From IMG/VR virus record IMGVR_UViG_3300005259_000012, positions 1 to 38,084 of that record: a DNA stretch of 38,084 bases; one strand, given 5' to 3'. Shown piece by piece: positions 1-38,084 of the stretch. Source of the stretch: a virus. Lineage: Duplodnaviria > Caudoviricetes. Position 1 is the first letter of the stretch; every line of letters begins with the position of its first letter. The translations under genes were made by a program, and so were the position numbers. The notes under the pieces are model-generated. The model saw only the letters and a list, made by a program, of their open reading frames with translations, was not told the DNA's origin and searched no databases.

Positions 1-57
1 TAGAGCAGTTGACTTGTAATCAGCAGGTCGTCGGTTCGAATCCGACAGCCGGCTCCA
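1..57 (+). tRNA. tRNA-Thr(TGT), 3' part (window starts in the D-loop); probable att site
   Basis: Anticodon arm GTTGA-CTTGTAA-TCAGC, T-arm GTCGG-TTCGAAT-CCGAC, CCA at 55-57; immediately followed by an integrase. Confidence 0.93.
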
Positions 58-73
58 TTTTTGACCCCCTCAC

Positions 74-168
74 AATCAATAATTTACGTTGATTTATCCG
101 AAAATTGAATTATAATTATCTCTGTCAATGTGTCAATTTTTGTGACAAAAACTTGTGACGCGTCACAA
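74..168 (+). promoter_or_regulatory. att-arm / integrase promoter region
   Basis: IHF consensus match AATCAATAATTTA (74-86); TTGATT-16-TATAAT (89-116); TGTCAAT x2 (123-137); TTTTTGT-G-ACAAAAA (137-151); perfect palindrome TTGTGACGCGTCACAA (153-168). Confidence 0.6.
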
Positions 169-196
169 ATAACGCCAAATAAGCGCAGGTGAGGAC

Positions 197-1474
197 ATGG
201 GATTATATAAACGCAGTGATACATGGTGGTGCGATTTTACTGTTAACGGCAAACGTTATCGGCTTTCAACTGGTCAGGCCAAGAAAGACGACGCGGAAAA
301 ATGGGAACGCGCCAAAGTTTCCGATTTGCGTGGAAATAAAGCCACTACTCAACTTTACCAAACCGTAAAGGCTGGCTTGGTTGAAAAACAAATTACTTTC
401 GCGGAAGCCTGGGAACACTTTAAGACATTCCCTCGGAAACATACGCCAGGAGAATCTGCAATCCGATATTATCAATCAACCTGGGAAGATTTTGTTGCGT
501 TTGCGGTTGATAACAAATGTTTATCCATTGCTGATGTGACGGAAGTTTTGTCACAACGCTATATTTCCCAAGTTAGAGAGCATGGCCGCTATTCACCGGT
601 GGAATATCGACGCGGCGGTAAAACTGTTGTCGTCCCGGTGGAAAAACTTTCGGACAAACTTTCTAATCGAACACAAAACGCATATCTGGTATCGTTAAAG
701 GTTATTTTTGATACGCTGGTCAAGGGGAAATACTGCCTGGAAAATCCATTCAAGGAAATTGACAAGCTGGCGACGGAATCGGTTGACCGAGAAGCTTTCA
801 CTCCCGAGGAATTACGGCTTATCGGCGAAAAGTCAAAAGACACCTGGTTGTATCCGCTGTTTTTGACCGGCATATGCACCGGGATGCGTGAGGGCGATAT
901 CTGTTTACTGGAATGGTCCAACATTAAAGACGGCTGGATCACGCGTAAAACGCGTAAGACCGGCGCGGAAATCAACTTGCCGATATTGCCACCTTTGGCC
1001 GCGTATTTGAAGTATCTGCCGCATTCCGGACAATATGTATTCCCGCAACTGGCCGCAACCTATCAAAAAGATTCGGCAGTTATTTCTAAAGCAGTCAAAG
1101 ACTTTCTGGCATCCTGCGATATTGTTGCGACAAAAGAAGTCGAAGGGCGCAGCCGGAAAGCATCGATCAAAGATGTTCATAGCCTGCGTCATACGTTTGC
1201 CTATATTGCCGCTGTCAATAATATTCCTCTGCCGATTGTGCAGTCAGTGCTCGGACACATGTCACCGGCAATGACCAAGCACTACATCGATCATGCGAGA
1301 AAAGAAGAAAAGGCAAAATTTCTGGCACAGTTGCCGGATTATCTATCCGCAGCCGCTCCGGACATAGAAAAAGCCGCGCCGGACTTGGTAACGATCCGGG
1401 CGCGGCTGGAGGCGATGACCGCCGAGAACTGGTTGACGGTCAGGGCTGAACTGCTGGCGCAGCTGGCACAATAA
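197..1474 (+). CDS. int: Tyrosine recombinase / phage integrase
   Basis: N-terminal arm-binding-like domain (WWCDFTVNGKRYRLST); catalytic TGMREGD, HSLRHT, LGH..MTKHY motifs. Confidence 0.95.
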   Translation: MGLYKRSDTWWCDFTVNGKRYRLSTGQAKKDDAEKWERAKVSDLRGNKATTQLYQTVKAGLVEKQITFAEAWEHFKTFPRKHTPGESAIRYYQSTWEDFVAFAVDNKCLSIADVTEVLSQRYISQVREHGRYSPVEYRRGGKTVVVPVEKLSDKLSNRTQNAYLVSLKVIFDTLVKGKYCLENPFKEIDKLATESVDREAFTPEELRLIGEKSKDTWLYPLFLTGICTGMREGDICLLEWSNIKDGWITRKTRKTGAEINLPILPPLAAYLKYLPHSGQYVFPQLAATYQKDSAVISKAVKDFLASCDIVATKEVEGRSRKASIKDVHSLRHTFAYIAAVNNIPLPIVQSVLGHMSPAMTKHYIDHARKEEKAKFLAQLPDYLSAAAPDIEKAAPDLVTIRARLEAMTAENWLTVRAELLAQLAQ

Positions 1475-2099
1475 AAGAGTCCAATGGATTCTGATTCTGA
1501 TCGGCGTTCGGGAACAAATACGCCGTCGTAGTCTTGGCGGTCTTATCGATGATGATCTTGTAAAATCCCGCCGGTACCGCCACTTTATCGCGTCCGATTG
1601 TCGGAGTGACCATTGGTAAATAGATTGGGCCGGTAATGATAATCAGTTCGTGACCTGTTTCGGACAGCTTGCGCACCCGTGCTTCCAACGCCTTCCAAAT
1701 GCCCCGGTTAAAGCCTGGAGCCTGCGGAGCGACGTTCGATGTGTAAAACGTCTCGCGCATCGTCTCGGCGTCAAATGACATGTCTTCCGCCGGGCATAAA
1801 TGCCCCAGATCATAGCCGGATTTGGCGTAATTCGACGCGGCAACCGAACCATGCGCCAGCGGATCGGGTTTAAAGCTCATGCCGTCACGATTGACCACGG
1901 ATAACTGATGCGCCGCCATTCGGTAAACCACGCGTTCGGGAACATGGGTAACCGTGTCGAAAACCGTCGAATAGTATTGACGGTCAACCCGATTACACGT
2001 GGTGTTGCGCATATCCGGCAAATAGGGCAACAGGCTGTTATCGGCCAGCGCTGCCGCGCCGGTCAATACCAGGGCGATAAATACGATTATCATCTTCAT
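1440..2099 (-). CDS. Secreted DNA/RNA non-specific endonuclease (NucA/Serratia beta-beta-alpha-metal family), C-terminus possibly shortened
   Basis: Signal peptide ending ALA; SGYDLGHLCPA (DRGH-like), SNVAPQ..FNRGIWKALE, GP, VAVPAGFYKI. Confidence 0.88.
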   Translation of the reverse strand: MKMIIVFIALVLTGAAALADNSLLPYLPDMRNTTCNRVDRQYYSTVFDTVTHVPERVVYRMAAHQLSVVNRDGMSFKPDPLAHGSVAASNYAKSGYDLGHLCPAEDMSFDAETMRETFYTSNVAPQAPGFNRGIWKALEARVRKLSETGHELIIITGPIYLPMVTPTIGRDKVAVPAGFYKIIIDKTAKTTTAYLFPNADQNQNPLDSFIVPAAPAVQP

Positions 2100-2686
2100 T
2101 TGCTGGTTACTCCGGTATCGGTGGACGTGCTGGTGTCAATCTTGCTGTTAGCGGTGTCGGTACTGATTTTTGACATGGACTCAACAACCTTTGCGGTATC
2201 AGTAGCGGATTCGTCCTCGGTACTGATATAAGTCCAGCTTACGCCGGACGCTCCGGCACTGGTGATTGACCCCAAAAAGCTCATTGATTTACTGTAGGCG
2301 ATAACTCGCTTGTTCGCGTTTTTGGGAGCGTCAACCGCCGCCGAATTTGCGCCGCCGATAGTGGCGTTTATCATGGGCGTGCCGCTGCTGGTACTGCCTG
2401 CGGCCGGTTCGATTTTTACCGCCTGGACACTACCCGCACCCGCCAAGACTTTATTGGTCAGCCACTGGTGATGTTCGGTAATGACCGTGCCGTCCGGCTT
2501 CTTGGTTTCAATAGTGCTGCATCCGGCCGCCAGACAGACGATCCCGGCGCAAAAGACCAGCGCCCAGAAGTCCATCGGAGTTTTATGCCGATAGAAAGAC
2601 AGCGCACGCCAGAGATGCCGCGCCATCAACGACAACGCAGCCACAATCGACAATACCAGGCAGACAATTACGATAGTTTTCAACAT
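2096..2686 (-). CDS. Putative lipoprotein (spanin-position)
   Basis: AAGGAG RBS; two N-terminal hydrophobic segments, the second ending in lipobox LAAGC; Ser/Thr-rich tail. Confidence 0.65.
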   Translation of the reverse strand: MLKTIVIVCLVLSIVAALSLMARHLWRALSFYRHKTPMDFWALVFCAGIVCLAAGCSTIETKKPDGTVITEHHQWLTNKVLAGAGSVQAVKIEPAAGSTSSGTPMINATIGGANSAAVDAPKNANKRVIAYSKSMSFLGSITSAGASGVSWTYISTEDESATDTAKVVESMSKISTDTANSKIDTSTSTDTGVTSK

Positions 2687-2716
2687 GATATAATACTCCT
2701 TTGCCCGTTTCGGGCG

Positions 2717-2941
2717 TTATTTTAAATATTCCTTGAAGCCTAATGCCAACATGCCGAGAACCGCAGTAATCACGATCCCGACCGCCGTTTTAATGGCCGC
2801 CTTTTTGCCGACTCGCAAAGCCTCGGCAAAACTGTTGACCATGGTCACCGCGTCCGGGGTTAATCCCAACGGGCATGTTTGATGCTCCTGTTTGGCGGCA
2901 ACCGCCTTGACAATTCGTTCAATGTCGCTATCGGTCAGCAT
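2717..2941 (-). CDS. Small membrane protein, holin-like (74 aa from MLTDSD)
   Basis: ATG overlaps the upstream TAA (TAATG); single C-terminal TM segment flanked by lysines; lysis position. Confidence 0.55.
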   Translation of the reverse strand: MLTDSDIERIVKAVAAKQEHQTCPLGLTPDAVTMVNSFAEALRVGKKAAIKTAVGIVITAVLGMLALGFKEYLK

Positions 2942-3435
2942 TACACCGCCCCACTTTCCGCCGTAATTGGCGCATGGGCGCTTTGCCATGCTTCAAGGCC
3001 GAATCGTTCACAAGCCGTGAAGATATTCCAGCATTGAATTTCGCGTTTGGCTTTGGCAATGGGTTCTTTCCACCAACTCAACAGTGCGGCGACCAGTCTT
3101 TTGCAGTTGGCATATAGCCGTTTGTTGGCGGTGTGGAAACTGGATTCTGTGCCGTCGCTGTTCTGGAAATCCCAATCGTGAATCATAAAAGCAGCTTCAA
3201 AAAACGCATAATGAGCAGTCAGCTTGTCGCGCAATACATCGTCTACTTGATCCGGTTTGACCTTGAAAACATGTTCCGCCAGCCAATCGAATACGGAATT
3301 GAAGTGATCCGGTCCGCATCCGTTATAAACAGTCCGAATTGTTTCATCCGTGGCATTCTTAAACGAATCCGGCATATCCAGATTGTGCATGATTGCCAGC
3401 GTTCGCAGGCCGTGAATTTTGTCAATACTGTACAT
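2941..3435 (-). CDS. Phospholipase A2-like protein
   Basis: YNGCGP loop, IHDWDF His-Asp motif, later ANKRLYANC helix; AGGAGG RBS. Confidence 0.6.
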   Translation of the reverse strand: MYSIDKIHGLRTLAIMHNLDMPDSFKNATDETIRTVYNGCGPDHFNSVFDWLAEHVFKVKPDQVDDVLRDKLTAHYAFFEAAFMIHDWDFQNSDGTESSFHTANKRLYANCKRLVAALLSWWKEPIAKAKREIQCWNIFTACERFGLEAWQSAHAPITAESGAV

Positions 3436-3451
3436 AAAAACATTCCTCCTG

Positions 3452-3955
3452 TTAATTGGTTGCCGTCCATGCCAGAACCTGCGCGAAGCTGTATGGCTTG
3501 TCGCCCATGGCCGAGAAGTCGGTGGATACTACCGCCCCGGCGGCAAGTTGCGCCTTGCGGGTGTAATACTCCGCCCATACCGCTTGGCCCCATGCCAGAT
3601 TTGCCAACATAAAAGCATTGTCGGGATTGATAACGGTTGTCCCGATGATGGTTTTTCCCGCCTGCTGGCGCTCGTAATTCTGAATGCCAAGCTGATAGGC
3701 ATCGGTTTCTGATTTGGAGAGCCGGGACGCGGCGGGGGCATTCGCGCCACTGTAATAGTTTTCTGCCGACTGCCAGAGTTCGGCAGGGCTGGGCAGAAGC
3801 GGATTGAATTTCGCCACTTCTTCCCGTGCTGCGGCTATCTGCGCTTCCGTAGCGCCATCGGCGTAGGTGACGACGTACTGATTATCCGCGGTCTGGCATA
3901 CCGAAACAATCGGGCAGACGGCAGCAATGGCGGCGTGTAAATCGAATAATTTCAT
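3452..3955 (-). CDS. Tail-fibre-associated (assembly/chaperone-like) protein, start MKLFDL
   Basis: AAGGGA RBS before ATG 3955; directly downstream of the fibre; the longer ORF call overlaps the fibre gene. Confidence 0.55.
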   Translation of the reverse strand: MKLFDLHAAIAAVCPIVSVCQTADNQYVVTYADGATEAQIAAAREEVAKFNPLLPSPAELWQSAENYYSGANAPAASRLSKSETDAYQLGIQNYERQQAGKTIIGTTVINPDNAFMLANLAWGQAVWAEYYTRKAQLAAGAVVSTDFSAMGDKPYSFAQVLAWTATN

Positions 3956-3966
3956 GGCGATATCCC

Positions 3967-5238
3967 TTAATTGTAGAGGATGAAGAATGAATAAGTGCTG
4001 CTGCCCCAAACGGTAAAGCTGGTGCCGCCGTTCTCGAACTGCGTCATATATGAGTAGCCGATAGGAACTTCCATGCCAGTCTGCAATGAGTTGACTAAAT
4101 ACCCGGACGTATATTGCGTTTGTGTGAAGTTGTAATTGGAACCATTGTAAACCAGGAATGTATAAATACATCCTGATCCGCCAGAGGCATACTGACCAGA
4201 ATGTCCAGAGATGTATTGCGGCATTCCCAAGATAAACTCGCCACGAACCTGTCCTGTCCCGCCGTTGTATTCACGCGCCGTGCTCGTTGTATACGTCCAT
4301 GAGGCGTTTGTGTTGTATGTCGCGACCCGGCGCACGCGCTGGTTATAGTAGTTCCAGACAAAGCGCTGATAAAGGGTATCGGCACACGTCCCCGCCGTGG
4401 AAGTGGTTCGGATCATACCAAGATAACGATAAGTTGGCGCTCCAGATTTGACGTAAATGCCATCCTGCATTGCCAATGCCGTAGCCCGTGCATTATTACC
4501 GCTCCACGCTACTGCGGTCAAGGTAAGCGTACCGGCGTTGTTGTTGAGGAAAATATCGTAATTGGTAGTGGCTGCCAACCCCGTTAACGCCAGCGACAAC
4601 GTTGAGAACGCATAGTTTGCCCACTTGGTACCGTCATATAGCGCCACATCATTGCCGTTGTACGGCGCAAAGTATAGCGTAGTTCCCGCTGATACGGATG
4701 TGTTGCCTTCTGGATCGGCACTGGCAAGCGTCAAACGGCCGCAAGCCGGATGATGCAGTTTACTGTCCAACGCGGCCAGGTTTGTGTTAGCGGCACTTGC
4801 GTTATTGGCGGCATTAGTGGCGCTGATCACGGCAGCAGCGGCAGCCGCAGCCGCGGACTCTGCGCTGGTATTGGCATTAGTGGCACTGTTTGCTGCGTTG
4901 GTGGCGGCAGTCTGCGCCTGAGTGAGCAAAGTATTAAGGTTGTTTTGCGTCGTGGCGGACAAATTGCTGATCGAAGTTACGGCGTTAGCGGCAGCCGTCG
5001 TGGCCTCCGCAATTGCCGCCTGCAACGTTGCCCACACGTCATCGCTCAACGAGATGATAACCGGCCCTAAGACCAGTTCTGACGCCGAATACCAGGTTCC
5101 GCCAACTTTACGATAATATTTTCTGGTCAACGTATCACAGTAATAGTCGCCATTACTGCCCGTGTCCGTTGCCGGTATTCCCTGCGCCTCAATATAAGCC
5201 TGATTGCGCAGGGCGGTAAAAAATTCACTGATTGTCAT
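3967..5238 (-). CDS. Tail fibre / receptor-binding protein
   Basis: N-terminal P..TGSNGDYYCDT..YYRK...W module, Ala/Asn coiled-coil shaft, GRLTL..TLYFAPYNGN domain, aromatic/Gly-rich tip. Confidence 0.75.
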   Translation of the reverse strand: MTISEFFTALRNQAYIEAQGIPATDTGSNGDYYCDTLTRKYYRKVGGTWYSASELVLGPVIISLSDDVWATLQAAIAEATTAAANAVTSISNLSATTQNNLNTLLTQAQTAATNAANSATNANTSAESAAAAAAAAVISATNAANNASAANTNLAALDSKLHHPACGRLTLASADPEGNTSVSAGTTLYFAPYNGNDVALYDGTKWANYAFSTLSLALTGLAATTNYDIFLNNNAGTLTLTAVAWSGNNARATALAMQDGIYVKSGAPTYRYLGMIRTTSTAGTCADTLYQRFVWNYYNQRVRRVATYNTNASWTYTTSTAREYNGGTGQVRGEFILGMPQYISGHSGQYASGGSGCIYTFLVYNGSNYNFTQTQYTSGYLVNSLQTGMEVPIGYSYMTQFENGGTSFTVWGSSTYSFFILYN

Positions 5239-8200
5239 ATTTATCTCCTAAGACTTGCTGTCTTGCCCGACTGCGTTCCTGCCGGAAAATCTCTTTTATC
5301 TGACTGATGTCTTTATCAGAGGGATTTGCCGGATTAAGCTGACCGGCAGCAATGGCGTTGTTTATGGCAATTCTGGCATTTCTGCCCGCCTGTTGCGCGT
5401 ACCTGTAATAATCATCAGCATTTATATAATGGGTTTGATTATGCTCGCGGACAGTAGGTTGAGGCGCAAGCGGCCAATATGCAGCATCCGGATTCGCGCG
5501 ATTATAGTTCCAGAGCAGAGTGTCAGCGTCGGCCATGCCTGCCGGAGTAGACCGCACCGGCGACATGATCCGCCAAAGCATCGGCGGCACCAGGGTTTCT
5601 CCCGCGTCCTTGCTGATTTCATTGCCCCAAAGATCCAGTTTAGGCAACGGCGTAGAAAAACCCGTGCCGCGACTGGCATTAACCCAGAACGTATCGAGCC
5701 ATTGATCAAGTCCTGGCTGTAAATGGCTTTTGTTATCTCTGACAACCTCATCCATGCCGTTGACCGTCTGGCGCCAAGCGTTGGGAATCCATGATCCGGC
5801 GAAATTGCCGGTAAACTTGGCAATATCTCCACCACCTTCCGCCGCTTGAATCAGATCGCCAACCGCGTTCAAAAAAGTTTTGTCGCGGATATTTTGGACG
5901 GCAGAATTAAACAGCATCTTGCTTACTGTTTTGCCGTCTGCCCCATTACGAGCCATTTGCAACGCGCTGATGCCGTCAACTATCATTGCCAGCCCCTCAG
6001 CCAGCGGCTCGATGCGGTTATACGAGTACCAGGTGTCACCGATGCGGATCGAGGTCGGCGGCAGATTCCGCGCCATGAACGCGCCTTTGCCGCTGTCAAA
6101 AACGCCCGGCTTGGTTCCGGTGATCCACGGTTCACTGTCCTGATCGGGCTGACTCATTGACCACAACGCGCCCACCGTACCCCATGCGAGAACCTGTTCC
6201 GCCAGATGATGAATGGACTTGGTATCGAGCTTGCCGCGATTGCGCAATAATTCGGCTCCGAACTGCAATGCCCCGAGCGGAGATTTTCTAATCCCCGTCG
6301 TCAGAATATTGGCTGGCGTTTTTATAAACGGCAGCATAAACTTAGCCACCCAACCGGCCGGGGAATTGGATTCACGCAACTGCATCAGACGTTCCAGCAT
6401 CGGCCAGGGCTTGTTTTGAAATGCCAGTTCGATTGCGCGGTTACGCCCATGCAGCACGGCAGCGGAACGCGGATCGGCCAGTTGCTCTTTAATGCTGGCA
6501 GCCAGCTTGTCGCCGGACAGCCCTGCGGCCTTGGCCATACGATAAGCATAGGCGCTGGCTTCAACCGGCGCGACAATTCCTTTCGCCAATTCATCCGCCG
6601 CCACCAGGAAGCGTCCGGGAATACGCAACGCACGTCCCCATTTGCCACCGATAGCGGCATGGATATCGCCGGACTCGAATTTAGTTTCAGTTCCCAGGTG
6701 TCCGTTGGTTACCGGCAATTCCAGATCAAACGCTTTGACCGCATTTTTAAACGCGTCTTTCCAGTTGTGCCGGAACGCCTGATTCATCTGCTGGAACTCG
6801 CCGAAGCTTGCCGCTTCCGGATTCTTAACAAACTTATTGGCCAGCGCTTCAACAAAGCGGGTCGGCAAAAGATCCAGCGCTGCGTTGGCAATATTGCCCA
6901 ACGTATTTGCCGCATGGGTTTGCGGTCCGCTCAAAACCGAGTTGATCCAATATTCATAAACCTTATCGCCCAATGTGGCTTTGGCGGCTGAGATATCGCG
7001 CATAATCGACGCAACCATCTTTGTGTTGCTTGCCTGTTCCGGCGTCAGACCGAACGGATCAACGCCGTATTTCTGACGGATCGACTTGATAAGCGTGTTG
7101 ACGGTATCCGCTTCGGATTCGGCAAACTGTTTACGCGCGGCCGCCTTGAGGTTGTCCAGCTTGGCTTTTGCTTCCGCGCTGTTGGATTCTCTATATTCGC
7201 GCTGCGCTTCTGAGATTTTGTGCTGCATGTCCCGATATTTCTTGGACGGCAACAGCAACATTTCCTTGATCGCATTGCGATGAAATTCTTCCGGCGATTC
7301 GTATTCCTTGACGCGTCCGGCCGCCAGACTGCGCCCTGCTTCGGTGCGGGATTCAACATAATTCATCATTGCGTTAACCGCGGTCAAATCCTTTTTCCGG
7401 TAACGCTCGATCCAGTCTTTCGAGTTCATGAGCTGCTGACCAAGCCGAATATTCAAATCGCTGTCAGCTTTCAGCTCACCGGACGCCATACGGTCAATCA
7501 ATGTATTAGCCCCGTCGCGCTCGATCATGGCTTTCGCCTGCTGGTCAAGCGTTTCCCAATCAGACCGGCCGGGCTTATAATCCTCCATGATATCGTCATG
7601 AGCCTTGCGCGTATCCGGATTATCGCCGGGATTAACCTGGTGTTTTTCCCGAAGCGAATAATCATCCTTGACATTTTCCGGATTAACGCTATCCTTATTT
7701 ATGACGGCGTTAGGCTGGGCTCCGGCTTCTTCTAGCGGCAGATGCGACAATTCACTATCTGCTGAGCGGTTCAAGGAGCGCGATTGGTCGCTGATCGCGG
7801 ATGCAGGATGAGCAGTGTCATCAGGCTTAATTTCGTCAGAAATAACGGTGTCGTTTGGCCCTTGCTTTTCTAGCGGTGGATGCAGTTTTGATTTTCCACT
7901 GAGCGGTTCAAGGGGCGCAGTTGACTGCTGACTGCGGCTTGCGGAGAATGCCCCGTGAGACCAAATCCTGACACCGTTTATTTTTTTTCGTAATTCAGGA
8001 TATTCCGGGAATGCAGTTACAATTGAATATGCGTCTTCCCCTTGAATCTTTCTTAGTTCAATCGCACTAAATCCTTTGGGATAGCCATGTTTGACCAAAA
8101 GATAACGTCCGTAATTCCCCCTATCCGCCTGATACCATATTTCGCTGGGATTGTTCAATACATTGTGAATATATGAATCAGGATTATAGCCGTAACGCGC

Positions 8201-11200
8201 AAAATCTTTTTCGTGGCCAATTATAGTATGAACCGCACCGTATCCGTTGTGTTCGCTTCGATGCTCACCTTTCAGCATAACGATTTTGCCGGGATCGATT
8301 TGGCCCTTGGATTCCTTGACCATTTCCGGCGTAATCTCGCCCCAGTGGTTTTTACCATCCGGCGCATTGATGATTTCATGCGGCTTAATCGTTTCATCTT
8401 CGGCCGCCTCTTTGAGCTTTTTATCATGTCCATGTCGCAATGAATATGAGTTTTCCTTGACGCCGGTAATTCGTTGCGCCTGACGCATGGCATCATTGCT
8501 GCGCATTCGTTGCCAGGTACCAGACGACGGAGCCCATTTAAATCCATGGCTTTTTAAATCATTTCGAATGGATTCATCAGGTTTGCCGCTAAAAACAATC
8601 TGTACGCGATTGGCTTCCGCATTATCTACGATCTTGCCGCCGTCAAACGCAATTTCATGAGTGGCGTTATTGTTGCGGCGTTCAAGTTGAATAATTCGTC
8701 CCTGTATGCGTTTGATTTCGGCATTGTTATTAGTTAGCTGAAATTCGGCAAATCCCATCCGCCCCAGATTGTCCGGTACGAATAACTCACGAACTCGATC
8801 CGGCGTAATTTTCCCGGATGCATCGAGCGAGGCAATCTCATTGACTTTTTCATCCTGCGTTCCCGTCTTGCGGCGAATAATGGCATTGGCTTCTTTCATG
8901 AAGTCATGCATTTTTTGCAAGCTGAGCAACTTTTTTTGCAGTTTATCAATCGCGTTCGGATCATCACTGGAAATTGACCGTTCCGCTGACTTTTTCTGCG
9001 GCACTTCCAGCTGCACTTCAATATTGGACTGTTCCCGATCGCTCCACTTAATCGCTTCGTCAAACCTCTTTTGTTCGGTGGCAATCCGCTTTAAATTGCG
9101 TTCTGTCGGAAATTTTGCCGGTCCGACAATCATCGGACTCATGGTCTGAGCCTTAGCGCCAAGATACGTCAAAAGTTTATTTCGATACTGTTGAGCGTAT
9201 TTTTCTACAGCGGCGGGGATTTCCGACTGGTGTTCGGCGGGGACTTTTGTCTGCAATCGCCGATAAAATTCAGCAACATTTTGCGCGTAGCTTTTTTCTT
9301 CCTGAAGCGCACGAATTTCGGGATCATGACTAATTGCATTATAAGCAATGCAAGCGGTCTGCCCCAGCGGTTCAAGTTTAAACGGCAGGGCATCAACATC
9401 GGTCTTGAGTTGCTGAAGATATTCGGGACGGGAATTGCGAAGCAGTGTAACACCGGACAGGGTATCTATATACGCACTGCCATAATCGGCCGGTTTTACT
9501 GTTTCTTGATGTTCTGCGACAACGTCGCCACCAGTAGCTTTTCTTTCGGCGTCTGCGGATTTTTCATCATTTGTTCCAACCGTTCTTTCCGGTTGGAATA
9601 AGTCGGCTTCTTGTCCATGGTCAATGCCCTTTGCCGTTTCATGCAGCAGTTGTTCTTTGCCCTGCGGTTCTGCCCCGAACATGTCGGATGTCTGATTGTC
9701 GATCCGCTGTCCGAGTTCAACATAATCGCCAAGCCATTCTCTAATCTGTTTCATCGACGCAGATTTGTCAAGTAGGGCCAAGATAAAATCCCCTGCGCCG
9801 GTAGACGCCGGAGCATCGAACAAAGATCCCTGCGCCAGATAATCATCCAGCGTTTTCGCTTCGCCGCGCATGACCGCCTTGCGATACGCCACGTAATCGC
9901 GCAAGGCCTGCGCCAGATCATGTCTGATATCGTATTCCGGCTTATCCTTGGCCAGCTTGAGCACTTGACCCGTCATCGACATAACGCCGTCAACCTGACG
10001 CTTGATCCCCAATGCGGAGCGCTGTTCCACCAGCGTCGTTAACAATTGGCGGCTTTCGAGCTCTCCGTGCAGCAAAGCACCCAACACCGCATAGCGTACC
10101 CGCTGCTCTAAAGCCGGGCTGAAAGAGCCGGCAGAATTCAAAAGCGACTTATCGCCCACCGCGCGAACAAACGCCCGGTTAAAATCGTCGTTGCCGCCGG
10201 TCATGATTTCGCCGTCGTCGCCCGGATTAAAATGGTCAAGCAGATTACTTTTCCGCAATTCAATCCCGTCGGCTTCCGCCTGCTCTGCTACCGTGCGCTG
10301 CAACTTGTTGTCACGATTGGACAATTCCGCAATCCGGGCAAGTTCGGCGTCGTGTTCCGGCGCGATTTCACGCACCAGTACCGGACGCTTGACGTTTTCG
10401 GGAATCGCCATGCCACGCTGACGGGCAAAATCAGCAACCGCGCTGGCATAATGATCCGCTTTTCCGGCTTCATAAGCTTTGCGCAGCGCCATTGTACGAC
10501 CGTTGCCGGAAATCACCTGACCGTTTTTATCCGTCAAAGGCGCTCCGGTATCCGTCAACGGTGATTCGCCCAGGAGTTCCGGCTTGATATTGCCGCTCAT
10601 CTCCGCAATCTGCGCCTGGCTTGACGCCGTATCGCGATTGCGCGGCTGATACGTCTGATTATAGGCCGGATGATCGGACGTCATCACCTGATCGGCGTCG
10701 GCAATCCGATAGCGCCCCGATACTTTGACATTACCCTGCGGCGTCAACGCATCAAACATGTCGGATGCAGGAGGCTTGACAGATGTTTCCGCCGATTTGT
10801 TACGTTTTCTACGTTCAATGTAAAAACGATCATTCGCTTCACTCACACGATATTCATTGTGTTTATCGCCACTATTCAGCGATCCGGCTTCCGCTTTTGC
10901 AGCCTTGATTTCATTGTAATCTGCCTCTTTCCAGTTAATCCAATCTCCGGCTTCATAGCGAGCCCGTAACTGTTTCTTTGCTTGCTGAGATTCAAATTTT
11001 CCTCGAGCCGCCTTCACTGCGTTTATTACCTCTGTGGTTCCGGCAACATGGCGCTGTGCATCATTGAGTTCTTCTTGTTCAATGGCATTTATTTCTTTGT
11101 CGGCTTGAACGTCCCGCAAGCGATTTACCCGATCCCGATAACGAGATTCATAATCCGGCCCTTGCTGACGTTTCTTGAATTCCGCCACCATATCGACGGC

Positions 11201-12814
11201 GGCGGCGCGTACTTTGTCCAGATTTTTAATGTAGCTGTCGGCACCGGACAAGCCTTTGACTTTGTTTTTGATCGCTTCGACAAAGCGGATCACGGCCTGC
11301 GCCATGCGCTGACCCATACCCGGCTGCTGTGATTCAAGACGATCGCCAAGGTCACGCCAGAATTGCGGATCGGTAAAACGCTGGCCTAATACGTCGTTGG
11401 CAAATTCCCTCTGCCGGTCAACATTGGAAAGGTCAATGCCCCGGTCGGCATACGTTTTGCCGATGCGGTCCAGCACCTCAGTGTGATTGTCGGCGGCATG
11501 ATCGATCACCGACTGACGGAACACATCATACAATTCCGGATGCTGCCGTTCGATGTAATGGCCGAATTCGTGGCCGGTGGCAATTGCAGGATGTTCCGCC
11601 GTAACGTCGGCATTGACATACAACCGGTCTTTTCCAGTCAAAGTAGCATTGATCGGTTCATCGCTATGGAAATAGACCGGTTCCAAGCCGGTCAGTTCCT
11701 TGGTCGTGTCCGCCATTGCCCGCGCCGCCCGGCTACGCGGCTGGACGATTTGGGCGCTGTCGGCATTGCCGCCCATGCCGGTAATCGACTGGCGCAAATC
11801 AGCGACCGTTTCCGGGTCAACTTTATCCATTGCCGAAAAATGTTTGGTGTTATAAGGCGTTATCGGCGCGGCAGCCGGTTCCGGCGCAACATCAGGAACA
11901 GCGGCGGGCATTGCGGTGTTTTCCGGCATTGGTTTATCGGCCGGAATAAAATCTTCACCCGGATTTATTATCGTCGTCGCGTCATCCGTTTTCGGCATTG
12001 CTCCGGCATCCGGTGTCTTTGCGGCGATTCGCTTCATGGCCGCGCCTGCACCGCCAATCGCCATGCCGGGGATCGCGCCAGCGGCAAAAGTTTTCATCAG
12101 ATCATCGGCATTGATTTCAACTCCGGCGCCCGCACCGTATTTAACGGCACTGTTCATCAGATCCGCCAGCACCATTGCACTACCGGCTTCACCGCCGCCC
12201 TTTACCGCGTCAAGCACAACCTGCGTACCAAAGCGGCGCGACGTATCTTTTATCGCGGAACCGGCAATCTCCCTGGTAACGCGTCCGGCCATCGCACCCG
12301 GACCGGCAAAGGAAAAGAGCGCCGACTGCAATCCGGTTGAAGCAGTTGCCAGTGCGTCAATCTGCGCCGGACTGGTGTTGGCTGGCATTGATCGCCGCAT
12401 GTCATCCACGGTATCGCCGTACATCTGGGCGGCATTGGCGGCAAACATAGCCGCACCGCCGACATACGGATTACCGCCGGAAGCAGCGGCAGCGGCAACC
12501 CCGACGCCAACCTGACCGGCCATGCTGCCGGCGCCCTTGCCGAGCGTGCGCGGAATATCCATCGGATTGAGCGGATTGTAATCCGGGTAATCATTCCATT
12601 GCTGATGTGACTGCGCGAAGTCCTGGACGGTTTCATGTGCCGCCGCGCCGCCGGGAAAATTCAGCTTTTCTGCCGTGTTCGCTACCGACTGCACCGCATT
12701 GAGCGCGCCGGAGGCAAAGGCTTTACCGGTTTCAACAATAGGATTGCTTTTTTCCGGCGGCAAATATCCGCGGCTGCGCAACAGTCCGTTAAGTTCATCT
12801 TGAGTAAGCGGCAT
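5225..12814 (-). CDS. Giant virion ejection / polyvalent protein (2529 aa)
   Basis: Gly/Ala hydrophobic N-terminus; HEFGH metallopeptidase motif (~11560); DdrB-like ParB domain (QPRNR..GAP..SGNGR, ~10280-10740); ISSDDP..GFKWAPS..WQ module (~8470-9370); BECR-like nuclease (GYGAVH..YSIVTAF, ~7960-8350); C-terminal PFIKTPANI region typical of internal virion proteins. Confidence 0.85.
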   Translation of the reverse strand: MPLTQDELNGLLRSRGYLPPEKSNPIVETGKAFASGALNAVQSVANTAEKLNFPGGAAAHETVQDFAQSHQQWNDYPDYNPLNPMDIPRTLGKGAGSMAGQVGVGVAAAAASGGNPYVGGAAMFAANAAQMYGDTVDDMRRSMPANTSPAQIDALATASTGLQSALFSFAGPGAMAGRVTREIAGSAIKDTSRRFGTQVVLDAVKGGGEAGSAMVLADLMNSAVKYGAGAGVEINADDLMKTFAAGAIPGMAIGGAGAAMKRIAAKTPDAGAMPKTDDATTIINPGEDFIPADKPMPENTAMPAAVPDVAPEPAAAPITPYNTKHFSAMDKVDPETVADLRQSITGMGGNADSAQIVQPRSRAARAMADTTKELTGLEPVYFHSDEPINATLTGKDRLYVNADVTAEHPAIATGHEFGHYIERQHPELYDVFRQSVIDHAADNHTEVLDRIGKTYADRGIDLSNVDRQREFANDVLGQRFTDPQFWRDLGDRLESQQPGMGQRMAQAVIRFVEAIKNKVKGLSGADSYIKNLDKVRAAAVDMVAEFKKRQQGPDYESRYRDRVNRLRDVQADKEINAIEQEELNDAQRHVAGTTEVINAVKAARGKFESQQAKKQLRARYEAGDWINWKEADYNEIKAAKAEAGSLNSGDKHNEYRVSEANDRFYIERRKRNKSAETSVKPPASDMFDALTPQGNVKVSGRYRIADADQVMTSDHPAYNQTYQPRNRDTASSQAQIAEMSGNIKPELLGESPLTDTGAPLTDKNGQVISGNGRTMALRKAYEAGKADHYASAVADFARQRGMAIPENVKRPVLVREIAPEHDAELARIAELSNRDNKLQRTVAEQAEADGIELRKSNLLDHFNPGDDGEIMTGGNDDFNRAFVRAVGDKSLLNSAGSFSPALEQRVRYAVLGALLHGELESRQLLTTLVEQRSALGIKRQVDGVMSMTGQVLKLAKDKPEYDIRHDLAQALRDYVAYRKAVMRGEAKTLDDYLAQGSLFDAPASTGAGDFILALLDKSASMKQIREWLGDYVELGQRIDNQTSDMFGAEPQGKEQLLHETAKGIDHGQEADLFQPERTVGTNDEKSADAERKATGGDVVAEHQETVKPADYGSAYIDTLSGVTLLRNSRPEYLQQLKTDVDALPFKLEPLGQTACIAYNAISHDPEIRALQEEKSYAQNVAEFYRRLQTKVPAEHQSEIPAAVEKYAQQYRNKLLTYLGAKAQTMSPMIVGPAKFPTERNLKRIATEQKRFDEAIKWSDREQSNIEVQLEVPQKKSAERSISSDDPNAIDKLQKKLLSLQKMHDFMKEANAIIRRKTGTQDEKVNEIASLDASGKITPDRVRELFVPDNLGRMGFAEFQLTNNNAEIKRIQGRIIQLERRNNNATHEIAFDGGKIVDNAEANRVQIVFSGKPDESIRNDLKSHGFKWAPSSGTWQRMRSNDAMRQAQRITGVKENSYSLRHGHDKKLKEAAEDETIKPHEIINAPDGKNHWGEITPEMVKESKGQIDPGKIVMLKGEHRSEHNGYGAVHTIIGHEKDFARYGYNPDSYIHNVLNNPSEIWYQADRGNYGRYLLVKHGYPKGFSAIELRKIQGEDAYSIVTAFPEYPELRKKINGVRIWSHGAFSASRSQQSTAPLEPLSGKSKLHPPLEKQGPNDTVISDEIKPDDTAHPASAISDQSRSLNRSADSELSHLPLEEAGAQPNAVINKDSVNPENVKDDYSLREKHQVNPGDNPDTRKAHDDIMEDYKPGRSDWETLDQQAKAMIERDGANTLIDRMASGELKADSDLNIRLGQQLMNSKDWIERYRKKDLTAVNAMMNYVESRTEAGRSLAAGRVKEYESPEEFHRNAIKEMLLLPSKKYRDMQHKISEAQREYRESNSAEAKAKLDNLKAAARKQFAESEADTVNTLIKSIRQKYGVDPFGLTPEQASNTKMVASIMRDISAAKATLGDKVYEYWINSVLSGPQTHAANTLGNIANAALDLLPTRFVEALANKFVKNPEAASFGEFQQMNQAFRHNWKDAFKNAVKAFDLELPVTNGHLGTETKFESGDIHAAIGGKWGRALRIPGRFLVAADELAKGIVAPVEASAYAYRMAKAAGLSGDKLAASIKEQLADPRSAAVLHGRNRAIELAFQNKPWPMLERLMQLRESNSPAGWVAKFMLPFIKTPANILTTGIRKSPLGALQFGAELLRNRGKLDTKSIHHLAEQVLAWGTVGALWSMSQPDQDSEPWITGTKPGVFDSGKGAFMARNLPPTSIRIGDTWYSYNRIEPLAEGLAMIVDGISALQMARNGADGKTVSKMLFNSAVQNIRDKTFLNAVGDLIQAAEGGGDIAKFTGNFAGSWIPNAWRQTVNGMDEVVRDNKSHLQPGLDQWLDTFWVNASRGTGFSTPLPKLDLWGNEISKDAGETLVPPMLWRIMSPVRSTPAGMADADTLLWNYNRANPDAAYWPLAPQPTVREHNQTHYINADDYYRYAQQAGRNARIAINNAIAAGQLNPANPSDKDISQIKEIFRQERSRARQQVLGDKYDNQ
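7668..7695 (+). promoter_or_regulatory. Intragenic antisense sigma70-type promoter
   Basis: Perfect TTGACA (7668-7673), 16-nt spacer, TATCCT (7690-7695); predicted +1 at ~7701-7702 coincides with the first base of the structured unit. Confidence 0.65.
7702..7988 (+). ncRNA. Candidate antisense ncRNA of two tandem structured units (7702-7838, 7844-7978) ending in a U-tract
   Basis: Shared TTCTAGCGG and CTGAGCGGTTCAAGG; compensatory stems; G-U pairs on +; closing stem AACGGTGTC/GACACCGTT followed by TATTTTTTTT. Confidence 0.7.
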
Positions 12815-12816
12815 AG

Positions 12817-14832
12817 TTATTTACTCCCCTTGCGGATATTGACAAGTGTTCGGCGACGTTGTTCGCCACCGGCAGATTCTTGACGTTTGGCGGCGTCGGC
12901 GGCAAGCTTTGCCATCAATACACCGCGTTCATCAGACAATTTTTGTATCTGATCGAGATTGTTGTAATATTCCGAACGCTTGCTGGATTTACCGGAAAGA
13001 GACATTCCAGGATATTTGAGAGGATCTTCTGCATTGATTAATTCGACGGCGTTCTCTGCTCCCGACGGTATATCAGGCGCACCGTGAACGGCAAGGGACG
13101 CCAAGCTTCGCGACTTTTCTCGCAAGGGTTTTAACTGTTGGTTGATTGCATCAATTTTATTGTTTTCCGGACTGTAAATATTGATAATTTGATTATCTTT
13201 CAATCCGGCATCTTTTTTCATCCCCGCAATATAGGCTTCCTGAGCCAATTGGGCATCGCCATTTGAGTTTGCATATGTCCAGTTTGCCGCCACCAATGAA
13301 TTATTGTGATCGTTTAATAATTTTTTCTGCTGGGCGGGATCATTGGTAATTGCGCCGACATCAAATCCTGCCGTTGCGGCTTCGCGCTTATCCTGCTCAA
13401 ATTTTATTTTGGCCTGACGTTGCGCATTGTATTCCATACCTTCTTTGCTACGCGCGGCAATACCGCTTACATAATCATTCCATTTGTCCGGCACGGCATC
13501 ACGCTTTTGCAGGTCATCGGCAAAGTCGGGAATAGTGCGCCGCGTGCCATCACTGTAGATGATCTGACAATTCATCATGTTGCCGTCGGCGGGCATTTCG
13601 ACTTTAAAGCCACCCTGCTGCGCCAGATTTTGGAGTTGAGGCACCAGCATTTGTTTTTCCTGCGCCGTCAAACGGCCGTCCGACAAGGCGGTTTTTAATC
13701 CTGACGCCAGCAGATGGGTGTTGATTTCTTCCGGCTGCAACGTGCCGTAAAACTGCTGTACCGACTGTATTTGATCTTTAACGCTGTGAATATACGGGTT
13801 AAGGCTGGTGGTAAGGTTGCTTAAGTCACTGCCGCGCACACTGGACTGCGCACCGGTTAACATTGCCCGCGCCTTGAGTTCATTCGCCGCGCCTTGAACA
13901 ACCATGTTATGAATTTTGGCGAAGTTGTCATAAGAAACTTCATAGGCGCTATCGCCGGACATGTCCGCCAAAACATTTTTCCCGCCTGCCGCATCGGACA
14001 TATCCAAGCCATTCTGCTGAAGAAATCGATTTAATTGTCCGCCCCACTGATCCGGATCTTTCTTGAATTTGTAATACAGGCTTTCCGCCGTCTGAATCTT
14101 GAGCAGTTTTTGAACGGCTTCAGATTGCATGAACTGTTCCTGTTCCGGAATCGGCATGTTGGCAAACTGCTCTATTTTGCCGAATTCCTGGCCGCGCAAC
14201 CGTTGCGCGAGATTATTGGTAAGCTCTGCATTGTCCTTATCGTAATTGGCGTTAAGCGCGTTCTGCTGCTGATATTTAATCAAAATGTTATTAGTCGCGC
14301 GATTTTTTTCCCGGTCGGACAGATCATTGATGGCCGTCTGAGTCTGCATCTGCGCCAATTGATTCTTCTGCGGTAAATTTTCCTGCTCGTTATCAAGAAT
14401 ATTGCTGGTGAGCTGCTGTTGTTTTAACGCATTGGCTTGATCCCCTGCGAGGGTTTGGGCTTTGAACTGCTGGTCGGCAACTCCGTTTTGCAGCGAAAGC
14501 TGTTTATACTGTGTTTCCAACGGCTGTACCTGATCCTGCAAGGCCCACTGCTGACGCGCCCGCGCCATCTGCTGTCGCTGGAACTGGTCGGAATCGCTTT
14601 CATAGAACGGCTTTATCAGTAATCGCCCAACACGGGTATTGTCCGACAGAGCATCCATGAACCGCGCTCCGACATTAGCCAGATAAGAACGCTGCGCAGC
14701 CGGATCATACGAAGACGCAGGCGCAACCGCGACCGCAGCGGCCGGAGTGTCATAGGGGTTTGCCGCCGAACTGCCAAGCGACGCCAGAAAGCTGCTGGCT
14801 CCGTTGTCATTGATAATATCGCCGTCCGCCAT
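12817..14832 (-). CDS. Probable ejection (internal virion) protein
   Basis: 671 aa, Gln/Ala-rich helical; lies just upstream of the giant protein. Confidence 0.6.
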   Translation of the reverse strand: MADGDIINDNGASSFLASLGSSAANPYDTPAAAVAVAPASSYDPAAQRSYLANVGARFMDALSDNTRVGRLLIKPFYESDSDQFQRQQMARARQQWALQDQVQPLETQYKQLSLQNGVADQQFKAQTLAGDQANALKQQQLTSNILDNEQENLPQKNQLAQMQTQTAINDLSDREKNRATNNILIKYQQQNALNANYDKDNAELTNNLAQRLRGQEFGKIEQFANMPIPEQEQFMQSEAVQKLLKIQTAESLYYKFKKDPDQWGGQLNRFLQQNGLDMSDAAGGKNVLADMSGDSAYEVSYDNFAKIHNMVVQGAANELKARAMLTGAQSSVRGSDLSNLTTSLNPYIHSVKDQIQSVQQFYGTLQPEEINTHLLASGLKTALSDGRLTAQEKQMLVPQLQNLAQQGGFKVEMPADGNMMNCQIIYSDGTRRTIPDFADDLQKRDAVPDKWNDYVSGIAARSKEGMEYNAQRQAKIKFEQDKREAATAGFDVGAITNDPAQQKKLLNDHNNSLVAANWTYANSNGDAQLAQEAYIAGMKKDAGLKDNQIINIYSPENNKIDAINQQLKPLREKSRSLASLAVHGAPDIPSGAENAVELINAEDPLKYPGMSLSGKSSKRSEYYNNLDQIQKLSDERGVLMAKLAADAAKRQESAGGEQRRRTLVNIRKGSK

Positions 14833-15462
14833 TTAAGCACCTCGAGATAAATTATTATTGAAAGCGTCCTGGAACGACAGCAACTGCGTCGGCATTGTCG
14901 GCGTTGTATTCATGGCCGTCTGCTGCTGCATGGCGGCTGGAACTCGGGAAGTGCCGGGCTGTGCTTGGGCATTGCCATCCTGAGCGCCACCGGAATTGCC
15001 GGTTGCCGGAGCCTGTGACGAAGCATTGGCCGCGTCCGGCTGCTTATTGCTTTTGCCGCCGCCGCGCATAACGTGAGAGAGAATATTTTTGCCGACGCCC
15101 TGGGCTACGTCGGAAGTATGATATTCACCGTCGGCCGAGGGCGCTACGCCCTGAGAGGCAAGAAACTTACTGCCGGTTTCCGCCATGAGGTCACCCGTTG
15201 CCGAACCTACTTTAGCCAGATAATCACCAGTGGCACGCAAACCCTCGGCAATTTTATCGCCGATTCCGGATTCCCCGACATCCGCGCCCGCCGGAGTGTA
15301 ATTGGCGGTAATGCTCGTTGCGCCTTTTCCCCCGCCGGAAACATCGCCCGTTGCGCCGCCTGCAGCGTCGGCAACACTGCCGACTGCTTTACCGGCCGCA
15401 TCTGCCACACCGGACGCCGCCTGACCGACCGCCTCGCCAATACCGCCCAATAATTCGCCCAT
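14833..15462 (-). CDS. Gly/Ala-rich probable ejection/pilot protein
   Basis: Low-complexity G/A N-terminus, AAGGA RBS, position in ejection cluster. Confidence 0.55.
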   Translation of the reverse strand: MGELLGGIGEAVGQAASGVADAAGKAVGSVADAAGGATGDVSGGGKGATSITANYTPAGADVGESGIGDKIAEGLRATGDYLAKVGSATGDLMAETGSKFLASQGVAPSADGEYHTSDVAQGVGKNILSHVMRGGGKSNKQPDAANASSQAPATGNSGGAQDGNAQAQPGTSRVPAAMQQQTAMNTTPTMPTQLLSFQDAFNNNLSRGA

Positions 15463-15464
15463 GA

Positions 15465-15920
15465 TTATATGTCCTTACGATATAGATTAAACTTGCCATC
15501 GGCGCTGCGTCCGGTACAGCGACAGCCGAACCGCCGCGCATAGATGTTGGCGGCGTGGTTATCGACCGCAATCGCAGAAGCGATATAAGTTGCTCCCAAA
15601 GTTGCTTTAAGCTCGTTCGCCATGGCTAAACTGAGTTCCACCGCTGACGCGCCACGCTGAAACGCGCTATGGTTCCACCAGCCGCTGTCGGAAGTCAATT
15701 GTCCCCAACACGCGCCCAACGGTTTACCGGCGTCATCCCACGCCACAAACACCCGGCAAGCGCCATTATCAACGGCGGACAGCAGGTCATAGAGTCCCTC
15801 TAGTGATTGCCAGGCGGTATTAAGCCGCGGAAACACATGCTCCCGCGTCAACAGGTGACACATGACTTTTACCGCCTGTCGTCCGGCCGGTAAAAGTTCA
15901 ATGTCATTACATGCCGACAT
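15465..15920 (-). CDS. GNAT-fold acetyltransferase-like protein, start MSACND
   Basis: VFVAWDDAGKPLGAC strands and IAVDNHAANIYARRFGCR (N..A......G motif B-like). Confidence 0.6.
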   Translation of the reverse strand: MSACNDIELLPAGRQAVKVMCHLLTREHVFPRLNTAWQSLEGLYDLLSAVDNGACRVFVAWDDAGKPLGACWGQLTSDSGWWNHSAFQRGASAVELSLAMANELKATLGATYIASAIAVDNHAANIYARRFGCRCTGRSADGKFNLYRKDI

Positions 15921-16392
15921 TAAAGTTCCACCCGTGAGAACTGCCGCTGCCGCTGCTGAGAATCGGAGCCGCGCTGGTGGGCGTCGGAGATGTGCCAATT
16001 GCCATACCGAGAAGCGAACTCTGCTGTTGCGTCTGATACTGCTGCGCCGCAGCGGACGCATTGGCCAACGTCTGGCCCTTGGTCGATTCAAGCGCGGCTA
16101 TGCCCTGCGCCTCTGCGCCGGAACCGGCTAAACCGCGTTGCGCCATCGACTGGCTTAACGACGTTTTGCTGGCGTTGGCCTGCTGGTTGATCCCGTCGGC
16201 CTGGGTTTTCATGTAATTGGTTGCCAGCGTATTGCCGTTAAAAGCGTTGTTTAGCGCGTTATTCAGCATCGGCTGGTAAATATTTTCGTAGTCTGCTTCC
16301 CGTTTCTCCAGGATCTTCTGCTGTGCCGTGGCCAGAGCAGACTGGCTGGAGCTGGATTCATTGCTGGAAGATGTTTCGCCGCCGCCGCCCAT
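15907..16392 (-). CDS. Ser/Gln-rich pilot/ejection-type virion protein
   Basis: MGGGGETSSS N-terminus and LSQSMAQRGLAGSG motif; GAGG RBS. Confidence 0.6.
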   Translation of the reverse strand: MGGGGETSSSNESSSSQSALATAQQKILEKREADYENIYQPMLNNALNNAFNGNTLATNYMKTQADGINQQANASKTSLSQSMAQRGLAGSGAEAQGIAALESTKGQTLANASAAAQQYQTQQQSSLLGMAIGTSPTPTSAAPILSSGSGSSHGWNFNVGM

Positions 16393-16404
16393 GATGCACA
16401 CACC

Positions 16405-16491
16405 TCATTTTTTCTTGATTTCCGCCCGAAGCTGTTTTACCGCCCGGGCGACACTGTCGTCGATGTACCGCTTGATTTCCGCATCGGTCAT
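16405..16491 (-). CDS. 28-aa microprotein MTDAEIKRYIDDSVARAVKQLRAEIKKK
   Basis: GAGGTG RBS; fills the gap between genes; TGA overlaps the next gene's RBS. Confidence 0.6.
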   Translation of the reverse strand: MTDAEIKRYIDDSVARAVKQLRAEIKKK

Positions 16492-16510
16492 ATTGCACCT
16501 CTATCTATCA

Positions 16511-18277
16511 TTACGTGTCAACTTGTTCCGTCAGCCCAAACCCAAACTCAAAAACCGTTCCCGTCCACTGAATTTCTATTTCCAGTTCATTCGCCATTGT
16601 CCCGGTCGGCAGCCAGACCCGACGGCGGCCGCTGCCGGAAACGTCCAGCGTTAACACCGAATTGTCGAAGTCGCTGTAGATAATCACTCTTACGTCGCAA
16701 TTGGACGAAACAATGAACGACAGCAGTTCTTTGGTCGTGAGCGCCGATAACGCGCCTAGGTTGCCGGAATGATAAACGCCCTGCAGCTGGCTGCCGCCGC
16801 CAAGCGAGTAAATGGTATCGGTGTCGCCTTCATCCAGCAACAGATAGATGGTATCGCGGTCAACGTCATACCAGGCATATTGACAGTTTTCCGTACTGGA
16901 AGTATAAAAAATACCGCCGTTTTTGACGTCGTAGATCAAGCATCCGGTAGCGTAAAACAGATAATAAATGTCGTTACCGGCAACGGCGCAGACCGGCGCA
17001 AAGTCAATCAGATATTTCTGGTTGGTGACCACTTTAATGCTGGAACCGTCCCACAGGCAAATCCCGTCATTCGATACCCATACCGGCGCATTGCTCAACC
17101 GGGCAATGGTCAGATAATTCCGGCACCCCTGCTGTCCGGGGATTTCCTGACGGTTAAAGGTATTGACGTCCGTACCGGTCAGACGATAGACCCGGTTCGC
17201 GGTAAAAATCAGCAGCCCTTGAAACTCCGGCACAATCCCCGTGATCGTGTCATCAAACACAATGTAACTGCTTGGGTTCCAGGCGTGGGGATTTTCCACG
17301 ATGGAATAGTAAAGCTTCTCATCAACCGCCAGATAAAAATATCCGGCATTCTGCGTCAGATACTTACCATTGCCCGGCGGAGGCAAATAAAATTCCGTCA
17401 CCATGGTATTACCTTGTAATAACAAAAGATCGGCCAGAGCGTCGTCGTAAGTGGAACTGGCAAGGCTGGCGTCAAAATCTTTCACCATGTAGTAAGTCGC
17501 GCCATCGGCCGCCGTGCGGTACAAGCGGATCGTCGTGGTTCCGGACGGCACTGACGGCAAAGTGACGGTAACTTTGGACGGAACCAGCGTTGCCGCCGCA
17601 TTGCTCAAGGACGATTCGGCAGTCGTTGCCGTCGTCGTCCAGCATAATGTCGTGGTGGTCACCGCCGTCAACGTCACTACACCGTTATAGTTGGTCGTGC
17701 CGGAAACGGTCACTTTATCGCCAACCACAAAAGTATGAATCTGGCCGGAATAAAGCGTTGCGGTTGCCGTACCAGACGATACGGCAATACTGGTCAGCTT
17801 GGGGCTGTTCTTTGCCTGCAGAATGATTTCATTGTACCATTCCGTAGGGTCATTGACCGTATCCCCCGGCGCAGATTCCCAGGAGTCTTTGTTTAAGCAG
17901 GTGATGCAATACTTATACGTTCCTGCCGTCATTCCGCTGGCGGCGTCAAAGCTTTTAGCCAGCGTGGGCGGATGCGGCGGATAGGAAATGCCGGGTACAT
18001 AGTCATTGCCGCCATAATACGGCGCGGCGGTTGCATCGTTGATCGACCAGTAATATTTGCCAAACCATTTCACCGCCGATTTGTTGGCCGCGCCGTAATG
18101 CCCCAGGTTGACCGGGTCATGCAGATTGGTATTGACATTGGCCTTGGCCGATACCAGATTGCCGGTCGATACGTCCGCATCCTGCAACTGTCGCGCCTGA
18201 TTGGAGAGCAGCAACGGCGATATAAAATTATTGGCGCCGCCGGTAAAATTATTTACACTGACAAACTTTTCCGCCAT
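16511..18277 (-). CDS. Tail tubular/nozzle (P22 gp10-like stabilisation) protein
   Basis: NFTGG N-terminus, beta-propeller-like LYYS..NPHAW, LLIFT..VYRLTG, GC, DGICLWDG; inserted Thr-rich beta domain. Confidence 0.75.
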   Translation of the reverse strand: MAEKFVSVNNFTGGANNFISPLLLSNQARQLQDADVSTGNLVSAKANVNTNLHDPVNLGHYGAANKSAVKWFGKYYWSINDATAAPYYGGNDYVPGISYPPHPPTLAKSFDAASGMTAGTYKYCITCLNKDSWESAPGDTVNDPTEWYNEIILQAKNSPKLTSIAVSSGTATATLYSGQIHTFVVGDKVTVSGTTNYNGVVTLTAVTTTTLCWTTTATTAESSLSNAAATLVPSKVTVTLPSVPSGTTTIRLYRTAADGATYYMVKDFDASLASSTYDDALADLLLLQGNTMVTEFYLPPPGNGKYLTQNAGYFYLAVDEKLYYSIVENPHAWNPSSYIVFDDTITGIVPEFQGLLIFTANRVYRLTGTDVNTFNRQEIPGQQGCRNYLTIARLSNAPVWVSNDGICLWDGSSIKVVTNQKYLIDFAPVCAVAGNDIYYLFYATGCLIYDVKNGGIFYTSSTENCQYAWYDVDRDTIYLLLDEGDTDTIYSLGGGSQLQGVYHSGNLGALSALTTKELLSFIVSSNCDVRVIIYSDFDNSVLTLDVSGSGRRRVWLPTGTMANELEIEIQWTGTVFEFGFGLTEQVDT

Positions 18278-18285
18278 GGTCAACC

Positions 18286-19221
18286 TCAATATTTGACGAT
18301 CAGGATAAAAGCCGCGTTAACCGGTCTGGTTTCACTGCCGCCGTCGGAAGCCGTCGCAATATTCACCAGCGGCGGATTGCCGGGAGCCGAACCGATTTTG
18401 GAACCGTAACATTCCCCCTGGGATATGGCGGTAGCGATATTGTGGGTGTGTGCTTCGACCGCGCTATTCTGGACCGAACCGGCAATATCGCCGCCGACAC
18501 GACTGGATGCGTCGGGATCAAGGCCGCGACCGTGGTCGGCAAAGCGCGGAAACGTACCGCGATAGTCCGGCAGGCGAAACGTTGTCGCGCCGTCGCCTTT
18601 GGAATATTTACCGTACTGGCCGCCAGCCCAGGTGCTATCGTCAATGGCTTCGGCTTTAACCGCGTCCCAAAGATCGGAAAAGTTTTCCCTATTCAACAAC
18701 TGGCCCTTGCATTCCAGCCAGCCCACCGGCAAAGTTTCCAGATTCCACATGCGGATCGAGCCTGCGGGCCAGAGAAGTTTGTCGATTAAGCCCACCGTCA
18801 CCACGCTCGACAGGTTGGTTTTCTGTGTGAGATCGTCAGACGTCGCCAGCTTCACCAAACCGGCCAGCGTCGTTGATGCAACCAGCGCAGCCAATCCGGC
18901 CGGAGTCACGGCTTTAGCGTTATCCGTTCCGGCTTTAACTTCTTTCGCGCTGGCGATTTTCAAGATACCGGCCGCCAGTTCAGTCGCCGCGCCGCCGGAT
19001 GCTTTGTACGTATTATAAAGCGCCATCAACGCCGCGTTGACATTTCCGGCGTTAAGTATGGTCTGCAGATTGGCTAAAATCGGAATGTGCCCGGCATTAA
19101 TCAAATGCCCTTCTTTCTGAGTCCCGTCCGACGCGACAAATGTCGAGGTCTGATTAGCTCCGGTAGAGTCAAACCCGATATCTTCCTGCAAAATGGGACG
19201 TTTGCGAATGCGAGTAGTCAT
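18286..19221 (-). CDS. Short tail fibre with tail-collar domain
   Basis: ATELAAGILKIA/ASTTLAGLVKLA repeats; PVGWLECKGQ..GDGATTFRLPDYRG; terminal ETRPVNAAFILIVKY. Confidence 0.88.
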   Translation of the reverse strand: MTTRIRKRPILQEDIGFDSTGANQTSTFVASDGTQKEGHLINAGHIPILANLQTILNAGNVNAALMALYNTYKASGGAATELAAGILKIASAKEVKAGTDNAKAVTPAGLAALVASTTLAGLVKLATSDDLTQKTNLSSVVTVGLIDKLLWPAGSIRMWNLETLPVGWLECKGQLLNRENFSDLWDAVKAEAIDDSTWAGGQYGKYSKGDGATTFRLPDYRGTFPRFADHGRGLDPDASSRVGGDIAGSVQNSAVEAHTHNIATAISQGECYGSKIGSAPGNPPLVNIATASDGGSETRPVNAAFILIVKY

Positions 19222-20031
19222 TTAAAACCACCTTTGTTTATCTGTCGTGCGATTTTTGGCCGGATTTCTGACGGTCATGCGCGAAACGGCCAGTTTCCGC
19301 AACGTCGCGGCGAAGTCAGCGTTTTTCCGGTCAGTGTTTTCTTCATAAGCCAAAGCAGCGGCATAATAGACCGCCGCCAGATAATCTCCGATTTCCCAAA
19401 CGTTCCGGGCAGGCAAACGGGAATACCAAATCGTTGCGGCCGCCGCAAACCAGGTCAGTTCGTCAATCGTCCCCCACTCCGATTCAAACCGATAATCATC
19501 AAGACTGCAGGCAATTCCCCAAAAATCATTTGGTTCAAACACTCCGGCGTCAAACACATACATGTCGCCATTGGCGTTGCCGCGAAATTCGATGCCGGTA
19601 TCCGTGTCATATTCCTGCAACACGTCCAATATGCCAAAATCATCGTCAAAAGCAGGAATTAACGGTTCCTGTTCCGGCACTGGATAGACGCCGTATTTGT
19701 TCACCCCGTAGAAATAGATCGCGGTCGGCGTCCCCGCCTGGGACAAGGTATCATCCGCCGTATCTGCAATCAGGCGTTCCATGGTATATAATCCCACCGT
19801 AGCCGCGTCGATGTTCAGCCCGTAAACATATTTCAGATAATCGGGCGGCACGGAAAACGTACCGTCGGAATCCGGGCAAATATCAAACACCTGGCGCAGA
19901 CAGCCGGTCTGGCGGGCAAATTCATCCTGCGCCTGGCTGAGATAGTCCAGCAAGCGATGATCCGGCCAGATGCGTCCGGCAGGATCGGCCAGCAACAGAC
20001 GCAATCTGGCCAAGGGTGTTGCATAGTCCAT
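19222..20031 (-). CDS. Head-tail adaptor-like protein (paralogue 2)
   Basis: RLLLADPAGRIWPDHRLLDYLSQAQDE N-terminus; VYPVP motif. Confidence 0.65.
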   Translation of the reverse strand: MDYATPLARLRLLLADPAGRIWPDHRLLDYLSQAQDEFARQTGCLRQVFDICPDSDGTFSVPPDYLKYVYGLNIDAATVGLYTMERLIADTADDTLSQAGTPTAIYFYGVNKYGVYPVPEQEPLIPAFDDDFGILDVLQEYDTDTGIEFRGNANGDMYVFDAGVFEPNDFWGIACSLDDYRFESEWGTIDELTWFAAAATIWYSRLPARNVWEIGDYLAAVYYAAALAYEENTDRKNADFAATLRKLAVSRMTVRNPAKNRTTDKQRWF

Positions 20032-20630
20032 TAAAAAAAGTTCCCCCGATTGTTTTTATTCCCGGCCAGCAGGCGGGAACGCAGCCAGTTTATCCGGGCA
20101 AAAAACCGGCCAAGCCAGCCCGCGGACTGACTGTCCTTGTCGCGCAGCAGGCTTTGGGCGCAGGCATACGCAGCGTTGCTGTCCTGATCGGCAATCTCCA
20201 ACTCGCCGAAGATACTGCGGCGGGCGTATTCGACGGTATAGACCGTATCCGCAGGCGGAATCGGAGCCAGCCGAAAACAGTTCCAGGCGTCGAAATCAGT
20301 GATAACGTAATGCGCATTGTCGCCGGTCTGTGTCGGCCAGTCGTCGCCCAGGCGCTGATGCACTTCGCTGAACGGATATTGCGGAATTTCATTCCCGGAC
20401 GCATCGAGCACCCGGGATAAATACAAACCGTCAGACGGCAATTGATAAACCGCGCCGCCGTTGGCGGTAAGCTGGTAATCGGCGGTCAATAACCCGGCGA
20501 TACGGGCAGCTTCATCTTGCGCCTCCTGGATATACGCATCCAGTTCGCTATCGGGCCAGCGGATACCGGCGGTGTCTGCCGTCGTGCTCCTGATCCGTGC
20601 CCGAATCGCGTTAAACGCTGCAACTGCCAT
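20031..20630 (-). CDS. Head-tail adaptor-like protein (paralogue 1)
   Basis: RSTTADTAGIRWPDSELDAYIQEAQDE; YQLPSD; LAPIP. Confidence 0.68.
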   Translation of the reverse strand: MAVAAFNAIRARIRSTTADTAGIRWPDSELDAYIQEAQDEAARIAGLLTADYQLTANGGAVYQLPSDGLYLSRVLDASGNEIPQYPFSEVHQRLGDDWPTQTGDNAHYVITDFDAWNCFRLAPIPPADTVYTVEYARRSIFGELEIADQDSNAAYACAQSLLRDKDSQSAGWLGRFFARINWLRSRLLAGNKNNRGNFF

Positions 20631-20665
20631 CTGCCCGTACCTCCGGTTATGCTAACCCCACCCGA

Positions 20666-21106
20666 TTAGCCGTTGTTGATGACTTCATTCATATCCACCA
20701 CGTCGAGCAGCAGATAGAACTTGAAGGCGGTCAGGTCGGCCGTGCCGATCGTCATGTTGATATTGAACGCGGCGGCAGCGGCATAGGCGGCCACCGTACC
20801 GGCAGCGCCAAGCGGCAGATCGATCACAATGCCCGCTCCGAGATTGGCCAGCGCCAGCGCGGCAGTCAGGTCGGTTGCGCCATACGAGAACTTGACCGTA
20901 CCGGCACCGGCGGAAGCGGCCGCAGTCTGGATAATGACTTTGGCGCTGCGCACGACTTTGCCGACGGGAATCGTGATCAGGTTGTGAGTACCGACCACAT
21001 TAAGGCCGGTAACAGCGGTAACGTCGATGGGATAAAGGTCATCATCCCCGATCCGCTGGAATTTATAGCTCGCGTTGAGCCGGGCAATATACGAAGTAGC
21101 GTCCAT
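20666..21106 (-). CDS. Capsid decoration/minor structural protein
   Basis: Ala-rich beta protein right after the capsid gene; AAGGAG RBS. Confidence 0.6.
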   Translation of the reverse strand: MDATSYIARLNASYKFQRIGDDDLYPIDVTAVTGLNVVGTHNLITIPVGKVVRSAKVIIQTAAASAGAGTVKFSYGATDLTAALALANLGAGIVIDLPLGAAGTVAAYAAAAAFNINMTIGTADLTAFKFYLLLDVVDMNEVINNG

Positions 21107-21156
21107 GATATACTCCTTGTACCGCCGGGCGGATCATTGCCCGGCGGCGGATTGGG

Positions 21157-22269
21157 TTATTTGCTCCAGGTGATTACCTGCATTACGCCCTGATCGACAC
21201 CATCGAAAACCAGCTTTTTCTGAGCGCGGATTTCGTCGGCCACCGAACCGAGCTGATTACCGTAGTCGGAAGATTCCTCACGATAATCGAGGGTTTCTGC
21301 CCAGCACATGGCGGCCGCGTTCGCACCGAGCAGCAGATTGCGCGAGAGCACCTTGCTGCCGTCGGAATTCTGGAACTTGCGGATGCGGCTGGTTTCCATG
21401 AGAATCAGATTGCCCCAAATCCCCATGGCCTTGCTGATGATCGGGTCCTTGTCGGCCGAAATGCCGGACTGAATCCGGGCGACGGCGTATTTCTCAAACC
21501 GGGAGTCCTGCCGCAGCGTTCTGGCGGCCTGTTTGCTCAGGATGAGGATATACATTTCTTCGTTGTTTGAATTCAGCTTGATCGGCGCAATGGCATACTT
21601 GCTGTTGGCTTCCAGTGCCAGCAGAGAGAGTTCGTCCAACAGATACGTGTTCATCACATCGCTGGAGGTCATCGTGCTCAACAGCGCCGTATTGCTGGTA
21701 CTGGACGGATCGACCAGGGCACAAGCACTGGCACCGCTGGCGCGGACGCAGCGGCCGACGCCGTTTACCAGGTTGACACTGTCGCCACCCTTGCCGAGCA
21801 CCGGATCGAAACCGGCAATATAATCCAGGCCGTTGGTGAGCAGACCGGTCAAGGCGTCGAAAGTCCACACTTCGGACGCATCGGTAAACCAGCTTGAAAG
21901 CTGTTTTTTGGCTTCCTTGCGGAAATCCCAAATCATCCGCTTGTCGGTCATCTTGCCCTTTTTCTTGAACGCCTGGGCGACATACTCCAGCTTGAAACTG
22001 TCGGTCATTTCATCCAGCGTCTTTTCGTTGCCGGTGATGGTTTTGTTCTGGCCAACAATACCGGAGCCGCGATACTGCGGAATGAAGTGGTACACTACTT
22101 TGTCGCCCGCCTTGCCTTTCAGCGTGTCATCCACGATGATCGGTCGGCCGGAATCTTTCTTTCCCATCAGGGAATTGAGCGAAAACTGCGTCAGGTACTG
22201 CTCGAAAATATCGTTCGAATGCTGTACCGGGGTACGGCTGTCTTCGGAACCTCGAATCAAGTATGGCAT
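21157..22269 (-). CDS. Major capsid protein, N4-gp56/DUF4043-like
   Basis: LKGKAGDKV, GIVG...ITGNEKTL, DFRKEAK..L..W, LLGANA, EESSDYGN, D.GV motifs; follows the scaffold gene. Confidence 0.88.
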   Translation of the reverse strand: MPYLIRGSEDSRTPVQHSNDIFEQYLTQFSLNSLMGKKDSGRPIIVDDTLKGKAGDKVVYHFIPQYRGSGIVGQNKTITGNEKTLDEMTDSFKLEYVAQAFKKKGKMTDKRMIWDFRKEAKKQLSSWFTDASEVWTFDALTGLLTNGLDYIAGFDPVLGKGGDSVNLVNGVGRCVRASGASACALVDPSSTSNTALLSTMTSSDVMNTYLLDELSLLALEANSKYAIAPIKLNSNNEEMYILILSKQAARTLRQDSRFEKYAVARIQSGISADKDPIISKAMGIWGNLILMETSRIRKFQNSDGSKVLSRNLLLGANAAAMCWAETLDYREESSDYGNQLGSVADEIRAQKKLVFDGVDQGVMQVITWSK

Positions 22270-22288
22270 TTTAATTACCTATGATCTA

Positions 22289-23101
22289 CTAGCGCAACAC
22301 CCGGTCAAGCACTGACGGGGAACCGCCTCCATCTGCGCCCGGTGGCGGAGATGCGGAATTCGCAGAGGCGGAACGGGCCGCTACTCGACGGGATTTGTCG
22401 CTGTTATTGGTTGGATCTTCCACGGCGGTTTCCGGCGCAGTCAACGCCTGGTACCGCCGTGCGATTTCATATGCCGCCTCGGGGGTTCCCCCTTTGGAAA
22501 TAAACTCCTGACGCAACAGGGCGGCGGTTGCATCTTCTTTTTGCATGGCAGGTTCAAGCAGGTCGTAGACGATTTTTTCATAATCAGGATGCTCGGCCTT
22601 GAATGAGGCTTCGGCTCCGCGCCACTTTTCGATCTTGTGCTGTTCGGATTCCTGCTCCAACCGCTGAACTTTGTTGTTGAGTTCCTCTACTGCGGGATTG
22701 GCATCAGGGGTTTTATCCGCGTTGCTTTCAGATTCTTCACTATGGTCATTGCCGTTCTCATCGAACCAGCTGTCGCCTTTGGGCTGCTGCTTCTCCAATT
22801 CTTTGAGTCGCTGCTGTGCCTTGGTAAAGGCAGCCTGATTATCTTTGGCGCGTTTGTCCAACGCGTCGCGTTCGGCTTTCAGCCTGGCGTTTTCCGCCTT
22901 CAGCTTTTCCGAATCGTCTTCCTTCGGCGCCTTGTCCGTGCTGTTATCCGGCGAATCCGCTTCCGGGGCCGTTTTCTGCATGGTCGTGGTAACCGTTTCC
23001 CCAGTCTGTTCCAACTGCGAATCCGTTTCCGGGGCAGTCTGTTCGGTGGACTGGCCACTCAAACCCAAACTGGAGAAAATGCTGCTGTCTTGATCTGCCA
23101 T
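22289..23101 (-). CDS. Capsid scaffolding protein
   Basis: Acidic disordered N-terminus, coiled coil, F...HPDY motif; between portal and capsid. Confidence 0.75.
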   Translation of the reverse strand: MADQDSSIFSSLGLSGQSTEQTAPETDSQLEQTGETVTTTMQKTAPEADSPDNSTDKAPKEDDSEKLKAENARLKAERDALDKRAKDNQAAFTKAQQRLKELEKQQPKGDSWFDENGNDHSEESESNADKTPDANPAVEELNNKVQRLEQESEQHKIEKWRGAEASFKAEHPDYEKIVYDLLEPAMQKEDATAALLRQEFISKGGTPEAAYEIARRYQALTAPETAVEDPTNNSDKSRRVAARSASANSASPPPGADGGGSPSVLDRVLR

Positions 23102-23174
23102 TGTCGTTTATTCCTTGTTGCGGCTCTGACCGTGAATTGCCGTTGGCGGCAGGCGGCCGGAAACCGGTTTGATA

Positions 23175-24947
23175 TTATTGGCCACCGCCAGGAACAGACG
23201 CGCCCCCGGAACCAGCTTGCGCCTGCTGAATCTGGGATTGCGTTAGTTGTGCCTGGAGGTTGGCTTGTTGCTGCTGTTGCTGCTGTTGCTGCGTGAAATA
23301 GTTCTGAGCCTGCGCCATCAATTCGCGCTTGTGCGGGATATCGCTCAGTTCCAACATGACAAAGGAAACAATCTGCGGCGGTAAAACGCCGGATTTCGCT
23401 ACTTCGCTGAACACTTCCAGCGTCCGTTCGCGTACCGTTGAGAACGGCGGCACCGCCCGGAAAACCACATCGAAACGCAGAATATCGCCAATCTTGTTAT
23501 GCAGATCCGGCAATTGGTTGCCCTGTTCGTCAACCATCGGCTGATTAAGCGCCGCATAGCGATACGTATGGTTGGGCTGCGCGATCCGCACGATAATGCC
23601 GTTGGTGTAATGACAGCCGATCAGTTCCAGAACGACTTTGGCCGCCTGTTTCTTGGCAAAATGCAGATTTTCCAGAATTTGAGTCTGCATGGACGCGCCC
23701 TGCAAAATCCGATTCTGCTGTTGTGTGGCGCTGCGTTCGTTCGTGCCGCCATACCCCAACATTGAATCATTAACGCCACTGATGCGCTGAATCATTGCCA
23801 GCAGAAATTGCAGCTGATTGGACAGGAAAGAGCTCTCTTTGAGCTTATCTTCCGTCCGAATCTTGTTCAGCCCGCCACTGTTAAGCTGAACAATGCCATT
23901 GGGCCGACGATATTCGGCGGCTACTTCCTCCGCGGTAACATTGGGCGGCAGCGCATCTTCTTCATAAATCAGGCGTTCGGCGCTCAGGTTCCACAGATAT
24001 TTGGAGTTGAGTTTGTTGATTTGATCCTGCGCATCGCGCAGATACGCCACCAGTCCCTGAGGTTCTCCGCATGCAGACTTGAATGCATAAAACGGGATCA
24101 GCGGAAAAGAATTGATATCCGACGGCGGCGTGTTTTTCTTATCGTCTTCGGGATCGCCATGAAGAAAAACGTCATCGGCAAAAATCACATAACGCAGTTT
24201 CTTCTGCGCGTTCTTATACCAGCAATGACAAAGGCAGACACGACCGGAATGATAATCGTAAAAGTTTTCCACCGCCCGATCCGGCGCATCTTTCTGCGCC
24301 TCATACTCGGGACCATGGTAGGTGTCATTAAAACGGGAGTCGATTTGTTCAACCTTGTCCGGCCACAGTTCTTTTACTTCATCGCGGTCCATCCAGACTT
24401 TGCGGATAATAAACCGGGCATCACTGCCGTCAGGTCGCCGGTGATACGGGTCGATGTAAACTTCTTCCCAGGGTATCCATTTAAAAAAAATCTGGCCCGG
24501 ATCGGAAATTTTTGCTTTTTTGTCAGTCTGAACCTCATCTTCAGGCTGTTCGATATCCACATACAGCCAGCCGCGCCCACCGATAATCCCCTCCCGGAAC
24601 GCCTGCGAGGTAAAAAAATCCGCGTCCGACGCATCAAAAACCTGTTTCAGCAGTTCGGTAAGCAGATCGGCGACGGTATCGTCATCGGAATTGCGGCCGC
24701 AGACCTGTAAATCAGCGCGTTTATCATTCTCCAGCGCCAGCACCATGTCAATCGTCGGACGGATAACATTCAAAACTGTCGGCTGCTGGCCGCGTTCATC
24801 AAAGATTGCCAATTCGTCCGGCGTCCACTGTTTGCCGTCGTAATATTCAAAATTACGCTGGTTGCCCTTGCGCCAATTGCGTTCAAAACATTCGGCGCTG
24901 ATAAGCCAGCGGTAAAATTTATGATTTATAACCCGACTTTCGCTCAT
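23175..24947 (-). CDS. Portal protein (P22-like)
   Basis: YYDGKQW, PTVLNVIRPTID, GGRGW, DGSDAR, FPLIPF, QDQINK; Gln-rich C-terminal barrel. Confidence 0.92.
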   Translation of the reverse strand: MSESRVINHKFYRWLISAECFERNWRKGNQRNFEYYDGKQWTPDELAIFDERGQQPTVLNVIRPTIDMVLALENDKRADLQVCGRNSDDDTVADLLTELLKQVFDASDADFFTSQAFREGIIGGRGWLYVDIEQPEDEVQTDKKAKISDPGQIFFKWIPWEEVYIDPYHRRPDGSDARFIIRKVWMDRDEVKELWPDKVEQIDSRFNDTYHGPEYEAQKDAPDRAVENFYDYHSGRVCLCHCWYKNAQKKLRYVIFADDVFLHGDPEDDKKNTPPSDINSFPLIPFYAFKSACGEPQGLVAYLRDAQDQINKLNSKYLWNLSAERLIYEEDALPPNVTAEEVAAEYRRPNGIVQLNSGGLNKIRTEDKLKESSFLSNQLQFLLAMIQRISGVNDSMLGYGGTNERSATQQQNRILQGASMQTQILENLHFAKKQAAKVVLELIGCHYTNGIIVRIAQPNHTYRYAALNQPMVDEQGNQLPDLHNKIGDILRFDVVFRAVPPFSTVRERTLEVFSEVAKSGVLPPQIVSFVMLELSDIPHKRELMAQAQNYFTQQQQQQQQQANLQAQLTQSQIQQAQAGSGGASVPGGGQ

Positions 24948-25013
24948 GAATTGATAATCTCCTTACCAATTCACGTCGAACAGTTTCGCCAGCCATGATT
25001 TGAGGTTAAAACG

Positions 25014-26543
25014 CTATAAGGTGCGCCAATTTTCAGCCCGACGACGACGCGCCGCGATAATCTGCGACGGCTTTTTCACCGTAATTACATTGCTGCTATT
25101 CTCGTGCATCAACGTAATCAGGAAAGCGTCTGCCCGATTCGGGCTGTGCGCACCACGGGCTTTCATGTCGTCCTTTGATTCGACCACAACATGACCGTTT
25201 TGAAAAGAATATGTTGGCTGACTCAGTTCTTCAGCGAGTCCCGACCATTCCGGCTCTTTGTCATTGCCGCAAAAATGGATTCCGGCCTGCTTTGCCCACA
25301 TCCGGCCTTTCCACCACAACGCATCACGCAGGCTTTTACAGGACGGCTTGAATCCGTCCGGCGCTTTTTCGCTGACCACCACCGGGAAAACCGGATACCC
25401 CAAAAAACGCAACTGGTCATAAAGACCGGAGCCAACGCCGATAATATCCACGCCGATTTCATGGCAATTCCATTCCGCTTGCCGGGCAATGATCCGCATC
25501 TGCGATTCAACCAGGTCGGCGCCGTGCCAGCTTTCGGTGTGCAGAACATCGCGCCCGTCACGAATAACCACCGAAGTATCGTCATTGCCCGACCGCGCTA
25601 CGTCCACCCCCATGATCCGCCGTCCGGTTGCCGCCGGTTTGGGATTGCTCCAGGCCGGTTTTATCCATTGCGGTTCAATAACACAATCTTTGTTGCCGGA
25701 ACCGAACTCGCCAAGCACGCGCACCTTGTAAGTGTTGGAGTTTTCCCCAAACTCATCTTTCATGTCGGCAGCCCAGGCGCGAGTTTGGCGTCCGGTATGC
25801 GTAATCTTAATCACATTGCCCAGCGGATCGACGTAATCATAGCTGTATTCCGTGTCATTCAGCGAATCCAATGAACTGAACGACAGCGCCCGCCACACCC
25901 GGGAACCCTTGTTGAAAATATTGTAGCCATAACCGGCGTTCGTCGTCGGATTGCCCATCATCAGCCCCATCGATCCCGGGTCACCCATGGCACCGCGGGC
26001 AACTTCAAAAACCTTGTCAGGCACCCCGGACCACTCATCGATCATGAAAAAGCAGTCGTGAAAACCTTGCAACGCATCAGGCTTTTCCTCTCGCGCCGTG
26101 CGCAACGTAGCAAACCAGCCGTCTTTCCACTCGGTGTTGTAAAACGTCCCTCCGCTTTGCAACTCATAGCGCTTGGCCAGAAACGGAAAGTTGTTTTTCT
26201 TTTTCGCCAATACCGCAGCCATCTCCGGCCACAAGCAATCGGTCAACTGGTCGAACGCCGCGCCCGTGATTGGCACTCGACACGGTTTGCCCGGCTCGAA
26301 AAACGTATCCAGATACCAGTGACCGCACCAGGCCATGGTTTTTGTCTTGCCGATCCCGTGTCCCGATTTGACTACTACAAAGCGATATTTCGCCAGATCG
26401 TTGAGGATTTGCGCCTGCTGATAGGTCGGAACGTCGCCAATACATTCAATCACATAGCCCAACGGGTAACGCTTCCAGCGCTTCAGCCAGAACGCCAAAT
26501 TGTTCAGTGATTTGTCAATTCCGCCCGGAGTAATGTCGATCAT
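25014..26543 (-). CDS. terL: Terminase large subunit
   Basis: Walker A SGHGIGKT, LQGFH, Walker B MIDEW, GNP, GVDVARSGNDD, SPNRADA. Confidence 0.95.
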   Translation of the reverse strand: MIDITPGGIDKSLNNLAFWLKRWKRYPLGYVIECIGDVPTYQQAQILNDLAKYRFVVVKSGHGIGKTKTMAWCGHWYLDTFFEPGKPCRVPITGAAFDQLTDCLWPEMAAVLAKKKNNFPFLAKRYELQSGGTFYNTEWKDGWFATLRTAREEKPDALQGFHDCFFMIDEWSGVPDKVFEVARGAMGDPGSMGLMMGNPTTNAGYGYNIFNKGSRVWRALSFSSLDSLNDTEYSYDYVDPLGNVIKITHTGRQTRAWAADMKDEFGENSNTYKVRVLGEFGSGNKDCVIEPQWIKPAWSNPKPAATGRRIMGVDVARSGNDDTSVVIRDGRDVLHTESWHGADLVESQMRIIARQAEWNCHEIGVDIIGVGSGLYDQLRFLGYPVFPVVVSEKAPDGFKPSCKSLRDALWWKGRMWAKQAGIHFCGNDKEPEWSGLAEELSQPTYSFQNGHVVVESKDDMKARGAHSPNRADAFLITLMHENSSNVITVKKPSQIIAARRRRAENWRTL

Positions 26544-27181
26544 TGCACAATCAACGGCCGCAGAAACTCAATCTCGAGCCCACGCGCCGCCCCTTCGGTT
26601 GCATTCTTTGCCGCCAGTACCATCAAGCGTTCGGCCGCCTGCTTGAACTTTTCCCAGGCTTCCGGACTGTTGCCTTTAATCTGCGACCGCAACGACTGCA
26701 TCATAATCCCGTTTACCTCAATCTCACCAAGCGCTTTAGCAAGCTGCTGCTTAACCTTGGACAATTCTGCGGTAATATCTTCGACGGCGGGAAGTCGTGC
26801 CAAAGCTGAAGTCAGTGACAGTATGTCGGTCTTTAAATCTTCATCGACGTCTTTCGGCTTGGGAAGCTGTTGGATAACCATCTTGGCCAATTCCGCATCA
26901 CTCAGACCGCTGAACACTTGGCCGTCGCGGGATTTCAATTCTTTCAGCAACCCATCGTTGACCAGCTTGGAAATCTTGGTTTCCTGGTCGAAGATTTGCG
27001 CCCTGTCCTTGGCATTCATCTCCTGTGCTTCCGGCTTGCGCTCCAAGTCGTCCCGGATCAGTTGCAGGATATAGGCGTTGCGATTAACTTCACCTTTGCC
27101 CTTAACTGTCTTGCCAAGCTTTTTGTCAACTGCACTCAGCAGATCTTCTTCAATTCGTACCGTAAATGTCTTTGATGCCAT
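26540..27181 (-). CDS. Ribbon-helix-helix + coiled-coil protein in small-terminase position
   Basis: KTFTVRIEEDLLSAVD..NRNAYILQLIRDDL; AGGAGG RBS; overlaps the terL start. Confidence 0.6.
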   Translation of the reverse strand: MASKTFTVRIEEDLLSAVDKKLGKTVKGKGEVNRNAYILQLIRDDLERKPEAQEMNAKDRAQIFDQETKISKLVNDGLLKELKSRDGQVFSGLSDAELAKMVIQQLPKPKDVDEDLKTDILSLTSALARLPAVEDITAELSKVKQQLAKALGEIEVNGIMMQSLRSQIKGNSPEAWEKFKQAAERLMVLAAKNATEGAARGLEIEFLRPLIVQ

Positions 27182-27402
27182 AACACAGCCTCCTGTAATA
27201 CCCCCCATTCTGTGTTACAAAATCAATTTTTGAGGCTAATTTCTGTAGAGCACCCCAACGAGCCCGACGCCCCCGAAGGCCCAGAGCCCCCCGGCACCAC
27301 CCACCCACCCCTGATACTCTGCGGCTCCATCGCCTTACCCGATTGTGACATAGCAACTGCTTCATTATCAATTGCTACACGCTCAATCATACTTAAATGT
27401 GG

Positions 27403-27777
27403 CTAGGATTGTGTCAAAGGTCCAGGCGAAGTCTTGACACAAGCACCACAATGAGCGAAGTGGTCAGGGCTGCAGGAACGTCCGCATAGTTCGCACTTGC
27501 CGGTCACGCGCTCGAGTTCCTCCGCCATTAACGCCCCTTCCTGGGAGAAAGCGGTCAGTCTGTTTGGTCGATATTTGATACCGGCACATGCGCGTGCCAC
27601 CTGGTCATAAGCGTAGTCATAGGCTCTTTGCGGATCTGACGGGCAAAGGCGGTTACAGAGGGCCGTTAAGACCGCTTCCATACGTGGACCCGGGATAGCG
27701 GTTGTGACGGGCTTGTAGCCCGCTGCAGCCATAATTTTGCGGTATGTCTCTTTGATACGTCGTCCTGGGCTTTTCAT
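27403..27777 (-). CDS. Hypothetical protein with C-terminal CxxC..CxxC
   Basis: CELCG..HCGAC; ATGA coupling to the upstream gene. Confidence 0.55.
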   Translation of the reverse strand: MKSPGRRIKETYRKIMAAAGYKPVTTAIPGPRMEAVLTALCNRLCPSDPQRAYDYAYDQVARACAGIKYRPNRLTAFSQEGALMAEELERVTGKCELCGRSCSPDHFAHCGACVKTSPGPLTQS

Positions 27778-28115
27778 GCTTTGTTCCCTTTGTAGTGAAG
27801 AAACTTGCCGGTTACGGGGTGCTTTGAGATTTGGGTGACGTGATTGTATGTGGCGTCAATAGACAGACCGGCATAGTTGGCGAGTGCTTGAAGATCACCA
27901 GAGTTTGCGACGATGACTCTGCCTTTCAGAGCGATGATCCATGCTGCGATGATTTGACCGCGTGCGCTGAAGGCATCTGCGGCTCTGAGTTGCTTAAGCA
28001 GGGCTGACAGGTTTTGGGCATCGACGGGTTGGGTAGGTTTAAGTTTTGTTTTTTGTGTCTTTGGTTCGATCAAATCAAAGATGGCTTCATCGGCACTTAC
28101 TGACGGTTCTAGCAT
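27774..28115 (-). CDS. Putative HTH DNA-binding protein, start MLEPSV
   Basis: AGGAG RBS; LQALANYAGLSIDATYNHV HTH-like segment. Confidence 0.55.
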   Translation of the reverse strand: MLEPSVSADEAIFDLIEPKTQKTKLKPTQPVDAQNLSALLKQLRAADAFSARGQIIAAWIIALKGRVIVANSGDLQALANYAGLSIDATYNHVTQISKHPVTGKFLHYKGNKA

Positions 28116-28168
28116 TTTGACTCCTTTATGATTTTGGATGATAAACTTTTTTACGCGCGATCCCTCTG

Positions 28169-28307
28169 AATCCCCTGTCATAAAAAACCCCCTATATAAG
28201 GGGTTTTTTGACAGAGGGGATTGCAAAAAAGGAAATAAATACTTTTTGACCCTTATTGACCGGCTTGTCAAAAATGTAAATAAATGCTTTTTTGACATAT
28301 TATTGAC
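28169..28307. repeat. Long inverted repeat and TTGAC-containing direct repeats; putative replication origin
   Basis: Imperfect hairpin 28169-28222; AAATAAAT(A/G)CTTTT..TGAC..TTATTGAC at 28233-28260 and 28278-28307; AT-rich; just downstream of the primase-helicase gene. Confidence 0.55.
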
Positions 28308-28350
28308 GCTGTCGTTTTTAATCCTTAAATGATATTGATTTACGACAAAA

Positions 28351-28393
28351 GTAATACTTTGTATTACCTTATATTGACATGCTGAAAAGTCAA
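28351..28393 (-). promoter_or_regulatory. Leftward promoter with overlapping operator
   Basis: TTGACT-16-TAAGGT on minus; palindrome GTAATAC-TTT-GTATTAC (28351-28367) over -10/+1. Confidence 0.5.
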
Positions 28394-28430
28394 TGGTAAA
28401 TGGCAAGAACGCACCTGCGGAATTAAAAAT

Positions 28431-28457
28431 AAAAAAGCTCGGCACTAACCGAGCTTT
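28431..28457 (-). terminator. Intrinsic terminator of the replication operon
   Basis: AAAGCTCGG-TTAGTG-CCGAGC-TTTTTTATTTTT just after the primase stop. Confidence 0.8.
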
Positions 28458-28463
28458 ACTGTT

Positions 28464-30458
28464 TTATATTTTGATGATGTCACCGTCTTTAATGGCGAAT
28501 CCTGTCATCTTGCCGATTCGGTATCGCATTGCCCTTGTTTTTATTTTCTCGTTGAAATAGGTCACAATCGACTCAATGCTGCATGTATTGGTGTTGTTGA
28601 ATCCCAGGCGCAACTCAATAGCCTCTCGAATGTCTTCATCGCTGATTCGTTGCGGCCTGCCTCCTTTATTGCTCCTGGCATCATCTCCAACCGCCTTTGC
28701 TTCGGACAATGATTCATCAATTACCTGGAGCGGATAGCGGAATTTAACGTTGATTGGTTCCGGCGCGGCAAACTCACGCAATGTGAACTCAATGCGATAG
28801 GCATTGCCGTCTGGCGTGTCCAATTCAGTCATGGTCATCACCGCGTCAGGATCACGACCAAATACTCCGGATCCTGATGTACGGTCAATGCTGCGCTTGC
28901 TGCCCTGGGAGCCTTTACTGAAATGGCTGGCAAAAATCACGGCCGTTTTGGTTTCAGTCGCAACATAGTCAAGCTGGTTGCAGAAATACGTCATATCCGC
29001 GGCGCTGTTTTCGTCACCGGTCAGAATCTTATAGAGCGGGTCAATTACGACAGCCAGATAGTTTTTGTTGCGCATTCGACGAACCAGACGCGGCGCCAGC
29101 TCGTTGAGTGGACATGCCTTGCCTCTCAAATTCCAAACGTCGATATTTTCGATCTTGAGTTCCATGCACGTGGCAATATCAATAAATCGGCGTACTGTTG
29201 ATGCTCGGTCAATTTCAAGGTTGACGTAAAGAATCCGGCCTTGCTTGGCCTGCATCCCCAGCCATTCAGCGCCCGATCCGATTGCAAGACAGAGCTGCAT
29301 CAGTCCAAAAGATTTCCCCGCCTTGCTTGGGCCGGAGAACAGCAACTTGTGACCGCAACGCAAAACGCCGGAGATGATTTCTGCGGCCAGCGGCGGCGGA
29401 TCGGCTGCCAGACTGGACAAATCTTCAACGTCCGGCAAATTGTCATCCAGTTCGTCAATTGACTGTTTCCATGCCTCCCAAGATGGTTTGCCGATGTTGG
29501 TGGCCATCAAATATTGTGGGTTTTCCCCGCGTAGAATACCGGGCAAGCGCGATAATCTGGATGGATTACGGTTCTGCCGGTCAATCGTGAACCCGGCTTT
29601 TTTCAATACATTGAACAGGAAATCAACGCGTTTTCTGTATTCCTCAAAGTCTGATCCGGCTTCAATCCGAACAATCGCATGAACGGATTTACCACCACTG
29701 TGAACCATTGCGGCAATCGGCAGTTCGAGCCGGTTATAAATAGCCACCTGCTGCTCGATGGGCAGATTGTCGGATTCGACCAGGCAATACCGATGATCGG
29801 TAACATTAGCATCCTTGATACCCTTGCCGTCCATGGGATTGAAACGAATCCAGCCACCGGCCGGATTCACCTTGTCATAGTATACCGCTTCGGCGCTGTC
29901 TTTGGCGTCAACCATGGCGATCAATTCCGCCGCGGTCTGAGTGTATGCTCCTTGTCCCTGCGGAATCCATTTGTCGGATTCGGGCGGCTGCCATGACTTG
30001 ACGTTGTATGATACAATTTCGTCGGGACGGAACAGCGCACGGAGATAACGCGCTAAATCTTTCTGCCAGTTCTCGCCTGGTGCGGGAATTTCTGCATCTT
30101 CAGTCCATTCCACTTTAGGCACAGGGCCAATCTCATCTTCCCAGGACAAAGCATGTACGGGGCCGCTGTGATTGCCGCCGCGTTTGATTTCGACGTGGCC
30201 GCCGTCCTCCTTGACCATTGACAAGAGCGTCCCCAGGCTGACATTGGCGCTGCTGTCGCCTTTGAATGAGTTCCACTTGCGGTCGCAAACACTGGACTTA
30301 TACTTGTTGCTGCCGCGACTCCAGCTATCCCAATCCTGGACGGTGCAGCCGACGTGACGCAGGATCATGCCAACCAGCAGCCAATCATCATAATCGTTGC
30401 AGCGCTTGCTGTTTAGCTGTGGCAATGCTTGTAGCGCAATTTCGCGGTCTGTCATCAT
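28464..30458 (-). CDS. Primase-helicase (PriCT-2 + prim-pol + RepA/AAA_25)
   Basis: YDDWLLVGM..WDSWS..KY..KWNSF; LVESD; HSGGKSVH; Walker A GPSKAGKS; VVIDP; SGSGVF..D. Confidence 0.9.
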   Translation of the reverse strand: MMTDREIALQALPQLNSKRCNDYDDWLLVGMILRHVGCTVQDWDSWSRGSNKYKSSVCDRKWNSFKGDSSANVSLGTLLSMVKEDGGHVEIKRGGNHSGPVHALSWEDEIGPVPKVEWTEDAEIPAPGENWQKDLARYLRALFRPDEIVSYNVKSWQPPESDKWIPQGQGAYTQTAAELIAMVDAKDSAEAVYYDKVNPAGGWIRFNPMDGKGIKDANVTDHRYCLVESDNLPIEQQVAIYNRLELPIAAMVHSGGKSVHAIVRIEAGSDFEEYRKRVDFLFNVLKKAGFTIDRQNRNPSRLSRLPGILRGENPQYLMATNIGKPSWEAWKQSIDELDDNLPDVEDLSSLAADPPPLAAEIISGVLRCGHKLLFSGPSKAGKSFGLMQLCLAIGSGAEWLGMQAKQGRILYVNLEIDRASTVRRFIDIATCMELKIENIDVWNLRGKACPLNELAPRLVRRMRNKNYLAVVIDPLYKILTGDENSAADMTYFCNQLDYVATETKTAVIFASHFSKGSQGSKRSIDRTSGSGVFGRDPDAVMTMTELDTPDGNAYRIEFTLREFAAPEPINVKFRYPLQVIDESLSEAKAVGDDARSNKGGRPQRISDEDIREAIELRLGFNNTNTCSIESIVTYFNEKIKTRAMRYRIGKMTGFAIKDGDIIKI

Positions 30459-30652
30459 TTTGATTTTACCTTTACTGAGTAGTCTTTGCCTTTTGCCATA
30501 TCAATGCCTATTATGGGCTTGTTTTTAAGTATTGGGCAGTTTTCTTCGCTACATTTATCAACGGATGCAAGCCAGCACACATCACTGCATCCGCCAGCAA
30601 GATACTTGCAAATACTTTTTACCTGTTGAAATTTGAATAGGTAACCGGTCAT
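30455..30652 (-). CDS. Small Cys-rich hypothetical protein
   Basis: ATGA overlaps on both sides. Confidence 0.5.
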   Translation of the reverse strand: MTGYLFKFQQVKSICKYLAGGCSDVCWLASVDKCSEENCPILKNKPIIGIDMAKGKDYSVKVKSK

Positions 30653-31038
30653 GCGTTTACCTCGATTACATTTTTAATGGTTTCTTTGATCGGTATTCCG
30701 GTGTTGGGCACGACCTGTACACAGCGATCATCCCACAATTCAATCATGGCATAATCCTTGATACAGGTGATCGGCAAGGCGCGGCCGAAATGTTTTCTGC
30801 ACCATTCGTTAATGGCTACAACAACAATCCCAAGGTTTTCCGCGCCTTGCTGCGGACAAACTCGCGCGGTAAAAATCCGCACGTCTTTGCCGTCGGCCAG
30901 CCATTGTTTTACGCGTTCCAGCATTGCCGGAATAGGCTCTCCGATATGACGATGCCCCTGCCAGCCGTGATATTCAGCCAGGGTTCCGTCAAGATCGACG
31001 CCGATCCAGCCGGTTCCAACGGTGTCAACTTTATTCAT
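30649..31038 (-). CDS. HAD-family phosphatase (PNKP-like)
   Basis: IGVDLDGTLA, IFTAR, LWDDR motifs. Confidence 0.85.
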   Translation of the reverse strand: MNKVDTVGTGWIGVDLDGTLAEYHGWQGHRHIGEPIPAMLERVKQWLADGKDVRIFTARVCPQQGAENLGIVVVAINEWCRKHFGRALPITCIKDYAMIELWDDRCVQVVPNTGIPIKETIKNVIEVNA

Positions 31039-31069
31039 TTCTGTAAAACCTTTTGCCTTTGTGCGATAT

Positions 31070-31357
31070 TTACTTATATACAATGTTTGCGGATACTACA
31101 TACAGAGTGTCGGTTGTATCATGATAGGCATGACGCAGCCATATTTGATAAAATTCAACAAGAAAAACTAACGTTTCGACCCTAATTTCCTTTATTGTTG
31201 CCACATCTGCATCCCATGACTCAATTACATGAATCGTGCGAGGATTATAGAGAATCTTTTCAATTTTTGTTTTGGAATTGATTGGTGGATAAAATTTCTT
31301 GATTTTGGGCAGCATGACATATGGAAAAAATCGTGTCTGCCATTCTGCAAATTCCAT
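31070..31357 (-). CDS. Hypothetical protein (low GC)
   Basis: ORF packed between neighbours. Confidence 0.4.
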   Translation of the reverse strand: MEFAEWQTRFFPYVMLPKIKKFYPPINSKTKIEKILYNPRTIHVIESWDADVATIKEIRVETLVFLVEFYQIWLRHAYHDTTDTLYVVSANIVYK

Positions 31358-31359
31358 AC

Positions 31360-31710
31360 TTATTTCCCTTTCACTCCATTCAATTTAAGCCATAGTGTTA
31401 GCGCGGCGGTGGCGGGGTTTTTGTGTGCAATTCGAGTTGCTTTTATATCATCATATCCAGCTATGAATGTGCGAGAATCAACATCGAGCCACACTCCAGG
31501 ACGTAGATTGCTGCTATGTTCTGATATTAATGGTAATACCATCAATATCTCCGCCAGCGTCGGCGCGGGAATAATTTTACCTTTTGCCGGTCCGACGACT
31601 CGCCAGCACAGCGAGCCAGAGTAATAAGCCAGCGCACTATCCGCAAAACTCTCCTTCGGGATCAGTTTGCACAGTTCCAAGGAAGGGACAAGAGATTCTA
31701 AGGTGCTCAT
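31360..31710 (-). CDS. Phage hypothetical protein
   Basis: VPSLELCK..PAPTLAEIL..LP pattern; GAGGA RBS. Confidence 0.6.
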   Translation of the reverse strand: MSTLESLVPSLELCKLIPKESFADSALAYYSGSLCWRVVGPAKGKIIPAPTLAEILMVLPLISEHSSNLRPGVWLDVDSRTFIAGYDDIKATRIAHKNPATAALTLWLKLNGVKGK

Positions 31711-31717
31711 TATATCC

Positions 31718-32911
31718 TCACGCGGTTAAACACTCTGTTTGTGCATCTTCGACAACCGGCAGCATCTTCCACGCTTGCAATCTGGACATGATCAGCGCTT
31801 CAGCCAGCGCGGGACAGACGGCATTACCGATCTGCTTCACCTGGTCGGCACTGGTTCCGGCAAATTGGTAGGATGGCGGAAAACTCATTGCGGCGGCCAG
31901 CTCATGCGGTTTCAACATGCGAAAACGGATATCGAGGTAATACAGATCGCCTTCGACAACCGCAAACCGATCCTTGCAAGTCACTGTGCCAAGCGGGTTG
32001 TTAATGTCATGTGCTTCTTTTTCATTGCCGTAAAACTTCACGATAAACGGTTCTACGAGCGAGTGACCGTTAACGGTGGTAATGGTCGGCAACGGCTGAT
32101 TGATATCGCGGCACTTTGACTGACCGCGCATCATTACCAGAAACGGTTCCGCCCATGGTCCCCAGTACTTTTTTATCCCGGCCTCAATCCGCTTGATGGT
32201 CTTTTCCGCCAGCGGTTTTTTCCGGTCGAAAATACTTTTGCCGTGGATTGTCCAGTCGATAATCGTCTTGGCTGCTACATAAGGTTGCTGACCAAATAGA
32301 TTATCAGGGCTGGCACAATGGGTCGGCTCCGGCCATGCAATCTTGCTTTTGCCGCGTACCGCCTGAATGATCAACCGCCGTCTGGAAGTTGCCGCGCCAT
32401 AATCGGCGGCGTTCATGATCTGCCAGTCTACTTTATAGCCCATTCCCTCAAACGCTGAGATGTATGCCCGGAACGTCTTTCCTTTTTTCGACGGGATCGG
32501 ATGCCCCTTGGTATCCAACGGTCCCCAGTCCAAAAACTCTTTGACGTTTTCGATGTAGATGCAGTCTATATAGAGCTCCTGAGCCCACTTTAATACATCC
32601 CATGCGGTGGCGCGGCTCTGTTCATCCTTTGGCCGTCCGCCCTTGGCTTGACTGTGGTTGGTACATTCCGGTGACGCCCACAGTACATGCAGCCGTCCGC
32701 CCGGCACCAGTTCGCGCGGTTTAATGTTTTCGACTGAAGCACAGACGGTTTTTGATTGCGGATGGTTGATTTTATTGGTATCGATAGCTTTCTGCCAGTG
32801 ATTTACGGCAACCAGCTTATAATCGATTCCGTGCTGCTCAAATGCCTTAATCATGCCGGTGGACGTTCCCCCTCCGCCGCAAAACAAATCCGCTACGTAG
32901 ATGGTTTTCAT
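31718..32911 (-). CDS. C5 cytosine DNA methyltransferase (orphan)
   Basis: DLFCGGGG, SPECT, IENV, RRRL, QIGNAV. Confidence 0.93.
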   Translation of the reverse strand: MKTIYVADLFCGGGGTSTGMIKAFEQHGIDYKLVAVNHWQKAIDTNKINHPQSKTVCASVENIKPRELVPGGRLHVLWASPECTNHSQAKGGRPKDEQSRATAWDVLKWAQELYIDCIYIENVKEFLDWGPLDTKGHPIPSKKGKTFRAYISAFEGMGYKVDWQIMNAADYGAATSRRRLIIQAVRGKSKIAWPEPTHCASPDNLFGQQPYVAAKTIIDWTIHGKSIFDRKKPLAEKTIKRIEAGIKKYWGPWAEPFLVMMRGQSKCRDINQPLPTITTVNGHSLVEPFIVKFYGNEKEAHDINNPLGTVTCKDRFAVVEGDLYYLDIRFRMLKPHELAAAMSFPPSYQFAGTSADQVKQIGNAVCPALAEALIMSRLQAWKMLPVVEDAQTECLTA

Positions 32912-33210
32912 TCTGCGTTCTCCGCCTTGGCAATGAGTTCCCCTGCCTTTTTTAGCAGTTCTTCATAGTCATCCACGGGGAACGGATCGGAATGAAACGT
33001 TGTGATCCGTTTCAGTAAGTCCAGCAGTTCGGGAGCTGCGGCAATAAGATTGCCATTGGCGTTAGTTTGTTCGTGGTCAAAATTTCCTTTCAGAAAAACC
33101 TCGGCTATGGCATTGGGCTTATCTTCGTCACCAGTAAATACAAAACTTGGTTCCATCACTCCTGCGTGAAACTTCCATTGTCCCGGTGTATGCTTGAGTT
33201 TATCTTCCAT
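32908..33210 (-). CDS. Phage hypothetical protein
   Basis: KHTPGQW..NANGNLIAAAPELL pattern common in phage early genes. Confidence 0.7.
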   Translation of the reverse strand: MEDKLKHTPGQWKFHAGVMEPSFVFTGDEDKPNAIAEVFLKGNFDHEQTNANGNLIAAAPELLDLLKRITTFHSDPFPVDDYEELLKKAGELIAKAENAE

Positions 33211-33237
33211 CGCTATTTCCTGTTGTTAAAATTAGGT

Positions 33238-33340
33238 GTTGCAGAGAAATCCAATGGCACGTCGCTGCAACTCGACGCTGAAGGATAGCCAGAATGATTA
33301 TCATGCAATTTTCCCGTCATTCTGGCAACGGTTGGACTTC
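33238..33340 (-). ncRNA. Candidate structured intergenic RNA (three-way junction with possible pseudoknot)
   Basis: GAAGTCCAA/TTGGATTTC closing stem; GCCAGAATGA/TCATTCTGGC; CGTCG/CGACG with loop AGTTGCAG complementary to downstream CTGCAAC. Confidence 0.5.
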
Positions 33341-33362
33341 ACGCCGGTGATGTTTCGCGGGA

Positions 33363-33818
33363 TTAATTAACTTGTGATGCCGTAAATCTTGCCAGGTGAA
33401 CGGCGTCGGCTTCATTGTCATCAATGGGATCACGTTTGAGGATCTCTTTTGCTTTGACGATCATTTCCGCCTTGTCTGCGTTGCCTTTGCCCGTCGCGTG
33501 TTTTTTGATTTCGGTTGTGTGCGCAGGCAACAGTTCAACGTTGTTATCTGCGGCAATTTCCTGTACCCTGGTCTGCAATCCGACACAAAGCTCTGTGGCG
33601 GCCCCGCCTCGAAAATGCGCACGTTCATACGCAACAACCTTGACCTTGGACTGAACAATCAAGTCGGACAGCCATTTTCTGAACTTTAAAAACAGTATGC
33701 CGTTACTTTCGCCTCGGCGCTTGGTGAAGTCCTGGACTCCGCTTTCAATGATTTCTCCGTTGTTATCGCAGATTGCCCACCCTGTTTTAGTAGCGCAATC
33801 AAGAGCTAAGATTTTCAT
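33363..33818 (-). CDS. RuvC-like Holliday junction resolvase
   Basis: ILALDCATKTGWA, VAYE, IKKHATGKGNADK, DNEADA. Confidence 0.88.
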   Translation of the reverse strand: MKILALDCATKTGWAICDNNGEIIESGVQDFTKRRGESNGILFLKFRKWLSDLIVQSKVKVVAYERAHFRGGAATELCVGLQTRVQEIAADNNVELLPAHTTEIKKHATGKGNADKAEMIVKAKEILKRDPIDDNEADAVHLARFTASQVN

Positions 33819-33827
33819 ATCACACCT

Positions 33828-35405
33828 TTAAAAGTTATATTCCGGTTCTGCCGGTCTGCGCCAGCCATTCGCCGCAATCGCGTCGATTGCCGACTTGGCT
33901 TCCGCAAACGACATAGTTGCCGCGTCGTCATACCCGTAGCGGTACAACAAGGCGCACTGTTTCGGACTGGCAAGATCCATCTTTGACCGCGTGAAAATCC
34001 TGTCCATCAATTTCGATGCAAACCCCTTGTTCGGTATCTGTTCCGGCGCAAAACCCATTTTGGATAGCGTTTCAACCTGTTTATCTGTTGGCGGCATACA
34101 TTCCCAGGGCATTACCGGTTCATAATCCTGCAAGTCGTCGGCATTGATGGTCAGTGCAAAGGTCAATGGATCAAGTGTCCGTCCTTTTTTCTTGCGTTGC
34201 TCGGCCAGTTTTGTAGCCAGCGCTTCTTCTCGCTGGCGTTTGGCATCTTCATTGACCTCTTTTTCCACGTCATCAAGATCAAGCGCACCTTGTGCTGCTT
34301 CGATTTTCTTAGTCATGGCTTCAGCCGCGGCCTGATCCTTGGCAACCAAATGCGCCGGATGAATCAGGTCGTGTTGTGCCGTATGCCACAGGAAATCGAG
34401 TACCAGACAATTATCCTTGCCGGGTGCAATGCGGGTGCCGCGTCCAACAATCTGCGCGTATAGCGCCCGCACTTTGGTCGGACGCAGGCAGACGATGCAG
34501 TCTACGTCAGGTTCGTCAAACCCCTCGGTCAACAGCATCGAGTTACACAGAACGTTGTAGCGATTATTGTGGAAATCTGCCAAAATCTCTTTGCGATCCT
34601 GACTATCACCATCAATGTGACACGCCCTGAACCCATGTTGATTAAGCAAGTCAGCCATCGCCTTACTGGTGGCAACCAGCGGTAAGAACACAATGATTTT
34701 GCGCTTGGGCACTCTGGCTGCCATTTCGGCCGCAATTGCGCCCAGGTATGGAGCCAGTGCATTACCCAGGTCATCCGCAGAGTAATCCCCGGCAACCTTT
34801 CGGACGCCGGTCAAGTCGATTTGCAACGGAATGGTTTCCGCAGCGATCCGGCTTAAATACCCTTCGGCAATGGCCTGATGTAGCGGATACTCAAAGGCAA
34901 TATCTTCGAAATACTCGCCCAGGTTGCGCTTGTCGCCGCGATCCGGCGTCGCCGTTACGCCCAATACTTTTGCCCGTTCAAACCATTGCAAGACGGCTTG
35001 GTAACTGTCACTGAGCGCATGATGCGCTTCGTCCACGATGATGTACTGAAAAAATTCCTTGTCGAATTTGTCCAGTCGGGATTGACGCATCATGGTCTGT
35101 ACGCTGCCTACCGTAATCAGGTTGTTTTGCGCGAACAGATTGCCGATACAGGTGCTATCAGCTTTTTCCAGATTGGCAATCTGTCCCGTTGACCTGTATA
35201 GCTTGTCTCTCGCCTGATCGAGCAGTTCTTCCCGATGGGCAAGGATCAGCGTCCGCTTGCCGGTTTCGGCACATTGTGCTGCCAGCTTGGAAAAGACGAT
35301 GGTTTTACCGCAGCCGGTCGGCAACACCAACAACAACTTGCGGAATTGCTTCCACTTGTCGCTGACGGCGTTGATCGACTCGGTTTGGTACGGCCTTAGT
35401 TCCAT
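33828..35405 (-). CDS. SF2 DEAH-type helicase
   Basis: LRPYQ, PTGCGKT, DEAHH, TATP, LTEGFD, QIVGRGTR. Confidence 0.93.
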   Translation of the reverse strand: MELRPYQTESINAVSDKWKQFRKLLLVLPTGCGKTIVFSKLAAQCAETGKRTLILAHREELLDQARDKLYRSTGQIANLEKADSTCIGNLFAQNNLITVGSVQTMMRQSRLDKFDKEFFQYIIVDEAHHALSDSYQAVLQWFERAKVLGVTATPDRGDKRNLGEYFEDIAFEYPLHQAIAEGYLSRIAAETIPLQIDLTGVRKVAGDYSADDLGNALAPYLGAIAAEMAARVPKRKIIVFLPLVATSKAMADLLNQHGFRACHIDGDSQDRKEILADFHNNRYNVLCNSMLLTEGFDEPDVDCIVCLRPTKVRALYAQIVGRGTRIAPGKDNCLVLDFLWHTAQHDLIHPAHLVAKDQAAAEAMTKKIEAAQGALDLDDVEKEVNEDAKRQREEALATKLAEQRKKKGRTLDPLTFALTINADDLQDYEPVMPWECMPPTDKQVETLSKMGFAPEQIPNKGFASKLMDRIFTRSKMDLASPKQCALLYRYGYDDAATMSFAEAKSAIDAIAANGWRRPAEPEYNF

Positions 35406-35408
35406 GGC

Positions 35409-35885
35409 TCAGAACTCGGGGTTAATGGTGGCGTTGTCAATGGCTTCGGCCAACGATAACTGGCGGCGCTTGAGTACTTTTTTGGTGCCCTGTTCGATAA
35501 CCGGTGCAAATCGCTTGGCGAATTCTGCCTTGGCTTCTTCTTTAGTGCAGCCGAATTGCAGCACAATTTTTTCAACAAAGGCTTTTTCCAGCGCCGAAAC
35601 CTTGAGCTCGGTACAATTCTTAATATCCTGCGCTGCCATGACTTGACCGGCGATCAATTCGGCCTGGCTTGGATCGGTGAATTTTCGGTCGCCGTTTTGC
35701 GTTTCAAAAAAATAATCGCCGCAGGCGTTCTGAGAGGTGATGATGCCCTTGATCTTCTTTTCCAGCGCGTCGCCGATCTCCTTGAGATTTTTCCACTGGT
35801 CATAAAGATTGGAAAGAATAACCGGATCGTTGATTTCAGCCAGTTTTTCCAGACCGGTTTCAATTTTTGCTAATGCCATGGTCAT
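35409..35885 (-). CDS. Hypothetical phage protein
   Basis: AAGGA RBS; helical; in recombination cluster. Confidence 0.65.
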   Translation of the reverse strand: MTMALAKIETGLEKLAEINDPVILSNLYDQWKNLKEIGDALEKKIKGIITSQNACGDYFFETQNGDRKFTDPSQAELIAGQVMAAQDIKNCTELKVSALEKAFVEKIVLQFGCTKEEAKAEFAKRFAPVIEQGTKKVLKRRQLSLAEAIDNATINPEF

Positions 35886-35978
35886 GATAATTGATTCCTT
35901 GAGGTTGATAAATGCGCCGATTTGTCCAGGCGGGTCGGCGCAACCCTATGTAGTTTCCTCTACCGCTGGCAGGGAAAG

Positions 35979-36419
35979 TTAGAAGCTCGGTTCTTCCTGC
36001 TTCTGCGTTTCGGGAGCCGGATCGATATATTTCTCAATCCCGTTGATCTTCTTTTTCTCGCCGTCCTTTTCATATTCGCGGACATTGATCTTGCACTTGC
36101 CCTTGCTGCCGACCAGTTTATTCCATTGCGGCTTGAATCGCTCGCCGTGCTTGCGCTGACCAATGGCGCGGAAAAATTCGCACATTTTCCATTCAAACTT
36201 GTCGCACAGCGGCAAATTTTCTTTGATGGCGGTAGTGCCGTCCGGCGTGGTGACTTTGATCTTGAGTTCGGCCTGCGGACAATTCCATTTATTGCTAGTG
36301 CCGCGCTGGAAATCCACAACCTCAAAGCTGCCTTCGCCTGCGGGCAACAGTTCATTGCTCGAATCGTTCTCGATGCTGTCTTCCCATCCGTAGGCGGTGG
36401 CCTTCTTTTCTTCTGCCAT
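35979..36419 (-). CDS. Single-stranded DNA-binding protein (DUF669-like)
   Basis: LLPAGEGSFEV OB-like start, acidic tail ending PSF; follows the Sak4-like gene. Confidence 0.78.
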   Translation of the reverse strand: MAEEKKATAYGWEDSIENDSSNELLPAGEGSFEVVDFQRGTSNKWNCPQAELKIKVTTPDGTTAIKENLPLCDKFEWKMCEFFRAIGQRKHGERFKPQWNKLVGSKGKCKINVREYEKDGEKKKINGIEKYIDPAPETQKQEEPSF

Positions 36420-36431
36420 GTTCGTACTTCC

Positions 36432-37469
36432 TTATTGCTTGCGGTTATCGTTGATGTAGCTGACTACTTTGTCCCAGTTCTTCGGTTCGATCATTTTTTT
36501 GACGAACCCCTCAGCGAGATTTCCAATGCCGTCTTCTTTGTTCTTCAAAAACCCTTTGGCAACCAGGTAATCCACCAGCTCGGCCTCAGTGATGCCGCTG
36601 AACTCGATCAAGTTGTAGAGTTCGGGATTGAATGCGCCTTTTGATTGCGGCGCTGCTGGATTGTTTGGTGCCGCTGGCGCGGACTGTTCTCTCTTGGGTT
36701 CTTCTTTTACGGCGGCGGTTGTTGTCGCTGTCGGTGCCGATGCGGATGGAGGAAAGCAGTGCGCAATCTCCTCGAATCTCATCGGCAGTTCTTCCGCCAG
36801 ATTGTGCCGATTTTTGGCATCCCATGCCGGATGGTGTGACGCGTACATATAGCGCTCACCGCCCTGGGCCTTGTTTTTACCGTCTGTCTTTTGGACAAAC
36901 GTTTTGTAGTTACAGAACAGGACCATATCGCCCCATTCCTTGGTCATGGCACAAAGGTCCACCTTGAACGACTGCTGGAGCTTGAGCGTCCAGCGGTCGT
37001 ACTGGCCGATTTCGTCCGGCTGCTCAAACTTGTACAGCTGTGCATGGCAGGTCAACACAACATTCATTTTCTGCGCAATCGCCGTCAGCTTCTGGAGGAA
37101 CATCCCCCACTGTACCGACAATCTCTGATAAAGGACGCCGTATGAAACGTCCCCGATTGCGGTTACTTTCGCTGCCGCACAAATGTCTTTTTTGGCTAAC
37201 GCCTCGCTCCAGTCCGCTGAATCAATGACCAGCGTCTGAAAGCCATGTGTGTCTTTAATGAATTCATCAAGTTCGGCCAGCAGCATCGGCCAACTGGTCG
37301 GAGTATCGACGCGAGCCACGTCGATATGTCCCGACGATTCCTCCACGTCAACAAAAACCGGATTGGGAAATGCGGCCGCCAATGTAGTCTTGCCGATCCC
37401 TTCGACACCGTAAATCACCACTCTTTGTGGTTTTTGAATCTTACCACTTTTAATTTCCATTATTGACAT
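36432..37469 (-). CDS. Sak4-like AAA_24 recombination ATPase
   Basis: IYGVEGIGKTT, TLVIDSADW, LTCH, WDAKNR. Confidence 0.88.
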   Translation of the reverse strand: MSIMEIKSGKIQKPQRVVIYGVEGIGKTTLAAAFPNPVFVDVEESSGHIDVARVDTPTSWPMLLAELDEFIKDTHGFQTLVIDSADWSEALAKKDICAAAKVTAIGDVSYGVLYQRLSVQWGMFLQKLTAIAQKMNVVLTCHAQLYKFEQPDEIGQYDRWTLKLQQSFKVDLCAMTKEWGDMVLFCNYKTFVQKTDGKNKAQGGERYMYASHHPAWDAKNRHNLAEELPMRFEEIAHCFPPSASAPTATTTAAVKEEPKREQSAPAAPNNPAAPQSKGAFNPELYNLIEFSGITEAELVDYLVAKGFLKNKEDGIGNLAEGFVKKMIEPKNWDKVVSYINDNRKQ

Positions 37470-37501
37470 TCTTTCTTAATGATGTTATTTTTTCAACAGT
37501 T

Positions 37502-37642
37502 TCATTGTTTGTTGGCTGATGGTGTTCCAGCACTGTCAGCCTTTTTTATTGTTCTGATTCTGAGGTAATCAATTTTCCCTTTCTGTTGTTGTGGGTATTC
37601 AAAACTGCGACCGATCACAAAGCTTCCGTGCGTTGCGATCAT
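37502..37642 (-). CDS. Possible 46-aa protein (MIATHGSF...)
   Basis: ATG right after the upstream stop with AAGGA; 3' part overlaps a hairpin. Confidence 0.35.
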   Translation of the reverse strand: MIATHGSFVIGRSFEYPQQQKGKIDYLRIRTIKKADSAGTPSANKQ

Positions 37643-37643
37643 G

Positions 37644-38084
37644 TTATTTTTCCTTGATCGGATCAATGCCGGTCAACTGTTCAAAAATCACCGGATCAAA
37701 GTTGGGCAACGCAAGCAGCTTTTTATATTCATGTTTCCAATTTGATAACGCTTTGGCATTATCCCATGCCTTGCGCCAGGCCGTTTTGTAGTCGATCTTT
37801 TTCAGATAGCCTTCTGCTGTTTTGAAACTGGGATAAGCGCTTTTTTCTTCTTCAGTCATTGCCGATTCAAAAATCCATTCGGTCAGATATATGTTGTAGA
37901 TGAAATCCGGCTTGGCCGCGACTTCCCAGTCACCAATGGTACATGGCTTGTGAAAAACGCGAATAATCTGAGACTGTTCAACGTTAAAGAAACCAGTTTC
38001 GCGATTACAGGCATTCCAACTTCCGGTGTTCCTGTAGCCGGTGTTCATGTCGCCGGTGTTCCTGTAGCCGGTGTTCATGTCGCC
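37644..38084 (-). CDS. NTGxx pentapeptide-repeat protein, 5' end outside window
   Basis: NTGYR/NTGDM repeats followed by GFFN..W..LPNFD..IF..TGI domain. Confidence 0.8.
   Translation of the reverse strand, partial: GDMNTGYRNTGDMNTGYRNTGSWNACNRETGFFNVEQSQIIRVFHKPCTIGDWEVAAKPDFIYNIYLTEWIFESAMTEEEKSAYPSFKTAEGYLKKIDYKTAWRKAWDNAKALSNWKHEYKKLLALPNFDPVIFEQLTGIDPIKEK
38023..38084. repeat. 30-bp perfect tandem repeat (15-bp subunits), running off the edge
   Basis: CCGGTGTTCCTGTAGCCGGTGTTCATGTCG x2. Confidence 0.9.

Follow-up and report, generated by a model that had tools for sequence, protein, structure and literature searches.

A structured RNA gene family antisense to PBECR-like nuclease domains of phage polyvalent proteins, with a putative antitoxin role

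The window, as we call the whole stretch of 38,084 nucleotides that was analysed (IMG/VR record IMGVR_UViG_3300005259_000012, Caudoviricetes), has an integrase gene and the 3′ part of a tRNA at one end, which is the context of a temperate phage (Table 1). Its giant virion gene is read on the minus strand. On the plus strand, a preliminary description had recognized a promoter, two structured RNA units and a T-tract; all of these are present in the sequence, antisense to the 2529-aa ORF, and the 3′ end of unit 2 overlaps the final codons of the nuclease domain. The units share a 15-mer whose copies are 137 nt apart and are translated in different frames (SLNRSA and PLEPLS), and folding confirmed the same four-way junction in both. 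Overlooked at first was a 5-bp loop-loop kissing pseudoknot in each unit. A search of the window with Rfam 15 at gathering score returned tRNA only, and credible weak matches were absent; both units are members of a structured RNA family missing from Rfam. As an observation, the preliminary description is confirmed, and the subject proved larger than first described; its interpretation is partly supported.

Table 1. Features of the window that bear on the RNA units and the nuclease domain
Feature	Position	Strand	Basis or remark
Phage integrase	197..1474	+	adjoins tRNA 3′ part (1-54)
2529-aa polyvalent protein ORF	5225..12814	-	virion gene block; ddrB-like ParB, weak DUF3560, PBECR-like
Sigma70-type promoter, predicted (TTGACA-16-TATCCT)	7668..7695	+	promoter scan and family-wide position
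RNA unit 1 (P1 four-way junction, P2 with internal loop, P3, P4)	7702..7838	+	folding, homologues
Unit 1 internal-loop motif UCUAG	7731-7735	+	
Unit 1 internal-loop motif AGCGGUU	7765-7771	+	
Unit 1 kissing pair GCGAC/GTCGC	7744-7748 with 7787-7791	+	
RNA unit 2, architecture as unit 1	7844..7978	+	folding, homologues
Unit 2 motifs	7869-7873 and 7902-7908	+	
Unit 2 kissing pair GCAGT/ACTGC	7882-7886 with 7924-7928	+	
T-tract 3′ of unit 2 P1 stem, likely terminator	7981..7988	+	sequence; 6/7 RNA-library contigs end 7971-7972
PBECR-like (BECR-fold) predicted RNase domain, aa 1473-1618	7961..8398	-	Pfam, structure model, conservation
His1529	8228-8230	-	
Thr1600	8015-8017	-	

Statistics from this locus alone are modest. 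The folding z-scores of units 1 and 2 are -1.16 and -3.11 on the plus strand and similar, -1.14 and -3.01, on the minus strand, so folding energy leaves the strand undecided. The promoter scan gave 4 promoter-like sites against 2.4 expected, and the T-tract at 7981-7988 was not among the results of the terminator scan. A CM match of unit 1 reached an E value of 6e-17 with a model whose building set included the unit 1 sequence. The case rests on homologues: their covariation, the fixed place of the promoter, the use of all three reading frames and RNA-library contigs.

The domain abutting the units had been described as a BECR-type RNase. Its Pfam matches are PBECR1-3 only, all scoring below the cut-offs (PBECR2, E 9.1e-5 and 23.1 bits against a curated cut-off of 27.1; PBECR3, 16.5 bits against 30). 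The structure model has a pLDDT of 84; its best VIA match, 7m5f_C, is middling (Z 6.3, rmsd 3.9, 100 aligned), the next being BrnT, RelE, YoeB and colicin D/E5 with Z of 4-4.7, and Foldseek gave zero matches at E≤0.001. His1529 is kept in 149 of 150 domains, and Thr/Ser1600 likewise in 149 of 150. A His plus a Thr/Ser is the PBECR active-site pattern as defined in PMC5512222, and the domain of the window has it. The Atlas neighbours of a solo protein, P0159, carry PBECR1/3. The domain appears to have a BECR fold, as fold match and active-site residues suggest, and its RNase function is predicted.

Linkage between this domain and the RNA was found from both sides. Viral loci recovered by a DNA-only motif scan carry the domain in 5 of 12 cases, and the peptide footprint of the RNA follows related domains in 40 of 123 cases, compared with 4 of 1488 control windows. 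One group of relatives (50 "other" and 18 "short" of 150) either ends or runs on with no linker evident, which counts against a general linkage. There were 96 distinct motif matches including the window; 2 were too short and 77 were without the domain. In all 17 distinct domain-adjacent copies, the RNA lies downstream and antisense, and each keeps both P2b, the inner helix, and the 5-bp kissing pair at an offset of 15-16, against 62 of 252 in a swap control. RNA and domain occur together in different polyvalent proteins, and the earlier suggestion that they move as one cassette holds for this linked pair. In a tree with weak support, the RNA of the window, family A, is scattered over several branches instead of a single clade, and this makes a strict one-to-one match of cognates less likely. 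Relatives mostly have a single unit; in P0003 (L131), unit 2 is absent, leaving a 46-aa gap. The tandem arrangement is atypical and the duplication local, so the proposed parallel with the tandem repeats of ToxIN is not supported. A looser motif scan gave 119 loci, and the RNA model, run over 99 of them (L100-L119 left out), made one match, L083, the same copy in a phage tRNA array as L126. Relatives were not found in a metagenome protein scan, nor were relatives of the domain, a branch-B protein or the RNA in a GenBank phage set; PADLOC and NCBIfam gave nothing useful.

The RNA is conserved at the nucleotide level, as had been proposed. Across 30 aligned copies, 13 of them free-standing rows selected by the same pairs later counted, 95.4% of cells are paired and 18 of 21 pairs are changed on both sides; the pseudoknot is fully paired (100% of cells), its 5-mers come in 15 versions, and 5/5 of its pairs show double changes. 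Invariance of the two internal-loop motifs was imposed by the search pattern. The protein reads the 3′ motif as TAQ 6 times, PLS 7 times and NRS 4 times, and thus all three frames are used. In 20 of 29 family members, an equivalent sigma70 promoter precedes the motif by 50-70 nt, compared with 5 of 636 control windows. Contigs of a close relative from seven metatranscriptomes, strand not given, are confined to 7722-7972 across 19.9 kb, and six of the seven stop at the end given in Table 1. They were placed without a DNA run for comparison, include identical variants in peat and bioreactor runs, possibly from one organism or campaign, and may stem from a free-standing copy. Other RNA-run pieces in the window are chance fits of 31-37 nt, and stretches lacking coverage are no proof of silence.

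Each of six sequence families lies in frame at the corresponding position after a homologous domain, and the promoter style varies by branch. Families B-E are different RNAs that follow domains elsewhere in the nuclease family, and they too have the four-way junction and the kissing loops. Family D is 92.3% paired with 13 double changes, and a TAnnTTTG box lies upstream in 17 of 19 D/E loci, compared with 30 of 1117 windows. In family F, the number of pair types does not rise above that of shuffles (351 of 500), and the register of one helix is poor. Since the family A model detected none of 34 loci of families B-F, their kinship to A rests on architecture judged by eye and on pair counts in D and F. 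Rfam 15 gave zero matches on 20 of 33 B-E loci. Plasmids of enterobacteria and Pseudomonas, some of them 4.7-kb ColRNAI plasmids, carry solo nuclease genes. In 10/10 examined, a convergent RNA gene stands opposite the nuclease gene and has its terminator in common with it; on these 10 loci, Rfam 15 found only plasmid RNAI, elsewhere. In nine plasmid loci, a conserved co-oriented partner gene was not annotated.

This arrangement bears on the idea of a type I-like antisense RNA, which pairs with the polyvalent mRNA, or whose promoter interferes, lowering nuclease synthesis while the structure merely stabilises it. In families A-E the RNA overlaps the nuclease mRNA with perfect positional complementarity, reaching the last domain codons, and the RNA of AbiF is described as likewise reducing expression of its toxin (10.1101/2025.04.15.648962). 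However, the start codon is ~4.8 kb away, and at solo loci there is no overlap, the RNA being past the nuclease stop codon with the terminator as the sole shared part. If only complementarity mattered, there would be no selection for an invariant internal loop or for a pseudoknot that covaries, and the free-standing copies have no such mRNA to pair with. We consider regulation of this kind quite unlikely.

The free-standing copies came from the 77 domain-less matches: 17 were above both pairing thresholds, the offset was correct in 14, and one of these (L163) was dropped by eye. The remaining 13 copies, without a nuclease gene, keep the structure and lie in mobile-looking DNA and phage tRNA arrays (L126, L167). 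In 6/6 genomes or records with free-standing copies only, all incomplete, the nuclease was sought and not found. The RNA is therefore tolerated without the enzyme, and pairing with its mRNA is not needed. Together with the solo genes and their convergent RNA, these copies favour the antitoxin idea. Strong RNA matches occur in 1/151, 4/151 and 1/121 genomes (29-37 candidates scored per genome), a distribution that led us to reject a housekeeping host RNA. The same sporadic occurrence would suit insertion of a small element, mobile or selfish, behind these domains with no bearing on them, as would local duplications (the window, L145 and G002) and neighbouring integrase, primase, IstB-like, RadC and PIN genes. 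Yet no searched genome has more than 3 copies, and six families sit at the same in-frame place behind homologous domains with branch-specific promoter styles, which makes this highly improbable.

A nuclease partner or product deserves more weight, and we still think it unlikely: the RNA might be an RNP scaffold, an activator, a substrate or a decoy for a host RNA-binding or defence protein, kept beside the enzyme by which it is matured. The complex tertiary fold and branch-specific internal loop would fit this, as would the copies in tRNA arrays and the likeness of the 3′ motif to a tRNA-Ser D-arm in L142. Against it, the structure is intact where the nuclease was not found and, in G239, beside decayed nuclease remnants, and virion protein and cytoplasmic RNA would be parted at injection. 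A variable, spacer-like segment was not seen in the RNA, which also counts against the guide role suggested at first.

We favour as probable a type III-like RNA antitoxin, a putative inhibitor that binds the virion-delivered BECR RNase. The observations behind this are a structured RNA, its constant association with the domain, a promoter at a set position, copies free of the domain and parallel RNA families on other branches. The RNA would bind and inhibit the predicted RNase in the manner of type III antitoxins. Driven by the sigma70 promoter, it would be made in lysogens and while virions are assembled, keeping the RNase of the giant protein in check in the producing cell. Injected without the RNA, the protein would be active in a naive host and blocked where the cell already makes matching RNA. 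Free-standing copies may be captured antidotes, giving immunity to hosts or satellites and counter-defence to phages with tRNA arrays, and the solo plasmid nuclease with its convergent RNA gene may be a stand-alone, two-gene form. For the full generalization we see about an even chance: a superfamily of kissing-loop RNA antitoxins on the opposite strand neutralises PBECR-like RNases; what looks like a low-complexity "linker" behind such a domain in a giant virion protein is an RNA gene; virions are safely armed, lysogens are immune, hosts, satellites and lytic phages have stolen the antidote, and common E. coli plasmids carry the two-gene form. On this view the RNAs would make up an immunity system against an injected phage effector.

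Among known systems, CptIN is a further type III TA system, and the abiF motif is an Rfam family, whereas no Rfam family matches the RNAs described here. ToxIN and TenpIN, as presented in PMC3401426, combine an endoribonuclease, an activity predicted here, with a pseudoknotted RNA, a constitutive sigma70-type promoter and residence on mobile DNA such as plasmids. Their toxin has a Kid/MazF-like fold rather than BECR, and their antitoxin is an array of short tandem repeats (36 nt in ToxI) that lies ahead of the toxin gene and is transcribed together with it, through a terminator (PMC3401426). In contrast, the RNA here is 120-190 nt long, multi-helix, usually single, downstream and on the opposite strand, often inside the frame of the toxin, and its pseudoknot is a kissing pair where ToxI has a hairpin-type knot. 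With another fold, an antisense layout and usually one unit, the system falls outside type III TA. The prophage toxin AbiF is described as bound directly and neutralised in cis and in trans by the ncRNA RCd22, which has two motif copies; AbiF is an Abi_2/AbiD/F protein linked to Cas13 ancestors, unlike the BECR domain here (10.1101/2025.04.15.648962). PBECR domains of phage polyvalent proteins (PMC5512222) appear to be the same domain family, with virion-gene context, solo versions and ddrB-like ParB; passages of that paper on PBECR mention neither an RNA partner nor self-protection, and its main text uses "antisense" 0 times. Phage TE carries pseudo-ToxI, which copies or imitates an RNA antitoxin in the absence of its toxin (PMC3475682), a role that L126 and L167 may share; pseudo-ToxI was produced by repeat expansion and has ToxN as its target, whereas the free copies here are of a putative antidote. 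CDI toxins, colicin D/E5 and BECR-Tox2/Imm2 (10.64898/2026.08.28.747851) have the same fold and predicted metal-independent RNase chemistry. According to that source, their neutraliser is a protein encoded next to the toxin; here an RNA gene stands in its place, and a protein of that kind is not evident.

The antitoxin reading gives a testable answer to how phages put a predicted RNase into a virion protein without a neighbouring immunity protein. If true, it extends RNA antitoxins to the BECR fold and to an antisense layout within the toxin frame, which escapes searches for both type III systems and intergenic RNAs. At least six uncatalogued RNA families are involved, and a 2026 genome-language-model paper describes structured RNAs embedded in coding sequence as something it cannot model. 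A literature search outside subscription papers and supplements did not find a description of these RNAs; the supplements of large candidate-RNA catalogues could list the motifs. The solo form on 4.7-kb plasmids is open to immediate test in E. coli. A peptide antitoxin on the plus strand was considered and rejected: an SD-preceded ORF of at least 15 aa occurs in 2 of 30 copies and is not conserved. As a separate observation, in L142, one scan match, the 3′ motif CUGAGCGGUUCAAGG resembles the tRNA-Ser D-arm; this is a lead only.

The left end of the 38-kb virus record holds the 3′ part of a tRNA and an integrase gene, with a DNA/RNA non-specific endonuclease gene (PF01223; 1440-2099, minus strand) convergent with the latter. 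Its virion block contains a P22-like portal, SU10 adaptors and capsid, and the window represents a temperate phage, probably podovirus-like. The RNA locus lies within a minus-strand ORF of 2529 aa (5225..12814) that matches PBECR2 weakly, carries a ddrB-like ParB domain and fits a polyvalent protein as defined in the available sections of PMC5512222. Residues 1473-1618 (7961-8398) match PBECR2 at E 9.1e-5, below the Pfam cut-off, and their predicted structure has a pLDDT of 84. Foldseek returned no match to this model at E≤0.001. A wide structure search ranked the CDI toxin 7m5f_C first (Z 6.3, 100 aligned, rmsd 3.9), with domains from BrnT, RelE, YoeB and colicin D/E5 next (Z 4-4.7); these matches to a predicted model are middling yet consistently BECR, in agreement with the domain type proposed in the preliminary description. 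Of 150 related domains, 149 retain His1529 and 149 retain Thr/Ser1600, and His plus Thr/Ser is the PBECR active-site pattern in the same sections of PMC5512222. We infer that the domain is an RNase. Repeated matches to part of it occur in the proteins P0037 (1460 aa), P0092 and P0108, with 24, 7 and 5 stretches, respectively.

The promoter, two units, T-tract and common motifs 137 nt apart all lie where the preliminary description had put them, and both units fold into the four-way junction claimed for them. Statistics from this locus alone are weak: the folding-energy z is −1.16 for unit 1 and −3.11 for unit 2, with the minus strand much alike, and 4 promoter-like sites were found versus 2.4 expected. 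No Rfam family matches the RNA. A relative 63% identical over the region carries one unit only, visible as a 46-aa gap, and a locus whose domain is 35% identical (L120) has one antisense unit with a promoter of its own. When DNA alone was scanned for the two motifs, 5 of 12 viral matches lay antisense, directly behind the same domain. Further motif scans gave 70 matches in metagenomes and 31 in genomes, adding more copies. From the protein side, the translated RNA footprint was found behind 40/123 domains versus 4/1488 control windows. A TTG..A...T promoter stands 50-70 nt upstream in 20/29 copies versus 5/636 control windows. Antisense control of the gene seems to us an unlikely role for the RNA.

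Helix P2b and five base pairs joining the P2 loop to the P3 loop (offset 15-16) are kept in 17/17 distinct domain-adjacent copies, picked without regard to structure; with 5-mers swapped between sequences, the kissing pair formed in 62/252. Across 30 aligned copies, 95.4% of cells are paired (shuffles 66.7%, slid controls 33-47%), 18/21 pairs show double-sided changes and the pseudoknot is paired in 100% of cells with 15 different 5-mers; 13 of the aligned copies had been selected by the very pairs counted, and the search pattern itself fixes the two motifs. All three reading frames are used across the 3′ motif (TAQ 6, PLS 7, NRS 4), which bears out the claimed conservation at the nucleotide level. 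At locus L142 the CTGAGCGGTT motif also forms a tRNA gene's D-arm, which may point toward substrate mimicry.

Thirteen distinct copies of this family (family A) have no adjoining domain. Of these, several are intergenic, each equipped with a promoter and terminator, in assemblies of Terrimicrobiaceae, Spartobacteria and Chromatiaceae, where integrase, primase-like, IstB-like, Vsr, PIN, RadC or LysR genes lie close by; two, L126 on a 123-kb viral contig and L167, lie within tRNA arrays. The nuclease was not found in 6/6 genomes or records with free copies only, all incomplete. A seventh genome (G239; L249, L253, L255) has three RNA copies of intact-looking structure and the nuclease only as decayed remnants. 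One Chromatiaceae assembly (G002) has three free copies (L243, L246, L247), two of them 343 nt apart, each with promoter and terminator; their integrase and CHC2 primase-like neighbors suggest a satellite-like element. The RNA is sporadic, with strong matches in 1/151, 4/151 and 1/121 genomes of three groups. Such scattered copies might be read as a hitch-hiking element, which we consider very improbable.

On other branches of the domain, 33 viral loci have different RNAs in the same position behind it (families B-E); judged by eye, these have P1 closing the structure, an internal loop in P2, and P2 and P3 joined by a kissing pair. In family D (8 sequences), 92.3% of cells are paired, with 13 double changes and the pseudoknot at 100%. 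TAnnTTTG, which we take to be the Bacteroidetes −7 box, occurs upstream in 17/19 D and E loci versus 30/1117 windows. Solo nuclease genes of the family occur in 111 plasmid records. We examined 9 of these, spread down the ranking, plus the viral locus L138, and in 10/10 a convergent RNA gene (family F) lies past the stop codon with a common terminator hairpin; a simple rule found a promoter in 7/10. The plasmid hosts are E. coli, Salmonella, Pseudomonas, Aeromonas, Vibrio and Serratia. The kissing module of P2a-loop-P2b and P3 recurs in family F, where 84.5% of cells are paired, 10 pairs show double changes, the pseudoknot is at 100% and the pair-type count is not above shuffles. The family has kissing ACCAG/CTGGT and a GAACCC..GCTAAGG motif; the motif, derived from these same loci, had 3 chance matches in 1.77 Mb elsewhere. 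One family F RNA matches 82 plasmid records, and these solo loci are the easiest system to test. No Rfam family matched the B-F RNAs at the 20 of 33 B-E loci and 10 solo loci compared. In a weakly supported domain tree, with 68/150 domains lacking an assignment, B and C footprints cluster and family A spreads over several branches.

Structured RNA copies apart from, behind or convergent to the nuclease
Feature	Locus and position	Strand	Description
Family A, tRNA array	L126:2469-2555	−	Directly after tRNA gene; no nuclease gene nearby
Family A, tRNA array	L083 (same copy as L126)		Directly after tRNA gene; no nuclease gene nearby
Family A, tRNA array	L167:1471-1555	−	Directly after tRNA gene; no nuclease gene nearby
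Families B-E	L256-L288, ~0-150 nt behind domain	−	Four uncatalogued antisense RNA families
Family F	L290:2030-2180 (plasmid CP082493.1)	−	Unannotated structured RNA gene
Family F	L291-L298, L138		Unannotated structured RNA gene

We think it probable that the RNA binds and inhibits the predicted BECR RNase. Inhibition would account for a tertiary structure conserved whatever the reading frame, for solo genes without an adjoining protein partner, for RNA copies that persist without the enzyme, like phage pseudo-ToxI (available sections of PMC3475682), and for the safe building of a virion-borne RNase that then acts after injection. The RNA could instead act as a partner, substrate or decoy, which is clearly less probable. 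As an inhibitor, the RNA would work like type III antitoxins (PMC3401426) and AbiF RNA (10.1101/2025.04.15.648962), as these are described in the accessible parts of both papers. It is not a member of ToxIN, CptIN or TenpIN because the fold and gene layout on which membership was tested both differ. No RNA partner for PBECR domains was found in the literature outside subscription papers and supplements, or in the parts covered of a 2026 BECR classification (10.64898/2026.08.28.747851). The RNA superfamily is real and apparently undescribed; an antitoxin role, if true, would make it a variation on an already known kind of system.

Seven metatranscriptomes from peat and bioreactor each gave one contig of 151-260 nt within 7722-7972. 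The contigs are 90-99% like the window, do not give the strand, and come from a close relative; 6/7 end at 7971-7972 and 4/7 clearly bridge both units. Comparison of 19.9 kb with four RNA runs gave nothing besides the RNA contigs except chance fits of 31-37 nt. These contigs, which come from RNA runs alone and show identical variants across habitats, are a hint, not proof, of a discrete transcript, and their source may be a free-standing copy. One end pair is broken in the relative, and P3 has two compensatory pairs (7783/7795 and 7784/7794), with two more (7721/7777 and 7716/7823) when the loose end of 9 letters is placed in register.
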